Positions 1 to 64,000 of a stretch of DNA of 64,000 nucleotides are shown here, in pieces; the stretch's first letter is position 1; each line of letters begins with the position of its first letter. The stretch spans positions 495,828-559,827 of the forward strand of contig NW_005434649.1 in NCBI RefSeq assembly GCF_000315625.1, written 5' to 3'. The translations under genes and the position numbers were made by a program. This DNA is from Guillardia theta CCMP2712 (Eukaryota > Protista > Cryptophyta). The notes beneath the pieces were generated by a model. The model worked only from the letters and a program-made list of their open reading frames with translations, was not told where the DNA came from and ran no database searches.

Positions 1-29
1 ACTAATAAATTTGTTTATATGGTTTTTAC

Positions 30-335
30 TCACTTATGTGGAGTATTAGCTTCATTCTTTTCCATAATCTTTTTCTGATAATACCTCCTACTTTGCTCCT
101 TAATTCGTTCCCTATATTCTGGATCATTTTTGTACCTCTCATTCCTATATTTACGGATACTCTCATTAACTTTTTCTCTAAATTCAGGATTTGTCTCATA
201 CCGTATTCTATTGCATCTGTTTATTACATCATACACAACTGTCTTTATTGTTCCATCATCCTTCCTCCGTTGAATAAACTCTTTTGATTTCTTCCGGCTA
301 TACTCTCTCTCCGCTGCTCTCTTCTCCTCTTCCAT
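30..335 (-). CDS. Small basic/charged hypothetical protein, virus-like (RYETNPEFRE / RYKNDPEYRE repeats)
   Basis: 101-aa ATG-initiated intronless ORF with AT-rich codons and a duplicated RY(K/E)x(D/N)PE(F/Y)RE motif, reminiscent of small proteins of large DNA viruses. Confidence 0.6.
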   Translation of the reverse strand: MEEEKRAAEREYSRKKSKEFIQRRKDDGTIKTVVYDVINRCNRIRYETNPEFREKVNESIRKYRNERYKNDPEYRERIKEQSRRYYQKKIMEKNEANTPHK

Positions 336-378
336 GTTATTTATAACTATATATGGGAATTGTTTATGTATTTATTGG

Positions 379-930
379 TTATCTACACAATGATTTCATG
401 CTGTTTTCTATTGTCTTGAGAAAATTAATTCTATTCTGTCTTGTGAAGGTCTTTATGTCATTAAAAGAACCCTTCAGTTTATTTATTATTGACACTACAT
501 CATCCTTATCCTTCTCTTGTGCTTGTTTCAACTTTTTATTCTCTGCTTTTAAATCTTCTATGATCTGTTTATTCTTCTTTATCTCATTCTTCAGGTCACG
601 ATTCGCCCCCATCAGATGTGCATTGTGTATAGATAAGATCGCATTCTCTCTTCTTTCTGTATCATTCCGCAAGTCTTGAAAGATTTGTACAAACTCTGAG
701 ATCACATCTGAATATGTTCTCTCTTTGTCTTCAATTTCATTTATCATCGCATAATCCTTGTATGTAAACCTCAATACATGTTCTTTTGTGTATTGCGATT
801 CACATAGCTTTATACGGTTATTGTATCTACATAAAGGACATTGAAACAATATTACTGGGTAATATTCTTCATTATACTTCACTATATTCTTATCTCTACC
901 ATCTATCATATTATTCACATCATAATACAA
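379..930 (-). CDS. Hypothetical protein with CxxC motif and C-terminal coiled coil, virus-like
   Basis: 183-aa ATG-initiated intronless ORF containing FQCPLC and a heptad-rich C-terminus (NRDLKNEIKKNKQIIEDLKAENKKLK). Confidence 0.6.
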   Translation of the reverse strand: MYYDVNNMIDGRDKNIVKYNEEYYPVILFQCPLCRYNNRIKLCESQYTKEHVLRFTYKDYAMINEIEDKERTYSDVISEFVQIFQDLRNDTERRENAILSIHNAHLMGANRDLKNEIKKNKQIIEDLKAENKKLKQAQEKDKDDVVSIINKLKGSFNDIKTFTRQNRINFLKTIENSMKSLCR

Positions 931-1578
931 TGCAGCTTGCTCTGATAAATCTTTTAACTCATAATGTGATAAGATCTCATTTATTCTTTCATTCGATCTG
1001 AATGAATCAAATAATATAGAATATATTATAGTACACTAGTAGTATATGTAAATGTATTTTTAGAAATCATGCATTTTAATAGTATTCATGCATTTTATCT
1101 TTTGGTCTTTAAATTTAAGTTGTAATGAAATTCGAAATAGATGGGATTTTGCATTTCACTTATGCATTTTTAGTGCTTTTATGCATATTGGTCTTTAAGG
1201 TCTTTAATATAAATGAGGCTATTTCGGCCTAGTCGGGGCGACTAATTAGGAAGTCGAGGACCCACCCCCTGCCCCCGATCTGACGATTTGCAGAGGCTGC
1301 CAGGTACTGAAGATTCACGCCGGTCCACACCGGCACCGGTAGTTACTGGGGCCAGAAAACACCGGTCTGAAGGGGTGGGCACCCACCCTCGAACCAGCAA
1401 AGTGACTTCACAAGGAGTCCCATTACCACCCCTACCCCCTCTTCTTAGTTCCTACTAGGCTCCTCTTGCTAGTGGCTCTGCATTTCTTGAGAGGATGGTT
1501 GGCGCGGGCAATTCGCCATGATCAGAGGTCGCCGTGCGCTGAGGACGTAGGAAGATTGAGCGAGCTTCAGCTGAAGTG

Positions 1579-4500
1579 ATGGAGATGGAACAGAAGTACA
1601 AGGAACTGCAGGAACTCTTGCAGCAGCGAGAGCAAGATCTCATGGCCGCTACCGACATAGGGGAAATGCTGCTGGAGCGAAACAGGAGCCTGAACGACAA
1701 GATCAATGCCCTAACCCTTAGAATCCAAGAGATGGAAGAAGAAAGATTGTGTGCTTCAGCATCTGACGAAGATGAGAACATGAGAACCTCGTTGGAGCTT
1801 GAGCATGAGACTGAGCTCTCAAGTAGAGTTTTCCGGCGTGAAACCTCGCTTCAAGATGCTGTGGGAGAGCTCAACAACTCCCTCATCATCAACGACAAAC
1901 TTCGCAGTATCATCCAGCGCCTGGAAAGCACAATATCTGAGATGTCATACCAGTCTGCGGAGGCAACAGCCTTCATGTCCTGGAAGCTGTCGACGGACCG
2001 ATCACACAGGAGCAAATTGAAAGAAGAGCTACAATCGCTAGAGAGGCAGCTTGATGACACTAGTGCGTTATGGAAGCAAGGAAACGATCAATCCATGACA
2101 GAGATATCCAAGCTGCAAGCTCTCAACTCCGATCTTCGTCGGCAAGTAATGGATCTGTCATCCGAAAATGAAGAACTCCAAAAGAAATTAAAAGAAGAAA
2201 GATCCAGGAGCCATGACGTCTCGCAAGCCCTGAAGAAAGAACATGTCCAGGTCACCACACTCACTGATGACCTTCACAGATCCAAGACAGTGATGCTGCA
2301 GCAGAAAGAAGATTTCAGCAAGCAGATCTCAACGCTCGAGGCACAGCTAAAGATTGTGCATGAGGAACTTGCACAGAAGGAAAGCACCTGTCAACAGCTG
2401 CGAAGTGATTTAGATGAAAGCAAGAGCGGATATCATGTCCTTGCTCATGTACTGCAGCAAACAATCGATAATGTGAAGGCTGAACAGCACCAGATGGAGG
2501 AGGATAGGGTATGTTGGAGGCAAGCTTCCAATCAAATGGAAGTTATCCTTCGATCGATGGATGATCAATCAGCAAAGCTACACCAGCAGATGAACTTCAT
2601 TGTGTTGAATGCCTCCACCTTGACTGAATCCACAAGAAATGGGATCTCTAAGATTGCTGATCTTTCAGAAGAATGCAGCTCTGTGTTAAAGGAGGCAAAT
2701 CAATATCTTGATTCGGAAGTCAAGCAGTCGATGAATTTGCGTGATCAACTCATGGAAACTATGAAAGTCAAATGCGATGCTGAGCAAATGTATAAAATTG
2801 AAGCTCAGAATATGTATGCAGTAATAGCATCTTTGAACGATACCATTTCCAACTTCGAGAACCAGATATTCAGCAAACTTCAAGCTGTAATTGATGAAAA
2901 TGCTTCATCCGCTGTAAAGTTGGAAAATGTTTACTCTTTTTCCGATAACAAGCTGGGCAATATTTGCAGGGCATTGGAGTCAGATATTGAACACGCTCTC
3001 TCGACCCTGAAATCTGCACAAGATGTTTCAAGCTCCAAAATGAGTGCGAGTGTACAAAATCAGAATGAAAGAAAAGCTTTGATGGATGAAATAATCCATT
3101 TGAAGGAATTAACGAATCTTCATGACAAACAAGTCGCAGATGTCATCGTTCCCCTGAAATCTTTAAGCTCAAGATATTTGGTGCAGCAGGCAGACATTGA
3201 TGTCAAGGAGTTGGCGACACTCGTGAACGAGCTTTCACGGTCAGCCGAAACCGAAGTGCTATTGACGTCAAAAGCACTTCAAAGTCTTGAGCATGAAATA
3301 GAAGCGATTTCCAGAACTCAGTCTGAAATCATGTCAAGGTATAAGAACCAAAGGGAGGAAACAACATCGACCTTCACGACATTCCAGAACCAGTTGAGAA
3401 TCCTCGAGAAGAAGGAGATTCAATTTGAGCAAATTACAGAACAGATCACACACTACCTCGCTCAAAAAGAAGCTGAATGCTCCAGCCTCACACTCGAAGT
3501 ACTAGAGGCAAGACAAAAGATGGCAGAGATGGAGAAGGTGGTGCAAGAAGAAAACGCTTTAGCTGATGATTGGGAATCCAAACTAGAAAATGAGAAGCGA
3601 AATCTCGAGCTTGCTCTGAGCTCGGCTCAACTAGCAGAGCATGGCCAACGAAAGGAATTAAACCAGACAAAGACACAGCTGGAAGAGACAAGGGCAGAGA
3701 TGGAGGGGACGAGGTCAGAGCTGGAGGGGACGAGGGCAGAGCTGGAGGGGACGAGGACGGAGCTGGAGGGGACGAGGACGGAGCTGGAGGGGACGAGGAC
3801 GGAGCTGGAGCAGACCCGAAAGGCGCTGGCAGCATCGGAGGCCGAGTGCCTGAGGCTCACGTCAGAGGCGCACAAGGAGATGTCGGAGACGGCGAGGGCT
3901 GCGGAGGAGGAGAAGACCATGATGCGACAGGCTCTAGAGAGGACGAGGACTGAGCTGGAGGGGACGAGGGCAGAGCTGGAGGGGACGAGGGCAGAGCTGG
4001 AGGGGACGAGGGCAGAGCTGGAGGGGACAAGGGGAGAGCTGGAGGGGACGAGGACGGAGCTGGAGGGGACGAGGACGGAGCTGGAGGGGACGAGGGCAGA
4101 GCTGAAGGGGACGAGGACGGAGCTGGAGCAGACCCGAAAGGCGCTGGCAGCATCGGAGGCCGAGTGCCTGAGGCTCACGTCAGAGGCGCACAAGGAGATG
4201 TCGGAGACGGCGAGGGCTGTGGAGGAGGAGAAGACCATGATGCGACAGGCTCTAGAGGGGACGAGGACTGAGCTGGAGGGGACGAGAGCGGAGCTGGAGG
4301 GGACGAGGACGAAGCTGGAGGGGACGAGGACGGAGCTGGAGGGGACGAGGACGGAGCTGGAGGGGACGAGGACGGAGCTGGAGCAGACGCGACTTGCTCT
4401 GGTAGAGACTGCGAGGGCTGCGGAGGAACGGAAGCATTCAGATGAGCACTGGAGGGTAGGTTTTACATGTGAAGTTGTACGGTGTTGCAAGGAGATTTCA

Positions 4501-5877
4501 GGGTGTGTACACTGGATCAACGCGGAACTTGTAGTTTCCGATGTTGGGAGCGTTTTCTTGACACTGAGCGATCAACTAGAGAAGGTGCAGGGCGACCTGA
4601 ATCAGGTGCTGGGTCAGATCTTGTGCATTCAGAAGGACAACGCGATCTTGGACGAGGAGCTTCAGATCTTTGCGGAGGATGCCGAGTGCAGCTTCGAGGA
4701 GTTGTACCTCATGACGAAGGAGAAGGAGGAGCGGTGCAACAAGATGAACAGGGATGTGGCTGAACAGCGCTCCTGCATCCGGCAGCTTGGAAGTCTGCTG
4801 AAGGAGGCAGTAGACATAGGGCATATGGCCGGAGAGCTGGCGAGGAGATTGATGCGGCAACAACATGAGTTTGCTGAATTGGAAAAGAGCCTAACGATCT
4901 CGACGCGCCCTGAGGCCTCGATGTGCTTGCTGGGCAAGGATGCCTTCGCCCCTCGATCGCAGGAGGAGTTGGTGGAGGAGCTGAAGGAGGTGTGCGGGAA
5001 GTTGTTCTACGAGATGATGGAGGTGGAGAGGAGGTGGACGAGCAGGCGACAGCAGACGAGGGTTCCCCTCAGCCTGGCTCGGAGGTCGGAGGCTTCTTCC
5101 CTTGGCTCACAGGACTGCGAGTTGACGGACAGAGACTACCTCAGCCTCCTCTCGTGCGTTGAAAGGGATCTGCGACAAGCCTTTGCCCTGCTCCTGGAGT
5201 TCCGCTCCCCCGAATGTCTTCCGAGCAAGGGTTTGCAAGTGAGAGGCAGTGGAGGAGCCGGAGAAGGGCCGGGAGCCGTCAGTGCAGGCGCGGGCGAGCA
5301 TGTAGATGAGCGAGGGGGCAGCTCGGCTGCGATGCATGCGAGGCTGGAGGAGGCGAAGAGGCAGGTCAGGTACCACGAGGCCAAGAGGGAAGAGGTGCGA
5401 GCAGAGTTCAACCGGTTCAAGGAGATCTCCGCGTGCAGGGAGAAGGAGCTTCAAGGGCAGGTGAAGCTGCTGCAGGAGAAGTTGTCCTCGTACGAGAAGA
5501 GCATGGGAAGGAGCAGCGATACAGATCCTCAGGTCAGCCCAGACAGTTCGGCCCTCCGGGATCGGATGAGCTTCGTTGACACGCTGCACGGGCTGGAGAT
5601 CGAGGAGCTGTACTGCCAGATTCTGATCCTCACGCGCAATGGCAACCAGCTCATTGACACCATCGCTGATCTGCGGACCCAAAACTTTGTCGGAAGAGAC
5701 GAGAAGAACAACAGAATGGCCAAGATGAATGAGATCCGCCGGGAGATCCACGAGTACCTGTGCTTGTGTAGACAGCAGGAAGGCGAACTGATCGCAGACG
5801 ACCTTCGACGCGTCATGTCCAAGTCAAGGATCAAGCGTGACGGACACACGTCAGCCTACTCTACGGCTGTGAGATGA
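1579..5877 (+). CDS. Long coiled-coil protein with N-terminal HAP1/TRAK-like CC1 box and ELEGTRT heptad repeats
   Basis: 4.3-kb uninterrupted ORF (ATG at 1579), E/Q/K/L-rich heptads throughout; N-terminal LLQQREQDLMAATDIGEMLLERN. Confidence 0.85.
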   Translation: MEMEQKYKELQELLQQREQDLMAATDIGEMLLERNRSLNDKINALTLRIQEMEEERLCASASDEDENMRTSLELEHETELSSRVFRRETSLQDAVGELNNSLIINDKLRSIIQRLESTISEMSYQSAEATAFMSWKLSTDRSHRSKLKEELQSLERQLDDTSALWKQGNDQSMTEISKLQALNSDLRRQVMDLSSENEELQKKLKEERSRSHDVSQALKKEHVQVTTLTDDLHRSKTVMLQQKEDFSKQISTLEAQLKIVHEELAQKESTCQQLRSDLDESKSGYHVLAHVLQQTIDNVKAEQHQMEEDRVCWRQASNQMEVILRSMDDQSAKLHQQMNFIVLNASTLTESTRNGISKIADLSEECSSVLKEANQYLDSEVKQSMNLRDQLMETMKVKCDAEQMYKIEAQNMYAVIASLNDTISNFENQIFSKLQAVIDENASSAVKLENVYSFSDNKLGNICRALESDIEHALSTLKSAQDVSSSKMSASVQNQNERKALMDEIIHLKELTNLHDKQVADVIVPLKSLSSRYLVQQADIDVKELATLVNELSRSAETEVLLTSKALQSLEHEIEAISRTQSEIMSRYKNQREETTSTFTTFQNQLRILEKKEIQFEQITEQITHYLAQKEAECSSLTLEVLEARQKMAEMEKVVQEENALADDWESKLENEKRNLELALSSAQLAEHGQRKELNQTKTQLEETRAEMEGTRSELEGTRAELEGTRTELEGTRTELEGTRTELEQTRKALAASEAECLRLTSEAHKEMSETARAAEEEKTMMRQALERTRTELEGTRAELEGTRAELEGTRAELEGTRGELEGTRTELEGTRTELEGTRAELKGTRTELEQTRKALAASEAECLRLTSEAHKEMSETARAVEEEKTMMRQALEGTRTELEGTRAELEGTRTKLEGTRTELEGTRTELEGTRTELEQTRLALVETARAAEERKHSDEHWRVGFTCEVVRCCKEISGCVHWINAELVVSDVGSVFLTLSDQLEKVQGDLNQVLGQILCIQKDNAILDEELQIFAEDAECSFEELYLMTKEKEERCNKMNRDVAEQRSCIRQLGSLLKEAVDIGHMAGELARRLMRQQHEFAELEKSLTISTRPEASMCLLGKDAFAPRSQEELVEELKEVCGKLFYEMMEVERRWTSRRQQTRVPLSLARRSEASSLGSQDCELTDRDYLSLLSCVERDLRQAFALLLEFRSPECLPSKGLQVRGSGGAGEGPGAVSAGAGEHVDERGGSSAAMHARLEEAKRQVRYHEAKREEVRAEFNRFKEISACREKELQGQVKLLQEKLSSYEKSMGRSSDTDPQVSPDSSALRDRMSFVDTLHGLEIEELYCQILILTRNGNQLIDTIADLRTQNFVGRDEKNNRMAKMNEIRREIHEYLCLCRQQEGELIADDLRRVMSKSRIKRDGHTSAYSTAVR
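3688..4390 (+). repeat. Coding 21-nt tandem repeat (GAGCTGGAGGGGACGAGGACG; ELEGTRT) nested in a ~318-bp internal duplication
   Basis: Three arrays of the 21-mer separated by two near-identical blocks (CAGACCCGAAAGGCGCTG... at 3811 and 4129). Confidence 0.95.
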
Positions 5878-5894
5878 AGTCCAGGAACGAGTGA

Positions 5895-5957
5895 ATAGAG
5901 TAGAGTAGAGCACCGCAAAGTAGAGCAGAGCCGAGCCGAGCCGAGTAGAGTAGAGTG
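5895..5957 (+). repeat. (TAGAG/CCGAG)n pentamer microsatellite in the 3' region
   Basis: Directly visible tandem pentamers. Confidence 0.8.
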
Positions 5958-6148
5958 AGACTAGCGTGACGAAAGAATAGATGATCCTTCTTGAAAGGGC
6001 AGCAGATTGAATAAATCAGATCAAATTGAGTGTTGCTGGCGGATCTAGTCGCTGACAGTGAGTGTCCCTTCGAGCTTTCAACCTTTAATCCACTTCACTC
6101 CGATCACGAAATCTACAGCATCTCCACCTTCTCCTGCCTTGTAACTTC

Positions 6149-9100
6149 TCATTCAATCAGTCCTTCCAGAGGCCTTCTGTTTGTAGAGCCAGGCTTCTGT
6201 CCTGGAGCTGCAGCCATGTCAACGAGCAGGTAAGGCACGCATGGATTCTTACTCGTTGGCCGCCTCCTGCCCAAGGGCCCCTGGCTCCCACCTGCGGATC
6301 GGCTGTCCAGCAGCTGCAGATCCCAGTGAGTGAAGCCCCACTCCATCGCACACACTCACCGTCAGATCTGTGGTGGAGTACGAGCGATTCGCCGAGATAG
6401 ACTTGTCTTGCAATGCCTTGAGCAACTGACGCAGCTCTGCCATCTCCGACAGGTAGTAGCCAGCGTGCGATGGACGCAAGCCAACGGTACAAGCGTAGAC
6501 AGCGCAGTTTCCTTGCTCGCTAAACCTCTGACGGTCGCGGATCAAAGCAAACATGTCCTGTCAACCAGTCACAACAACAACGTATGGAGCACGGACACAC
6601 GTACCTCATCACTCCGATCATCACCCACACACAAGACGAAGTCGACCGGCTTCTTCTTCTCAATCGTCCTCAGAAGCAGCTCAACGGCGACCCCTTTGTT
6701 GATTGTCTTTGGTCGAACTTCAACGCGGCACTGGCCGGGAATGACGTCAACCTCGTCGCTCTCCAGGATGTCTTCGAGGTGATCTGTCAGCTCCCTTGCC
6801 TGCATGGCTCCCCAGTCTTGATCGCAATCAGCATAATGCCAAACCAACGAGCAAGCCTTTTCTTGAATGTATGTTCCATGTACTCTGTCTGTGTACATTC
6901 TCAACAACTTCCTTGCTCTTTCTTTCCACGAGAGATCAAGTTCCTCTGTCAAGTTCTCCCAGTTTGCTTTTCCCCATCTGTAGAAGCAGCCATTCTCAGC
7001 TGTAACCCCTAGATTTGCCCAGTACTGCTCCCAAGTCTCCTTGGGAAACCATTCTTGCACCATGGCCTTCTCCTGCGAGCTGAGCAAGAACACAGTGTTC
7101 CTCTCGTCCTTGGCCAGGGCCTTGATCGACTCGATGAAGTCCATGTCAGGTCGGCTCGGCGTCGCGCCTCGAGCGCCGTATCTTCTTGCGTCCACCATGA
7201 GATTTCCGACCAGAGAGTGCGGGGCATACGCAGAGCCATAGTCGAGCAGAATCACACGACGGCTGCTGCGTTTGTACTTCTCGACAACCTCCGGGATGTC
7301 AAGATGGGTATATACACAGTTGGCTTCCAGTCGAAGGAATCGACTGTCAGGGCCCAAGCCCAGTCCAGGAGTTCCACTATCTTCCTTGCGAGCGTTGGAG
7401 ATGTCGTTGAGGATCGAATGTGCCCACTTGTCAATGTCGTAATTTGATACGAACTGGTACAGACGCTTCAACCTGTGCTGCCTATCTGCCTGTGAGAGCT
7501 GCAAGGCTTTCTCGACGGCGTCTACCACGCAATCCACATTCCACGGATTCATAGAGAACGAACCCGAAAGAACGCGGGAGCATCCTAGGAATTCAGACAC
7601 GCACAAGGGAGCAGTTTGCTTCTCCGAGCACATGACGAACTCGAAGGGAGACCAGTCAAGACCAGTTCGTACAGAAGTATTCAAGTACAGCTGACCGAGC
7701 CCAAAGTATGCCAACCGGATTTTTGGGTTCTCCTCATAAGGGCCGATAAGTCTCACAGAGCCCGGAAATTCATCGTTAATTTTGCTTGCCAGCTCCTCAA
7801 TCTGCTCGAGTTCCTTCCTCTGGGACTCTAGCAATTCAGTCGCAGCGTAAGTGCTGTGAGAATGCTCAGATCAAAGTCAAATGATTCCATTCTGTTACCT
7901 ATACGGCCTCCTCAAGAGCTGGACGAGAACCAGTTTACCATACCAAACGTGCGAAGAAAACCTCATCAAAGTTTCGAAGGCCGTCAACTTCAAGCTGATG
8001 CCACTGAGGCGATCGATCTTGTCACAGCTTACGATGACAGTCTTACCGTCGAACTCCTACAGAGAGATTCACCCAAGACACGTGAAAAGGTCAGCATAAA
8101 CATTACCTTTTGAAGCTGCTCCTTAATGTTGACTACGTCTTGTGAGTCTCGGAGCTCGCGGGTGCCAGACACATCGAAGCCGATGAGACCACACCTGACG
8201 TTCACTCTCCGACCATTGAAGTCTACTCCAATGAGACCTCTTCTTGATCTGTGCTCGAGACCGAGCAACCGAGAGCAACAATGCAGGAAATGCCTTGCAT
8301 ACTCAAACAGATCGAAGCTGATCAGATCTGAGCAGAGCAATGCGCAGAGAAGCTCAATACGAACAGGAAGCACCCTAAAAACTTCGGTACTGGGGAAAAC
8401 AGACAAGAACGAGTATCCAATATGGGCAGAAGGGCATTTCCTGCTTGCATAGTGCGGAACCAACATCATTTCGTAATCCAAAACCCAAATGCGATCGGTG
8501 GGAGAGTGTGGTCCTCCTTGAGAGACTGGCATCAGCGCTAGATCCGAGTAGACCTTGTTCACTTTTTCGTATTCGTGCCACAATTCCCATTGCCAGCAAG
8601 ATTCACTTCCTTCTTCGGCCAGTTCAATGATATGGTGGAACAAAGGTGAAAGCACGCTCTGACAAAAAATATCGAAGACCCTGTTCGATTCAACGCACAT
8701 CAGATTGATGCAGAATGCAAAGAGTCCATGCATACCTGTAGGCGAGATTCTGATCCAAGAATACGGGATAGCAGCACCAATCCTTAATCAAACGCTCTTT
8801 CACTTGCGCTTGATCTTCTTCTGGAACATGGATGCCAATCCAACCTACATACTTGAAATTCCTCTTCCTGTAAAAATTTGTGTGTCACAATAGGATCGAG
8901 TCATTAACAGCGACACGACTGTTGGAAACAAAGAGAAGCGGGGAAAGAACGAAGAAAGAGAGGCCGAAAGATAGAGCAACTTGCAGCTTCACTGACTTGT
9001 TTCTCAGCTTCGACACAGCTCTAAGTTGATCCCACTCGAACTCGTACTTTCCAGAGCTCGTTTTAGTCACCTAAAGAGCGGTCAGACATCACTACACTGT

Positions 9101-9704
9101 CGCCTTGTATGCTGTTGAATACCTTGATTGGCAAAACAGCAGCGACAATCACAACGCCTTGGCTACCAACGTCATTGCCGACTGATTTCACTTTCTCATC
9201 CCTGGTTCCTTCTTTGGTTTTCACATCTTTGGACACAACATTGTTTTCCTTGCTCTTCAAGAACGTTCAAAGAAGCACACAAAATAGATGAAAAAGATAC
9301 CTGATCGCTCATCGGTGCAATCTGAACACCCACTCGTATACCGTTGAACCACCCATCGTCAACAATCATCATTTCAAGGGACGTCTTCAAACTTCTGTTG
9401 ACAGGGCCTGTCTCCCACAGCACTTCGCCATTCCTGAATATGATATACTTATACTCAAGTGAAAATCCCGAGTGAATCAGAGCAGTTCCCTCCCAAGCTG
9501 GGAACTTGTCAGCGGAAGTTTCAAGTTTGAAGCCCTTGTCGGTCTTCCAATACCCTGCAAGCACGGAACGAATCAGGACAGTCTTCATATGATGATGGCA
9601 TGAATACCAAGAATCGGAGCATTTCCAGTCACAAACACAGAGTCACCAAATTGTGTGTCAACACACACTCTGAATGTGACCCGCGTGAAAAGCCCACTGG
9701 TCAT
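6149..9704 (-). CDS. CBM20 + trehalose-6-phosphate synthase (GT20) + trehalose-phosphatase (HAD) fusion protein, multi-exon
   Basis: N-terminal CBM20 (RVTFRVCVDTQFGDSVFVTGNAPILG/YW...KLET...FPAW...LEYKY). GT20 motifs: IWVLDYEMMLVP, FPSTEVFRVLP, SEFLGCS, MNPWN. TPP motifs: AENG, LVWHY..D.D.G..QA.EL, VEVRP..INKG, FVLCVGDDRSDE, CTVG. ATG at 9704; the 3' end is approximate. Confidence 0.9.
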
Positions 9705-10962
9705 CTTACAGGATTGTTTCTCGTGCAAGAGTGACAAACGTCCTGTCAACGAAGATCAGAGTCGATCTAGCGATACAGCAGATATTGTGCCCAAAAGGTG
9801 AGATATACACGCAAGCGATGATTGTCACAGAGCAAGCTTTGTTGCCTTTTGTGTTTCCGAAATTGCACAAGGAACAAGAACGTTCAAGACACACGAAGAG
9901 AAGAAGAAACCATTGCAGCAAAGACGCTCACGAACATACTGATGAGCAATGTAAGATACCATGAAAGAACAAAGGAACTAGAGCAATCGAGCATAAAATA
10001 TTCAGGCAAAGCAGTTTCCCCCAAATATTCTGAAATTCTGCGACAAATGCCAAAGTTGACCAGGAGAACAATGTGAAGGCGGCAAGTAATCACAAGATTT
10101 CATCATCATCTTCAATGCCAACCATCAATCAGCCCAAGAATCAAACAGATCGCAAACAAGTTCAGCATGAAGGCAAGTCAATCAACCCAAACCAAACACT
10201 AATACTCAAGCCGAGGCAAGGGGACCAACAAGAGCCCCTGCAGCAGTGAAGCAGTGAATGAGGGCAGGGACTGTGACAGAAAGTGATTATTCATGCATGG
10301 AAGGTGGTAGGGAGAGGAGGGAGAGGAGCGAAACGGGTCCATGTGCTATTTCATATCGCCCTGCCCAGCATGCCGCGCAGAGCCGCGGGAGGCCGCCTCA
10401 AAGGGATTTTTAGAACAGTACCGGAGCAACTTTTAGTGAAAAAGTCAAGTACCATATATTTTAATTATAAAATAATTGCCAGAACAAATAACACTATCTA
10501 CCAGTATCTGTACCTTGGGTAGGATATTTCGTGAATCATTCCAGAAATATGACCTGAAATTGCAAGTTTCTTGAGACAAATTCAGACTTGGTGAAATATG
10601 AACCAATGTAAAGTTGTAGAATCAGCCGCAAGCCTTCCCATTCCGATACAAAATAATATATTTTTAATTTAATAAATCTGAATTACAACCAAACAGTAGA
10701 AATTTAGAAATAGAATTTGTACCCATTACCGTGTATTAAAATAATGTAATAAAGAAGCACTTCCCTCCCCAGGATAATAATCTAAATCTTTAGTCAATAT
10801 GGAATCGTGGAATGAACCTTTATAGTCAACAATTGACTACGATCGTGCTCCCCGATTTGACGAAAGAATGGCGGCGCTGCGTGGGGTTGGCTGAGGCGGC
10901 GAATGCTGGCGGCGGTAGAGGAGAGACATTGAGAGCAGGAGGTCAAGAGAGATCTTGCAGTG

Positions 10963-13816
10963 ATGAAGCTTCACTGGCAATGCTGGTCGTTGTTGCTGGC
11001 CTGTCTGTGCTTTTGCAGCGGAAAGGAGAGCAGATTTCTACCGAAAGGTCCGTCAAAGCTGCAAGCAAAGCTGACGAGCGCAAGATGGATGAAGGACAGA
11101 GTGACGAAGCCCAGCCTGGAGAATGTAAATCAGAACCAGAAGCAGCTTGCGCACCTCGTTAGCAGAGGTGTTGCCCACCACTCATTTTATCCTCAAGCCA
11201 CCTGCGTTTCCGTGTTGTGCCTCTGAATTGTTGATACTTTTCTTGAGCCATTGCTCTCGAGAGCTTAATGGGATCAGCACTCTTCTGACTATCTTGAAGG
11301 TCTCCAGCATCGAGGACCTCAGCTGATCAGGCCTCCTGGCAACATGCCGGCTCTTGTCTGCCAGAGGGTGAATGGTGTGGATGGCAAGTGGGGTCTTCTG
11401 TGTAAACCACTTCCTCCGACAAACACGTCAGGTGGACCACCTCGAATCCCTCTCTCTCTCTCTCCCCACCCACCTTCCCATCCCGTTTGCCCTCCCTGCT
11501 CCCCTCTCCCCTCTTACTCTTTCCGTTCCTGCCTCCAACCCTCTCATGAAATCTCCCCCCTCCCCCTAGCTCTTGTTCTCCCCCTGCAACCACCCGCTTC
11601 TCTGTCCGTATGTCCTCTTTCCTCCCTCCACCAGCTTCTGTCATGATGGAGCTCTCGAGCAGATGAGAACTCTACGGACATCCGGGCAGCACAGAAGATC
11701 GCAGACGAGCTAGCCCGTCAGGTGCGTCCCGTCCTCCGACGTCGAGCCCGCGCAGCTTCAGCTCGTTGAGAGTTCACAGGCGGCCGTGTTGAAGCCTACC
11801 AGGGCGAGGCATCTTCATCTGACTCCTGCTGTCTATCAGTGGCAGGCAACTCCACAGTTGCTCCCTTGCTGCACCTTCCGCTGATCCTCGTGGGCAGGCG
11901 AGCTCCACCTTTACCTACATCAAGAAGTGACAGCTCTGCTCGCTCGCTCTCTTCCTCGTCCTCACTTGTAAGACGCAGCAAGAAGCACTTCTACAATGTG
12001 CACTATGCGGACTCGTCAGCTCTTAAGATCAAGACAGGATTGGATGTGGTTGAGCTCGGTAGGGATCCCTTCCTTGTTGGATCTCAAGTGACTCCATGGG
12101 TCCAGGCCCTTACCGTTTCTTCTCAAGATTCGGCCTAATCGAGGAAGCAGTCTCAGGAAGACCAGGTTTGACTGCTCCAAGGGCAGGAGAGAGCTCATGT
12201 TCTCCTTCTCCCTTGTGTCTTTGCAGGAGCCGACTTGCAAGGAGCGGACGGGATTCTTGGGTTCGGCTACACAGACCTCCCACGAAGCGCGTCCTTGTGA
12301 GATCCGTGCATGGAGGGTGAAGATGTTCACTCATCTGCCTTGCTCCGCAGGATGAAGACGATCACGCGTAGAAGAAGGCCGAGCTGGAACGTAACTCAGG
12401 TTCAACTCGTCGTTGGGCTTCAGTCTCTTCCACTCGCTCATCTGGTGTGCAATGCAGCCGGCTTCATTCCCGATTCTCCGTCACAACATTTTTTCGGTTC
12501 TTTCATCAAGCACTGCGGGAGAGCTCCAGGTCCGAAGGAGTTGATCCAGTCAGCGATGTTGACCTTGTGTGTACAGCTCGGTGGGTACGACAGTCGGTCG
12601 TATGAGGGCGACATCATGGTGATGGAAGCTTGCGAGACGCTGCGATGCTTCTGAGACCTTCGTCAGTGGACGAAGATGGTCAACCTGACGGGTTACGGTG
12701 TGAAGATAGTCTCAGTTCAGTATGCGGGAAGGTTGATCCTCCAGGAAATGTTCCTTCCGATACTCACTGCAATGGTTTACCTTCAGGGAGCTGCTCGAGC
12801 TAGGACCCAAAGGGAGGCACTTCGGCGGGATCCTCGGAGTGTTCGACACAGGAAGGTGAGGGTTGCTCTTGTGTGGACCGGAGGCCCGGCCACCCTCGAG
12901 ACAAGTTGAAACTCGTTCAACAGCACATGTCTAGAAATGCCCCGCGGTCTCTTCCAAGGGTACTACATGTCCAGGTGGGACTGACGGCACAGAGAGCACA
13001 ACAACCCTGATTGTTCCTTAGCTTGTTCGACAACTTTGCGAGTCTCGCCTCCGGCAACCCGACGTTGCCCATCATTGTGTGGAGCGGACCAAAGTGGGAG
13101 AAGGAGGTGACGGTGGGTTCAGGTGGTGCTGGATGGAGGGGTCAAATTGGAGATCCCGCAGGTCTGCGCGCGAGGGAGTTGGGAGGTTGGTTGAAAAGTG
13201 CGACCAGAATGTATGGAGCGAACCGTGGGGATGTACGAACCCATTTGAATCGGACAACCTGATGCTGTTTGGTCATCATGTCTTCAGAGCGTACATGGTA
13301 AACTTGCAAGTCTCTGTCAATGACCTCGATCCTGTCCTTTGAAGTCGTCCCACTGACCCTCCTCGCCGTCGTGCTTGTTCTCTCCCTCTCCCTCCTTCTC
13401 CTCCTCCTCGCCGTTATCCTTCCTATCTTCAGCAAGAAAATCTGTACCATCATCGTCGACCTCCTGCTATCCTTCTGTCACTTGTTCTCATCTTCGTTCA
13501 GGTCATTCACTCCATGGTCCCTCCTCACTACAAGATGGGCTTTGCCAAGATTGCTAAGGTGCCATAGTGGTCGACACATGTCTGTAGCTAACATGTTCTC
13601 AGGATTACCTGCCTCTTATAGGCAAGCAGAAGAGTCGAAACGTTGATGACAACGATCCGGCCAAGGTTGTCTCCTTTCTGATTCAGTGATTGCCTTGTTG
13701 GCTCTGAGACGGCTGAGTCGCATGTTTCAGATCCCTCTCTCCCTCGAAACGCGAGTTCATTTGTTCATCACAATCAATATTGGAACCCCCCCACAGGTTC
13801 CTGTCGAAATCTTGAC

Positions 13817-13883
<67 letters not shown>

Positions 13884-13884
13884 C

Positions 13885-13923
<39 letters not shown>

Positions 13924-14162
13924 GGAGGAGGAGGAGGAGGAGGAGGATGAAAAGTGACGGACTGTAATCCATAGTGTTTGACAGGCTTTTCGCTGTGTGT
14001 TTGATACTGGATCCATTCTCCTCGCAGTTTTCAGCGGCAACGTAACATCAGGTATCTCAGTCGTGTTTTTTAATGTGAACAACTCTCATGGTAGTTCAAA
14101 CAGCAATGACGGTGCAGTATGAAGCGAAGATAGCAAAGAGGGCAGCACTTGCTCGGATGTAA
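10963..14162 (+). CDS. Secreted pepsin-like (A1) aspartic protease, apparently circularly permuted, multi-exon
   Basis: Signal peptide MKLHWQCWSLLLACLCFCSG. Spliced motifs in order: SSTF...FYNVHYADSS, DGILGFG, LGGYDSRSYEGDI/W, GVFDTGS/TCLEMP, LFGHHVFRAYM, KMGFA, then IPL...ITINIGTPPQ/AFRCVFDTGSILLAV. Putative TAA at 14160-14162. Confidence 0.8.
13820..13946 (+). repeat. (GAT)n followed by (GAG)n microsatellite inside an intron of the protease gene
   Basis: About 34 GAT units then about 8 GAG units, lying between the GTPPQ donor and the AFRCVFDTGS acceptor. Confidence 0.95.
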
Positions 14163-14804
14163 CCCTTGTGCCTGCCCAGACTTTGTCACCCTCACCTCTC
14201 CGCAGAACTGCTCGTAAGGAGCTGGCAAAAGCTGCAGCAGGTCCTGGTTCTACTCCTCTACATCTTGATAGCTGAGTCGCAATGTCAGGACTAAACAAAG
14301 ACAGCTCCAGGACAAGTCGGCTCGTTCTCATCGGGGGGATCGGGATACTTACTCTGGGTATGTCGAAACGTTGCCCCGAGAGTCACGAGCCATCGGTTGA
14401 CCTGCATTGCAGGATTGATGTACATCATGAGGTTGTTGTTCAACAGATTTCGGCGCCGGCCGATGATACGATCGGTCGCGTCGAAGATCTGAAAGTCTCG
14501 TTGCGCCGCTGGCCCCTCCTTCCTCTCTAGTTCATCTGTTTCTCCATGTTTTCTGCCTTCAGCTCCGCTCGCTTGCTCGTCTCCCGGCCCGCGGCGCAGA
14601 TTTTCTGCACGGCATCAATCTTCTTAACGAGAACCACAACCAAAAACGCGATGCTGGTCTAATTGAAGTTTATTGTTTAGCCCTCGGAAAGTATGTACAT
14701 TCAGCCTGATCATTCTAAATGAACATGTTCTAATCTCTATGTACAATCAACATCATGTTTCACACAAGCTCATCACCACGTCGCTGCAACTGTTCTCCTG
14801 CTAG

Positions 14805-15251
14805 TCAGCAGTTCACTTCTTCAGGCCGTTCTTGCTTCTCCATCACTTCGACTGCTATGTTGTTCATCGGAAACATAACTGTCGCCCCGGCAGGCCCACA
14901 AGCATCCAGCAGATGCGAAGGAGGTTCAAGATCATCGCAAATCAGATGTTCCTCACTCACGGAGTGCAATTCCATTTTCTTCATCTCCTTCTCGAGTACA
15001 ACCGACGGGGCAGATGTCATAAGTGCGGCAGAGGTGTGGAACGATGCGTCTATGTGACTTGTTGCAAGAGGAACCTGAACAGCGAACGAGGAATCCTGCG
15101 CGTGTTCACCCGACAATGAAGAATGGCCAATGCTGGCAGCTTGTTGTGCATGCTGCCTTTCCTTTATGCAGAATCCGACTAGTGCGCAAGTTCCATGAGA
15201 GCAAGTGGGCCCGGATTTCTTGGGTCGTTGGAAAGAGCACATCCCGATCAC
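14805..15251 (-). CDS. Hypothetical protein (possible exon)
   Basis: 148-aa ORF with protein-like composition; no recognisable domain. Confidence 0.3.
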   Translation of the reverse strand: MIGMCSFQRPKKSGPTCSHGTCALVGFCIKERQHAQQAASIGHSSLSGEHAQDSSFAVQVPLATSHIDASFHTSAALMTSAPSVVLEKEMKKMELHSVSEEHLICDDLEPPSHLLDACGPAGATVMFPMNNIAVEVMEKQERPEEVNC

Positions 15252-17919
15252 AGCAAATCAAGGAGAATAAACTGTGCTAATAAAAACGATGAGAAGGGCG
15301 GTGCCGCTAGTGCAAGCCAAGGATCGGTTTTCAGCTCGTGAGGGCGAGAAGACAAGGAATTAAGGTGCGATGCGGGCGATGAAGAAGACGGGGGAGGCGG
15401 AAAAGACTAGCAGAGATGAAGAATGGCGAAGGGGAGCACCACCAGGATAGTCGACAACGAGGACAAGGAGAGGAAAGGCAGGGGTCACGGGGGGCGGGGG
15501 GGGCGAGGATGCGAGGATCGGAGGGCGAAGAACTGAGTTATAACAGAGAAAACTGCCTGAGGATAGGAAGGTATAAAGAAAGTGCCGGGGGTACTCAATT
15601 GGGGGTACCTGGTAATTACAGGGTGGTGTTCCAGAAGGGGTCCATAAAAGGACCCCATCTCTTTGCCCACTTCCAAAAAATTGCTCCCCTGAATCTGAAT
15701 GGTGGGTCCCTATGGATGATGATGGGGTGTAAAAGCAATTTTGTGATTATGCACCGGTATATTTGTATGCATTCTCCACGGTCCTTTGTACCATTGCAGG
15801 TAGGGGTCCTGGGGCATCCCAAACTTTGGGGGTAGGGTCATTTCATTTCGCAATGAGTGACTTGCGGAAAGGAAAGGTTGAATGGAAATGGGGTGGGACT
15901 ATTGTTTGGGAGTAGGGCATTCTTTTGACTAGGGTAGGGGTGGGGGTAGCTCAAGTTGGTGGGATCCATGGGTGAGAACGTGTACCACCCCAACTTGAAC
16001 GCCAGGGTAGAAACAGGTTACACACAGGGGTGACAGCAGGTTTACTTGATCGCCAACGGAAGGCATTCAGATATTCACTGAAAACTACGAAAATGTTAAA
16101 ACTATTTGTTGTTAAAGTGTTCATATTAACTCGTAATATTTGAATTATATTTCATATTTTCAGGTATATGATTCGGTGGCGGGCCATCTGAATTTCCACG
16201 GTTTGTGTCGGACCGGTCACGAGGTACCTCGCTAGTCTCGTTGCGATCTGACTTGAAAACGATACTTTTCGAGTAAGTTACTCCTTCTTTACTACATCTG
16301 TTGTGACCGGGCAGGGAAGTCATCCAGGGCGTTGAGAGGAAGGGGGGTGGTAGCCCCCAGAAAAGTTGTGGCTGGTACTGTTGTACCCTATGAAAGTTTA
16401 GTCAATTACACCAGTCTGACCTCAAAGATAAAGATAAGTAAAACTAGAAAGGGAGATTGTGGTACGATTTGAGTAGTAAGTAACGATTCATTGGTACCTT
16501 ACAATGGTGGAGGGTGGTGTGAACAAATATTTCCTCAGCACCGTGTATCTGGTGTCAGCACCAAGTTCATAATCGGGAAGGTTAAGCCTAGCAACTAGCA
16601 GGTATATTCTATTCAATCCGAGATTTTTTGTGTGCTCTAATTTCTCCGAAGCGATATCTAATTCATCAGTCCCCTTACGGTATTGCCATAGTCAAAATAT
16701 ACTTGATCCCACTCAATCAAATGCCTCTCTCTGCTACGGTTCCAAGGTCACTCATTTAAGATACAGGAACCATCAAGATCATTCGTCATCCATGTTCACG
16801 GCTTTCACTCCGAAAGAAATGCACCCCCACCCCCTGAATTACCTCCAAGTACCGTGCCATAATGCGCGTGCCGTAAAAGAACCCTGGCAAATCCCTGCGG
16901 AGCAGGCCGGGCCGACGGGTGGTACGGAGGTGACGGCTGTTCTCCGAGTCTGTGACAGTACCCCGCCCTTCTACCCTGGAGTTTCTTCGATTGGGCCCTC
17001 TAGCTCAAACCGTTTGACTCAGCGAATGGTCCTCTCCGAGGCTCTACCTGCGCCTGGCGTGTGACTCCGATGCAGTCACAGACCTGACGGCGTGACTGCC
17101 AGCTGCTCGAGATCATCCCCACAACCCTCCCAGTGCTGGCGAGCTCTGGAATCAGGGGGTACTTGCTCACAACTCAGCCTCCTCTGCCCCCCACCCTCGC
17201 GTGCCGCAGTGCACAGCGGCCGCAACTTCGCTACGTCACGTAGTAGAGGCAGTATGCCATGATGACTGAGGCTAATGCTGAGCCGCTGACTCTGTGACCC
17301 GGACCGGCGGCAGTCACCCGGCGTTCAGCCCGGCCGCCGGTACCCGGTCAGGTCTCGCCAGCGGCCCGGCCGGCCGTGGCACGTCGGAGTACGGTCCGAC
17401 CGTCGGACTGGTCTACGGCCTACCGTTGACCGCAAGTTAGTTGTCTGTCAGTGATCAAGTTCTCGGACCGCTGCCACCGACCCGGGAGTGCTCCAAGTCA
17501 CATTCCTGTCTCAGTTACTGCGGCGGCGGCCGGGCGGCCCCAGAAAACCGTACGGCGCCGGCGGCCGCCGGCGCTGGGCAGACAGGCTGCGGCCGCCCAT
17601 CATGGACACCACTGAGCGGGACCGGCGGCGGCATGGAACAGGACTCCTCTCCGTTCGGTCTTTCTCTGTCAGAGAGGGCTGAGTCCTGTTCGATATCAGC
17701 CAAGTGAATGATATGAGGAAAAATCTAGCCTGCGGGAAACAAGGAAAGGATGCAAGTGCCCGGCAAACAGTGCCAAAATGAGGCTAGAAAGAAAGTTCTG
17801 GACTGGAGGGAATATGAAGTTCGCATGCAGCACCATGCAGGTACACGTGGTCGATGTCAAGACTTGCTTGTCTTGCTTGTCATGACGGCTTGTCACGGCG
17901 ACCCTGCCAAAACTGAGCT

Positions 17920-18058
17920 CATTCCAGCCTTCCTTTCCTGAACGACACTGAGCTAGAATTGCAAGCCTTCCTTTCCTGGAGGACACTAAGCGCACCTAAC
18001 ATTCCAAGCCTTCCTCTCCGGGAAGACACTGACAGGCTAGCATTCCAATAGACACTGC
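17920..18058 (+). repeat. Degenerate ~38-42 bp minisatellite (ATTCCAAGCCTTCCTTTCCTG..GACACTGAGCTAG), ~3.5 copies
   Basis: AGCCTTCCT(T/C)TCC and GACACT recur at about 40-bp spacing. Confidence 0.75.
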
Positions 18059-18433
18059 ACGACTGTCTTGACTTCATCTCCAACCCCTCAAAGGAGGAAG
18101 GAGCTTTTTGTCAAAGGATTCACCCATCTCAATTGCACGGTCTCCCTGCTTGCTTGTAGTGTAAACAACACCGTCCGCGAGCCACCAATGCCTTCAGCCA
18201 AGTGCGTGATAACAGCCACACACCACTCTCAATGGTCCACTGAGTACATGCATGCATGTCCGCTCGACCCTCGCCCATCCCTCTTGCTGGGTTTGGGCGG
18301 GTCGCAAAAACTTGGGCTACCCGGGATGTACCGGGGCGGGCCTTGCTGGGACCTCCCGTATGAGAATTTTCACTCAAAGTTGACTTACAAAATTGTATCT
18401 CCAAGTTGGTGGGGGATGTGGTTTACGGAGCCC

Positions 18434-21120
18434 ATGTTGTCGTTCCTCCTCCTGCTCCTCCTGCTCCTCCTGCTCCTGCTCCTGCTCCTCCTCCTCCTCC
18501 TTTTGAAGCGAAGCCTGAGCCAGCAGGGGAGTGCTGATGAAGAGGGCCATGATGGGAAGGAGGAGATCGACAAGGCATGGGATGAGAACAAGGACCTAGA
18601 CCTGCATTGCGACTACCTGGTGGTGGGAGGAGGCTGCTCTTCCTGCAGCCTGGTTGCATGCCTGGCCGCAGCTGGCAAGAGTGTCGTTGTTGTCGAGGCA
18701 GGAGGTGCTGAGCCCTGGGAGCGAAAAGTCGTGGACGACCCGCAAAGTTGGTTCGCTGCTGCGTCGCATGGTCGACCTGTATCGAGGTTGGCTAGAGCAG
18801 GCATGCCTACCAACGCCTCATGTTGTTGCCAGGCTGTACCGGACTGTTCCTCAACTGGCCGTGCTGTCCAAACTAATGCCTGCCTTCAGAGGGGAAGGGT
18901 TTGGGGGGACGGGAAACGTGAACGCATGCATCTGGTGCAGGGGACGGAGGGAGGACTACCAACAGTGGCCATGGAAGCTTGAGGTGAGTTCAGCCGACTC
19001 GGTAGGATCTGCATGTTGAGGAGTCTGCTACCTATCAGGATATCGAGAAGGGTTTCGAATTCGCGGAGCGCTCCTTGCGCGTGAAACGGGTTCCAGCCAA
19101 GGGAAGCGGAGCTGCAATGTGTGCTATGATGCGGGAGAGTGGGTTCAAGACGGTGAGCTGAGGTCTTGAGCTTCGATACAATAAGAACTGATTTGATGTG
19201 ACAAGTGCAAAGAAGAATTGTGGGCAGAGGACGGAGTGGCCGAAGGTTTGTATGCGACTGTCCAAGGTAAGGCAAAGGATTTTTGCAAAATCCTGAGTGG
19301 TGGATATGAGTTCGATGAGTTGTGCTCGGCAGGTGAAGCAGGAACCAGAACAAGTGCATGGAAAGAGCTTGTGAGCCCATGGATTGCCAAAGGAAGAGTG
19401 AAAGTCTACCCGCACTGCAACGTGTCAAGAGTAATCTTCGACCGCAAGAAGGTGACAACGGGTGCCATGGTCCATGCCTGATATGAGAGGAAGGCGGTCG
19501 GGGTCGAGATTTGGCGGAGGAGGAAAAGCTTCTTCAAGCAGGAGGAGGGCACTCTACGTCTGATGCTCAGCAACCCCATGGCAGAAGTGAGTGTACGAGG
19601 AGTGTAGGACTGATTTTCTTACCACCTCGTCTTCCCTCCCACTCACTCCGTGCTAGGTAGTTCTTTGTGCCGGGGCCTTCGATAGCCCCAAGATCCTTCT
19701 GCTGTCAGGAATTGGAGACCCCGAGGAGCTCGAAGAGGTCCTTTGTCGCATGCAGAGCCGTTTCTGCTGACCCGATGAACAGAAAACCGTTCCTCCTTTG
19801 ATCAACAACCCCAACGTCGGAAGGCACCTGCAGGTTCGCACGCTTGGTTGCCTCGTCCCTGGTCCCTCAGCCCTCACTTGTCAGGATCACTTGATTCTCG
19901 TCGCTGCGTTTGCTGCTCGCAAGCCGTTGCGCAGCTGCGACACGAACGACATCGGGACGCACGGGATGTGCCATGTCACTATCCGACGCGGTGCTGTAAA
20001 CAGCCGCCCTTGAGCCCTGAACTGAAACCCCTCCATCCAGAGTCTCGACGCCGACATGGGCAGATCCTGTTCAAAGATTCCTGGAATGCGTGGGAAGTTT
20101 TACCCGAGCTCTGCTCCGGTAATTTGACTTTGCGGACAAGCGACTCCTTGTGCTGAAACTTTCCGAAGGGATGGTGCTGGGTCAAAATATCGGCAGTGAA
20201 GTCATCAGCAGGGTGGTGCTGATCGTTTGCAAGCTTGTCTTCTACATCCCTGGCATCAAGTGGATGCTGCGGCAAAGCCTGACTGCAGGGATCTGCATGA
20301 TGGACCCGAGGAGCAGGGGGAGAGTGAGGTTGAGGAGCAATGACCCGAGGGACCCGCCGCTGTAACAGCCTGACGCGGATGGTGTGGAGGGGTCTGATGT
20401 GTATGCTGCAGGATCGACCCTCGTTACCTGAGCGAGGAGAGTGACCTTGTCCTCCTGCACGACCTGTGGAGCACCTTCAAGAGCGTCAAGACGAGCCCGT
20501 CGGCGAAGGAGTGGATCTTGGCAGAGTACCTTTGTGTTCTCCTCCTGAACCTTCCTTCTTGACTTTCTCGCACCAGGCTCTTGCCAGGCGCTCCGCTGAT
20601 GTATGGAGAGAGCATGAGTTGGTTCAAGTGGTGGGTCAAGCTAGCGTGCTCCTCCTACTTCCATCCCGTCGGCACTTGTCGCATGCCGTCGGGGAAGGAG
20701 TGGGAGACGAGGCAGAGCAACGAGCTCTCCTCTGTCAGCGTCGTCGATGCGTTCCTGAGGTTCGCCTCCCACTTGCCTCTCCTTCCTCCTCCTCCCTCTC
20801 CCCCCCTCCTCTCGTTCCTCCCCCCGCAACCCCTCCCCCCCTCCTCTCGTTCCTTCCCCCCCCCCTCCTCTCGTTCCTCCCCCCCCCTCCCTCCGAGTCC
20901 CCTTCTCTCCTTCCTCCTCAAATCCCAGTGGGTCTGCCCTAACAAACTTGGCAGAGTGCATGGGACCGTCGGTCTGAGGATAGCGGATTGCTCCGTCGCT
21001 CCTCGCATCCCTTCAGCGCCTACTCAGGCCATGGCCTACATGATCGGCTACCAGGCCGCCCAGCTGATGTTGGGCACTCGAACACCCAAAGTAGGGAGAG
21101 AAGAATCAGAAACCCGGTGA
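18434..21120 (+). CDS. GMC (glucose-methanol-choline) oxidoreductase, multi-exon
   Basis: DYLVVGGG...VVVVEAGG FAD fold, RGEGFGGTGNVNACIWCRG, LCAGAFDSPKILLLSGIG, NPNVGRHLQ/DHL, PRSRGRVRLRSNDP, FHPVGTCRM, GLRIADCSVAP. The start is uncertain (poly-Leu leader from ATG 18434). Confidence 0.9.
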
Positions 21121-22126
21121 CCCATCCGTGGCACGGTTCCTTTCAAGTTTTGGGGACCGTACGGTACTGTCATAAAGTACAGTACTCACACTCCGGGCCA
21201 AGACTCTCAGTTCTTCTTGTGAACATGAAGTTTAATCTCACTGTGACGGCAAAGGCTTCTAAGCTTTCCACTTGGTCACTCAGTTCCTCAGGTCACGGCC
21301 GAGATCGTCATCATATGAGAGTCAAGTGAAAGTTCTGTCTACTAAGGCCGCGAGTCCGGCCACAGTGGCACCCGACTCTGAGTCACTGACGGTCTGGGCC
21401 CCGGCGATTGCCACTCACTCAGTGTTTACACAGCAATTAAAATGAAATTTGAAATCTTCCCCTCAAATTTCCGGTGTGTTTCCAGAACTTTGCGAGGAAG
21501 TTCCGGAATGTTCTCCAGAACTTCGACATACTTCATTTGATCACCCCCTGCTGTACCCTCCAATACAGGGGGTACTCATTGGAACAATTCAGGGGTGGTA
21601 TGTGAGCTGGTAGGACGGGGGTGGGAGTGTTTCCTCATACCACCGGTACTATGTAAACGTTCTCGAGAGGAAAAACCAGGGGTATGAGATTATGTTTTGG
21701 GGTGATTTTGATGGATATAAAGGAGGTGGGGGTACTTACCACAGAGAAAATGGGGGGTAGAAGTCTAAGGGAAGGGGTGTGATAGAACAGGTGGAATGCA
21801 CCGAATGCGCGAGAAGATCGACTGGGGAAAAAATGCTGAGGGTGAAGGGAGGGAGAGAGAGCGAGGGAATGGAGAGGGAGGGGAGGAGGAGAAGAGAGAA
21901 GCAGGGAGCGATAGACAGTCAGCCAGCTGGAGAGAACAGCGTAGGAAGAAGAAACAGGCGATTTCACGGAAGACAGAGGATTGAACACAAGGCGTTTCGA
22001 AATATGTTGAACATGAATCAGCTCACTGAAGGAACGCGAAAAGATGGTAGTACTGAGGATGAGTTTGGGAGTACAACATGGTCAAATCCGTGAACTGATG
22101 TCTGTCGTAGCATTTGGTAGGTCAGG

Positions 22127-24514
22127 ATGAGCGCTGAAGAGCTCAAGGCCAAGGGAAACGCAGCTTTCTCGGCAAAGAACTACACGGAAGCTGTAGATTT
22201 CTTCACTCAGGCGATCAACTTGGATCCAAACAACCACGTTCTTTTCTCCAACAGATCTGCGTCTTACGCGGGTCTTCATGTGAGTTGATCGAATGTTGAA
22301 GGGTTCCACAAGCTGATATCAACTATAGAAATATGATCAAGCTTTGAATGATGCGGAGAAATGTATCGCTATCAAGCCCGATTGGGGCAAGGGTTATGGT
22401 CGCAAGGGAGCTGCCATGCACGGCATGGGCGACTTCGAAGGAGCCCTCAAGGCGTACAAGGATGGCTTGGCGCATGAGCCTGGTGAAGGACAGATTTGAG
22501 TGTGCAATGGAAGTTGACAAGGCGACAGGGCTGGCGATGTTGACCAACGGGATCAGCGAGGTGGAGGCGGCGATGAGAGCTGAACAGAGCAGCGGGATCA
22601 AGGGGATTGGAAACCTCCTCCGCCGCCCTGATCTGGTGGAGATCATTGCTAGGAGCCCACAGCTGGCACCATTCCTCGCTCAGCCTGACTTCCCAGGGAT
22701 CGTTCAAGAGCTGCAGACCGATTCGAATGTCAGTTGAAACTTACTTTGCTCTGCTCTCTGACAGTCGTGGTTCAGGCACTGATGAAGCATCTCAACGATC
22801 AGAGAGTTCAGTTGCTTCTGCAGGAGCTGCTGAGAATGCAGAACCCCGACGTTTTCCGTCATGCGGAGGAGGAAGAAATCAAGCGGAGGAAAGCAAAGGT
22901 CATCATGGAGCGAAATTGTCATGCGAGCTCATCGTGGATGTTTGCTTTGCAGGAAGAGGCCGAGGAAGCTGAACGAAAGAGGCAACTTGAGGAGAAGAAG
23001 CGGAAGGAAGCCGAAGAGGCGGCTCGGAAAGCTGCGATGACTGAGAACGATTTCAAAGACAATCCTAAGGGCTTGTCAGAATGGTGCAAGGAGAAGGGAA
23101 ATACCTTCTACAAGAACAAACAGTTTGATGAGGCCATCACATGGTACACCAAGGCGTATGAAGCTGACAATGAGAACATCGCTGTCCTCACAAACCGAGC
23201 TGCGGTCCGGTTTGAGCAGAAGATGTACGAAGAATGCATCGAAGATTGCCGCAAAGCCATCGAGGAAGGAAGAAAGTGCCGAGCTGATTTCAAGGTGACT
23301 CATCTTCTTTCTTGTCCCATCTCATTGCTGACCTGTCTGAAGATCATCTCTCGTGCTTACGAGCGTCTGGGAAATGCTTTTGTGAAGTTGGACAGGTTGC
23401 AAGAAGCAAGCAAAGCATACAGCGATGCATTGGTCGAGAACAGGTTAACATACGATCTATATACATCTCCCTGGCTGATCAGCAAGACTGTTTCAGAACT
23501 CGTGAGGTCGAGAAGAAGTTGAAGGATGTTCAGAAGCAGATTGCAGATTCCGAGAAGAATGCTTACATCAACCCTGTACTCATCTTCTATCCCTTACACT
23601 TGCACTCAAGATCTCTTGCAGGAAATCTCACTCCAGGAGAAAGAGAAGGGGAATGCGCTGGTGAAGGAGAGCAAGTTCGTTGAGGCCAAGGCGGCATACG
23701 ATGAGGCGATCCGGAGAAACCCGAAGGACCACACGCTTTACAGGTGAGAGAGCACATTGGATTTGAAGCCGACGGTGTGTGTTGACTATCATGCTCTACA
23801 GCAATCGCGCGTTGTGCTTCATGAAGCTGATGGAGTGGCCAGCGGCCAAGGTACGACTTCTGACTCGCTCCCAGAGGTCTGACGAGGCTGTTTCAAGGCC
23901 GACTGTGACAAGAGTCTTGAGATCGAGCCGAACTTCGTGAGGGCGCTGGAGAGACGCGGCAACTGCTACGTGAGCGTGCGAGCTGCTTACGTCATGAGCT
24001 TCTTATGCCTTGGGGGTGCAGATGATGTTGAAGGAGCCAACCAAGGCCATGGCAGACTTCAGGAAGGGTCTCGAGCTGGACCCCAACAACCAGGGATGTC
24101 AGATTGGCCTGGCACGTGTGGAGTCGTCGATGTTCTCAGGCAAGCGCGATGAGCAGACGGTGGCCAACGCAATGAAGGTATTTCATCCCCCTCCTTCCCT
24201 CCTTCCCTCCTTCCCTCCTTCCCTCCTTCCCTCCACGCTCCAGCACCTCCACACTTAATCACTGCTCCTGATTCTCTATGGTGAACTTGTCTGACTCGCC
24301 CCCTCATCAGGACCCAGAGATCCAACGAATTCTTCAAGACCCAGTCATCAACAACGTCCTGCGAAATTTGCAAGAGAACCCCTCAGCGGCTCAGGATGCG
24401 CTGAAAGATCCAGTAAGAAACCAAATTGATGCCTCGGTTGCCCTGACCCTCGTCCAGGTTATTGCCGAGAGGATTCAGAAGCTTGCAGCAGCGGGAATCT
24501 TGTCGTTCGGCTAA
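22127..24514 (+). CDS. STI1: Hsp70-Hsp90 organising protein STI1/HOP (TPR1-DP1-TPR2A-TPR2B-DP2)
   Basis: [19 protein letters not shown]...[32 protein letters not shown]...YSNRA, C-terminal [11 protein letters not shown]...[13 protein letters not shown]. Confidence 0.93.
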
Positions 24515-24619
24515 GCATGCTTGCTCATCCTAGCCTCCTATCTGTGGCGCTTTATTGTTGTGTTGGATGTTCAGCAATAAATTTTCACCTCTCTACACAT
24601 TGCCTGCTGCGTCTCCATA

Positions 24620-27318
24620 TCAACTCTCAAACTTCCATGCTCCTTCACCCGTCAGCCGTAAGACTTTGTCGTGGAACGGGACGAGCGAAGGTCGGTTGCC
24701 CACACTCACTACCGTCATTCCGAGGTCCTGTAGCAGCTGGAGAGGGAGGAGGTTTTGGAGAGAAACCATCAAGTAGGCGGCAATCGACGATTCGATGGTC
24801 CCAGAGAGAAGCAGGTCAGTACGGCATTTCACCATCTCCTCCTTCACCTTGTACATCTGCTCCTCGTTTTCTAGATCCAAGGCGCTCGTTGACTCGTCCA
24901 GGATCACGAACTTCGGCTTGAGGATCATGATGCGAGCAAATGCCAGACGCTGACCACCATTCGTCAGCAACCACGGAGGATCAGATTCAACAGCATGGCA
25001 ACACCTGCTGCTCTCCAAGAGAGAGGATGTTGCTCAACGGCTGGTCTTCTCATGGGAGTCAGAGAATGACCGGCTTCAAGCCTCCAGTCTTACCAGCGGC
25101 ATCAAGACCTCCCATGCGCTCTGCTACCGTCGGCAAGTTGACCTTACGGAGAGCCTCAAGAATTTCTTCGTCCGTCACGCTGGAATCTTGAACGGTCTTA
25201 GGGTACAAAACGTTCTCCCTCAAAGTTCCAAGAGTCATGTAAGGCCTCTGGGACAAGAACAATGTGTCCTGCATATTCTTTAGACAACCACAAGAACAAG
25301 GGGAATCCAGACCTCCAAAGGAGGTCGGACGATGTTTCCAGTGCCCGTGTCCCACAGCCCCGCGATGGCGCGCATCAAAGAGCTCTTCCCTATGCCGCTG
25401 AAGCCAACAACCAGTAGCTTCTTGCCCGGCTCCAACGTCAAGGAAAGGTCAGTGATCAGCTGTCGAGGTGAGTTGCCTGTTGGCAAGAGGGTAAGAATGC
25501 GAAGCATACAAGTAAGGCGTACCGCCGGGAGTGCTGACGCACAAGCCCTTGATGGCGAGGCTTCCATCCTTAGCAGTAAGTTCTTGATTTATCTTAGACG
25601 ATGAATCCCTTTCCTCCATCTCAGTGACCTACGCAAATGCTACTTGAGAACAGATTATCCCACTTGGTTTTTACCTTTTCTACTGCAGTTCGAAGTTGGT
25701 CAAGACGTTCCACCTGCGCGGCAAAGGACGAGATTCCTTGCGGGCCGGTGAACTCATTGACAATCTAGCAATCACAATCAATTTCACAAATTCAGAGTCA
25801 CAGCGTTACCAAAGAAAGATCATTCAAGACATGATTGAAGGAGAAAAACGTTTGGCTGATTGCTCCAAGCGGAACTTTACCAGCGAAATATTGTGGTCCG
25901 ATCACGAGTGCAGGCAACACCTTCACACGAAACATTACGCAGCTTTTCACAAGAGTTGCACTTTACCTGAACAAGATACCTATACCATCTTGTAAAGAAG
26001 TTGAGATTTCGTTCAAAATTGAGGATTCCAATGCGGTTTGCAACGACGCTACTGAATCTTTTCTGTGCTTCTGTACGCTCTCTGGTTTCACCTTTAGGCA
26101 AAGTGTAAACGAAAAACAAGAATTTACAATATCATCTTTCAACCATTGTAGAAGGCGATCGACTCTGAGTCTTCTCGAATCCTCACGAGATCAAAACGAA
26201 AATCAGCCTCTTTCTTGAGCTGCAGGCGATTCTTCTTGATGAGGGGCTTGCCAAACCAAACTGTAACAAATGTTCCAACCACAGCATATGCAACCAGTGT
26301 GAAGTAAAGAGGTGGGAAAATTTTGTACAGGATGATTGAAAAGACGACAAGATCACAAAGAGCCACTACTGAAGTGCAGAAAAGAGAAACGGCTTTGTCG
26401 CAGAAATTATTGATGTCTTCCGAAATGCGTTGGTCTGTGTTGTCGACATCTGATACAAATGGTAATTTGTAGTACCTCATCCTGAGCAAAATGTCAGCAA
26501 GCCTGCATGAAACCATTCGAGGATTACTTGTGTACATATTTTCCGAGATAAAGATTGGTCAAAGCGTTTCTCCAGGACAGTGCCATTCTTCCCTTTGCCC
26601 AATCTGAGTGCTTGTTTATCAGTGCAAATGTCTCCTTCAGCAAATAATTTCTTTACCAAAGAGAACCAGTAGCGGTGGGCCCAGAGTAAGTACAGCAAGG
26701 TACAAGGCAAGAAACTTGTTGAATTTGGCAAGGTCTTTGGCATTCAAAGCATTCCAGAAGAACTGTTTATAAGCAAATCGTGTCAGACTGGGAATTGATT
26801 TTCTATGTACTCCATACTTTCTGTATGAAAGAGATGGAAACTGCATACAGAGTAGTGATAAAAGCCAAAGAAAGCGTGAAGGCAGTCCATAACCAAGCTT
26901 TGGATTTGCTTTCACCACCCCAGAATGGATCAGCCAACCTTCGGTAAAAAGGATCAGAAAGTTGATGTCCTTTGAATATTTGCAGCAAACCTTTGAATTT
27001 TCTGAATGAGTGCAGGAATATTTCGGAAGAAAAATTCCGATTGTTGACCATCCCCTGATCCTGTTTGGCTTGCTATCGCAGCATCTTTCATGCTCACCGA
27101 AATTCTTCTTCGTTCACATCGATGTTTGCTTCCAACACCACATCTCCAAGGAATGCCGTTCACAGGTTTCGCTGTCAATGTTGACAGCTTGAGTGGTCTG
27201 TGAACCGAAGGAGAGAAGGCCTGAGATCAGGAAGATCAGTTTCCTTCCGACTGGAGGATCCACTCACATCAACTTGACAAAAAGTCACGACAAGAAGGAG
27301 CCTCCTTATCGAAGACAT
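24620..27318 (-). CDS. ABC transporter subfamily D half-transporter (ABCD2/BacA-like), with bipartite plastid-targeting leader
   Basis: DNTDQRISEDI, EADFRFDLVRIREDSESIAFY (EAA motif), Walker A GFSGIGKSSLMRAIAGLW, FLSQRPYMTLGTLR, RLAFAR, ILDESTSALD, SVGNRPSL. Leader: MSSIRRLLLVVTFCQVD|A-FSPS. Confidence 0.92.
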
Positions 27319-27881
27319 GTCGTGTCTGTAAAGTGCAAGTGAGGCTGAAAATAATTGAATCGTCTAAACTTTTGCGTTGACAATCGCCAAAACTAACGTA
27401 AATGTACATCAAGAAAGGCAAAAATACTCAAGGGAAGGAAATGATAGTTGAGCTCTGAAATATCGAGACTATCAGGAGCAATATAAAAATAGAATGAACA
27501 AGGATCAGCAGAAACATCAAGTTGACCTGCAGCCACTTCATGATCAGAGAATCAAATGACAACAACACAACAACTGCATAGATGAGGGAGATAGAGACAG
27601 ACATCACTGATACAGAACGACTGGCTCAAACACAAAAGAATCAAGACCCACATGCATGATGATGTGTCAAGTGGAAAATGGTTGCAGACGAGTAGCTGCC
27701 ATGTAGAAAAGGAAGGATGTGATAAACTACAGGTTCAGGTCGTTGACCATGTTTCAAGGATGTATTCGATATGCACGATGTGAAGCATGCTCAACCAGTC
27801 CTAGTGATTTATGAGAACCGGGAAAAGATGTAGACAAGTACAATTCCCTTGCTTTGTTGACGTGGGGGAAAATTAGTGGCA

Positions 27882-27974
27882 GGGATGGATGGATGGATGG
27901 ATGGAGGATGGATAAAGTGGATGGAGGATGGAGGATGGATGGATAAAGGACGGATAAAGGATGGATGGATGGAT
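27882..27974 (+). repeat. (GGAT)n imperfect microsatellite
   Basis: Directly visible. Confidence 0.85.
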
Positions 27975-30900
27975 CGGCAGTAATGAGATGTGGAGATGAG
28001 GAGGAGGAGGAGGAGTGAAGTGTGCATCTGCCGAAATGGCAGCGGCATACGAAGTTCCAAGCATTTTTCGCGCCAGAAAATCTGGGATCCCAAGGACCGA
28101 TAGCCAGTATCACCTGCCAAAACTAGTGACCCCACCCCCAATTCTACAGATATTGTCTATGTGATCACCCCACCCTTTTCTAGAACCCTTTACCCACCCA
28201 CCCACCCACCTTGTACGAGAATCCCCCCGGTCGTGTAAACATGAGTGCAAGTGCCTGGCACTGCTTCAGTACTCAGGCCGGGCTGAGTACTACGAATCGG
28301 GCCGCCGCCGAGTCCGACCGCGGCCCGGCCGCGCGGCACTCGCCTGGCACTCAGCCGTCTAGGGAGGCCCCCGAAATGGAGGGAGCTGCCTGGCCCTCAG
28401 TACGGTTGTGTAGGGATGTTGCTTGCATGTAATAAATCGCGGCCGCCGGTTGAGGTGTATGCCGGAGGCTACTACTACTCCGGGACTCTCATGACAGTGT
28501 GAAACAACCGTGCCAAGCATCCGGACATGAGAGGACATACTACGGCTAGGAAGGCCTCCTCTTCGTCAAACATACCACATTGCCGCCTCGCAACACTGAC
28601 ACTGTGACACGTAAGAGTCGTCTTGGTTAACTTAATAGGCCCAAAGTTTTGTTAACTCAGCCCCCCCGAGACGGTGTTTGAAGTAGTACATCGGACATCA
28701 GAAAATCACACAAACAAGAGAATGTCAGCAGAGTTCCAAGTCAAGATACGATGAGACCGTCTGCGTCAAGTTGACAGTTATGCTGAGTGTGCAATAACCG
28801 TTCAAGGATTGTCATTCTTGAAGAAGATTTTCATGCAGGCTTATTAGATGTACAGCAAGAGAGAAGGAAGATGCCTGGCGAGCGGGTGCAATGAAGAGAG
28901 ATAGAGGATAAGATAAGAGAGGAAGAAGGAGACAGAAGCTACGATGCAGGAACTGTTGGCAAAGCGCCAAAAGCCCAAAGGAAGCTCAGGTGCACGGACA
29001 AAAGCTACATGGGGTCACCCTTGACGCATTGAGACTGCCTACATGGGAGAGGTTGAGGTTGGAATCTCACGGATGTCATTTATTGATGTCTGAAGTTTTC
29101 GCCGATCAACAGCGCGTGTCGCAGTAAAACTCTCACATCAGTATCCCAGCAAATTTCGATCGCTAATCATGCAGTGAGCGACGTCATGAGTTGATAAACT
29201 CTACAGATGAATGATAACGAATTTGGTCAAGTACATAAGCAAACCAGCTTTTGAAAATTGTCACACAACCATGGAAGATCTGTTTGCAATGGAATAGATA
29301 CGGGCTGTTCGGTGTGTCATGTCGAGTACAAGGACGAAGGTTGGTATCGTATTTGATGCCTGATATCTACATGAGCTCTAGATGTACTATCCTACATAGA
29401 CATTCGATCAACTGCAGCTACCTAGATTGGATGTATCAAACAGTAAACTTAGACCTCACTTGCTTGCGCACCAATTTTACACAACAGATAAGAATGAAAC
29501 TGCTAGACCCAACCTATCGGGGGAATGGAGAATTCATTCAAGTTTGATCATACTGTGTGCAAGTAACCACATCGCTGCTTGTTCTAGTTGTCGAAATGCG
29601 CTTGACTGCTGTGAAGTCTGGGATACCTACATTGACTCTCACAAGATGCACTGGCCACGATGCAGGAGAAATACAAAGAAGAAGTCCAGGTATTATATAC
29701 TACACATCATCTACAACATGATTCACGTTTCATTGTGATCTCACATCATGGCCATGTGCTATCTTTAGCTGCTTTCGCGTTCGTTTTCTCCCTCGTTCAT
29801 CTTCAAGATCGTCCTCCAGATAGTCACCAGAGGCAAATAAATACCAGACCAAAAAAAACAATGGAAACGAAAAAAGAAAAAAATAGAAAAGTGGGCTCGT
29901 GACCTCACACAACTCTTCGAATCGAAAGATCAGGCTCTTCGTCCATCCAGATCCTTCCCAGATAAAAACAATTGTAGAGTGGCCTCCGTGATCACCTTAT
30001 ACCGCCATCTTCGGATCCCTTCAACGGCACAGTACTGCTCAATCACCAGATCCAGTTACGGCGCTCGCGTGACCGACATTCTCTCGCGCGATACAATCAC
30101 GCTACTCCCCAGATATGCTAAAATTAGATTTAAAAATCTCTTCAAGGTGGGCACTACCTACCAAAAGCATGGAAAAGGTAGGGGTCAAATTATCAAAAGC
30201 ATCCTGTCGACGAGACCCGTCGAACTTCTATGGCCCTCGAAGGTCTAAAACTCAGAATATAAAAACGGGATCAGATCCCTTTTTTACCACACAAGCATCC
30301 CTCAAGGACTCCTCAGAGATAGGACAAGGCAAATTGAAGGAGGAGGGTGGGTGGTCAGTTACAAGCGAAATGTATAACTCAACATTAGAGACTACCAGGT
30401 TCTTATACCTCAATTCGTTGTGGGTAGGGTTAAAAGCAGTGTGTAAAGCAAACTACCCATCACGGTGGGGTGGGTGGTAATTGAGGGGTTTGGACTAAAA
30501 TGATTGTAAAGCGAAGCGGGGCCTCCCGGTACATCCTCAAAGCGATTCGTTTTCAGATCTATTCCATCCCTACCTAATTATGGACCCGTGATACGATTTC
30601 TGTACCCCTGGTATTCTGTTACGATGCGATATGAAAAGGAGGGGTACAATGATTACCCTACCGTCTGATTGAGGCAAAGGGGTTGAGGCTCCAAACCTAT
30701 CTGTTTCGGATTGACCTCCCTTCACCCGTGACAAACTGTGATCTCCAGGTTTCACAAAGAGGGGTCCTTTTCTTGTGTGACTGGGCTCGTCCTAAGCAAC
30801 ATGGGTGGGGTCACTACCCACCACCCCACATTCATTTTTCATTTTTCGCCCCATTCCAAACTATGCTACTACACACCGCCTCTACTACCCACTACCCTTT

Positions 30901-31524
30901 CATAAAATACCCCTACCACCCATCAGGTGGGACCGTGACCTCGACCCGCATCAATGCTTGCATTTCCTGCACTCTACCCCCATAATTACTGACAAGTACC
31001 CCTTTCTTCATATAAATTATTTTCCTAATTGACTGGATTGACTTCTTGGATTGACGAAAAGGTACCCCTACCCCCTTTTGAAACACCCCTACCCTCAAAA
31101 ATAATTGCACACCCCCATGGAAATCAAGCTCAAAACAAGTACCCTCACCACCCCTCATTGCAAGCAAAATTTGAGGGTACTATATATTGCCCCTCAAGAT
31201 ACCCCTACCCCTGCTTTCTCTTTGAGACCACCCCGTACCCCCTGGTCCTACGGATATCAGGTGGCTCCACTGTTGTCTCCCCCATCCGCGCGGTGAGATG
31301 GATACAAAGCTCTTGTGATGTCGTTGCACGTCCCTTCTCTAGTTGTTGCGCGTATCTGAATATCGTCCTGCACCACCTCCCTCTCAGCCCCATTCCTCTC
31401 AGCTCTCCTGCATCGCCACGATTCTGTTCCTTGCTGTTGGAGCTTGTCTGATCTCTCAGCGCCTGCTTTTAGCCACAAGATAAGCTCCTTGCTGAACCTA
31501 GCACAAGGGTCCTCTCTTTCCGGC

Positions 31525-32664
31525 ATGCGTATCGACATTTCTCCCTCCATACATCTGGGGGGCGAAGAAACGATTCTTTGCAGGCAGCAAACAACCAACC
31601 CCGATATCACGCTGTATAGCTCCTGGTTCTGCCCGTTTGCTCAGCGCGTTTGGGCCTATTTGGAAGAATTGGTAGAGAGAGACATCATTCAGTACCAGTG
31701 GATTGAAATCAACCCTTATGAAACTCGTAGTGATGGTGGTTGCACAAAACAACCGCTTTCAATCGATGCCAAGCGTCAGCAATACCCTGATTTTGTGGAT
31801 GTGAGCCCACGAGGGTTGGTTCCGGTGAGCTATCTCTCCTTGCTTTATCGCGCTTGGCTTATTGTATTTCTTTGCAGGCCATCAATCACGATGGATTCGG
31901 TGTAAATGATAGTATGGTGATTTGTGAATATCTTTCCGACGTCTTCGAGCCATCGCGACAACGTACAGACGATGGAAGGAATCATGGGATTTTGCAGCCT
32001 TGGAACGTGCAAGAAAGAACCAAAGTAAGGATCTTCTGGGAGCATATCAGCAGCCAAGTGATCCCTTGCTTTTACCGGTGACATGAACGATGAAAATTTC
32101 TGAAAACACCGTTGCTGACCCACTTTGCAGACTTTTAATGACAGCGGATCAAGCGGGCAGAGAAGATGCTCATGTGAAGCTGTTGGCGGGGTTGAGATAT
32201 GCAAACAACTTCATGCTGTCCATTTCATCGTCTGGATTCTTCTTGGGGGAGGGACGATACAGTCTCGCCGACCTCTCTCTTGCGCCATGGTGGTTCCGCT
32301 TTCTCTGTGTGCTGGGTCCATACCGGAACTTTCAAGTGCCCAACACTGAGGAATATGCGAGGTTGCATCTTTGGTGGCAAGCGGTGAGCAGCTTCTTGAG
32401 GGAGAAGAGATGAAACTAACTTTGCTGTTCAGATGTTGAATTGCAAGTCTTTCTGCAGAACTTTGGTGTCACCCGAGAGGCTGATGGAGAACTACGAGGA
32501 GTATTCGGATGGGTAAGAGAACACATCGTCTCCTGTCGTTCATCTTCTGACTTGACCTCAGAACTGCTACTTCGGAGATCGCGCGGACGTTGCTGGGTTC
32601 TCGTGCTATCCCACGGAACCCGGCGAAGATCGACAGCTTCGTAGGGAAGCCTCTTGAAGCCTGA
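31525..32664 (+). CDS. Glutathione S-transferase, cysteine-type (omega/lambda-like)
   Basis: LYSSWFCPFAQRVW active-site motif, SPRGLVP, DSMVICEYL, FFLGEGRYSLADLSLAPW; multi-exon. Confidence 0.9.
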
Positions 32665-32763
32665 GGACCGCTAGGAAGGTCCACATGTACATGTCAAGAC
32701 TTGCAGAGCGAAAGTTCGGCAGGCGTGTCCATTTTTTCGATTGGTGTGATTACAAACATGTCG

Positions 32764-34956
32764 TTAGGAACCCGTGTTTCCATTCCCCAGCATGCTCTGC
32801 ACTCGCTCGAGCTCCTCCTGTGCATGTTTCGGAGAGTCTTCGTCAATGTCGAAGAGGAGACGCTGAGCCTGCGACTGCAAGAGTTTGATGAATCTCGAAC
32901 GTAGCACCTCATCTGCTCCCGAGTCAACAAAGCAGTACAACAACAAGTCGCATCCTCATTGCATATGACAGCAACCTCAATCGCCACACATGATATGCAC
33001 CAGCATCAGATGTTCCTTCTGCCCCACCCTTGCAACCCACAGCAGTACAATCCCCATCACCTGCATGACCCTTAACACTGTCTGCCATCCCTCGCATTGA
33101 CTTGCTCATCTGGAGTGACCGTCAGGAGAGAAGCTGAGGAGGTAGAAAGTCTCACGTTCAATCTTTCTTTCAGCGAGAGGTCCTCAATATCCTCCTCTTC
33201 CAGCTTCATGGCCTGCAGCAGAACCTCCTTCTCCTCCAGCTCGTCTAGCATCCCTTGGAGGGACTCATCTATTTCTTCCTCTCCCTCCTCCTCCCCCTTC
33301 TCTCCATTCCCCTCCACTTCCGGCTCCATGCTCCTCCTCTGCGCTCGACTCTGCAGTCTCTGCAGAACTTCTCCGTCGGAGGAAAGCAGCAGAAGCCTGC
33401 TTCCATATTAACCCTCGCAATGGGAGACGTTTTGTCCTTAGACCTGAAATCTTGGCCGAAGAGAGATTTGTTTTCTCCTCCTCCCACCACGACGCCCTGA
33501 AGCCCTTTGCAAGGAGCTATGCACAACTTGGCCTGTATTGCGAACATTTTCCGCAGGCAGAGTCAAGATCGAGGACAAGAATCGAACTGGAGACAGGGGG
33601 AGGAGAGGAGAGTTGATGTGAACAGGCTGGGGAAGGGGATGAAAGTAGTAAAAGAAGACAAGAGAGGAGGGAGAGAGGGAGGCTCGAAGAAAGAGATAGG
33701 AGAGGAAGTTGGGCAGATATCACAACGACAAGTAAACCAACAGCGAGATGTACACAACAAGATGGTAGGAACAAGATGGTATAACGGCACCGTGGCTCCA
33801 GGGCCGTCCGTGTGCAAACAGCTTCCATCATCCCCGTTCCAAATCTTCATGGTCTTGTCCATGGAGACGCTGCAGATGTTGTTCGAACCTGCTTCATACG
33901 TGAACACGCCAAGAATGGCCCCAGCCTCTGTTCCGACCCGGCCAGTAACAGCAGTCATGTACTGAGTTCTGGTGGCTATAGGTGAAAGGAAGATTTAGAG
34001 GAGATCAAACTCTGCTCCTCTTCCTCCTCTCACCCCCTCAGAACAATCCTCGCTTGAAGCTGTCGAAGATCCCAGACGCCTTCCATGAATCTTCATACCA
34101 ACACAGAACAAACGACTTGCACGCTACCTGTGAGGTGGTCTCCTGACCCTGATAGCAGTTCGCTCCCGTCGTCCTTCATGCAGAGACAGCAGACGTCCTT
34201 CGAGTGACCGCGGAGAACAACTCGTTCCTGGCCCCGCTAGCTGAACATGCTGGGAGGAGAGGAGGGGAGGGAGGACGATACAAGGGAGAAGGTGATACGA
34301 TTGTGAACAAACAATGAAGGGTAAGAGCAAAAGAAGCAGGAGAAGAGTCGAGTCCCAAGGAGACGAGGAGGAAGAGACAGGGGACACACGCGGTGTTCTT
34401 ACCTCCAAATCATGATCTAGGTATCGGATAGTCGCGTCGCTCACCCCGAGCACAAAGCCTTTCCTCTGCATATCGCGCTCTAGGCAGAAGACCCTGGCAG
34501 CTCCCTCAGGCCGCGATCCACAGGCAGAGCTGCGTCACCATGGGATCTTGTCAGGGTTCCTGCTCTCACCCCCAAAGACGTAGTCTGTCTCAGCGTTGAT
34601 CGTTCGTTCCTGCAGCGGAGGAGCGAGGTTGAGAGGAGCGGACTCACTTCACCTGCTCCGCCTTACCTTGATGATGCACCCAGCCTCCAGGTCCCACAAG
34701 GACACAACGTTGTCAGCAGCACTCACGATGTTGCCGTTGTCCACATAGGAGGCAGCAAACACGTCCCCTGCCCAATGAGCATCATTAACTCCCCCCGTTA
34801 CAGTCCCAAGGCCACCTTTCGGCTTCAAGGATTTGATCTCCTTTCCTTTCCTCCAATCCCAAATTTTGATCTCTCCATCCGATCCAGCTGTCAACACAGA
34901 CCTTGAACGAGAATGAGTCCACCAACACCGACACCATCACTACAGCCATTATCATT

Positions 34957-34991
<35 letters not shown>

Positions 34992-35440
34992 GTTGTACAA
35001 TATCAGCAACATAGACGAACATCTGTCAGACCATCGTTACCATCCATTCACTCGTCTACTATATTTCCCCCTCCCCATCTTTCACTCACAGCTCCATCAC
35101 AACTAACAGAGATAGCGTCCACCTTCCATCGGGGGACCATGACACAGCATAAATCGCTTCTGCATGCCCGCGCAGGATCTTCAGCTGTTCACAATGCGCG
35201 ATATCCCACACTCTACATCGTTGCCGACGTGAGGAGAGGACAACAGAAACTATCCGAACCATCCCATACCGGCACGTGTTGTCTTCGGAGCAAGTCGCTA
35301 ACAACGTTTCATCCACTGGGCTGAAGCAGCAAGAAAACACTCTGTAGGAGGAGCAAGGGTGAGTACTTGCGGTGAGAGGGCAAGAAAGACCTTGACTCGT
35401 GCCCTCTCAGCTCTCCAACCTTGTTGAGTGACCTGTGACA
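32764..35440 (-). CDS. WD40-repeat protein with acidic C-terminal region, multi-exon
   Basis: LRGHESR/VFSCCFSP..LLATCSEDNTCR/VWD, LRGHAEAIYAVSWSPDG, LTAGSDGEIKIWDW, SVSMDKTMKIWN. Both ends are approximate. Confidence 0.8.
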
Positions 35441-35822
35441 AGATCAGGCCGATCGCAAACCCCACACCTCATCCCCCTCTTCCCCTTCCCCTTCCCCTTC
35501 CCCTCCTCCTCTTTATCGCCCCCAGCTTCTATTCGACCAGTCCATTGACGATCGCCTGTGCCTTCAACACACTTGTCTGTCGATGATACAAGAGTTAGCA
35601 GGTATCGGTGTAGATCCTTTCCACACTTTCTGTACTCTCATTCGGAAAGTTCATATCAGCCTATGAAAGAACGCGCTGGAATCTCAATCTCCCTCAAAGT
35701 ATTCAATCTCCTTCAAAGTTTTGTGGACGATCATTATTGTCAAAGATTTTGGCCTAACAGTACTACTTTCCTAGTCCGTCCACTCGCTTATCGCCATTTG
35801 CCCCTCCCCTCCCCTCCGCCAG

Positions 35823-36059
35823 GTCGGCAAGACTTCATCTGAGAATCGAACCTTATGCGAAGCTTGTCCCGTCGGCAAGTTCGGAGTGGAGGAGCAGGGG
35901 AACGTGTCTTGCGCTGCCTGTCCTTCGGGGAGATACCAGGACAAGGAGGGGCAGGTGGAGTGCGTTCCTTGTCCAGCTGGCAGCTACGGGAATGACACCC
36001 AGCAGACGGCCTGCTACACGTGCCCAGCAGGTCTCACAACACAGACGTCAGGGGCGGCG
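35823..36059 (+). CDS. Exon encoding Cys-rich GCC2/GCC3 (ephrin-receptor-like) repeats; truncated by assembly gap
   Basis: CEACPVGKF...CAACPSGRYQDKEGQVECVPCPAGSY...CYTCPAGLTT, running into the N-run. Confidence 0.7.
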
Positions 36060-36060
36060 A

Positions 36061-36160
36061 NNNNNNNNNNNNNNNNNNNNNNNNNNNNNNNNNNNNNNNN
36101 NNNNNNNNNNNNNNNNNNNNNNNNNNNNNNNNNNNNNNNNNNNNNNNNNNNNNNNNNNNN
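36061..36160. other. Assembly gap (100 N)
   Basis: Run of exactly 100 N. Confidence 1.
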
Positions 36161-36894
36161 CCCCCCCCCCCACCTCCTCCTCCTCCTCCTCCTCCTCCTC
36201 CTCCTCTGATCGCGTCTGATTGTGACCATGGAATCCTGGCATTCCCTTCATTTCCTGCCCCTGTCTTCCCTCACTCCGATTTCTCTAGCTGAACCGTGCC
36301 ACACTGTTGAGTTACAACGATATGGTGGGGGTAGTAGTTTTCGGGGGTAGTGGTAGGCCACAAAGAAGAAAAAGTCTATCTGGAAAAGGATATCCTAGGG
36401 TGGGGTAGTGAAACCTGGGGGTAGGTTGAGGCGCAAAATCAGGTCTACATTACTGCAAGCGTGAAGATATGGCGGGAAGATTGTGCAAGAGAAGGGAGAG
36501 AAGCAAGAATGGCGAGACTAGTGCGTTACAATGAGGATCTGAGAGATGTTTTCAGCTTACATGATGGCTGGTGAATAAAGACAGGAAGTGGAGCAGGAGC
36601 AGGAGCAGGAGCACGAGTAAGATCAGTGCAGCAATCAACAGTGCAGGTGAACGCAAGGGTGTAGCTGACGGAATCGCCCGCAAGAAGATTGTGTTGACGA
36701 TAGTGAGGGTAGACAACGAGGTAGTAAGGAGGTAGTATGCAAGAGCGTCGTTGACGAGCATGAAGACTCGCAGACCACCGCAAACAATGACACCATACAG
36801 AACCGACCTTCCTTTCTCCGTGCTCAAACTTGTCGCAGGGGAACGCTCTTTCGAGGCAAGGACGTAGGTGAAGAAGTGCAGCGGGAAGGGAGAG

Positions 36895-39490
36895 ATGGCT
36901 TCCCTGCTCATCCTGTACGGCTCGCAAGGAGGGTGCGCGGAGGAAGTTGCCGAAAGGCTGGGCAGGGATTGTGAGCGACGAGGATACGAGGTCCGCGTAA
37001 GCGCCATGGACGACTACGATGTTCTGTCCCTCCCCTCTGAAGGCACCATGATCGCGGTAGCGAGCACGACGGGACAGGGTGATGCTCCGGACAATATGAG
37101 GAAGTTCTGGACTTTCTTGCTGAAGAAGTCCCTTCCTGCTCACTCTCTCGCTTCCACCTCCTTCGCTGTCTTCGGCCTGGGGGATTCGAGCTATGCCAAG
37201 TTCAACGCAGTGGCAAAGCGGCTGGACAAGCGTTTGGAGATGCTGGGGGGCAAGAGGATGCTTCCTCTTGGACTGGGCGATGATCAAGACTCTGGGGGAT
37301 ACGATCAAAAGCTGGATGTTTGGGCTGTTGAGCTATGGAAAGCGCTGGCACATCTGCATCCTCTTCCGGAAGGTTCGGTGCCGGACCTGTCAGACATCCT
37401 TCCTCCTTCTCGTTTCTGCGTATCGAAAGTTGGGAAGCGAAGCCTAGGCGCAGTCGATGGACGAGAAGGCCAGCAGCTACTTGCTACGATGAAGCTTGCA
37501 CGTGGAGACTTTCATATCGCCCCTGTCCTAACGAACGTGAGCATCACGGGGGAGGGAGCAGTAAAGGAGGTCAGACACCTCGAGGTCGATCTCTCCTTGT
37601 GCAACCAGCCGTATAAGACAGGAGACATCCTGGCGGTCCAGCCGACGAATCGCCTGGAGGATGTGGAGAACTTCAGTAGGGTGATGCAACTGGATCTGGA
37701 TGAGATGGTGAAGATCGAGCCGAACCCGCAGCACAGGTCAAAGACGGCCCTCCCTGCTCTCCTCTGCGGATTTGGGCCGGTTGCCGTACGCGACATCCTC
37801 CTTGTTCACTTGGACTTCATGAACACACCTCGGAGGCACTTCTTCGAGCTGCTATTCCACTTTGCTACCGATAAGACACAGAAGGAGAGGATCGAGGAGC
37901 TCAGCAGCGTGTCCGGGAGAGACGATCTCTACGAATACTGCCAGAAGCAGAGGAGGACTTTCCTGGAGGTCTTCCGGGACTTCCCCGATGCCCGTCCTCC
38001 TCTCTCTTACCTCTTTGACATGATCCCCCCCTTGCGCCCTCGCCAGTTCTCCATCTCTTCCTCTCCCCGCGTTGCTCCTCATCGACCCTCCATCACTCTG
38101 GCGATGGTCGACTACGTCTCGCGTACCAAGATGAGGAGGGTCGGTGTATGCACATCCTACCTCAAGGAGATGCGTACATCGCCCCATCCGGACCAGCTCC
38201 TCTTCTCCATTAAGGAAGGCACCTTGAAGGTCATGGAGGAGGGCAGAGGACGGAACCTCTAACGCAGATGCCCGCAGATCCCTGGGGTCAAGAGGATGAA
38301 GGAAGGCGGAACCGTGGAGGACGAGTTGAGGATGGAGACGTCGCAACTGATCGCACCACTTATCATGGTGGCGACAGGGACTGGGATCGCTCCCTTCCGG
38401 TAGATGACTTCACTCCTCCCTCCTCCCTCCTCCCTCCTCCCTCCTCCCTCCTCCCTCCTCCCTCCTCCCTCCTCCCTCCTCCATCCTCCCTCCTCCCTTC
38501 CTCCTCCTTCTTCCTCCTTCGTTCATTCCTGAAGCCAGTGACATGCTGAGCAGATCGATTATACAAGAACGGAGGAGCTTCCGCGAAAGCCTCTGGAGGA
38601 AGGGGTTTCCTGCCCCCGAGGTACATTGCAATCTCCTCACCTTCTCTCGAATCATCCTCTCCCACAATCTGCATACGCTCCAATCTTCCCATCCCTCTCC
38701 TCCCTTTCTTCTCTCCTCGTCAACCATGTCGAGCAGAGCTGATCCCATCTGCACTGTCTGCCACTGATGCTGGAGCAGATGAATGATGTCTTGGTGTTCG
38801 GCTGTCGAACCCCACAAGAGTTTCTCTACCGGCATGCGACTGCCTTTGTTGCCCTCTTTCTTCTGACCGGTGAACAGGGCGGAGCTGGAGGAGTACGAGT
38901 CTGCAGGGCATCTCAAGCGGCTGATTGTAGCATATTCAAGGATGCAGGTGAGGAGGGAAAGAGAAAGTGCGCAAGGAGCTGCGAAATATCCAATGATGTT
39001 CTTGGGTCAGGACAAGAAAGTCTACGTACAGGACAAGATCAGGGAGGAGGCTTCTCTCCTGTGGCATGCGCTCGAGGTTCTTCCAGCTTCGTTTTCCTCT
39101 TCTCCTGCTGATGGCCCTCTGCAGGAGGGAGGAGTCATCATGGTGTGCGGCTCCTCTGACAAGATGCCACGAGACGTGCGACAGGTCGACTCTCCTGCTT
39201 CCTGCCGCATACTGGGCCCCTTCATTTCTCCTCCTCCCTTTCCCCCCTCCCCCCCCTTCCTTCTCACTCCTCTTCTCTCCCTGATCTGGCACTTATCTAC
39301 AACTCCTGCCTCCTTCCTCGCTCTGTCCTCCTGTCTCGGAAGCCTTTCAGCGCATATCCCCATGATCCTCACTCGCGAGATCCAGGCGTTCGTGGACGTG
39401 GTCAACTCTGCTGGACAAGCAGACGATGCTGAGCAGTACGTCCGGACCCTCGAAGCAACACGAAGATACTTGCAGGAGACGTGGAGCTAG
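36895..39490 (+). CDS. NDOR1: NADPH-dependent diflavin oxidoreductase 1 (NDOR1/Tah18; cytosolic Fe-S assembly)
   Basis: ILYGSQGGCAEEVA, STTGQGDAPDNMRKFW, FGLGDSSYAKFN, GLGDDQ, PRRHFF, RPRQFSISS, ATGTGIAPFR, KVYVQD, VCGSSDKMPRDV, C-terminal RYLQETWS. No N-terminal membrane anchor, unlike cytochrome P450 reductase. Confidence 0.92.
38416..38500 (+). repeat. (CCTCCCT)n intronic repeat
   Basis: 7-mer array; the same unit recurs at ~63808-63862. Confidence 0.85.
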
Positions 39491-39556
39491 TCTGAGGCCG
39501 GACTTGCTGGCGGACCCCTGCTGGGCCTTGTTGATACGGTAGCCAACCTGTTGTTA

Positions 39557-40225
39557 TCATATTTCTTCCTTTCCCGTCCTGTTGGAACGCCTGTCGTGCC
39601 ATTTCCAGTCTTCATCGCGATGCCACTGGTACCCCTTGTGCGCTCCTTTCAGCTCAACGCGCTTCCGCAACAACCTCACCACCTCCGCTGCGTCACCATG
39701 CTTGTCACTTGATGCTGGCCGTTTTCTCCTCATCGCCACAGTCAGGGCAGTTCCTCCTCCAGCATTCTCTATCGCAGCATCCGCACCGAGTTCAAGCAGA
39801 GCGTCGACCACAGCAGGATGGCTCTCCCATGCCGCATGCATGAGCGCTGTCCTGCCCATGTCGTCTTTAGAGTCGACCTCGGCTCCTAGCTCAACAAGCT
39901 CTCGAACAGGTCTCTCTAGCCCCATGGCCGCAGCTGCATGCAGTAACGTTTGTCCTCCGTCTCCTTTCCTCCGCAAGCAAGGACCGTTCTTGCCCACCAA
40001 CTCTGCCAACCCGACACCATCCCCTGACTGCAAAAGTTTGTTCCCCTGCTCCCAGTCGTCGCTACTGCATTTTTGTCCTGAGTCATCATGGATTTGACCA
40101 TTTCTCTGCCTTGCCTGCTCTTCTTGCTGCTCATGTTCCTTCGCTTTCCCTTCCTCCGCGCTGCTCGCCGCCACCATCACCGCCACCAACACAAGCAGCG
40201 GCACCAGCAGCCTTGGGCAGGGCAT
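39557..40225 (-). CDS. Signal-peptide ankyrin-repeat protein, intronless
   Basis: MPCPRLLVPLLVLVAVMVAASSA leader; GQTLLHAAA, GRTALMHAA, GGTALTVA ankyrin repeats; C-terminal KEEI. Confidence 0.88.
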   Translation of the reverse strand: MPCPRLLVPLLVLVAVMVAASSAEEGKAKEHEQQEEQARQRNGQIHDDSGQKCSSDDWEQGNKLLQSGDGVGLAELVGKNGPCLRRKGDGGQTLLHAAAAMGLERPVRELVELGAEVDSKDDMGRTALMHAAWESHPAVVDALLELGADAAIENAGGGTALTVAMRRKRPASSDKHGDAAEVVRLLRKRVELKGAHKGYQWHRDEDWKWHDRRSNRTGKEEI

Positions 40226-40319
40226 GATTCGCACTACTTATCCCGCATCCCCCCACATACCAGCACCCCGATCAGAACTTTTACTCAACACCCAGAGGAC
40301 TTTTGTCGAGACGGTCGCC

Positions 40320-42429
40320 ATGGACGGGAAGCGATGGTGGCGGGGAATGGTGGAGGAGGAGAGGAGGAGGCTCGAGGCGACAACGACGACCAGGTAAGGC
40401 GATCAGTTGATACGAAGAGGAGGGAGGGATGGAGGGAGGGAGGGAGGGAGGGAGGGAGGGAGGGAGGGAGGGAGATAGGGAGGGAGGGAGGGAGGGAGGG
40501 AAGGCATTGGAGGAAGGAGGAGATAGAGGTAAATGAGACTTTGGAAGGGCAGAGGATGTGTTAGAACAGAGTCTGCACGTGGATCAGGAGTCCTATCTCA
40601 TACAGGAATGTCATGATTGTGATGATGCAATGTGACTGCTCGGTGTGCATGTCGTTTTGCGATAGTGGCAGCGATTGCAATGACAAAACATCGGGAATCA
40701 TGTCAACTGATGGAGGTTTCGACTTCTCACCTCAACTTGGCAGCCATGCAGCGGAAGTCCAGGAGTCTGGTCCCTCTCACTTGTTTGTATGGAGTCTCTT
40801 TGATCGCGACCAAGTGGCAAGCTGACTGGACGGCTTGCCATCTCAGATCCTGTCGCACGGGCTGTCGGGGACCTCCAAGGATCTATCTTTCCTAGCGAGG
40901 ACGCTGGTAAGGCATCGCAAGGCTCTGCCTCCCTCTCACGTCTCTGCTCAGAAAGCGTCAGGCGAGAAGTTCCTCGTGCACCTTCCAGGTACCTCCTGTT
41001 GGCCCGCCATCCTCGTGTATGACCAGTAGGATCTTGAGCAGCTGTCAACGAGCGACGAACGGGCGACGGGATTCACAAGGGCGCCGCCAGAATCGCTGAG
41101 GAGATCATCCAGCTGGTGAGGGCGGTCCCCTGCCCCTCCTGTCCTCTGACGTGGTCGTGATGCAGGTGACCTACAAGCCCTCCTTGAAGAAGATCTCGAT
41201 GATAGGGCACAGGTGCGCGCGCAAGCTCCTCCCAGCACTCAACGATGACTCTCCTCCTCCTCCAGCCTCGGCGGGCTGTACCTGCGGTACTGCATGGCGC
41301 TCCTATGGGAGCTGCCGATGGGGCAGGGAAAGGAGCATGCAGGGAGAATCTGCGGGCTGGAACCTGTCCACTTCGTCACCACAGCAACTCCGCACCTCGG
41401 GGACCCTCACGGTTTCTCCAACGCACACGCGCCCAAGTTGATCAAGGAGTGGATAGGAAAGACCATGGGGAAGGTGCAGGAGGAGGAGGAGGAGGAGGTG
41501 GTGGTGGTGGTGGTGATGGTGATGGTGATGGTGGTCGTGTGGAGGGGGAGGTGGAGGATGGATGGATGGTGCAAGGGACTGACAAGTAGGATGTGAAGAG
41601 CGTGCAAGAAATCTTCTGGGAAGACAAGAGCTCCGATTTCCCCCTCGTCCCTGCCATGGCGCTGGACCCCGTCTTCCTCACTCCCCTGAGCTCCTTCCCA
41701 GTCCGATACGCTCTTGCTGGGATCTGGGTAGTCCTTCTCTCCCTTGCCTGCATCGCGTCCTCATCTGGCGAGGCAGGGCGACCCGCTGGTTTCCTTCGAA
41801 GGCGCCCTGCTGGAGCTCAACACGGACGTAGCCAAGCATCCCAAGAACGGCGTTCGAACCAAGATCATGTACACCTACGTCGCCCGGCATCTCGAGGGCG
41901 CTGAGGTGACCTTGAACCCTTCGGCCGTCTATCCTGACGTGAGCGCGCCAGCACGTGTTGTACGAGCACCAAGTGAAGCCGGCGGAAGCTGCGGACGCCT
42001 CCGGGCTCGAGGAGAACTTGACGAGAAGTCTTGAGGAGTGGCAGCGCGGAGGTCAACAGCGATGGAGCCCGTTGATCCTCTTGATGGTGAGGACGGTGAA
42101 GTTGTCAGCCCCTTCCTCTGACCTCAACCCGTCAGGCTGACTCGCTCAATCGCTGCGGGTGGAACAAGGTGGCCGTCGATTTCCGCTCCAAGAATCCCCT
42201 CAAGCAAGCAGCGCATCTAGTCCTCCTCGGCCTCTGACCCAGCCCTTCAGGTGGCTCCCCATCAACCATGCTAGGTTGTGCGCCAACGAAAAGCCTCTGT
42301 TCCGACCGGTGCTGCCCTTGACCCGGCATGTCAGTCATGAATAACATGCCCTTGCAGATTTCATGGATGTTGAGCGATGGTCAAGCTATCATGCAGGACT
42401 TGGCGGTGAAACTTGTCGGCAAGGAGTGA
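40320..42429 (+). CDS. DUF676 putative serine esterase/lipase (alpha/beta hydrolase), multi-exon
   Basis: LSHGLSGTSKDL, TGDGIHKGAARIAEEI, KISMIGH/SLGGLYLRY nucleophile elbow, FVTTATPHLG, WNKVAVDF. The start is uncertain. Confidence 0.8.
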
Positions 42430-42692
42430 GACTGGAAGTAGGAGGGGATACTTGATCCCCCAACCAAGCACTGAAGAGGGGAGATTGAGGGAGATTAAAG
42501 CTCGAGAGAATAAAGTTGATACAAGAAGACGAGTCGATCAATGCTTGTTTTACAAACCAATCGAAGTTGAACAATATGAATTAGTCTATCAATTATTTAG
42601 TAGAATGGTCAACACCTCTCAATGAAAGATTGTAGTTGATAAGGATAGTGTACAATATCAAACAACTCCAAGGATGGGGCGCACGGGCTTTT

Positions 42693-42776
42693 TTACGCTC
42701 TCATGGATTTGAGAGCCTGACGGAGATATTGCAACTCATTTCTGCAGCAAAAGAAAACGTTAGTGAAAGAGACAAT

Positions 42777-42813
<37 letters not shown>

Positions 42814-44526
42814 GAGGAGAGAGAGAGAGAGATAGAGAGATGTACCTCATAGAAGTAATGACGTTGCGTTGAGACAACAGCTCGTCTTGCATCTTGCGCT
42901 TCTCTTCTCTCAGCTGGTTGTTCTCCTCAATGAGCTTCGATTTCTCTTCCAACCAGATTTCTTCTTTGCAGTGGCATGTGTGCCCTGAGTGCTCGTAGTT
43001 TGCTGTAGAGACCGAACTAGAGGGCACCGAGTCGTAGCCATTCCGCCAGGTGTCGGCATTGCTGGCGATGGATGGTGCGATCTTGGATGTCGATTGTGAG
43101 CCCTCGAAACGATCGAAGGAGTCGAGATCAACTTTGTAACGAGCGTACAAGTTCTTGTTCAGCTTGTCCTCGTTGTTCTCGTACTCCTGCACAAGGCTCG
43201 GAATGTCCGGTATCTTGTCTGGGTTGTAGGCCGTGTAGAAGTTGAACAGTTTGGTCGCAAGTTTGGTAAACCTCGGGGAGATGCCTTCTCCGCCCTTGAT
43301 CATGAGCTTGTCCATGAAGCTTGCAGTACGAGCCATGTCCTGGAACTTCTTGTCTTCCACGGATCCAACGATTTGCAGGAACTCATCCAACACCTGCTTC
43401 GACGAGAACCGATTGATGGCGTTCAAGTGATGGCAGGAGCAGATGAGCTTGTAGTAACTCTCCGCCAGGTTCGGAGCGAACCCGCTCGACATCGGCCTCG
43501 GCAGTCTGCACTTGACGATCTTCCTCTTGCAGTACTCGAAGTCTGCAACTCGCGTCGGACTCTCCATCATCGCTTCGTCCGCCCACGGCAGCTTCTGGGT
43601 AGCAAGCTCCCACAGTATGACTCCGAGGGCCCACACGTCCACCTTGGTCGTCAAGGGGCTGGTGTGCATCTGCTCTGGCGCCATGTACGCTGGACTTCCC
43701 GAAATGGTCGTGGAGAAGTACTCGCCGTCGTCGTTCACCTTCCTCGCGCAGCCGAAGTCTGCAATCTTGACACGGCCATGCTGGTTCAGCAGGATGTTCT
43801 GAGTGCTGAGGTCACGGTGGATGATGCCCGAGGAGTGCAAGTAAGTGACGCCTTGGAGGATCTCGACTCCAAACTTCATCCGGTCGTACAGGCTCAGCCT
43901 CTTCTTCTGCATGTGCTTCTGCAGGCTGTCGCTGCACAGCTCCATCACAATCCTACGTGAGAGCAAGTTAGGACCGTGCGGCATGCGCAGCAAGAGATCA
44001 GACTAACCCAAAGTTGAGGCTGCTGCGACGATCCCTCGAAAACTGCATGGTGACTCCGAAGAGCTGTAAGACCTGATGAAACGAACCTCCATTACGGACA
44101 CAATCAAGAGGGAGAATCAAATCACGTTTGGATGGGAGAGCTGGTTCATGATGTTCAGTTCGAGGTAGGCGTTCCGAAGCTTCCACGCCAGATCGACGCC
44201 ATCATCCTTCAGTCCATGAGTCAGAGACACCGAAAGCCTCGCCATCCTTCTCAGCTCACCCGTCTGATCCTCTTCACCGCCACATTTCGGCCGTTGAGTT
44301 TGGCGCTGAAAATCATTCCTGACAAGTCATACACGGGTCAGCAATGTAAGGTGATACAGGATAGAGCTTTACCGAAGCTTCCTTTGGCAATTTCATGTGA
44401 GATGGCGATGTTCTGAGGGTTGATTGCCACGGGCTTTATAAGGTCCATGAGCATTTGGAAGTCACGTTGTGAACTGGGTGGCAGGCCATTCTTCTTGCTC
44501 CATTCCATACCCGATTCGACGGTCAT
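42693..44526 (-). CDS. Tyrosine-kinase-like (TKL) Ser/Thr protein kinase with C-terminal helical module and coiled coil
   Basis: IAKGSFG, NVAVKR, HPKRD/VLQLFG, IVMELC, HRDLSTQNILL, KIADFG, GSPAYMAPE, DVWALGVILWEL. The start is approximate. Confidence 0.9.
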
Positions 44527-46944
44527 CTCAGCATACTTGAGATCGAACAATGTAGAGTCCTGCTCGAAAAATCATCAACATCACGGCAACGTGGAGGAGA
44601 GCAGGGAACTTTTAGAATCAAATGGCAGAGTTTCGATTCAGTGCCGATCTCGTGGCCAGATGGGCACGTATCGGGAGTTTGCTCGAGCGAGAAACAGGGA
44701 ATTGAGGAGGGGAGGGAGGCAATGAGTCGGCATCCTTACCTTGATCTTTCTCTCACTCACAGGAGACAGATCTCTTGTGTAGGAGTTCTCAGTCCTCCTG
44801 CATGGAACTTCCCTTCCACGCATTTTCCGGTCCTTCCCTTTTCCCTCAGGGTACCTCCTTTACCGTCCTGACCCACTACCCCCACCCCCTCTTGTAACCT
44901 CAGCACTACCCCTGCGATGGGACCTGTCCCTGCCTTCTAGCACAAACGGTAGAATTTAACCTCGACCTTACCCACCCACCCCCTCAGAAACTTGGTGAAA
45001 ATAACCCCTATTATCAGGTAGAACTACCCCACCCTTCCATGAAAAAGAACACGTACATAAGCATTCGGCCCCCACCCCCACCCTACTGGTTGATCCCAGG
45101 CTGTAGAGATTGACCCGTGGGCTACGGCATTCCTCGCCAAACTACCCGTGAATTTGATGAACAATCCACCCCTCCTTTCACCCTCCGCACTGCGATCATA
45201 GCCTACACCCCTCCTTATATTCTTGCCACCGGCCCCGTGACAAATGATGTGCCTTGGTACCCCACCCTAAGGTAGGGTTCTTGTTGACAAAATGGAAATG
45301 CACCACCCCACCGCCTTAGGCAAAGTACCCCAGCCCCATGACCCCTGTTTGACGCATATAGAAGTTCCCGTATAGAGCTACCCCTCCCTACTGAGAGCTG
45401 CAGGCTTTCCTTTGCTACCCTCCACAAAAGGGATAATAAATGTAAATTTATGATTACAATCGTCTTTATTGTGACATCTGTTGTACTGCAGGATTTTAGT
45501 AAATGTCTCTCATCGATAGTTTTGGTACACAAAGGGTATCGTACAATACTACTTCGGCCATTCCTAAAATTGCTTTTTTCTTCTTTTTTTTGACCCTTCA
45601 ACGGTACGAATAGCCTCAACACCCGCCGTCATCGAGACGTAACCTTATTATGGTACAACTTCGCTACAACTATTGTACCGGCAATAAATGTGACTCAATC
45701 TCATTTCTACCGAAGGTCTTTTTAATATTTGTACCAGGACCAGTACCACATGCCCTTTTTCCCGTAATCATCCTCTGGTTCCGCCGTTTTAAGCTTGAGT
45801 TTGACCTTGGGTTGACCATGACTTGACTAGATTTGACCTTGTTTTGACCAGCAGAAGCCGTCAGTTCGATGTCAAATTTCTCGAAATTTGCTGGAACAGG
45901 AAAAAAAAAAAAAGAAGCAAAAATGGAAGCGCCCTGATCTGCGGTCCTCGGGTAATTTCCTCCAGGGGGTTCTAAAGAAGATGTTGTCAGTACAAGATTG
46001 AATTTGTTGCACAGAAACATCAAATTTGCTGAGGAGCTAAACGATGAATATTATCAGGTTCGGGAAACAGACAGGGGCCCGGGACGGTCAAAAATCTCAG
46101 GTCAGTTGCCTCCATTAAAGGAGTAGTCTGACAGCTTTGAAAGTTGACAGCTCGGGGCTGACCTTTTTGCTCCAGTGCCATGGCGGGACCGTGGCACCGT
46201 CGCAATAGTCATAGGGAGCCTGCCCCCGGCGGCGGTCCGATGGCGGCCCGGGCTGATCCGAGATCCAGGGCCGGGTGTCCCGGGCCGGGCCCGTGACGAA
46301 CTTCGGAACCACTCCGAGGCTCACTGCCGCCTCGGAGTCCGGCTGGGCCGGCGGGGCCGCCCGGCGGTGGAGCTGGGCCGGGCCCCGCGGCGCCCCGCCT
46401 GGCACACTGTTCACAGTGAGTCACGGACTCACTGCCCGTACGGTTCTTTCAAAGTGCCCGCAGTACGGTACTACCGGGTACTACGGCACCGGCCCGGCGC
46501 CGCGACCGTGACTGTCACGGTGAACTTGAACGCGGCCCAACCGTTGAAAGCTTTGAGTCAAGTGACTTATGACAGTGGCCGGAGGCTCAGTTGAATCTCT
46601 GACAACACTGTGACGGTGACCGTCCCGGAAAGCCTTGGAGCCGTCCGGCAGCGCGAGGCTTAGCCTGCAAGAGCGCCAGGTAGGCCAACTTCGCCGGGCA
46701 GTGGAACTATGACGATCGACTTTTGCTTGACTGGCTTTCAAGTAGTAGTATCATCGCCAGCGGGCGCCATCTGACTCGAGAAGCTAAGGTCGCAGAGTAG
46801 GTCAAAGATCACCGTCAAAAGGCCTGGAATCGAGGCATAGGTTTTCAACTTCAATTGCTCAAATTAAAATATCAAGTTTGCCTCAGCTCACTTTGAACTT
46901 TTGCGGCATCAAGTTCCCCCCAGCAAGTTCCCCCCGCCAATGAG

Positions 46945-48422
46945 CTAAGGAGAAGCTGAGCCAGATCCTCGTTTGCTTCGCTTTAGTTCCCTCGTCATGC
47001 TCTCGATGATAGAAACAGCTATGTTGTCTGCCGCATTCCCCACGTCAATCTTCACCTTTACGTCCGCCTGCTTGAACATTTCCGAACATCGCGCTTGAAT
47101 ATCTTGGAGCTCCTTCAAGCACGAATAAGAAAGGATAGCTGTCTCATTCATTCACTTCACCTCTTTGCTCCAGATGCTCTGTTGGGCGGCAAGCTTGTCG
47201 ATGTCTCTGAGCAAAACAAATTCACACCTTCACTCGCACCAGGAGGAAGTCTCGTACGCTTCAACATAGACGACGATGCCCTGATTCATCTTGCCCCAGT
47301 TTGATGGCCTCAAGACCTTTAAAAACATCTCAACGTCACGTATGGCGTGTAAACCTGCGGAAATTCCTAATACCACTCCAGCGTCGGTCGAGATCACAGA
47401 TCGAAGCAAGGCCTGCAGCTGATCTAGCACCTACTCACTGTCAGGTGTTCCAGTGAACAAGCCTAATAAAACATTCTTACCGCTTCTTCCACCTCTCGGA
47501 AAGCTTCTTCTCCCTGTAAACAACCTGTGACTGCTTTGTTCGTCTTAACAGCAGGGGTCCTTTCACCATCTTCGAAATCAACTCCTTGCTACTCTCCACT
47601 TCTCCTTGGCCAGATGCACTAGCTATTACGTCGTTCATGTTCAGGTACCTGAACCATCACAGTGCATGAGGCCTACCAACGGATTTTCGCTTACGGTACC
47701 TGTAATTTTCAAATCTTCTCGCAATAAGACTCCCGATCTGTTCGATTCCAATTGCAGGCAATCCAACGAGGTAAATACTTCGTTGCTACAACACGATCAG
47801 TTGCAAGACTTGAATGAAATTAGAACATGTATCTTACTTGCAGAATTGTCTTGCATTCTGCAGCTTTATCCATCTTTATCCATGCTGCTGCAAGTTGCTT
47901 TCCTTTCTGCTTGTCTTCTGGTGAAAGCCCCTTGTATGGATCTTTGTCACCTTTCTAAAGTGTCCAAGATAAGCATCTTCTTCAAAAAGAGCATTTGTTA
48001 ACCTTCATATTCAACCCTACCAACCTCGGACACGACCTTCTGCACTCGTACATTCAGGGCACTAACGATTGGACTAGAACCTGAAGCAAGATCACCTTTG
48101 GCCATCGTCGGAAGCAAAGTAGCAACTTGACGGAGTGTTTTTGACGCCCCAATGCAGACTGGTGAGCCTGATTGTTCCCTGATATCCGTAGCACAACGTA
48201 GGTGCATATGACATTGTCGCTAGGGTCATCAAAGCCGCCGCCGCCATGGTCGGCCTCCTTCCAGGCATTTCCTGGATTGCTTTTTTCTTTTACAGGTCGA
48301 TTTTTTTTAGCCCGCCAAAATCGAAAGTTTGTGGCACCTGCGAAATGGAAGGTTAGTAGGGGAGGACATGAAAGGCGCAAGCTTGTTGAGAGTTTTGGAC
48401 AGGAAGCGACTGCGACGAACAA
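46945..48422 (-). CDS. Hypothetical multi-exon protein
   Basis: Chain of same-strand ORFs (46945-47151, 47230-47430, 47998-48422) separated by short intron-like gaps; no recognised domain. Confidence 0.45.
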
Positions 48423-48557
48423 AGAGAGGTAAGCAAAAAGGTCTTTGTTTGATGTGCATGATACACTGTCTGACTCTTTGTGATGGAGTCACTGTTTCTG
48501 ATGTTTGCGACATTTAAATTTGTGCCCTCCAGGATTTCAAGAATCCATCTGAGATCA

Positions 48558-49191
48558 TGCATCCGGTATAACATATTTTGTCTTTAGATGTTTGATCGTG
48601 AAGTAACCATTCTATTTTCAGGATGAAGTTGATCAGGAGAAGAACTTCTTGGACGCGACTGACCAAGAAGGAGATACTTGCCTGCACCTTGCAGTTTGTT
48701 ATGGAACCGCAGACATTGTTGCAAAGCTTCTTGAAGTTGCAGGACAAAGGCTTCTATTCAAACAAGACAGAAATGGATTTACATGCTTGCATAAAGCAGT
48801 CCTGAAAAGCAGGTCGGACACAATCAAAGTCCTTCTTGATTTTGGCGGTCAAAAGCTTGTCCATGCAGTGGACAACGAAGGGAGAACCTGCTTACACGTT
48901 GCAGCGTTGAGGACAAACAAGATGATTGTCAACGCTCTTCTTCAAGTTGGTGGAAATCAGCTTCTGTTTGCGACAGATCATGAAGGCAAGACATGCTTAC
49001 ACACCGCAGCGAGTGTTGGCAATCTTGAGGCATCTGAATGTCTGTGTGCTCATGGAGGGAATGAGCTTATGAACATGAAAGACAAGAACAAAATGACCTG
49101 CCTACACTGGGCTGTCATGCATGGCAAACTGGACGTTGTCGTGCTGCTGGCTAGATATGGCATGCAGAGCGAAACGGTATCTCGTATGTAA
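48558..49191 (+). CDS. Ankyrin-repeat protein (GxTCLH-type repeats)
   Basis: Five repeats: GDTCLHLA, GFTCLHKA, GRTCLHVA, GKTCLHTA, KMTCLHWA. The start and a possible last exon are uncertain. Confidence 0.85.
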
Positions 49192-49899
49192 CCGCATTTG
49201 TAGACACCGCTATATTTGCAACTGCTTGTTGTGTTTGTGTGTGTGAAGTCGGTCCTGGCACATTCAGTAGAATTGACGGCATCTATCCGCAGGGAATGCC
49301 AGGAACCAAAAAAGAGGCCAAGAAAAGGAAGCTCGATGATCAGACGTGTGAAATGGAAATGCTTGAAATCACGGGCGAGGAGGAATCGTAAACCCCTCTT
49401 TCTGTTTGGTTGTGGATCGAGATTGTCGAGTCAAGGGCTTTTGAATTGATCGCTCGTGATTGCTTATTGGATTAATTAAATCTATCCATGGTTTATCTTA
49501 AATCAACATATCTATACAAAATGCAAAAACAACCTTGATCTTTCAATTCCTGTCCCGGATGAACAAGATCAAGTGTGGGAGTGGGTTCCAAGTGAAGGGA
49601 ATGTATCATACTTCCACCGTAGAAGTTGCTTTCAGGTCAGAGGTGTCTGCTGCCATGTACCTGCCGTTATCAACATATCAGTCTTCTTACCATATCGCCA
49701 AAGAGCATATTGGAAAATCACACTCGTCATCGTCATCGTCATCATCCATGAAAGTGACATCATCAGCAACAAAAGAGCAGACCTTGAATGATTCAACACA
49801 CCACCATTTTGCAGATTCAATGAGGGATTATCTCCCTGCAAAAAGAGGAGTCAGACGATCCGGGATGAAAACTTGAAAAGAGCGTTTCTGATTCTGTGT

Positions 49900-51410
49900 C
49901 ACAAACCTCGCGTCGTAGGGTAAGTTGTTGCTCTTTCCTCTCAAGCTCCATCTGTTCGTATCATGCAAATCACCCCATGGCCATTTGGTTGGAATCAGGG
50001 CAGTGTGAGAGTCAAACCTGCATACGTTTCTCGTTGGCCTTGGCTTGTAGGATGATGGCGTTGGCGGCATGAAGTTGACGCGAGTATTCAAGTTTTACCT
50101 GCTCAACTTGCTGCTCCGCTACCCACTCAGGAGAAAGTGCATCGCACACGAGTCTGGACCTGGACCCGCTTCTCTTCCAGCATGGCGGAAATGCGCGCTA
50201 TGTCGAGCCGTTTCGACTTCTGTTCCTGCTCGAGTATGCTCCGCATCTCTGAGATTATGCTCACGTCGGGAACATTCGCATATGTGTGCTCCTGATAACA
50301 GTCAAGAGAATCATCAGATCCGCGGTTTTCGTCAGTCGAAGATGAACGAGTATCGAGTGAAATGCATGGGACTGAATAGGAAGCGAAAGAAAGAGCAGGG
50401 CGGTAGTGGTAGAGGGCATAGCAGAGAAACGAAGAAGCAGGCGTTGGAGAGATGTTGGAGTCACCTTGGAAAACTCTTCCTGCAATCTGAAGATTTCCGC
50501 TCTGAGGTCAGCGATCTTTTCAATTTTCTGGTTGATGAGTCATACTCCCAGGGTCTAGGAGGAGGGATGGTGACTTGTATTCACCTCGTTCAGCTCTTCC
50601 ATGTTCTTGATCTTCGCTCGTACTTCGGTCTGCTTCTCCTCCTTCACCTACAACCGGCGCGGACGCCCCAGCGGTGAGACAGCAGCCCTAGTAACACGCG
50701 ACAGTACCTTCTGGATGTCCTCATATGCAGCCTTTAGCTTCTCTTTGAGATCCGCTATCTCCACAGCTTGTGTTTCTATAACTTCATGCTTGTCTTGGAT
50801 GGCGATCTGGACATTCTTCAACTCCTGGAGCCACCAACAATCACCCGGGGGGAATCTGAAACATAGCGTGAGGATAGATACTTCAAGAGCGGCATTGAGG
50901 GCGGTCTGGAGATCCTGGAGGGAAGTCGTGAGCACATTCATGACAATACAGCTGCAATGGATGTACTCGGTTCTGTGCCAACAGGTGGCTGACATTCTTG
51001 CTTTCCACACTTTCATCCATGCACTCAAATAGGCTATCCAAACTGCCATCGATATTGAACCTGCATCTGTTTCAGCTGCATACGATTCTCATGCTACCCT
51101 GTGCACCTGTCCACAGGATTCAACATGATGGATGCTGGCGGTACTTGGCTGACGGAGGTCTTCCTGTCCTGATGCAGCCCAACCAACTCGGAGCCATCCG
51201 AGGTCGTTGCTGGTACCTCCTTGTCCTCGACATCATCCTGTCCTTGACTGGGCTCCTCCTTCTCCCCGATATTGTCGCTCTCTTCCTCCTTGTTCTCCTC
51301 TCCCTTCGCATGTGTTCTCTTCTCCTGCTCCTCCTCTTCCTCCACGATCATCCAAAGGCTCGTGCATGTCGCTGGGCCCTCCAGCATGTTCGATTAACCC
51401 ACCCTATCAC
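49900..51410 (-). CDS. Hypothetical protein with acidic N-terminus and coiled coil, multi-exon
   Basis: Same-strand exonic ORFs (51094-51387; ELKNVQIAIQDKHEVIETQAVEIADLKEKLKAAYEDIQK) separated by short introns. Confidence 0.5.
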
Positions 51411-51776
51411 ATGACATGACCCACCATGGTTTCCCCCATCATTCTAATATGAAAATGGGGGTAATGGATACTTTTAGTACCCTACCCTTGTGTTCCACAT
51501 TGAAAAGTTTGTTTCGGAGATGCTCCTCAACTGCCATCTGCATAAAGTTCTCGAAACAAATTAAAGGACTTGCAATAAAAAAATTGAAATGAGCGTGTGA
51601 TATGATAATAAACTATAAAGTTTTCATTTGATCTTGATGTGGGAGATCACTGAAGGCAGGGCCCAGCATGGGAGGAGGGGGCAGCCGGCAGGCGGGAGGA
51701 CAGGAAGGGGCTGCGGTGCGGAGAGGAGACGTGCGATGGTGGGCAGGAGGAGGAGGAGAGAGTTTTCCGTGACAGG

Positions 51777-54135
51777 ATGGATCCTGATACGCACAGTAGG
51801 ATCAGGAGGATGAGGATCGACGCCAACGCAGTTGATGGGGTGAGATGCTACAAGGCGTTGGCGCCATGGATTGCCGCGAGTGACACGATGAGTGCAGGAA
51901 GGAAGAACGCTGCTGGTCATTGCTGTTCAAGCAGGACAAGAAGAGGTCGTGGAAGAGCTTCTGAAGATGAAGGCAGATGTGAATAGGAAGGTTTCGAATG
52001 GAAAGAACACCGCGCTTATCGAAGCAGTCAAGGTAGTGCGCGATGAGCCAGGACAAGACTGAATCTCGTACTGCAGCATGTGACAGACGAACTGACTGCC
52101 CTGGCGATTGTGAAGCGATTGATCGATGCCAATGCAAACGTGAACTATGCCAATGAGTTCGACCAGACGGCGCTGTAAATATCCTCTGCATTCATGGCTG
52201 ATGCTTCTGACTCTCGTGGAAGATTTGCATGCGCTCCCCGAGCTCACTTGAACCTTGTGAAGTTTCTCGTCAATCATGGAGCAAGCATCAACCACGTCTG
52301 CAAGACCTTCAAACGATCCTTGTTGTACGTGCTCTACGTTGTGTATGTTGTTGTAACCAGCAGGTTGTGACAGGATGGAATACTTCTTGGTGGAGAGGGT
52401 TGACCTTCGCAGCATCGAATTTCTGATCACATGCGGAGCCCGGCTGATCAAGGGAGAGAGTCAGAGGGTCTTGCTCATCGCGGCTTCACTGCAGAGCGAG
52501 CATGTGAGTTGCTGCTGGTGGTGGTGGTGATGCTGCTGCTGCTGGTGCTGCTGCTGCTGGTAGAAGACAGAGTCTGACCGAGCGACTGACACCGCTCTTC
52601 GTTTCCTTCGCCTGTTGTGTAAGTAGATTCTCTCTCTTATCTTAAGGCGTATCGGTGCGGGCCCGAAGGAGCTGGAGGCGCAAGACGAGTTCGGAGACAG
52701 TCCCCTCCATATAGTGCGAAACAAGTCAAAGCCTGGGCTCCTGTCTCATGGGCTTGACCAGGTTTGCGGGGCGAAAGATCCGTCCATTGCAGCTGCTCAC
52801 CTGCTCGTGGAAGCAGAGATCGACATGGAGAAACTTAATGTAAGGGAGGAGGAGGAGGAGGAGGAGGAGGAGGAGGAGGAGGAGGAGGAGAAGAAGTCAA
52901 GGGTGATGAAGAGAGGGAGGAAAAGGAGCAAATGAGACGGTTTTGTCCTAGAGCAAAGGTCTCACTCCCATCCTCAAATCCCTGTCCTGCAACGTTGAAC
53001 CAACCATGGCGGTCTTCCTGCTGGAGTCGAAGGCAAACCCAAACCATGCAAGCCCTAGTGAGCTCAAGTCTCCTCGCTCTCGATGCTCCTTACGATCTCT
53101 ATCTCCCTCCATGCAGGCAACTCGTCTCCGCTGATCTTCGCTTGTCGCTTCCTCAAGTCGCCAAAGATTGTGGTAGACGTGCTGATAGAGAAAGGAGCAT
53201 ACGTGAATCATCAGGAAAACGTCAGCAGATTCGCTCCCCTGCACGTCGGACGACATCGTGCTTGCTCCCGCTGCTAGCTCACGACCACTGTTCAGGTCCT
53301 GGCAACTCGAGACGACAGCAACGAGGATGGCGTGATGGAGGCAGCTCAGAGTTTGATTCGAGGCGGTGCGAACGTCAAGATAAGGGATGCAGACAACAGG
53401 TATGACCACTCGTCTGATCCAATTCTCCTCACCACTATCAACTCCCACTACTGCTCTCCTCCTCCCTGCTACTTTGCCCCGTCCTTCCTTCCTCCACCTC
53501 CCCTCTCGCAAGATTTTCTCTTGCCATGCTCCTCATCCCGTCGCCTCAGGCTGCCCCTGCACGTGGCCCACGAGACCGCCGCTCGGCTCGGCATGCCGAT
53601 CCATTCTTCCCCCTTCATCGCCCTCCTGCTCAGCCACGCGGGTCACAGCGAGGTTCTCCCGCTTCCCAGCTAGCCAGCTATCGTCTTGCTGAGATGGCTG
53701 CAGGTGTTCGCAAGGGACGGGCTCGGGCTGCTGGCTCGGGAAGTCTACGAGGAGGTCAAGGGCGAGGAGCTGCCGCTGACTACCGTCAGGATCCCAACGG
53801 CCGTTGGAAATCTCTATGCAGGAGATGAAGGAGCCACCACCACCCGTGCTTCCTTTCGGAGCTACCATGGTGGGTGGGGCGCAGCTGAGAAGGCGCCAGG
53901 AGGGCAGGAGGGAGGAGGGAGGAGGGAGGAAGTAAGTCCGCAAGCATATCTCGAGAGCTTGCAGGAGACAGTTGTCTTGCGGAAAAAGAACCAGAGGCAG
54001 GCGAAGGAGGAGGAGGAAGCTTTGAGACTGACCGACATCAAGGGGCAAGTGCTCCCTCCTGCTGACCTGGCGGGCGACCTGGTTACCTCTCTACGGAGAC
54101 CAGGACAAAGAAACGTGAGCAGGCAGACGCGATGA
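51777..54135 (+). CDS. Multi-ankyrin-repeat protein, many exons
   Basis: EGRTLLVIAVQAG, KNTALIEAVK, DEFGDSPLH, NSSPLIFACR, VMEAAQSLIRGGANVKIRDADN/RLPLHVA. Confidence 0.82.
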
Positions 54136-55946
54136 GGGAGGGAGAGGGGACGCAGTGACGTCGAGCATGCAAGCTGTCAGACAGATGTTCAAGTTGATGT
54201 TATGTGAAATGTTTCTACTTTCACATCATATGTGGTTCCTTCTGCTTTCGATTTCCTCCACAAAAATTCTCCCCCAGCTAGCCTTAGAACTTCAACTGAT
54301 AGAAGCAGTCAGGGAAGGCAAAAGGGCGCAGGGATCGGCATACCAGTCTGTTGACGACCATGGAGGCATGCTCCATATTCATGTTGGATGACAGAGAGAA
54401 TCGCTTCAGCTGCAAGATAAACGTCAAAGGGAGCGATCAGAAGATTCTCAGGCCTCACATTGAGAAGCTTTGCCGCGTCGATGGCAGCCTTGCTGTGAGG
54501 AGGAGAAGGCATTCTGAGGTCATAAGGTTAGATTGGGAGCACAACAAGAACAACAACATCAACGACAACAACATCAACGATTAACGACAACACGTTTCGA
54601 TAGGAGGGAGCTCAGCAACATTAAATCGCTATGACCAGGAGTGAGCACAAGAACAGCGTGTCTAACAGCTGGATTGCTGATGGTAAATGGACTAATACCA
54701 CACTTCGACACGCAACAAAGAACACAAAACCAATCATAAGAAGCATTCTAATCGTCAACCAGGAAACATCAGCCCTCTGTCAAAATCTCATTTATACACT
54801 GTACACAGAGCGCTTTGATATCAATAATCAGTAAGAAAAATTGACATGATCAGTAAGAAAAATATTCATTTTCACTCGATACCATCATAACATACTCATG
54901 CATAACTTTTCAACTCGCCATGTACAAACATACCAAATCATCAACACATCACATTTACATGACGCATCATGATCAGTATCATCAACAAAGTGATCAAAAT
55001 CATTCCTTCAGCTTACAGCAGCACTACATCATTTATCACTACTATCGTGGCGATCATCAACACCACAACCATTATCAACACGACCACGACCACGACCACC
55101 ACATCCATATCCATCATCACTGTCAGGAGCAGCTGAAACACCAGCAGAAGCAGAAACAATATATTTGCTTCCGGCATAGCCAAATCATCGTCATCATCCA
55201 TTCCATCTCCTCTTCCTCTCCGAACCCTAAGCGATCTTCCTCCACCCCCTCCTCTCCTCTCCTCCTCTCCTCTCCTCCTCTCCTCTCCTCTCCCTTCCCC
55301 TCTCTTCCCCTCCCCTCTCTTCCTCACCTGCTCTTCAGCATCTCTCGCTGCTGTTTCGCAAAGATCGCGTCAGGCCCCATCGCCAGACTCTCTCACAGCA
55401 CCCACCCCTCAATGGAATTTATCATTATTTCCGTTTCTACCCTACAAATACCATAAAGTACCCCCCACTTCTACTTTATTGACAGGGGTACAGTATAACA
55501 CCCACCCTCTCGATTGACCCCACCCACCTATGTCCACTAGTTTGATGAATAGCCAGCCGTTACAATTCTGAAACGGACGGCTCTTCGGTAAATATGCTTC
55601 GGAAGAGGGAGGGAGGCAGAGGAGGGAGGGGAGGGAGAGGAGGGAGAGGAGGGAGGGAGGGAGGGAGGGAGGGGAGGGAGAGACGTAAAAAGAGGGAGCA
55701 AGAGACAGGAGTGAGGAAAGGTGGAGGAAGTTGATAGAGAGCGAGCAAGAGAGCGAATGGTCGAGCAGGTATAGATGGAACCAGGAGTGCCTTGCCCAAT
55801 GAGATAGGAGCGTGCCTGGAAAGCAGAATCCCGCCTTTGCCTTCTCCCTCAAATTATCTTGACATGCGTATCTAGGCGTTGCAAGGTTGGTTGCCTGTTC
55901 ATAGGAGTGTTGAAGTGCTCTGCTCCGTAACGGCGGTCGTCTCAAC

Positions 55947-57844
55947 ATGGCAGTAGAAGACGCAGTTCAAGGTGACGCGCACGACGCCCTGCTCCTGCGC
56001 ACGACCTGACGCATAGAGCAGAAAAGCAGCAGCCTCAGGGCCTTGGGTCCCGCATCTCCAACTTCTTCTCGGAGGGCAACTCGAGGTGGCCAGTCCTCTT
56101 CGTCGTTCTGTTCGCAGTTGTTGGAGTGGTGGCGATCAGCAGCCCAGGTGCCGACAGCACCTTGGCAGGCCTGAGGCAACAGCTCCTCCTCAAGAACGGA
56201 GATCGCAGGGCTGACTCGCATACTGCAGAGATCAGGAGGTCCCTGGCGGGCAGTGGGCCCGTGCTGAAGGAATGGGATCAGCTCAAGCACCTCAAGAACT
56301 TTGGAGGAGAGGTAGTGTCCAACCTCAAGAGCGTGAAGGGGAAGAAGGATGGGGCCCATCTCATGTCCTCCGAGGACGGCTGGTCACAGATCCTCCAGGA
56401 GGCTTCTAACATGATCTCGGGCAAGCCCAGCGCCAAGAAGGCTGCTGCAGACACCAACCCGACTTCCTTCTCTTGCAAGCAGTCGTGCGAAGCTAAGGGC
56501 TACTCGAGCGACCTGTCGAGCTCTCATGCTGCACGTGCGTGCTATGACATGTGCATGGACGGCAAGGGCTTCCAGGACTTGGAGATCGACAACAGCGACT
56601 TGCATCCTCAGTTGTCCGCCGAATCCGTTCAGTTTGGAGAGCTGGACAGGCTTTCCAACGCTCAGAAGGTGCTGGCAGAGGTCAGGTCCACGGTGCCTCA
56701 TGCCAGGTCCAAGATGTTTGACAGGAAGGTTTCGTCGACTACTCTCTCCAATGCCCTCTCCTCGTTGAACGTTGATCCTTCGTCCCTCCCTGTGAACGAC
56801 GCCAACGCTTTGACTGAAGCCATTGCGATGGACAACAAGATCACTCAGCAGCAGCGCCTTGACAGGCAGAACATGAAGAAGGTCTGGGGAACCTCTGTGA
56901 AGCAGATGAGAACCCTGGAGGCTGCCAAGCTCCAGAACTCTGCCGAGCTCCTCGATACCGTCGAGCAGGCGGAAAAGCAGACCAACGCCAAGATTGCGCT
57001 CGACAGCTCCCTCTTGGCCGCCGCCTCCAAGTTCCAGCAGGATGTTGGCAGCGAGAATCTCGGAAGGGATGTTCCTGTTGATGTCAAGCATGTGGCTCAG
57101 GAGCTGCGGAGAGCTGAGAAGTCCATCGGGCCCATCAGGGCAGCAGTCAAGTCCGCGTCCTCCTTGTACTCCGAGGAGAGGCAGAAGTGGAAGGCTGGAG
57201 AAACCCTCGTGAAGAAGCAGCTCCTTTCCAAGTCCTTTGTGGATCCAGGAAGCGATATCGAGAGCTCCCAGTGGAACAAGGACTTGAATGCTGCAGACAT
57301 GATGCCGAAGAAGGAGTCAAACGCCGTGAGGATGTCGGCGATGAGCGATGGAAGGCTGGAGGACATGGAGAAGAAGGTCTACAGCTCCGAGAGGAAGCAG
57401 CTCAAGAATCTCAAGCAGAACCTCCACGAGATGAAGGCGGCCAGAATCGCCAACGCTGGATTGGTCGGGGTGCAGATGGCCAAGGCTGCTACCAGGAGCA
57501 CGGCTGAAGCAAACCTTCTGGCCGCTGAGAGGAAGTATGTCTCTACCATGAACAAGATCGGCACCAGACAGTCGGCCGTCGGCCAGGATGCCTCCAGCCT
57601 GGAGCTGCAGATCCAGAAGAAGAGAGCCCAGGCTGAGGCGCTCACTAAGTCCTCGGCAGCTGCTGTTGCCATCCTTGGAAGGTACGGCATGTCCCTCAAG
57701 GACGTCGCAGCATCGCAGTCGTCGCTTCCTGCAAGCACTACGAGTTCACCCAAGGTGTCGAGTGCCGTTCAGCATGGGAAAGCTGAGCCCTCAGGGAAGC
57801 AGGCGGTGAGTGGAGCGGCACAGGGCTGGTTCAAGCTGTGGTGA
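55947..57844 (+). CDS. Type II membrane / surface coiled-coil protein of unknown function
   Basis: 572-aa ORF with strong GC3 codon bias. The frame extends upstream through the TM segment WPVLFVVLFAVVGVVAI; probable ATG at 55947 via one short intron. CxxxC...CxxxC motif (CKQSC, CYDMC). Confidence 0.8.
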
Positions 57845-59405
57845 GAAAGGGCGAGAAAGTATCAGAGAGATGGTGTTTGACTTGTATACTTTGATGAGAT
57901 GGGATTGAATAACGAAAGACATGCGGTAGGATGCTAACTGTACAAACTTGATGCCAGCTGGTCGGCTCACAGGAGATGGACGAGCGCAGCTGCCGTCATG
58001 GACGTGACGAGCGAGGACACCAGGTTCACCTTGCAACGCGCGTCAAACGCCGACGTTAGTCAGGCTCCACAGGCCCCACCTGGTGGTTGTCGAGAACGTC
58101 TGATCCACTGACATGCTTGACGCCGGGACCTGGCGAGTTGGAGATCTGCGATGACGTCAGCATCCTGCTCCTCCCTTGCCCTGCCGCGCCTTGCCATCCT
58201 TGTCCCCTCCACGATAAACCCCGGAGTACTGCAACGTGGCGCCCAGGAGTGAGTCTAGAAGAGATCCTCCTAGCCCTGCCGCCTGCTCGCAGCATCTTCA
58301 TGCCCTGCCTCCTGTTCCACCGAGACTCACAGCACCAACGATGATGGTGGAGGGCAGGGTAAGAGAGCTCCCGCACAGAGCGAAGACAAGGCCAACGAAG
58401 CATCCTGAGCGATCGTCAGCCCATCCGGCCCTCTAGGCTACCTCCTCCTCCTCTACCTCCCAGCAGGCTTGCCAGCGTCCCGATGACGGAGATGCCTCCG
58501 TTGGTCCCACGAGGCACTCGCCGCAAGGAGGTCAGGAGGAAAGACTCTGACAGGGGCCCTGGGAACAGGAGGTGACTAGTCCAGTTCCCCTCCTGCTCAC
58601 CGCGGACCTGAGAAAGCCGTTCCTGTCTCTGACGCCCACGTGTCTCCGCAACAGCAGGCGAAGTGGCTCAGGAAGGCTACCTCGAACATCACTTCGGGGT
58701 CTCTGCCCAGCGATCAGCAAGCTCAAGCTCCCCGCTCCTCCCCTCGAACTCATGTCCCTCCGCTGCCACCACATCTCGTCTCATCCCTTCCCTTCCCTTC
58801 CCGTCCCCTTCCCTTCCCGTCCCCTTCCCGTCCCCTCCCCTCTCCTCCCCACTTCCCCTCTCTCATCCTTCAACCACGTCCAACCTTATTGATCGGAAAT
58901 TGTCAGGATAATTCCTGGACGCTACGATGCAGAGGCAAGCAATGGTCCCTCCCAGCCCATTGCTCAGCACCTGCAGATCACTCAGTCGACACCAACACCT
59001 TTCAAGTGTCCATGGCGTTTACCTGGACCCAGTTTCTCTGTCCCCCGTCCTTGTAGTCTGCATCAATCGCTTTCTTGCTCTTCGCTCCCATCTTCGTGAG
59101 CAGACTGGATGTCACGAAGAAAGCTATCAGCCTGCACACGTCTCATTCCCATACGTCAACATTGCTCGTCCGCGTTACGTCGTTGAGAACTTCCCGCCTG
59201 CCATCGAGCACGTCGCTCCCACAAACCAGCCGGCGACCTGAAGTGCTCATTCAGAGGAAGTCGCGCACATCGTAAGATTATGCTGTGAGTGAAGTTGAAA
59301 GATCCTTGCAGAAGAAACGAAGAGGAGATATCAATGTGCGGTAACAGACACAGCGAGTTGCAGCAAATTTCGAGGTCACAAGAGGGAGCGGAGTGGAAGG
59401 TAAGA

Positions 59406-59407
<2 letters not shown>

Positions 59408-59476
<69 letters not shown>
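59408..59476 (+). repeat. (GGAGCA)n hexamer microsatellite
   Basis: About 11 perfect units. Confidence 0.95.
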
Positions 59477-59477
<1 letters not shown>

Positions 59478-60475
59478 TTGTTTGTTTCACTCACAGCACC
59501 AGACACGTCGAGGCTTCTTCGCGCGTAGGCCGCGAGGATCACCAGGGATGGCAGGACCAGCGTCGTCGCTTGCATGGCCCAGGAATGTACCCTCATCCCC
59601 GCTCAGCACAAGAATTCCTTCTTGTTCTTTACACAGAACAATCGTCGTTCCTTTGACGGAATATTTGGTGTACCCGTGCGTTTTCCCGGTATATCCTATA
59701 GGGCATTGTAGGTGGGGTGCGGCACTGTCCTAGGTAGTGATGTCCTAGGTCATTACTAGGACCTAAGGTACACCAAGACTTGTACCGAAAAAAGTTCGTA
59801 GCCCAGTAAGTCTTGGTGCTAGGGTTTGACCCCTACTAGGACCTTCTTACGAATGGACTCCTGATACCTTACCTATGGACCTATGTCCATGGTAGGACCC
59901 GACTACGAGCCCTACGGTGTCCTAGCCTGCTGTTTGAATGCAAGGCGGGTGAAGGAGCGTTCAGCCGCCTGGTTCCTCCATGCTGAGCCTTCCGCCGCCT
60001 CACTCCTTCACCCCCAACCGTTTCCTCCTGCTGCTTCCTCCCTCTGCTCTTCGACTCCCTCCTCCCCTCTTGTCTCCAGGCCCTCTGCCCTCCTCTCCCT
60101 TGCCTTGACTCCCCTTGTCTTAGCTCAGAGTTCCCGTCCTTTTCCAGAATCGGATTGAAGTTCCTCTCGTCCTCCTCATCTCCAGCCTTCCTCCTCTCAT
60201 CTTTCCTCTTCTCCTCCTGTCTGTTCCACTTCCATAAGTATTGCTCTTCTTCCCCTCCGACCTCTTGTTGTTTCTTGGGCATTTGTTGCGTTTGAATGCT
60301 GCGTTGTTGTGAGCACTGGTGTTGGCCTGATTCGAAGCCGATCAACTTGAGCCAAGTTCCCCTGTATCCCTAGCCTTCGGACTGACCGATTCGCGTGTTT
60401 CAAAGACTTTCCTGGCAAGCTCTGGCTGTCCCTCCTGCTGTGTCTGCGGGCTTCGGCTTCTAGCTTTCCTGGAGC

Positions 60476-64000
<3,525 letters not shown>

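What the first reader, a model, noticed from the sequence alone, without database searches (positions are those of the whole stretch)
10963..14162. Circularly permuted pepsin-family aspartic protease
Known: A1 proteases run IGTPPQ-F-FDTGS (Asp32) -> SSTY -> flap Tyr -> GILGL -> LGG.D -> DTGT (Asp215) -> ILGDVF.R -> IGFA end. Seen, splicing by eye with ~50-nt introns: after the signal peptide and a pro-like region with no DTG, the fold starts at YQWQASSTF...FYNVHYADSS (~11830-12020). It continues DGILGFG (~12250), LGGYD (~12580), VFDTGS (GAC at 12845), LFGHHVFRAYM (~13265-13297) and KMGFAK (~13535). A ~20-aa linker follows, and only then IPL...ITINIGTPPQ (~13730-13796) / AFRCVFDTGSILLAV (GAT at 14003), with a stop about 30 codons later. 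Both catalytic Asp motifs are present once each but in swapped order, and the exon phases are compatible. Inference: a natural circular permutation, for example by duplication and trimming, which would need a different zymogen/propeptide mechanism. I am not aware of this arrangement being described.
Basis: partly seen in the sequence, partly recalled or inferred. Interest (0 to 1): 0.85.

Follow-up and report, generated by a model that had tools for sequence, protein, structure and literature searches.

The report
Circularly permuted membrane-anchored pepsin-like protease
This Guillardia theta gene encodes a pepsin-family protease in which the first ~45 residues of the fold, including one of the two catalytic aspartates, sit at the end of the chain next to a membrane anchor; this rearrangement is shared by apparently all such proteases of cryptophyte algae and I found no published description of it.

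Summary
Transcript contigs from two studies, and two public ORFs identical to my splice (P0171, P0123), define a 25-exon, 574-aa gene (window 10963-14492, + strand).

The order along the protein is:
- signal peptide, then a poorly conserved N region (aa 21-145);
- pepsin core, equivalent to pepsin residues ~51-326, carrying D330 (Asp215-type);
- a 21-aa linker;
- the pepsin N-terminal strands with IGTPPQ and FDTGS, carrying D480 (Asp32-type);
- a stalk helix, a transmembrane (TM) helix and a basic tail.

Pfam, PDB sequences and an HMM I built from canonical A1 proteases all place profile positions ~1-45 after positions ~45-310. AlphaFold folds the C-terminal segment confidently. A two-chain test docks it on the core (0.84 against 0.01 for the best control), with D480/T481 touching T331.

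The arrangement is family-wide. At least 18 of 21 other A1 loci in this genome, many of them single ORFs, are permuted and none is canonical. All 83 classifiable homologues from Guillardia, Hanusia, Rhodomonas, Hemiselmis, Baffinella and metagenomes are permuted. Both Asp motifs are invariant in 104 sequences.

No paper describing this was found. The scan had already flagged paralogues in this genome (s1-431599, s1-430603). Enzyme activity, the zymogen mechanism and the evolutionary origin remain inferred.

The parts
10863..10962 (+). 5' UTR of the transcript (the contig starts at 10863 in X2 and 10879 in X1); in-frame TGA at 10930-10932
10963..14492 (+). Complete CDS of 25 exons and 574 aa. 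Exons: 10963-11167, 11300-11431, 11663-11721, 11780-11845, 11898-11926, 11979-12058, 12106-12165, 12227-12296, 12351-12399, 12458-12529, 12577-12618, 12667-12731, 12787-12855, 12924-12974, 13022-13076, 13123-13161, 13208-13297, 13502-13558, 13603-13665, 13731-13796, 13985-14051, 14104-14158, 14206-14240, 14289-14357, 14413-14492
   Evidence: Joints; reconstruction; identical to P0171
10963..11022 (+). Signal-peptide-like N-terminus (aa 1-20: MKLH, then a hydrophobic run, then CSG)
   Evidence: Sequence; helix 3-15 in the model; inferred, no dedicated predictor was run
11023..11818 (+). N region, aa 21-145, with no A1 similarity. It is mostly low-confidence or disordered. Orthologues conserve a Cys-x-Cys hairpin motif (MPALVC..LLCKP, aa 84-107) and a helix at aa 116-135
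   Evidence: No Pfam hit; pLDDT below 50 for aa 16-111; orthologue alignment
11819..13558 (+). Pepsin core, aa 146-430, equivalent to pepsin residues ~51-326. It includes SSTF, the flap, DGILGFG, LGGYD, the Asp215-type DTGS, FGHHVF and MGFAK
   Evidence: VIA-align Z 21, rmsd 2.4 A, model 146-429 to pepsin 51-326; Pfam and HMM hits
12004..12006 (+). Tyr173, the flap tyrosine (equivalent to pepsin Tyr75)
   Evidence: HMM alignment, canonical 'aieYg' to 'NVHYA'
12845..12847 (+). Asp330 codon (GAC), the C-lobe catalytic Asp (equivalent to pepsin Asp215), in VFDTGST
   Evidence: invariant in 104 homologues
13603..13665 (+). Linker exon, aa 431-451, joining the old C-terminus (MGFAK) to the old N-terminus (IPL)
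   Evidence: predicted coil with pLDDT ~73-77
13731..14051 (+). Relocated N-terminal strands of the pepsin fold, aa 452-496 (equivalent to pepsin ~1-45), on two exons (13731-13796 and 13985-14051): IPLSLE, INIGTPPQ, FDTGS, ILLAV
   Evidence: Pfam Asp positions 3-35, E 2.2e-6; canonical HMM positions 45-98, iE 5e-11; strands with pLDDT 84-96; docks on the core at 0.84 against 0.01
14003..14005 (+). Asp480 codon (GAT), the N-lobe catalytic Asp (equivalent to pepsin Asp32)
   Evidence: F479-D480-T481-G482-S483 invariant in 104 homologues
13797..13984 (+). Intron 20, holding a long (GAT)n/(GAG)n microsatellite. DNA contigs of run X12 break here
14104..14240 (+). Stalk helix, aa ~495-526, on two exons
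   Evidence: Model helix 495-526
14289..14492 (+). TM helix (aa ~533-562, LVLIGGIGILTLGLMYIM..), a basic cytosolic tail, and the stop codon at 14490-14492
   Evidence: Hydrophobicity scan; model helix 533-562; 35 of 37 full-length relatives have a C-terminal TM

Best explanation
The gene encodes a type I membrane-anchored pepsin-family (A1) aspartic endopeptidase whose bilobal fold is circularly permuted.

After the signal peptide and a variable N region, the chain enters the fold at about pepsin residue 46-51 (VYQWQASSTF). It runs through the flap (Tyr173), the rest of the N lobe and the whole C lobe with Asp330 (Asp215-type), to the old C-terminal strand (MGFAK). A 21-residue linker then leads into the old N-terminal strands (IPL.., IGTPPQ, FDTGS with Asp480 as the Asp32-type residue, ILLAV).

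These strands insert back into the N lobe. There they pair with I220-L221-G222 and put D480-T481 against D330-T331, a fireman's-grip geometry. The chain leaves the fold at about pepsin residue 45 into a stalk helix, a TM helix and a short basic tail.

The catalytic domain would therefore face the lumen or the outside, held to the membrane through the very hairpin that carries one catalytic Asp.

Shown here: the gene model, the order of the parts, conservation of the motifs, and the predicted packing. Inferred: that it is an active, pepstatin-type acid protease; the membrane topology; and that the permutation arose once in an ancestor of cryptophytes.
For: **Gene model**
- Transcript joints and a spanning contig.
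- A translation identical to P0171 and P0123.

**Order of the parts**
- Pfam Asp HMM positions 44-217 lie at P0123 residues 108-301, and HMM positions 3-35 at 421-453.
- PDB sequence matches give the same swapped order.
- My canonical A1 HMM gives two domains on the native protein: HMM 110-282 at aa 150-340 and HMM 45-98 at aa 440-493. It gives a single 79.6-bit domain once the segment is moved to the front in silico.

**Fold**
- The AF2 core has pLDDT mostly above 90. The C-terminal segment forms four strands with pLDDT 84-96.
- VIA-align places model 146-429 on pepsin 51-326 with Z 21, rmsd 2.4 A and ~245 residues aligned.

**Packing**
- Core 146-432 plus segment 446-497 scores 0.84, against 0.01 for the best of 3 controls.
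- That mark was reached by 51 of 78 solved complexes and by 2 of 108 mismatched pairs.
- The runs agree in at least 88% of their contacts, and the partner's pLDDT is at least 78.
- The lowest-error contacts are 219-222 with 477-480 and 331 with 479-481.

**Selection**
- D218-G-I-x-G-F-G, D330, G332, G469, P471, Q473 and F479-D-T-G-S483 are invariant in 104 homologues.
- Orthologues at 57-88% identity keep the whole architecture.

**Family**
- 83 of 83 classifiable homologues are permuted.
- At least 18 of 21 other loci in the genome are permuted and none is canonical. Several are single ORFs.
- 35 of 37 full-length members have a C-terminal TM.
Against: - No biochemical data exist for any member.
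- I could not obtain model coordinates. No permutation-aware superposition (CE-CP or TM-align -cp) and no Asp-Asp distance was computed, so the packing rests on pLDDT and on the contact list of a separate predictor.
- That predictor may be reproducing the pepsin fold from memory. A pass shows likeness to pepsin, not stability of this protein.
- Gly76 of the flap is Ala here, and the C-lobe motif is DTGST rather than DTGTS. Effects on activity are unknown.
- The raw RNA run X16 covered only the 3' end of the gene, so the splice evidence comes from assembled contigs.
- DNA contigs of X12 do not bridge 13793-14066.
Confidence: 0.82

Rival explanations
1. The fold is permuted, but the protein is a non-catalytic pseudo-protease or binding protein, as xylanase inhibitors and other inactive A1 homologues are.
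For: - Activity is untested.
- The flap has Ala where pepsin has Gly76.
- Some paralogues (L003, L007, L015) do have altered motifs.
Against: - Both D-T-G-S motifs, the flap Tyr and the hydrophobic-hydrophobic-Gly partners are intact in this gene.
- The Asp motifs are invariant across 104 homologues. Known inactive A1 homologues have lost such residues (established knowledge of TAXI-type proteins).
Confidence: 0.1
2. The C-terminal Asp32 segment complements the core of a second molecule, giving a strand-swapped dimer on the membrane, rather than folding back on its own chain.
For: - The linker is short in this gene (21 aa).
- The two-chain docking test shows the segment can bind as a separate chain.
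- Retropepsins assemble their active site from two chains (established knowledge).
Against: - AF2 closes the fold within a single chain, with linker pLDDT ~73-77.
- Linker length varies from 24 to 161 residues in the family without loss of the architecture.
Confidence: 0.06
3. The 3' IGTPPQ/DTGS exons are the stump of a second, truncated A1 domain that is not part of the first fold, leaving a one-Asp protein.
For: This is the expected appearance of a decayed tandem duplicate. The NCBI model GUITHDRAFT_137397 lacks these exons.
Against: - The segment ends at the same point in all relatives and is followed by the TM anchor.
- It is the most conserved stretch outside the core.
- It has high pLDDT and a specific predicted interface with the core.
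- The core itself lacks exactly these residues: pepsin 1-50 is unmatched.
Confidence: 0.02
4. Artefact: a scaffold misassembly or a chimeric transcript created the swapped order.
For: - DNA contigs of one run break at the microsatellite between exons 20 and 21.
- The X2 contig also runs on into the neighbouring gene.
Against: - Two transcriptome assemblies from different studies agree, as do two public ORFs.
- Orthologues in other species have the same order.
- Intronless paralogues carry the same order within one ORF.
Confidence: 0.01

Closest known systems
Canonical pepsin-family (MEROPS A1, Pfam PF00026) proteases such as pepsin, cathepsin D and renin
   Same: - The same bilobal fold: Z 21 to pepsin over residues 51-326.
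- Two D-T/S-G motifs, the flap Tyr, and psi-loop partners (ILG, and FG in the C lobe).
- A predicted fireman's-grip contact between the two motifs.
   Different: - The chain order is rotated. Pepsin residues ~1-45, with Asp32, come after residue 326 instead of before residue 46.
- There is no N-terminal propeptide next to the mature N-terminal strand. That strand is reached from the old C-terminus through a linker.
BACE1/BACE2 (memapsins) and plasmepsin V: type I membrane-anchored A1 proteases
   Same: - Signal peptide, lumenal A1 domain, a single C-terminal TM helix and a short tail.
- BACE2 is the best PDB sequence match, and plasmepsin V and X are among the top structural matches.
   Different: - In BACE and plasmepsin V the TM follows the C lobe (pepsin ~326). 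Here it follows the N-lobe hairpin (pepsin ~45), so the domain must sit differently on the membrane.
- Those enzymes are collinear with pepsin.
Swaposin, the plant-specific insert of phytepsins
   Same: A natural circular permutation associated with A1 proteases. It was the first gene-level case described (PMC3320104).
   Different: There the permuted unit is the inserted saposin-like domain, not the protease fold. The phytepsin catalytic domain is collinear with pepsin.
Type III metacaspases of algae with secondary plastids, including Guillardia theta
   Same: A protease family in the same organism whose two catalytic-domain pieces are in swapped order (p10 before p20). The authors discuss it as circular permutation (PMC3734836).
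   Different: It is an unrelated cysteine-protease fold. That case swaps two sub-domains, whereas here a 45-residue strand unit inside one lobe is relocated.

Membership tests
Peptidase family A1 (pepsin family; Pfam PF00026 Asp) | Significant match to the family profile | tested here: met
   P0123 against PF00026: E 3.3e-20, 73 bits (cut-off 19.9). The C-terminal piece scanned alone: E 2.2e-6, 27.8 bits
Peptidase family A1 (pepsin family; Pfam PF00026 Asp) | Two catalytic Asp residues, each in a hydrophobic-hydrophobic-D-T/S-G-S/T motif | tested here: met
   VFD330TGST and VFD480TGSI. Both Asp motifs are invariant in 104 homologues
Peptidase family A1 (pepsin family; Pfam PF00026 Asp) | Bilobal pepsin fold with the two Asp loops apposed | tested here: met
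   - AF2 model plus VIA-align: Z 21, rmsd 2.4 A to pepsin 51-326.
- Predicted contacts T331 with D480/T481.
- This is prediction only; no coordinates or experiment were available
Peptidase family A1 (pepsin family; Pfam PF00026 Asp) | Flap tyrosine (pepsin Tyr75) | tested here: met
   Tyr173 aligns to the flap Tyr of the canonical HMM. The neighbouring Gly76 is Ala
Peptidase family A1 (pepsin family; Pfam PF00026 Asp) | Collinear order: propeptide, Asp32 motif, flap, Asp215 motif, C-terminal strand | tested here: not met
   HMM positions 1-45 lie C-terminal to positions 45-310 in this protein and in all relatives examined
Peptidase family A1 (pepsin family; Pfam PF00026 Asp) | Pepstatin-sensitive endopeptidase activity at acid pH | not testable with these tools
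   Needs expression and an assay
Natural circular permutant (the definition in PMC3320104) | Same fold as a reference family, old termini joined by a linker, new termini opened elsewhere | tested here: met
   - The old C-terminus (MGFAK, aa 423-427) is joined by aa 431-451 to the old N-terminus (IPL, aa 452).
- The new ends lie at pepsin ~46-51 and ~45.
- An in-silico un-permuted sequence gives one continuous HMM domain
Natural circular permutant, origin by duplication and trimming | Remnants of the duplicate or intermediate forms (tandem or partly trimmed) | tested here: not met
   - The N region against the C-terminal segment scores 18, against a shuffle mean of 19.7.
- The linker against canonical propeptide profiles is not significant: hhalign P 0.21.
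- No tandem form was seen among 170 proteins.
- Absence of remnants does not exclude this origin
Membrane-anchored A1 proteases (BACE / plasmepsin V type) | Single C-terminal TM helix after the catalytic domain | tested here: met
   - The best 19-residue hydrophobic window (Kyte-Doolittle mean 1.94) starts at aa 536.
- The model has a helix at 533-562.
- 35 of 37 full-length relatives have one.
- The anchor is attached at a different point of the fold than in BACE

The most novel reading that the evidence does not exclude
A single ancient circular permutation replaced the canonical pepsin topology in the whole A1 repertoire of cryptophytes; no canonical A1 gene was detected in G. theta. It tied the Asp32 hairpin directly to a membrane anchor. 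Because the mature N-terminal strand is now internal, these enzymes would be regulated in a way no known A1 zymogen is. For example, the internal linker or the new N region could act as the inhibitory segment, or cleavage in the linker could yield a two-chain enzyme.
Probability: 0.4. Interest if true: 0.88.

Novelty: new variant of a known kind. Interest (0 to 1): 0.8.

Why it matters
**A new topology for a classic fold.** The pepsin fold is one of the most studied enzyme folds, and its evolution (duplication of a retropepsin-like half, N-terminal propeptide zymogens) is textbook material. I could find no paper describing a natural, conserved and expanded family in which the fold is circularly permuted.

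**A natural experiment.** The family shows that the psi-loop strand carrying Asp32 can be supplied from the C-terminus. It raises a testable question about how an A1 protease is kept inactive without an N-terminal propeptide next to its first strand. It also gives protein engineers a validated break point (pepsin ~45/46) and natural linker solutions.

**Practical consequences for annotation.**
- Domain tools report a truncated Asp domain (HMM ~41-309).
- The NCBI gene model for this locus drops the Asp32 exons and the TM.
- Such proteins can therefore be mistaken for one-Asp pseudo-proteases.

Tried and rejected
1. **Exon-by-exon Pfam scan of raw ORF pieces.** No A1 hits; the exons are too short.
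2. **Aligning exon translations to paralogue scaffolds to build a search profile.** MAFFT scattered the fragments. The alignment (A1) was not used.
3. **The N region (aa 100-155) as a decayed copy of the Asp32 strands.** I suspected this from 'AAVLKPTRARHLHL' and a phase-0 intron after Gln in both places. Rejected: the local alignment score is 18 against a shuffle mean of 19.7, and there is no HMM hit.
4. **The linker as a relic of the canonical propeptide.** HMM alignments of some paralogues run into propeptide positions 15-57. The best hhalign match is the expected first pro-strand, but it is not significant (P 0.21). Unproven.
5. **Feature search of the protein atlas (protein-atlas search) and shape search of the ESM Atlas.** Only canonical A1 clusters were returned, and no permuted cluster outside this family. 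This is uninformative about distribution.
6. **Foldseek against the PDB.** Top hits are pepsin and BACE, but with TM only 0.5-0.64 by target. This is expected for a sequential aligner on a permutant, and no aligned ranges were given.
7. **Raw RNA run X16.** Almost no reads fell on the gene body, so it gave no independent junction support.
8. **Phmmer with exon 1 against 1.84 billion representatives.** Its only use was to retrieve P0123.
Full report
**Source and gene model**

The genome is Guillardia theta CCMP2712, named by the sources of the homologues. It is 87.1 Mb in 669 contigs, and the window is C25:495828-559827.

Laying public runs on 10700-14800 showed assembled transcript contigs from two different studies (X1, 2014; X2, 2018). 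They skip short GT..AG segments all along the region. One X2 contig of 2848 nt covers 10863 to beyond 14800.

From the 15 listed joints, the listed exon pieces and the bin depths, I rebuilt the remaining joints. The result is 25 exons and 24 introns. Twenty-three introns are GT-AG and one is GC-AG (11846-11897). Twenty are 44-68 nt and four are 132-231 nt.

The model predicts the contig coordinate at 14800 exactly (2133). It gives an uninterrupted 574-codon ORF from ATG 10963 to TGA 14490-14492, and an in-frame TGA lies at 10930-10932 upstream.

A phmmer search with exon 1 retrieved P0123. P0123 equals residues 43-574 of my translation. Its cluster also holds the MMETSP 'complete' ORF P0171, which is identical over all 574 residues.

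The NCBI model GUITHDRAFT_137397 (P0125, 464 aa) retains introns and loses the last exons.

**Checking the observation**

The one error is the stop 'about 30 codons later'. The transcript splices at 14051/14104 and 14158/14206 and goes on to encode a helix, a transmembrane segment and a basic tail.

**Order of the parts**

- On P0123, Pfam Asp matches HMM positions 44-217 at residues 108-301. Scanned alone, residues 421-453 match HMM positions 3-35 (E 2.2e-6). TAXi_N positions 2-25 match the same place.
- Against PDB sequences, BACE2 residues 117-241 align to query 176-303 and residues 16-42 to query 421-447. Pepsin 1am5 residues 13-51 align to query 419-458.
- I built an HMM from 31 canonical A1 proteins returned. 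On the native protein it gives two domains: HMM 110-282 at aa 150-340 and HMM 45-98 at aa 440-493.
- Moving residues 431-500 in front of residues 133-430 in silico gives one continuous domain of 79.6 bits.
- In that alignment, canonical '..plsny..YfGeisiGtPPqeFkvvFDtGssnLWvPs' pairs with 'IPLSLETRVHLFITINIGTPPQAFRCVFDTGSILLAVFS', and canonical 'kydssksst' pairs with 'VYQWQASST'.
- The break is therefore in the loop after the LWV strand (pepsin ~45/46). The old termini are joined by residues 431-451.

**Structure**

AlphaFold2 was run with a 104-sequence alignment of permuted relatives (A2), giving mean pLDDT 76.

- The core, residues 146-430, is mostly above 90.
- Residues 451-490 have pLDDT 84-96 and form four strands (450-456, 462-468, 473-480, 486-489). 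This pattern is expected for pepsin residues 1-40.
- Residues 16-111 are below 50.
- A helix at 495-526 and a hydrophobic helix at 533-562 follow.

VIA-align puts model 146-429 on pepsin 51-326 (Z 21, rmsd 2.4 A, ~245 residues). It gives similar values for BACE1, cathepsin D, chymosin and plasmepsins V and X. The first 50 residues of pepsin are left without a partner in every sequential alignment.

I had no access to coordinates, so I tested the packing another way. I gave the core (146-432) and the segment (446-497) as two chains to complex prediction.

- The score was 0.84, against 0.01 for the best of 3 controls.
- That mark was reached by 51 of 78 solved complexes and by 2 of 108 mismatched pairs.
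- The runs agree in at least 88% of their contacts, and the partner's pLDDT is at least 78.
- The lowest-error contacts are 219-222 (G-I-L-G) with 477-480, and T331 with 479-481.
- From established knowledge of pepsin, these correspond to the N-lobe psi structure (Asp32 strand against Ile120-Gly122) and the Thr33/Thr216 fireman's grip.
- The tool warns that a pass may come from memory of solved folds. Here that is the point being tested: likeness to pepsin.

**The family**

A search of the organism's own genome with PF00026 found 29 matches. Wherever two pieces lie in one open frame, HMM positions ~40-310 come first and positions 1-34 come downstream.

Three such loci are single ORFs of 563, 593 and 708 aa. 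Each reads SSTF .. DGILG .. LGGYD .. DSGTS .. GDVFFR .. linker .. GTPxQ .. FDTGS .. TM.

With nine more loci fetched, HMM and motif scans show at least 18 of 21 other loci permuted, none canonical, and three undetermined: L007, L016 and L017.

Of 120 database homologues of one paralogue, 83 could be classified by motif order and all 83 are permuted. The same rule correctly calls the cathepsin D and pepsin proteins canonical.

Named sources are Guillardia, Hanusia, Rhodomonas, Hemiselmis and Baffinella. All are cryptophytes; the remaining hits are unnamed metagenome or transcriptome proteins.

The window's protein is a divergent member. It is ~25-33% identical to the other subfamilies and collinear with them from residue ~136-150 to ~490-496. 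Its own orthologues, at 57-88% identity, keep every part.

In the 104-sequence alignment the invariant columns include D218-G-I-x-G-F-G, D330, G332, C335, C390, G469, P471, Q473 and F479-D-T-G-S483. Thirty-five of 37 full-length members have a C-terminal hydrophobic helix.

**Mechanism proposed**

The protein is a lumen- or surface-facing, membrane-tethered acid endopeptidase that uses D330 and D480. The Asp32 hairpin is supplied from the C-terminal end of the ectodomain and is directly followed by the stalk and the anchor. Activity, topology and localisation are inferred.

In canonical A1 zymogens, the propeptide sits immediately before the first mature strand and replaces it in the inter-lobe sheet (established knowledge). 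Here that strand is internal, so the usual mechanism cannot apply unchanged.

Candidate inhibitory elements are the new N region and the linker. In orthologues the N region conserves a Cys-containing hairpin and a helix at aa 116-135. The linker has a conserved PL.G plus basic motif. I could not test either candidate.

**Origin**

Permutation by duplication (PMC3320104) is the obvious model, but I found no remnant of a duplicate. The N region does not resemble the relocated segment. The similarity of the linker to canonical propeptides is not significant. All members share one break point, which suggests a single event before the cryptophyte radiation.

**Literature**

Nine full-text searches combined circular permutation or permuted with pepsin, pepsin-like, or aspartic protease, proteinase or peptidase, or with Guillardia or cryptophyte. 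They found only three related items:

- the swaposin insert of plant A1 proteases (PMC3320104, PMC8683733);
- the permuted type III metacaspases of algae, including G. theta (PMC3734836);
- a 2026 survey of permutations that does not mention pepsin (PMC13552848).

Subscription-only papers are outside this library.

**Verdict**

The observation and the interpretation are both right, apart from the 3' end. The feature is not a one-off. It is a member of a conserved, expanded family of circularly permuted, membrane-anchored A1 proteases that seems to be undescribed. First-stage notes on other pieces of this genome (s1-431599, s1-430603) flagged paralogues of the same kind.

Noticed in passing
window 13808-13957 (inside intron 13797-13984): A long (GAT)n microsatellite that passes into (GAG)n. 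It reads as poly-Asp/poly-Glu or poly-Met in open frames, but it is intronic. DNA contigs of run X12 stop on both sides of it (13792 / 14067).
   Followed up: partly
window 11846-11897: A GC-AG intron; the other 23 introns of the gene are GT-AG. The joint is ambiguous by 7 bases (GGCAGGC repeated at both ends).
   Followed up: yes
window 11432-11662: A 231-nt, strongly CT-rich, low-complexity intron (GC skew about -0.45). A separate low-depth X1 contig (11402-11689) retains it.
   Followed up: no
window 10963-14492 compared with the NCBI protein P0125: The public NCBI model GUITHDRAFT_137397 (464 aa) skips exon 4, reads through introns and ends before the Asp32 segment and the TM. The annotated protein therefore looks like a one-Asp A1 fragment.
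   Followed up: yes
window ~14654-15300, minus strand: A convergent neighbouring gene. Raw RNA reads with leading T-runs mark its poly(A) site at ~14654-14655. The X2 transcript contig runs across both genes, so the 3' UTRs abut or overlap.
   Followed up: no
window 10400-10800: An AT-rich stretch (GC ~0.32, against ~0.5 around it) just upstream of the transcript start. It is probably the intergenic or promoter region.
   Followed up: no
L003 (G000:C111), L007 (G000:C56), L015 (G000:C226): Paralogues of the permuted family in which the relocated segment lacks a recognisable DTG (L003, L015) or was not found at all (L007), and in L015 the C-lobe DTG motif is also missing. These are possible pseudo-proteases within the family.
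   Followed up: partly
L001 (G000:C15), 708-aa ORF: A paralogue with a very long Gln/Pro-rich linker of ~180 residues between the old C-terminus and the relocated Asp32 segment. This shows that linker length is almost unconstrained.
   Followed up: no
L004 (G000:C40), ORF residues ~40-60: A run of about 20 Gly residues in the N region of a paralogue. The N regions of the family are variable and of low complexity.
   Followed up: no
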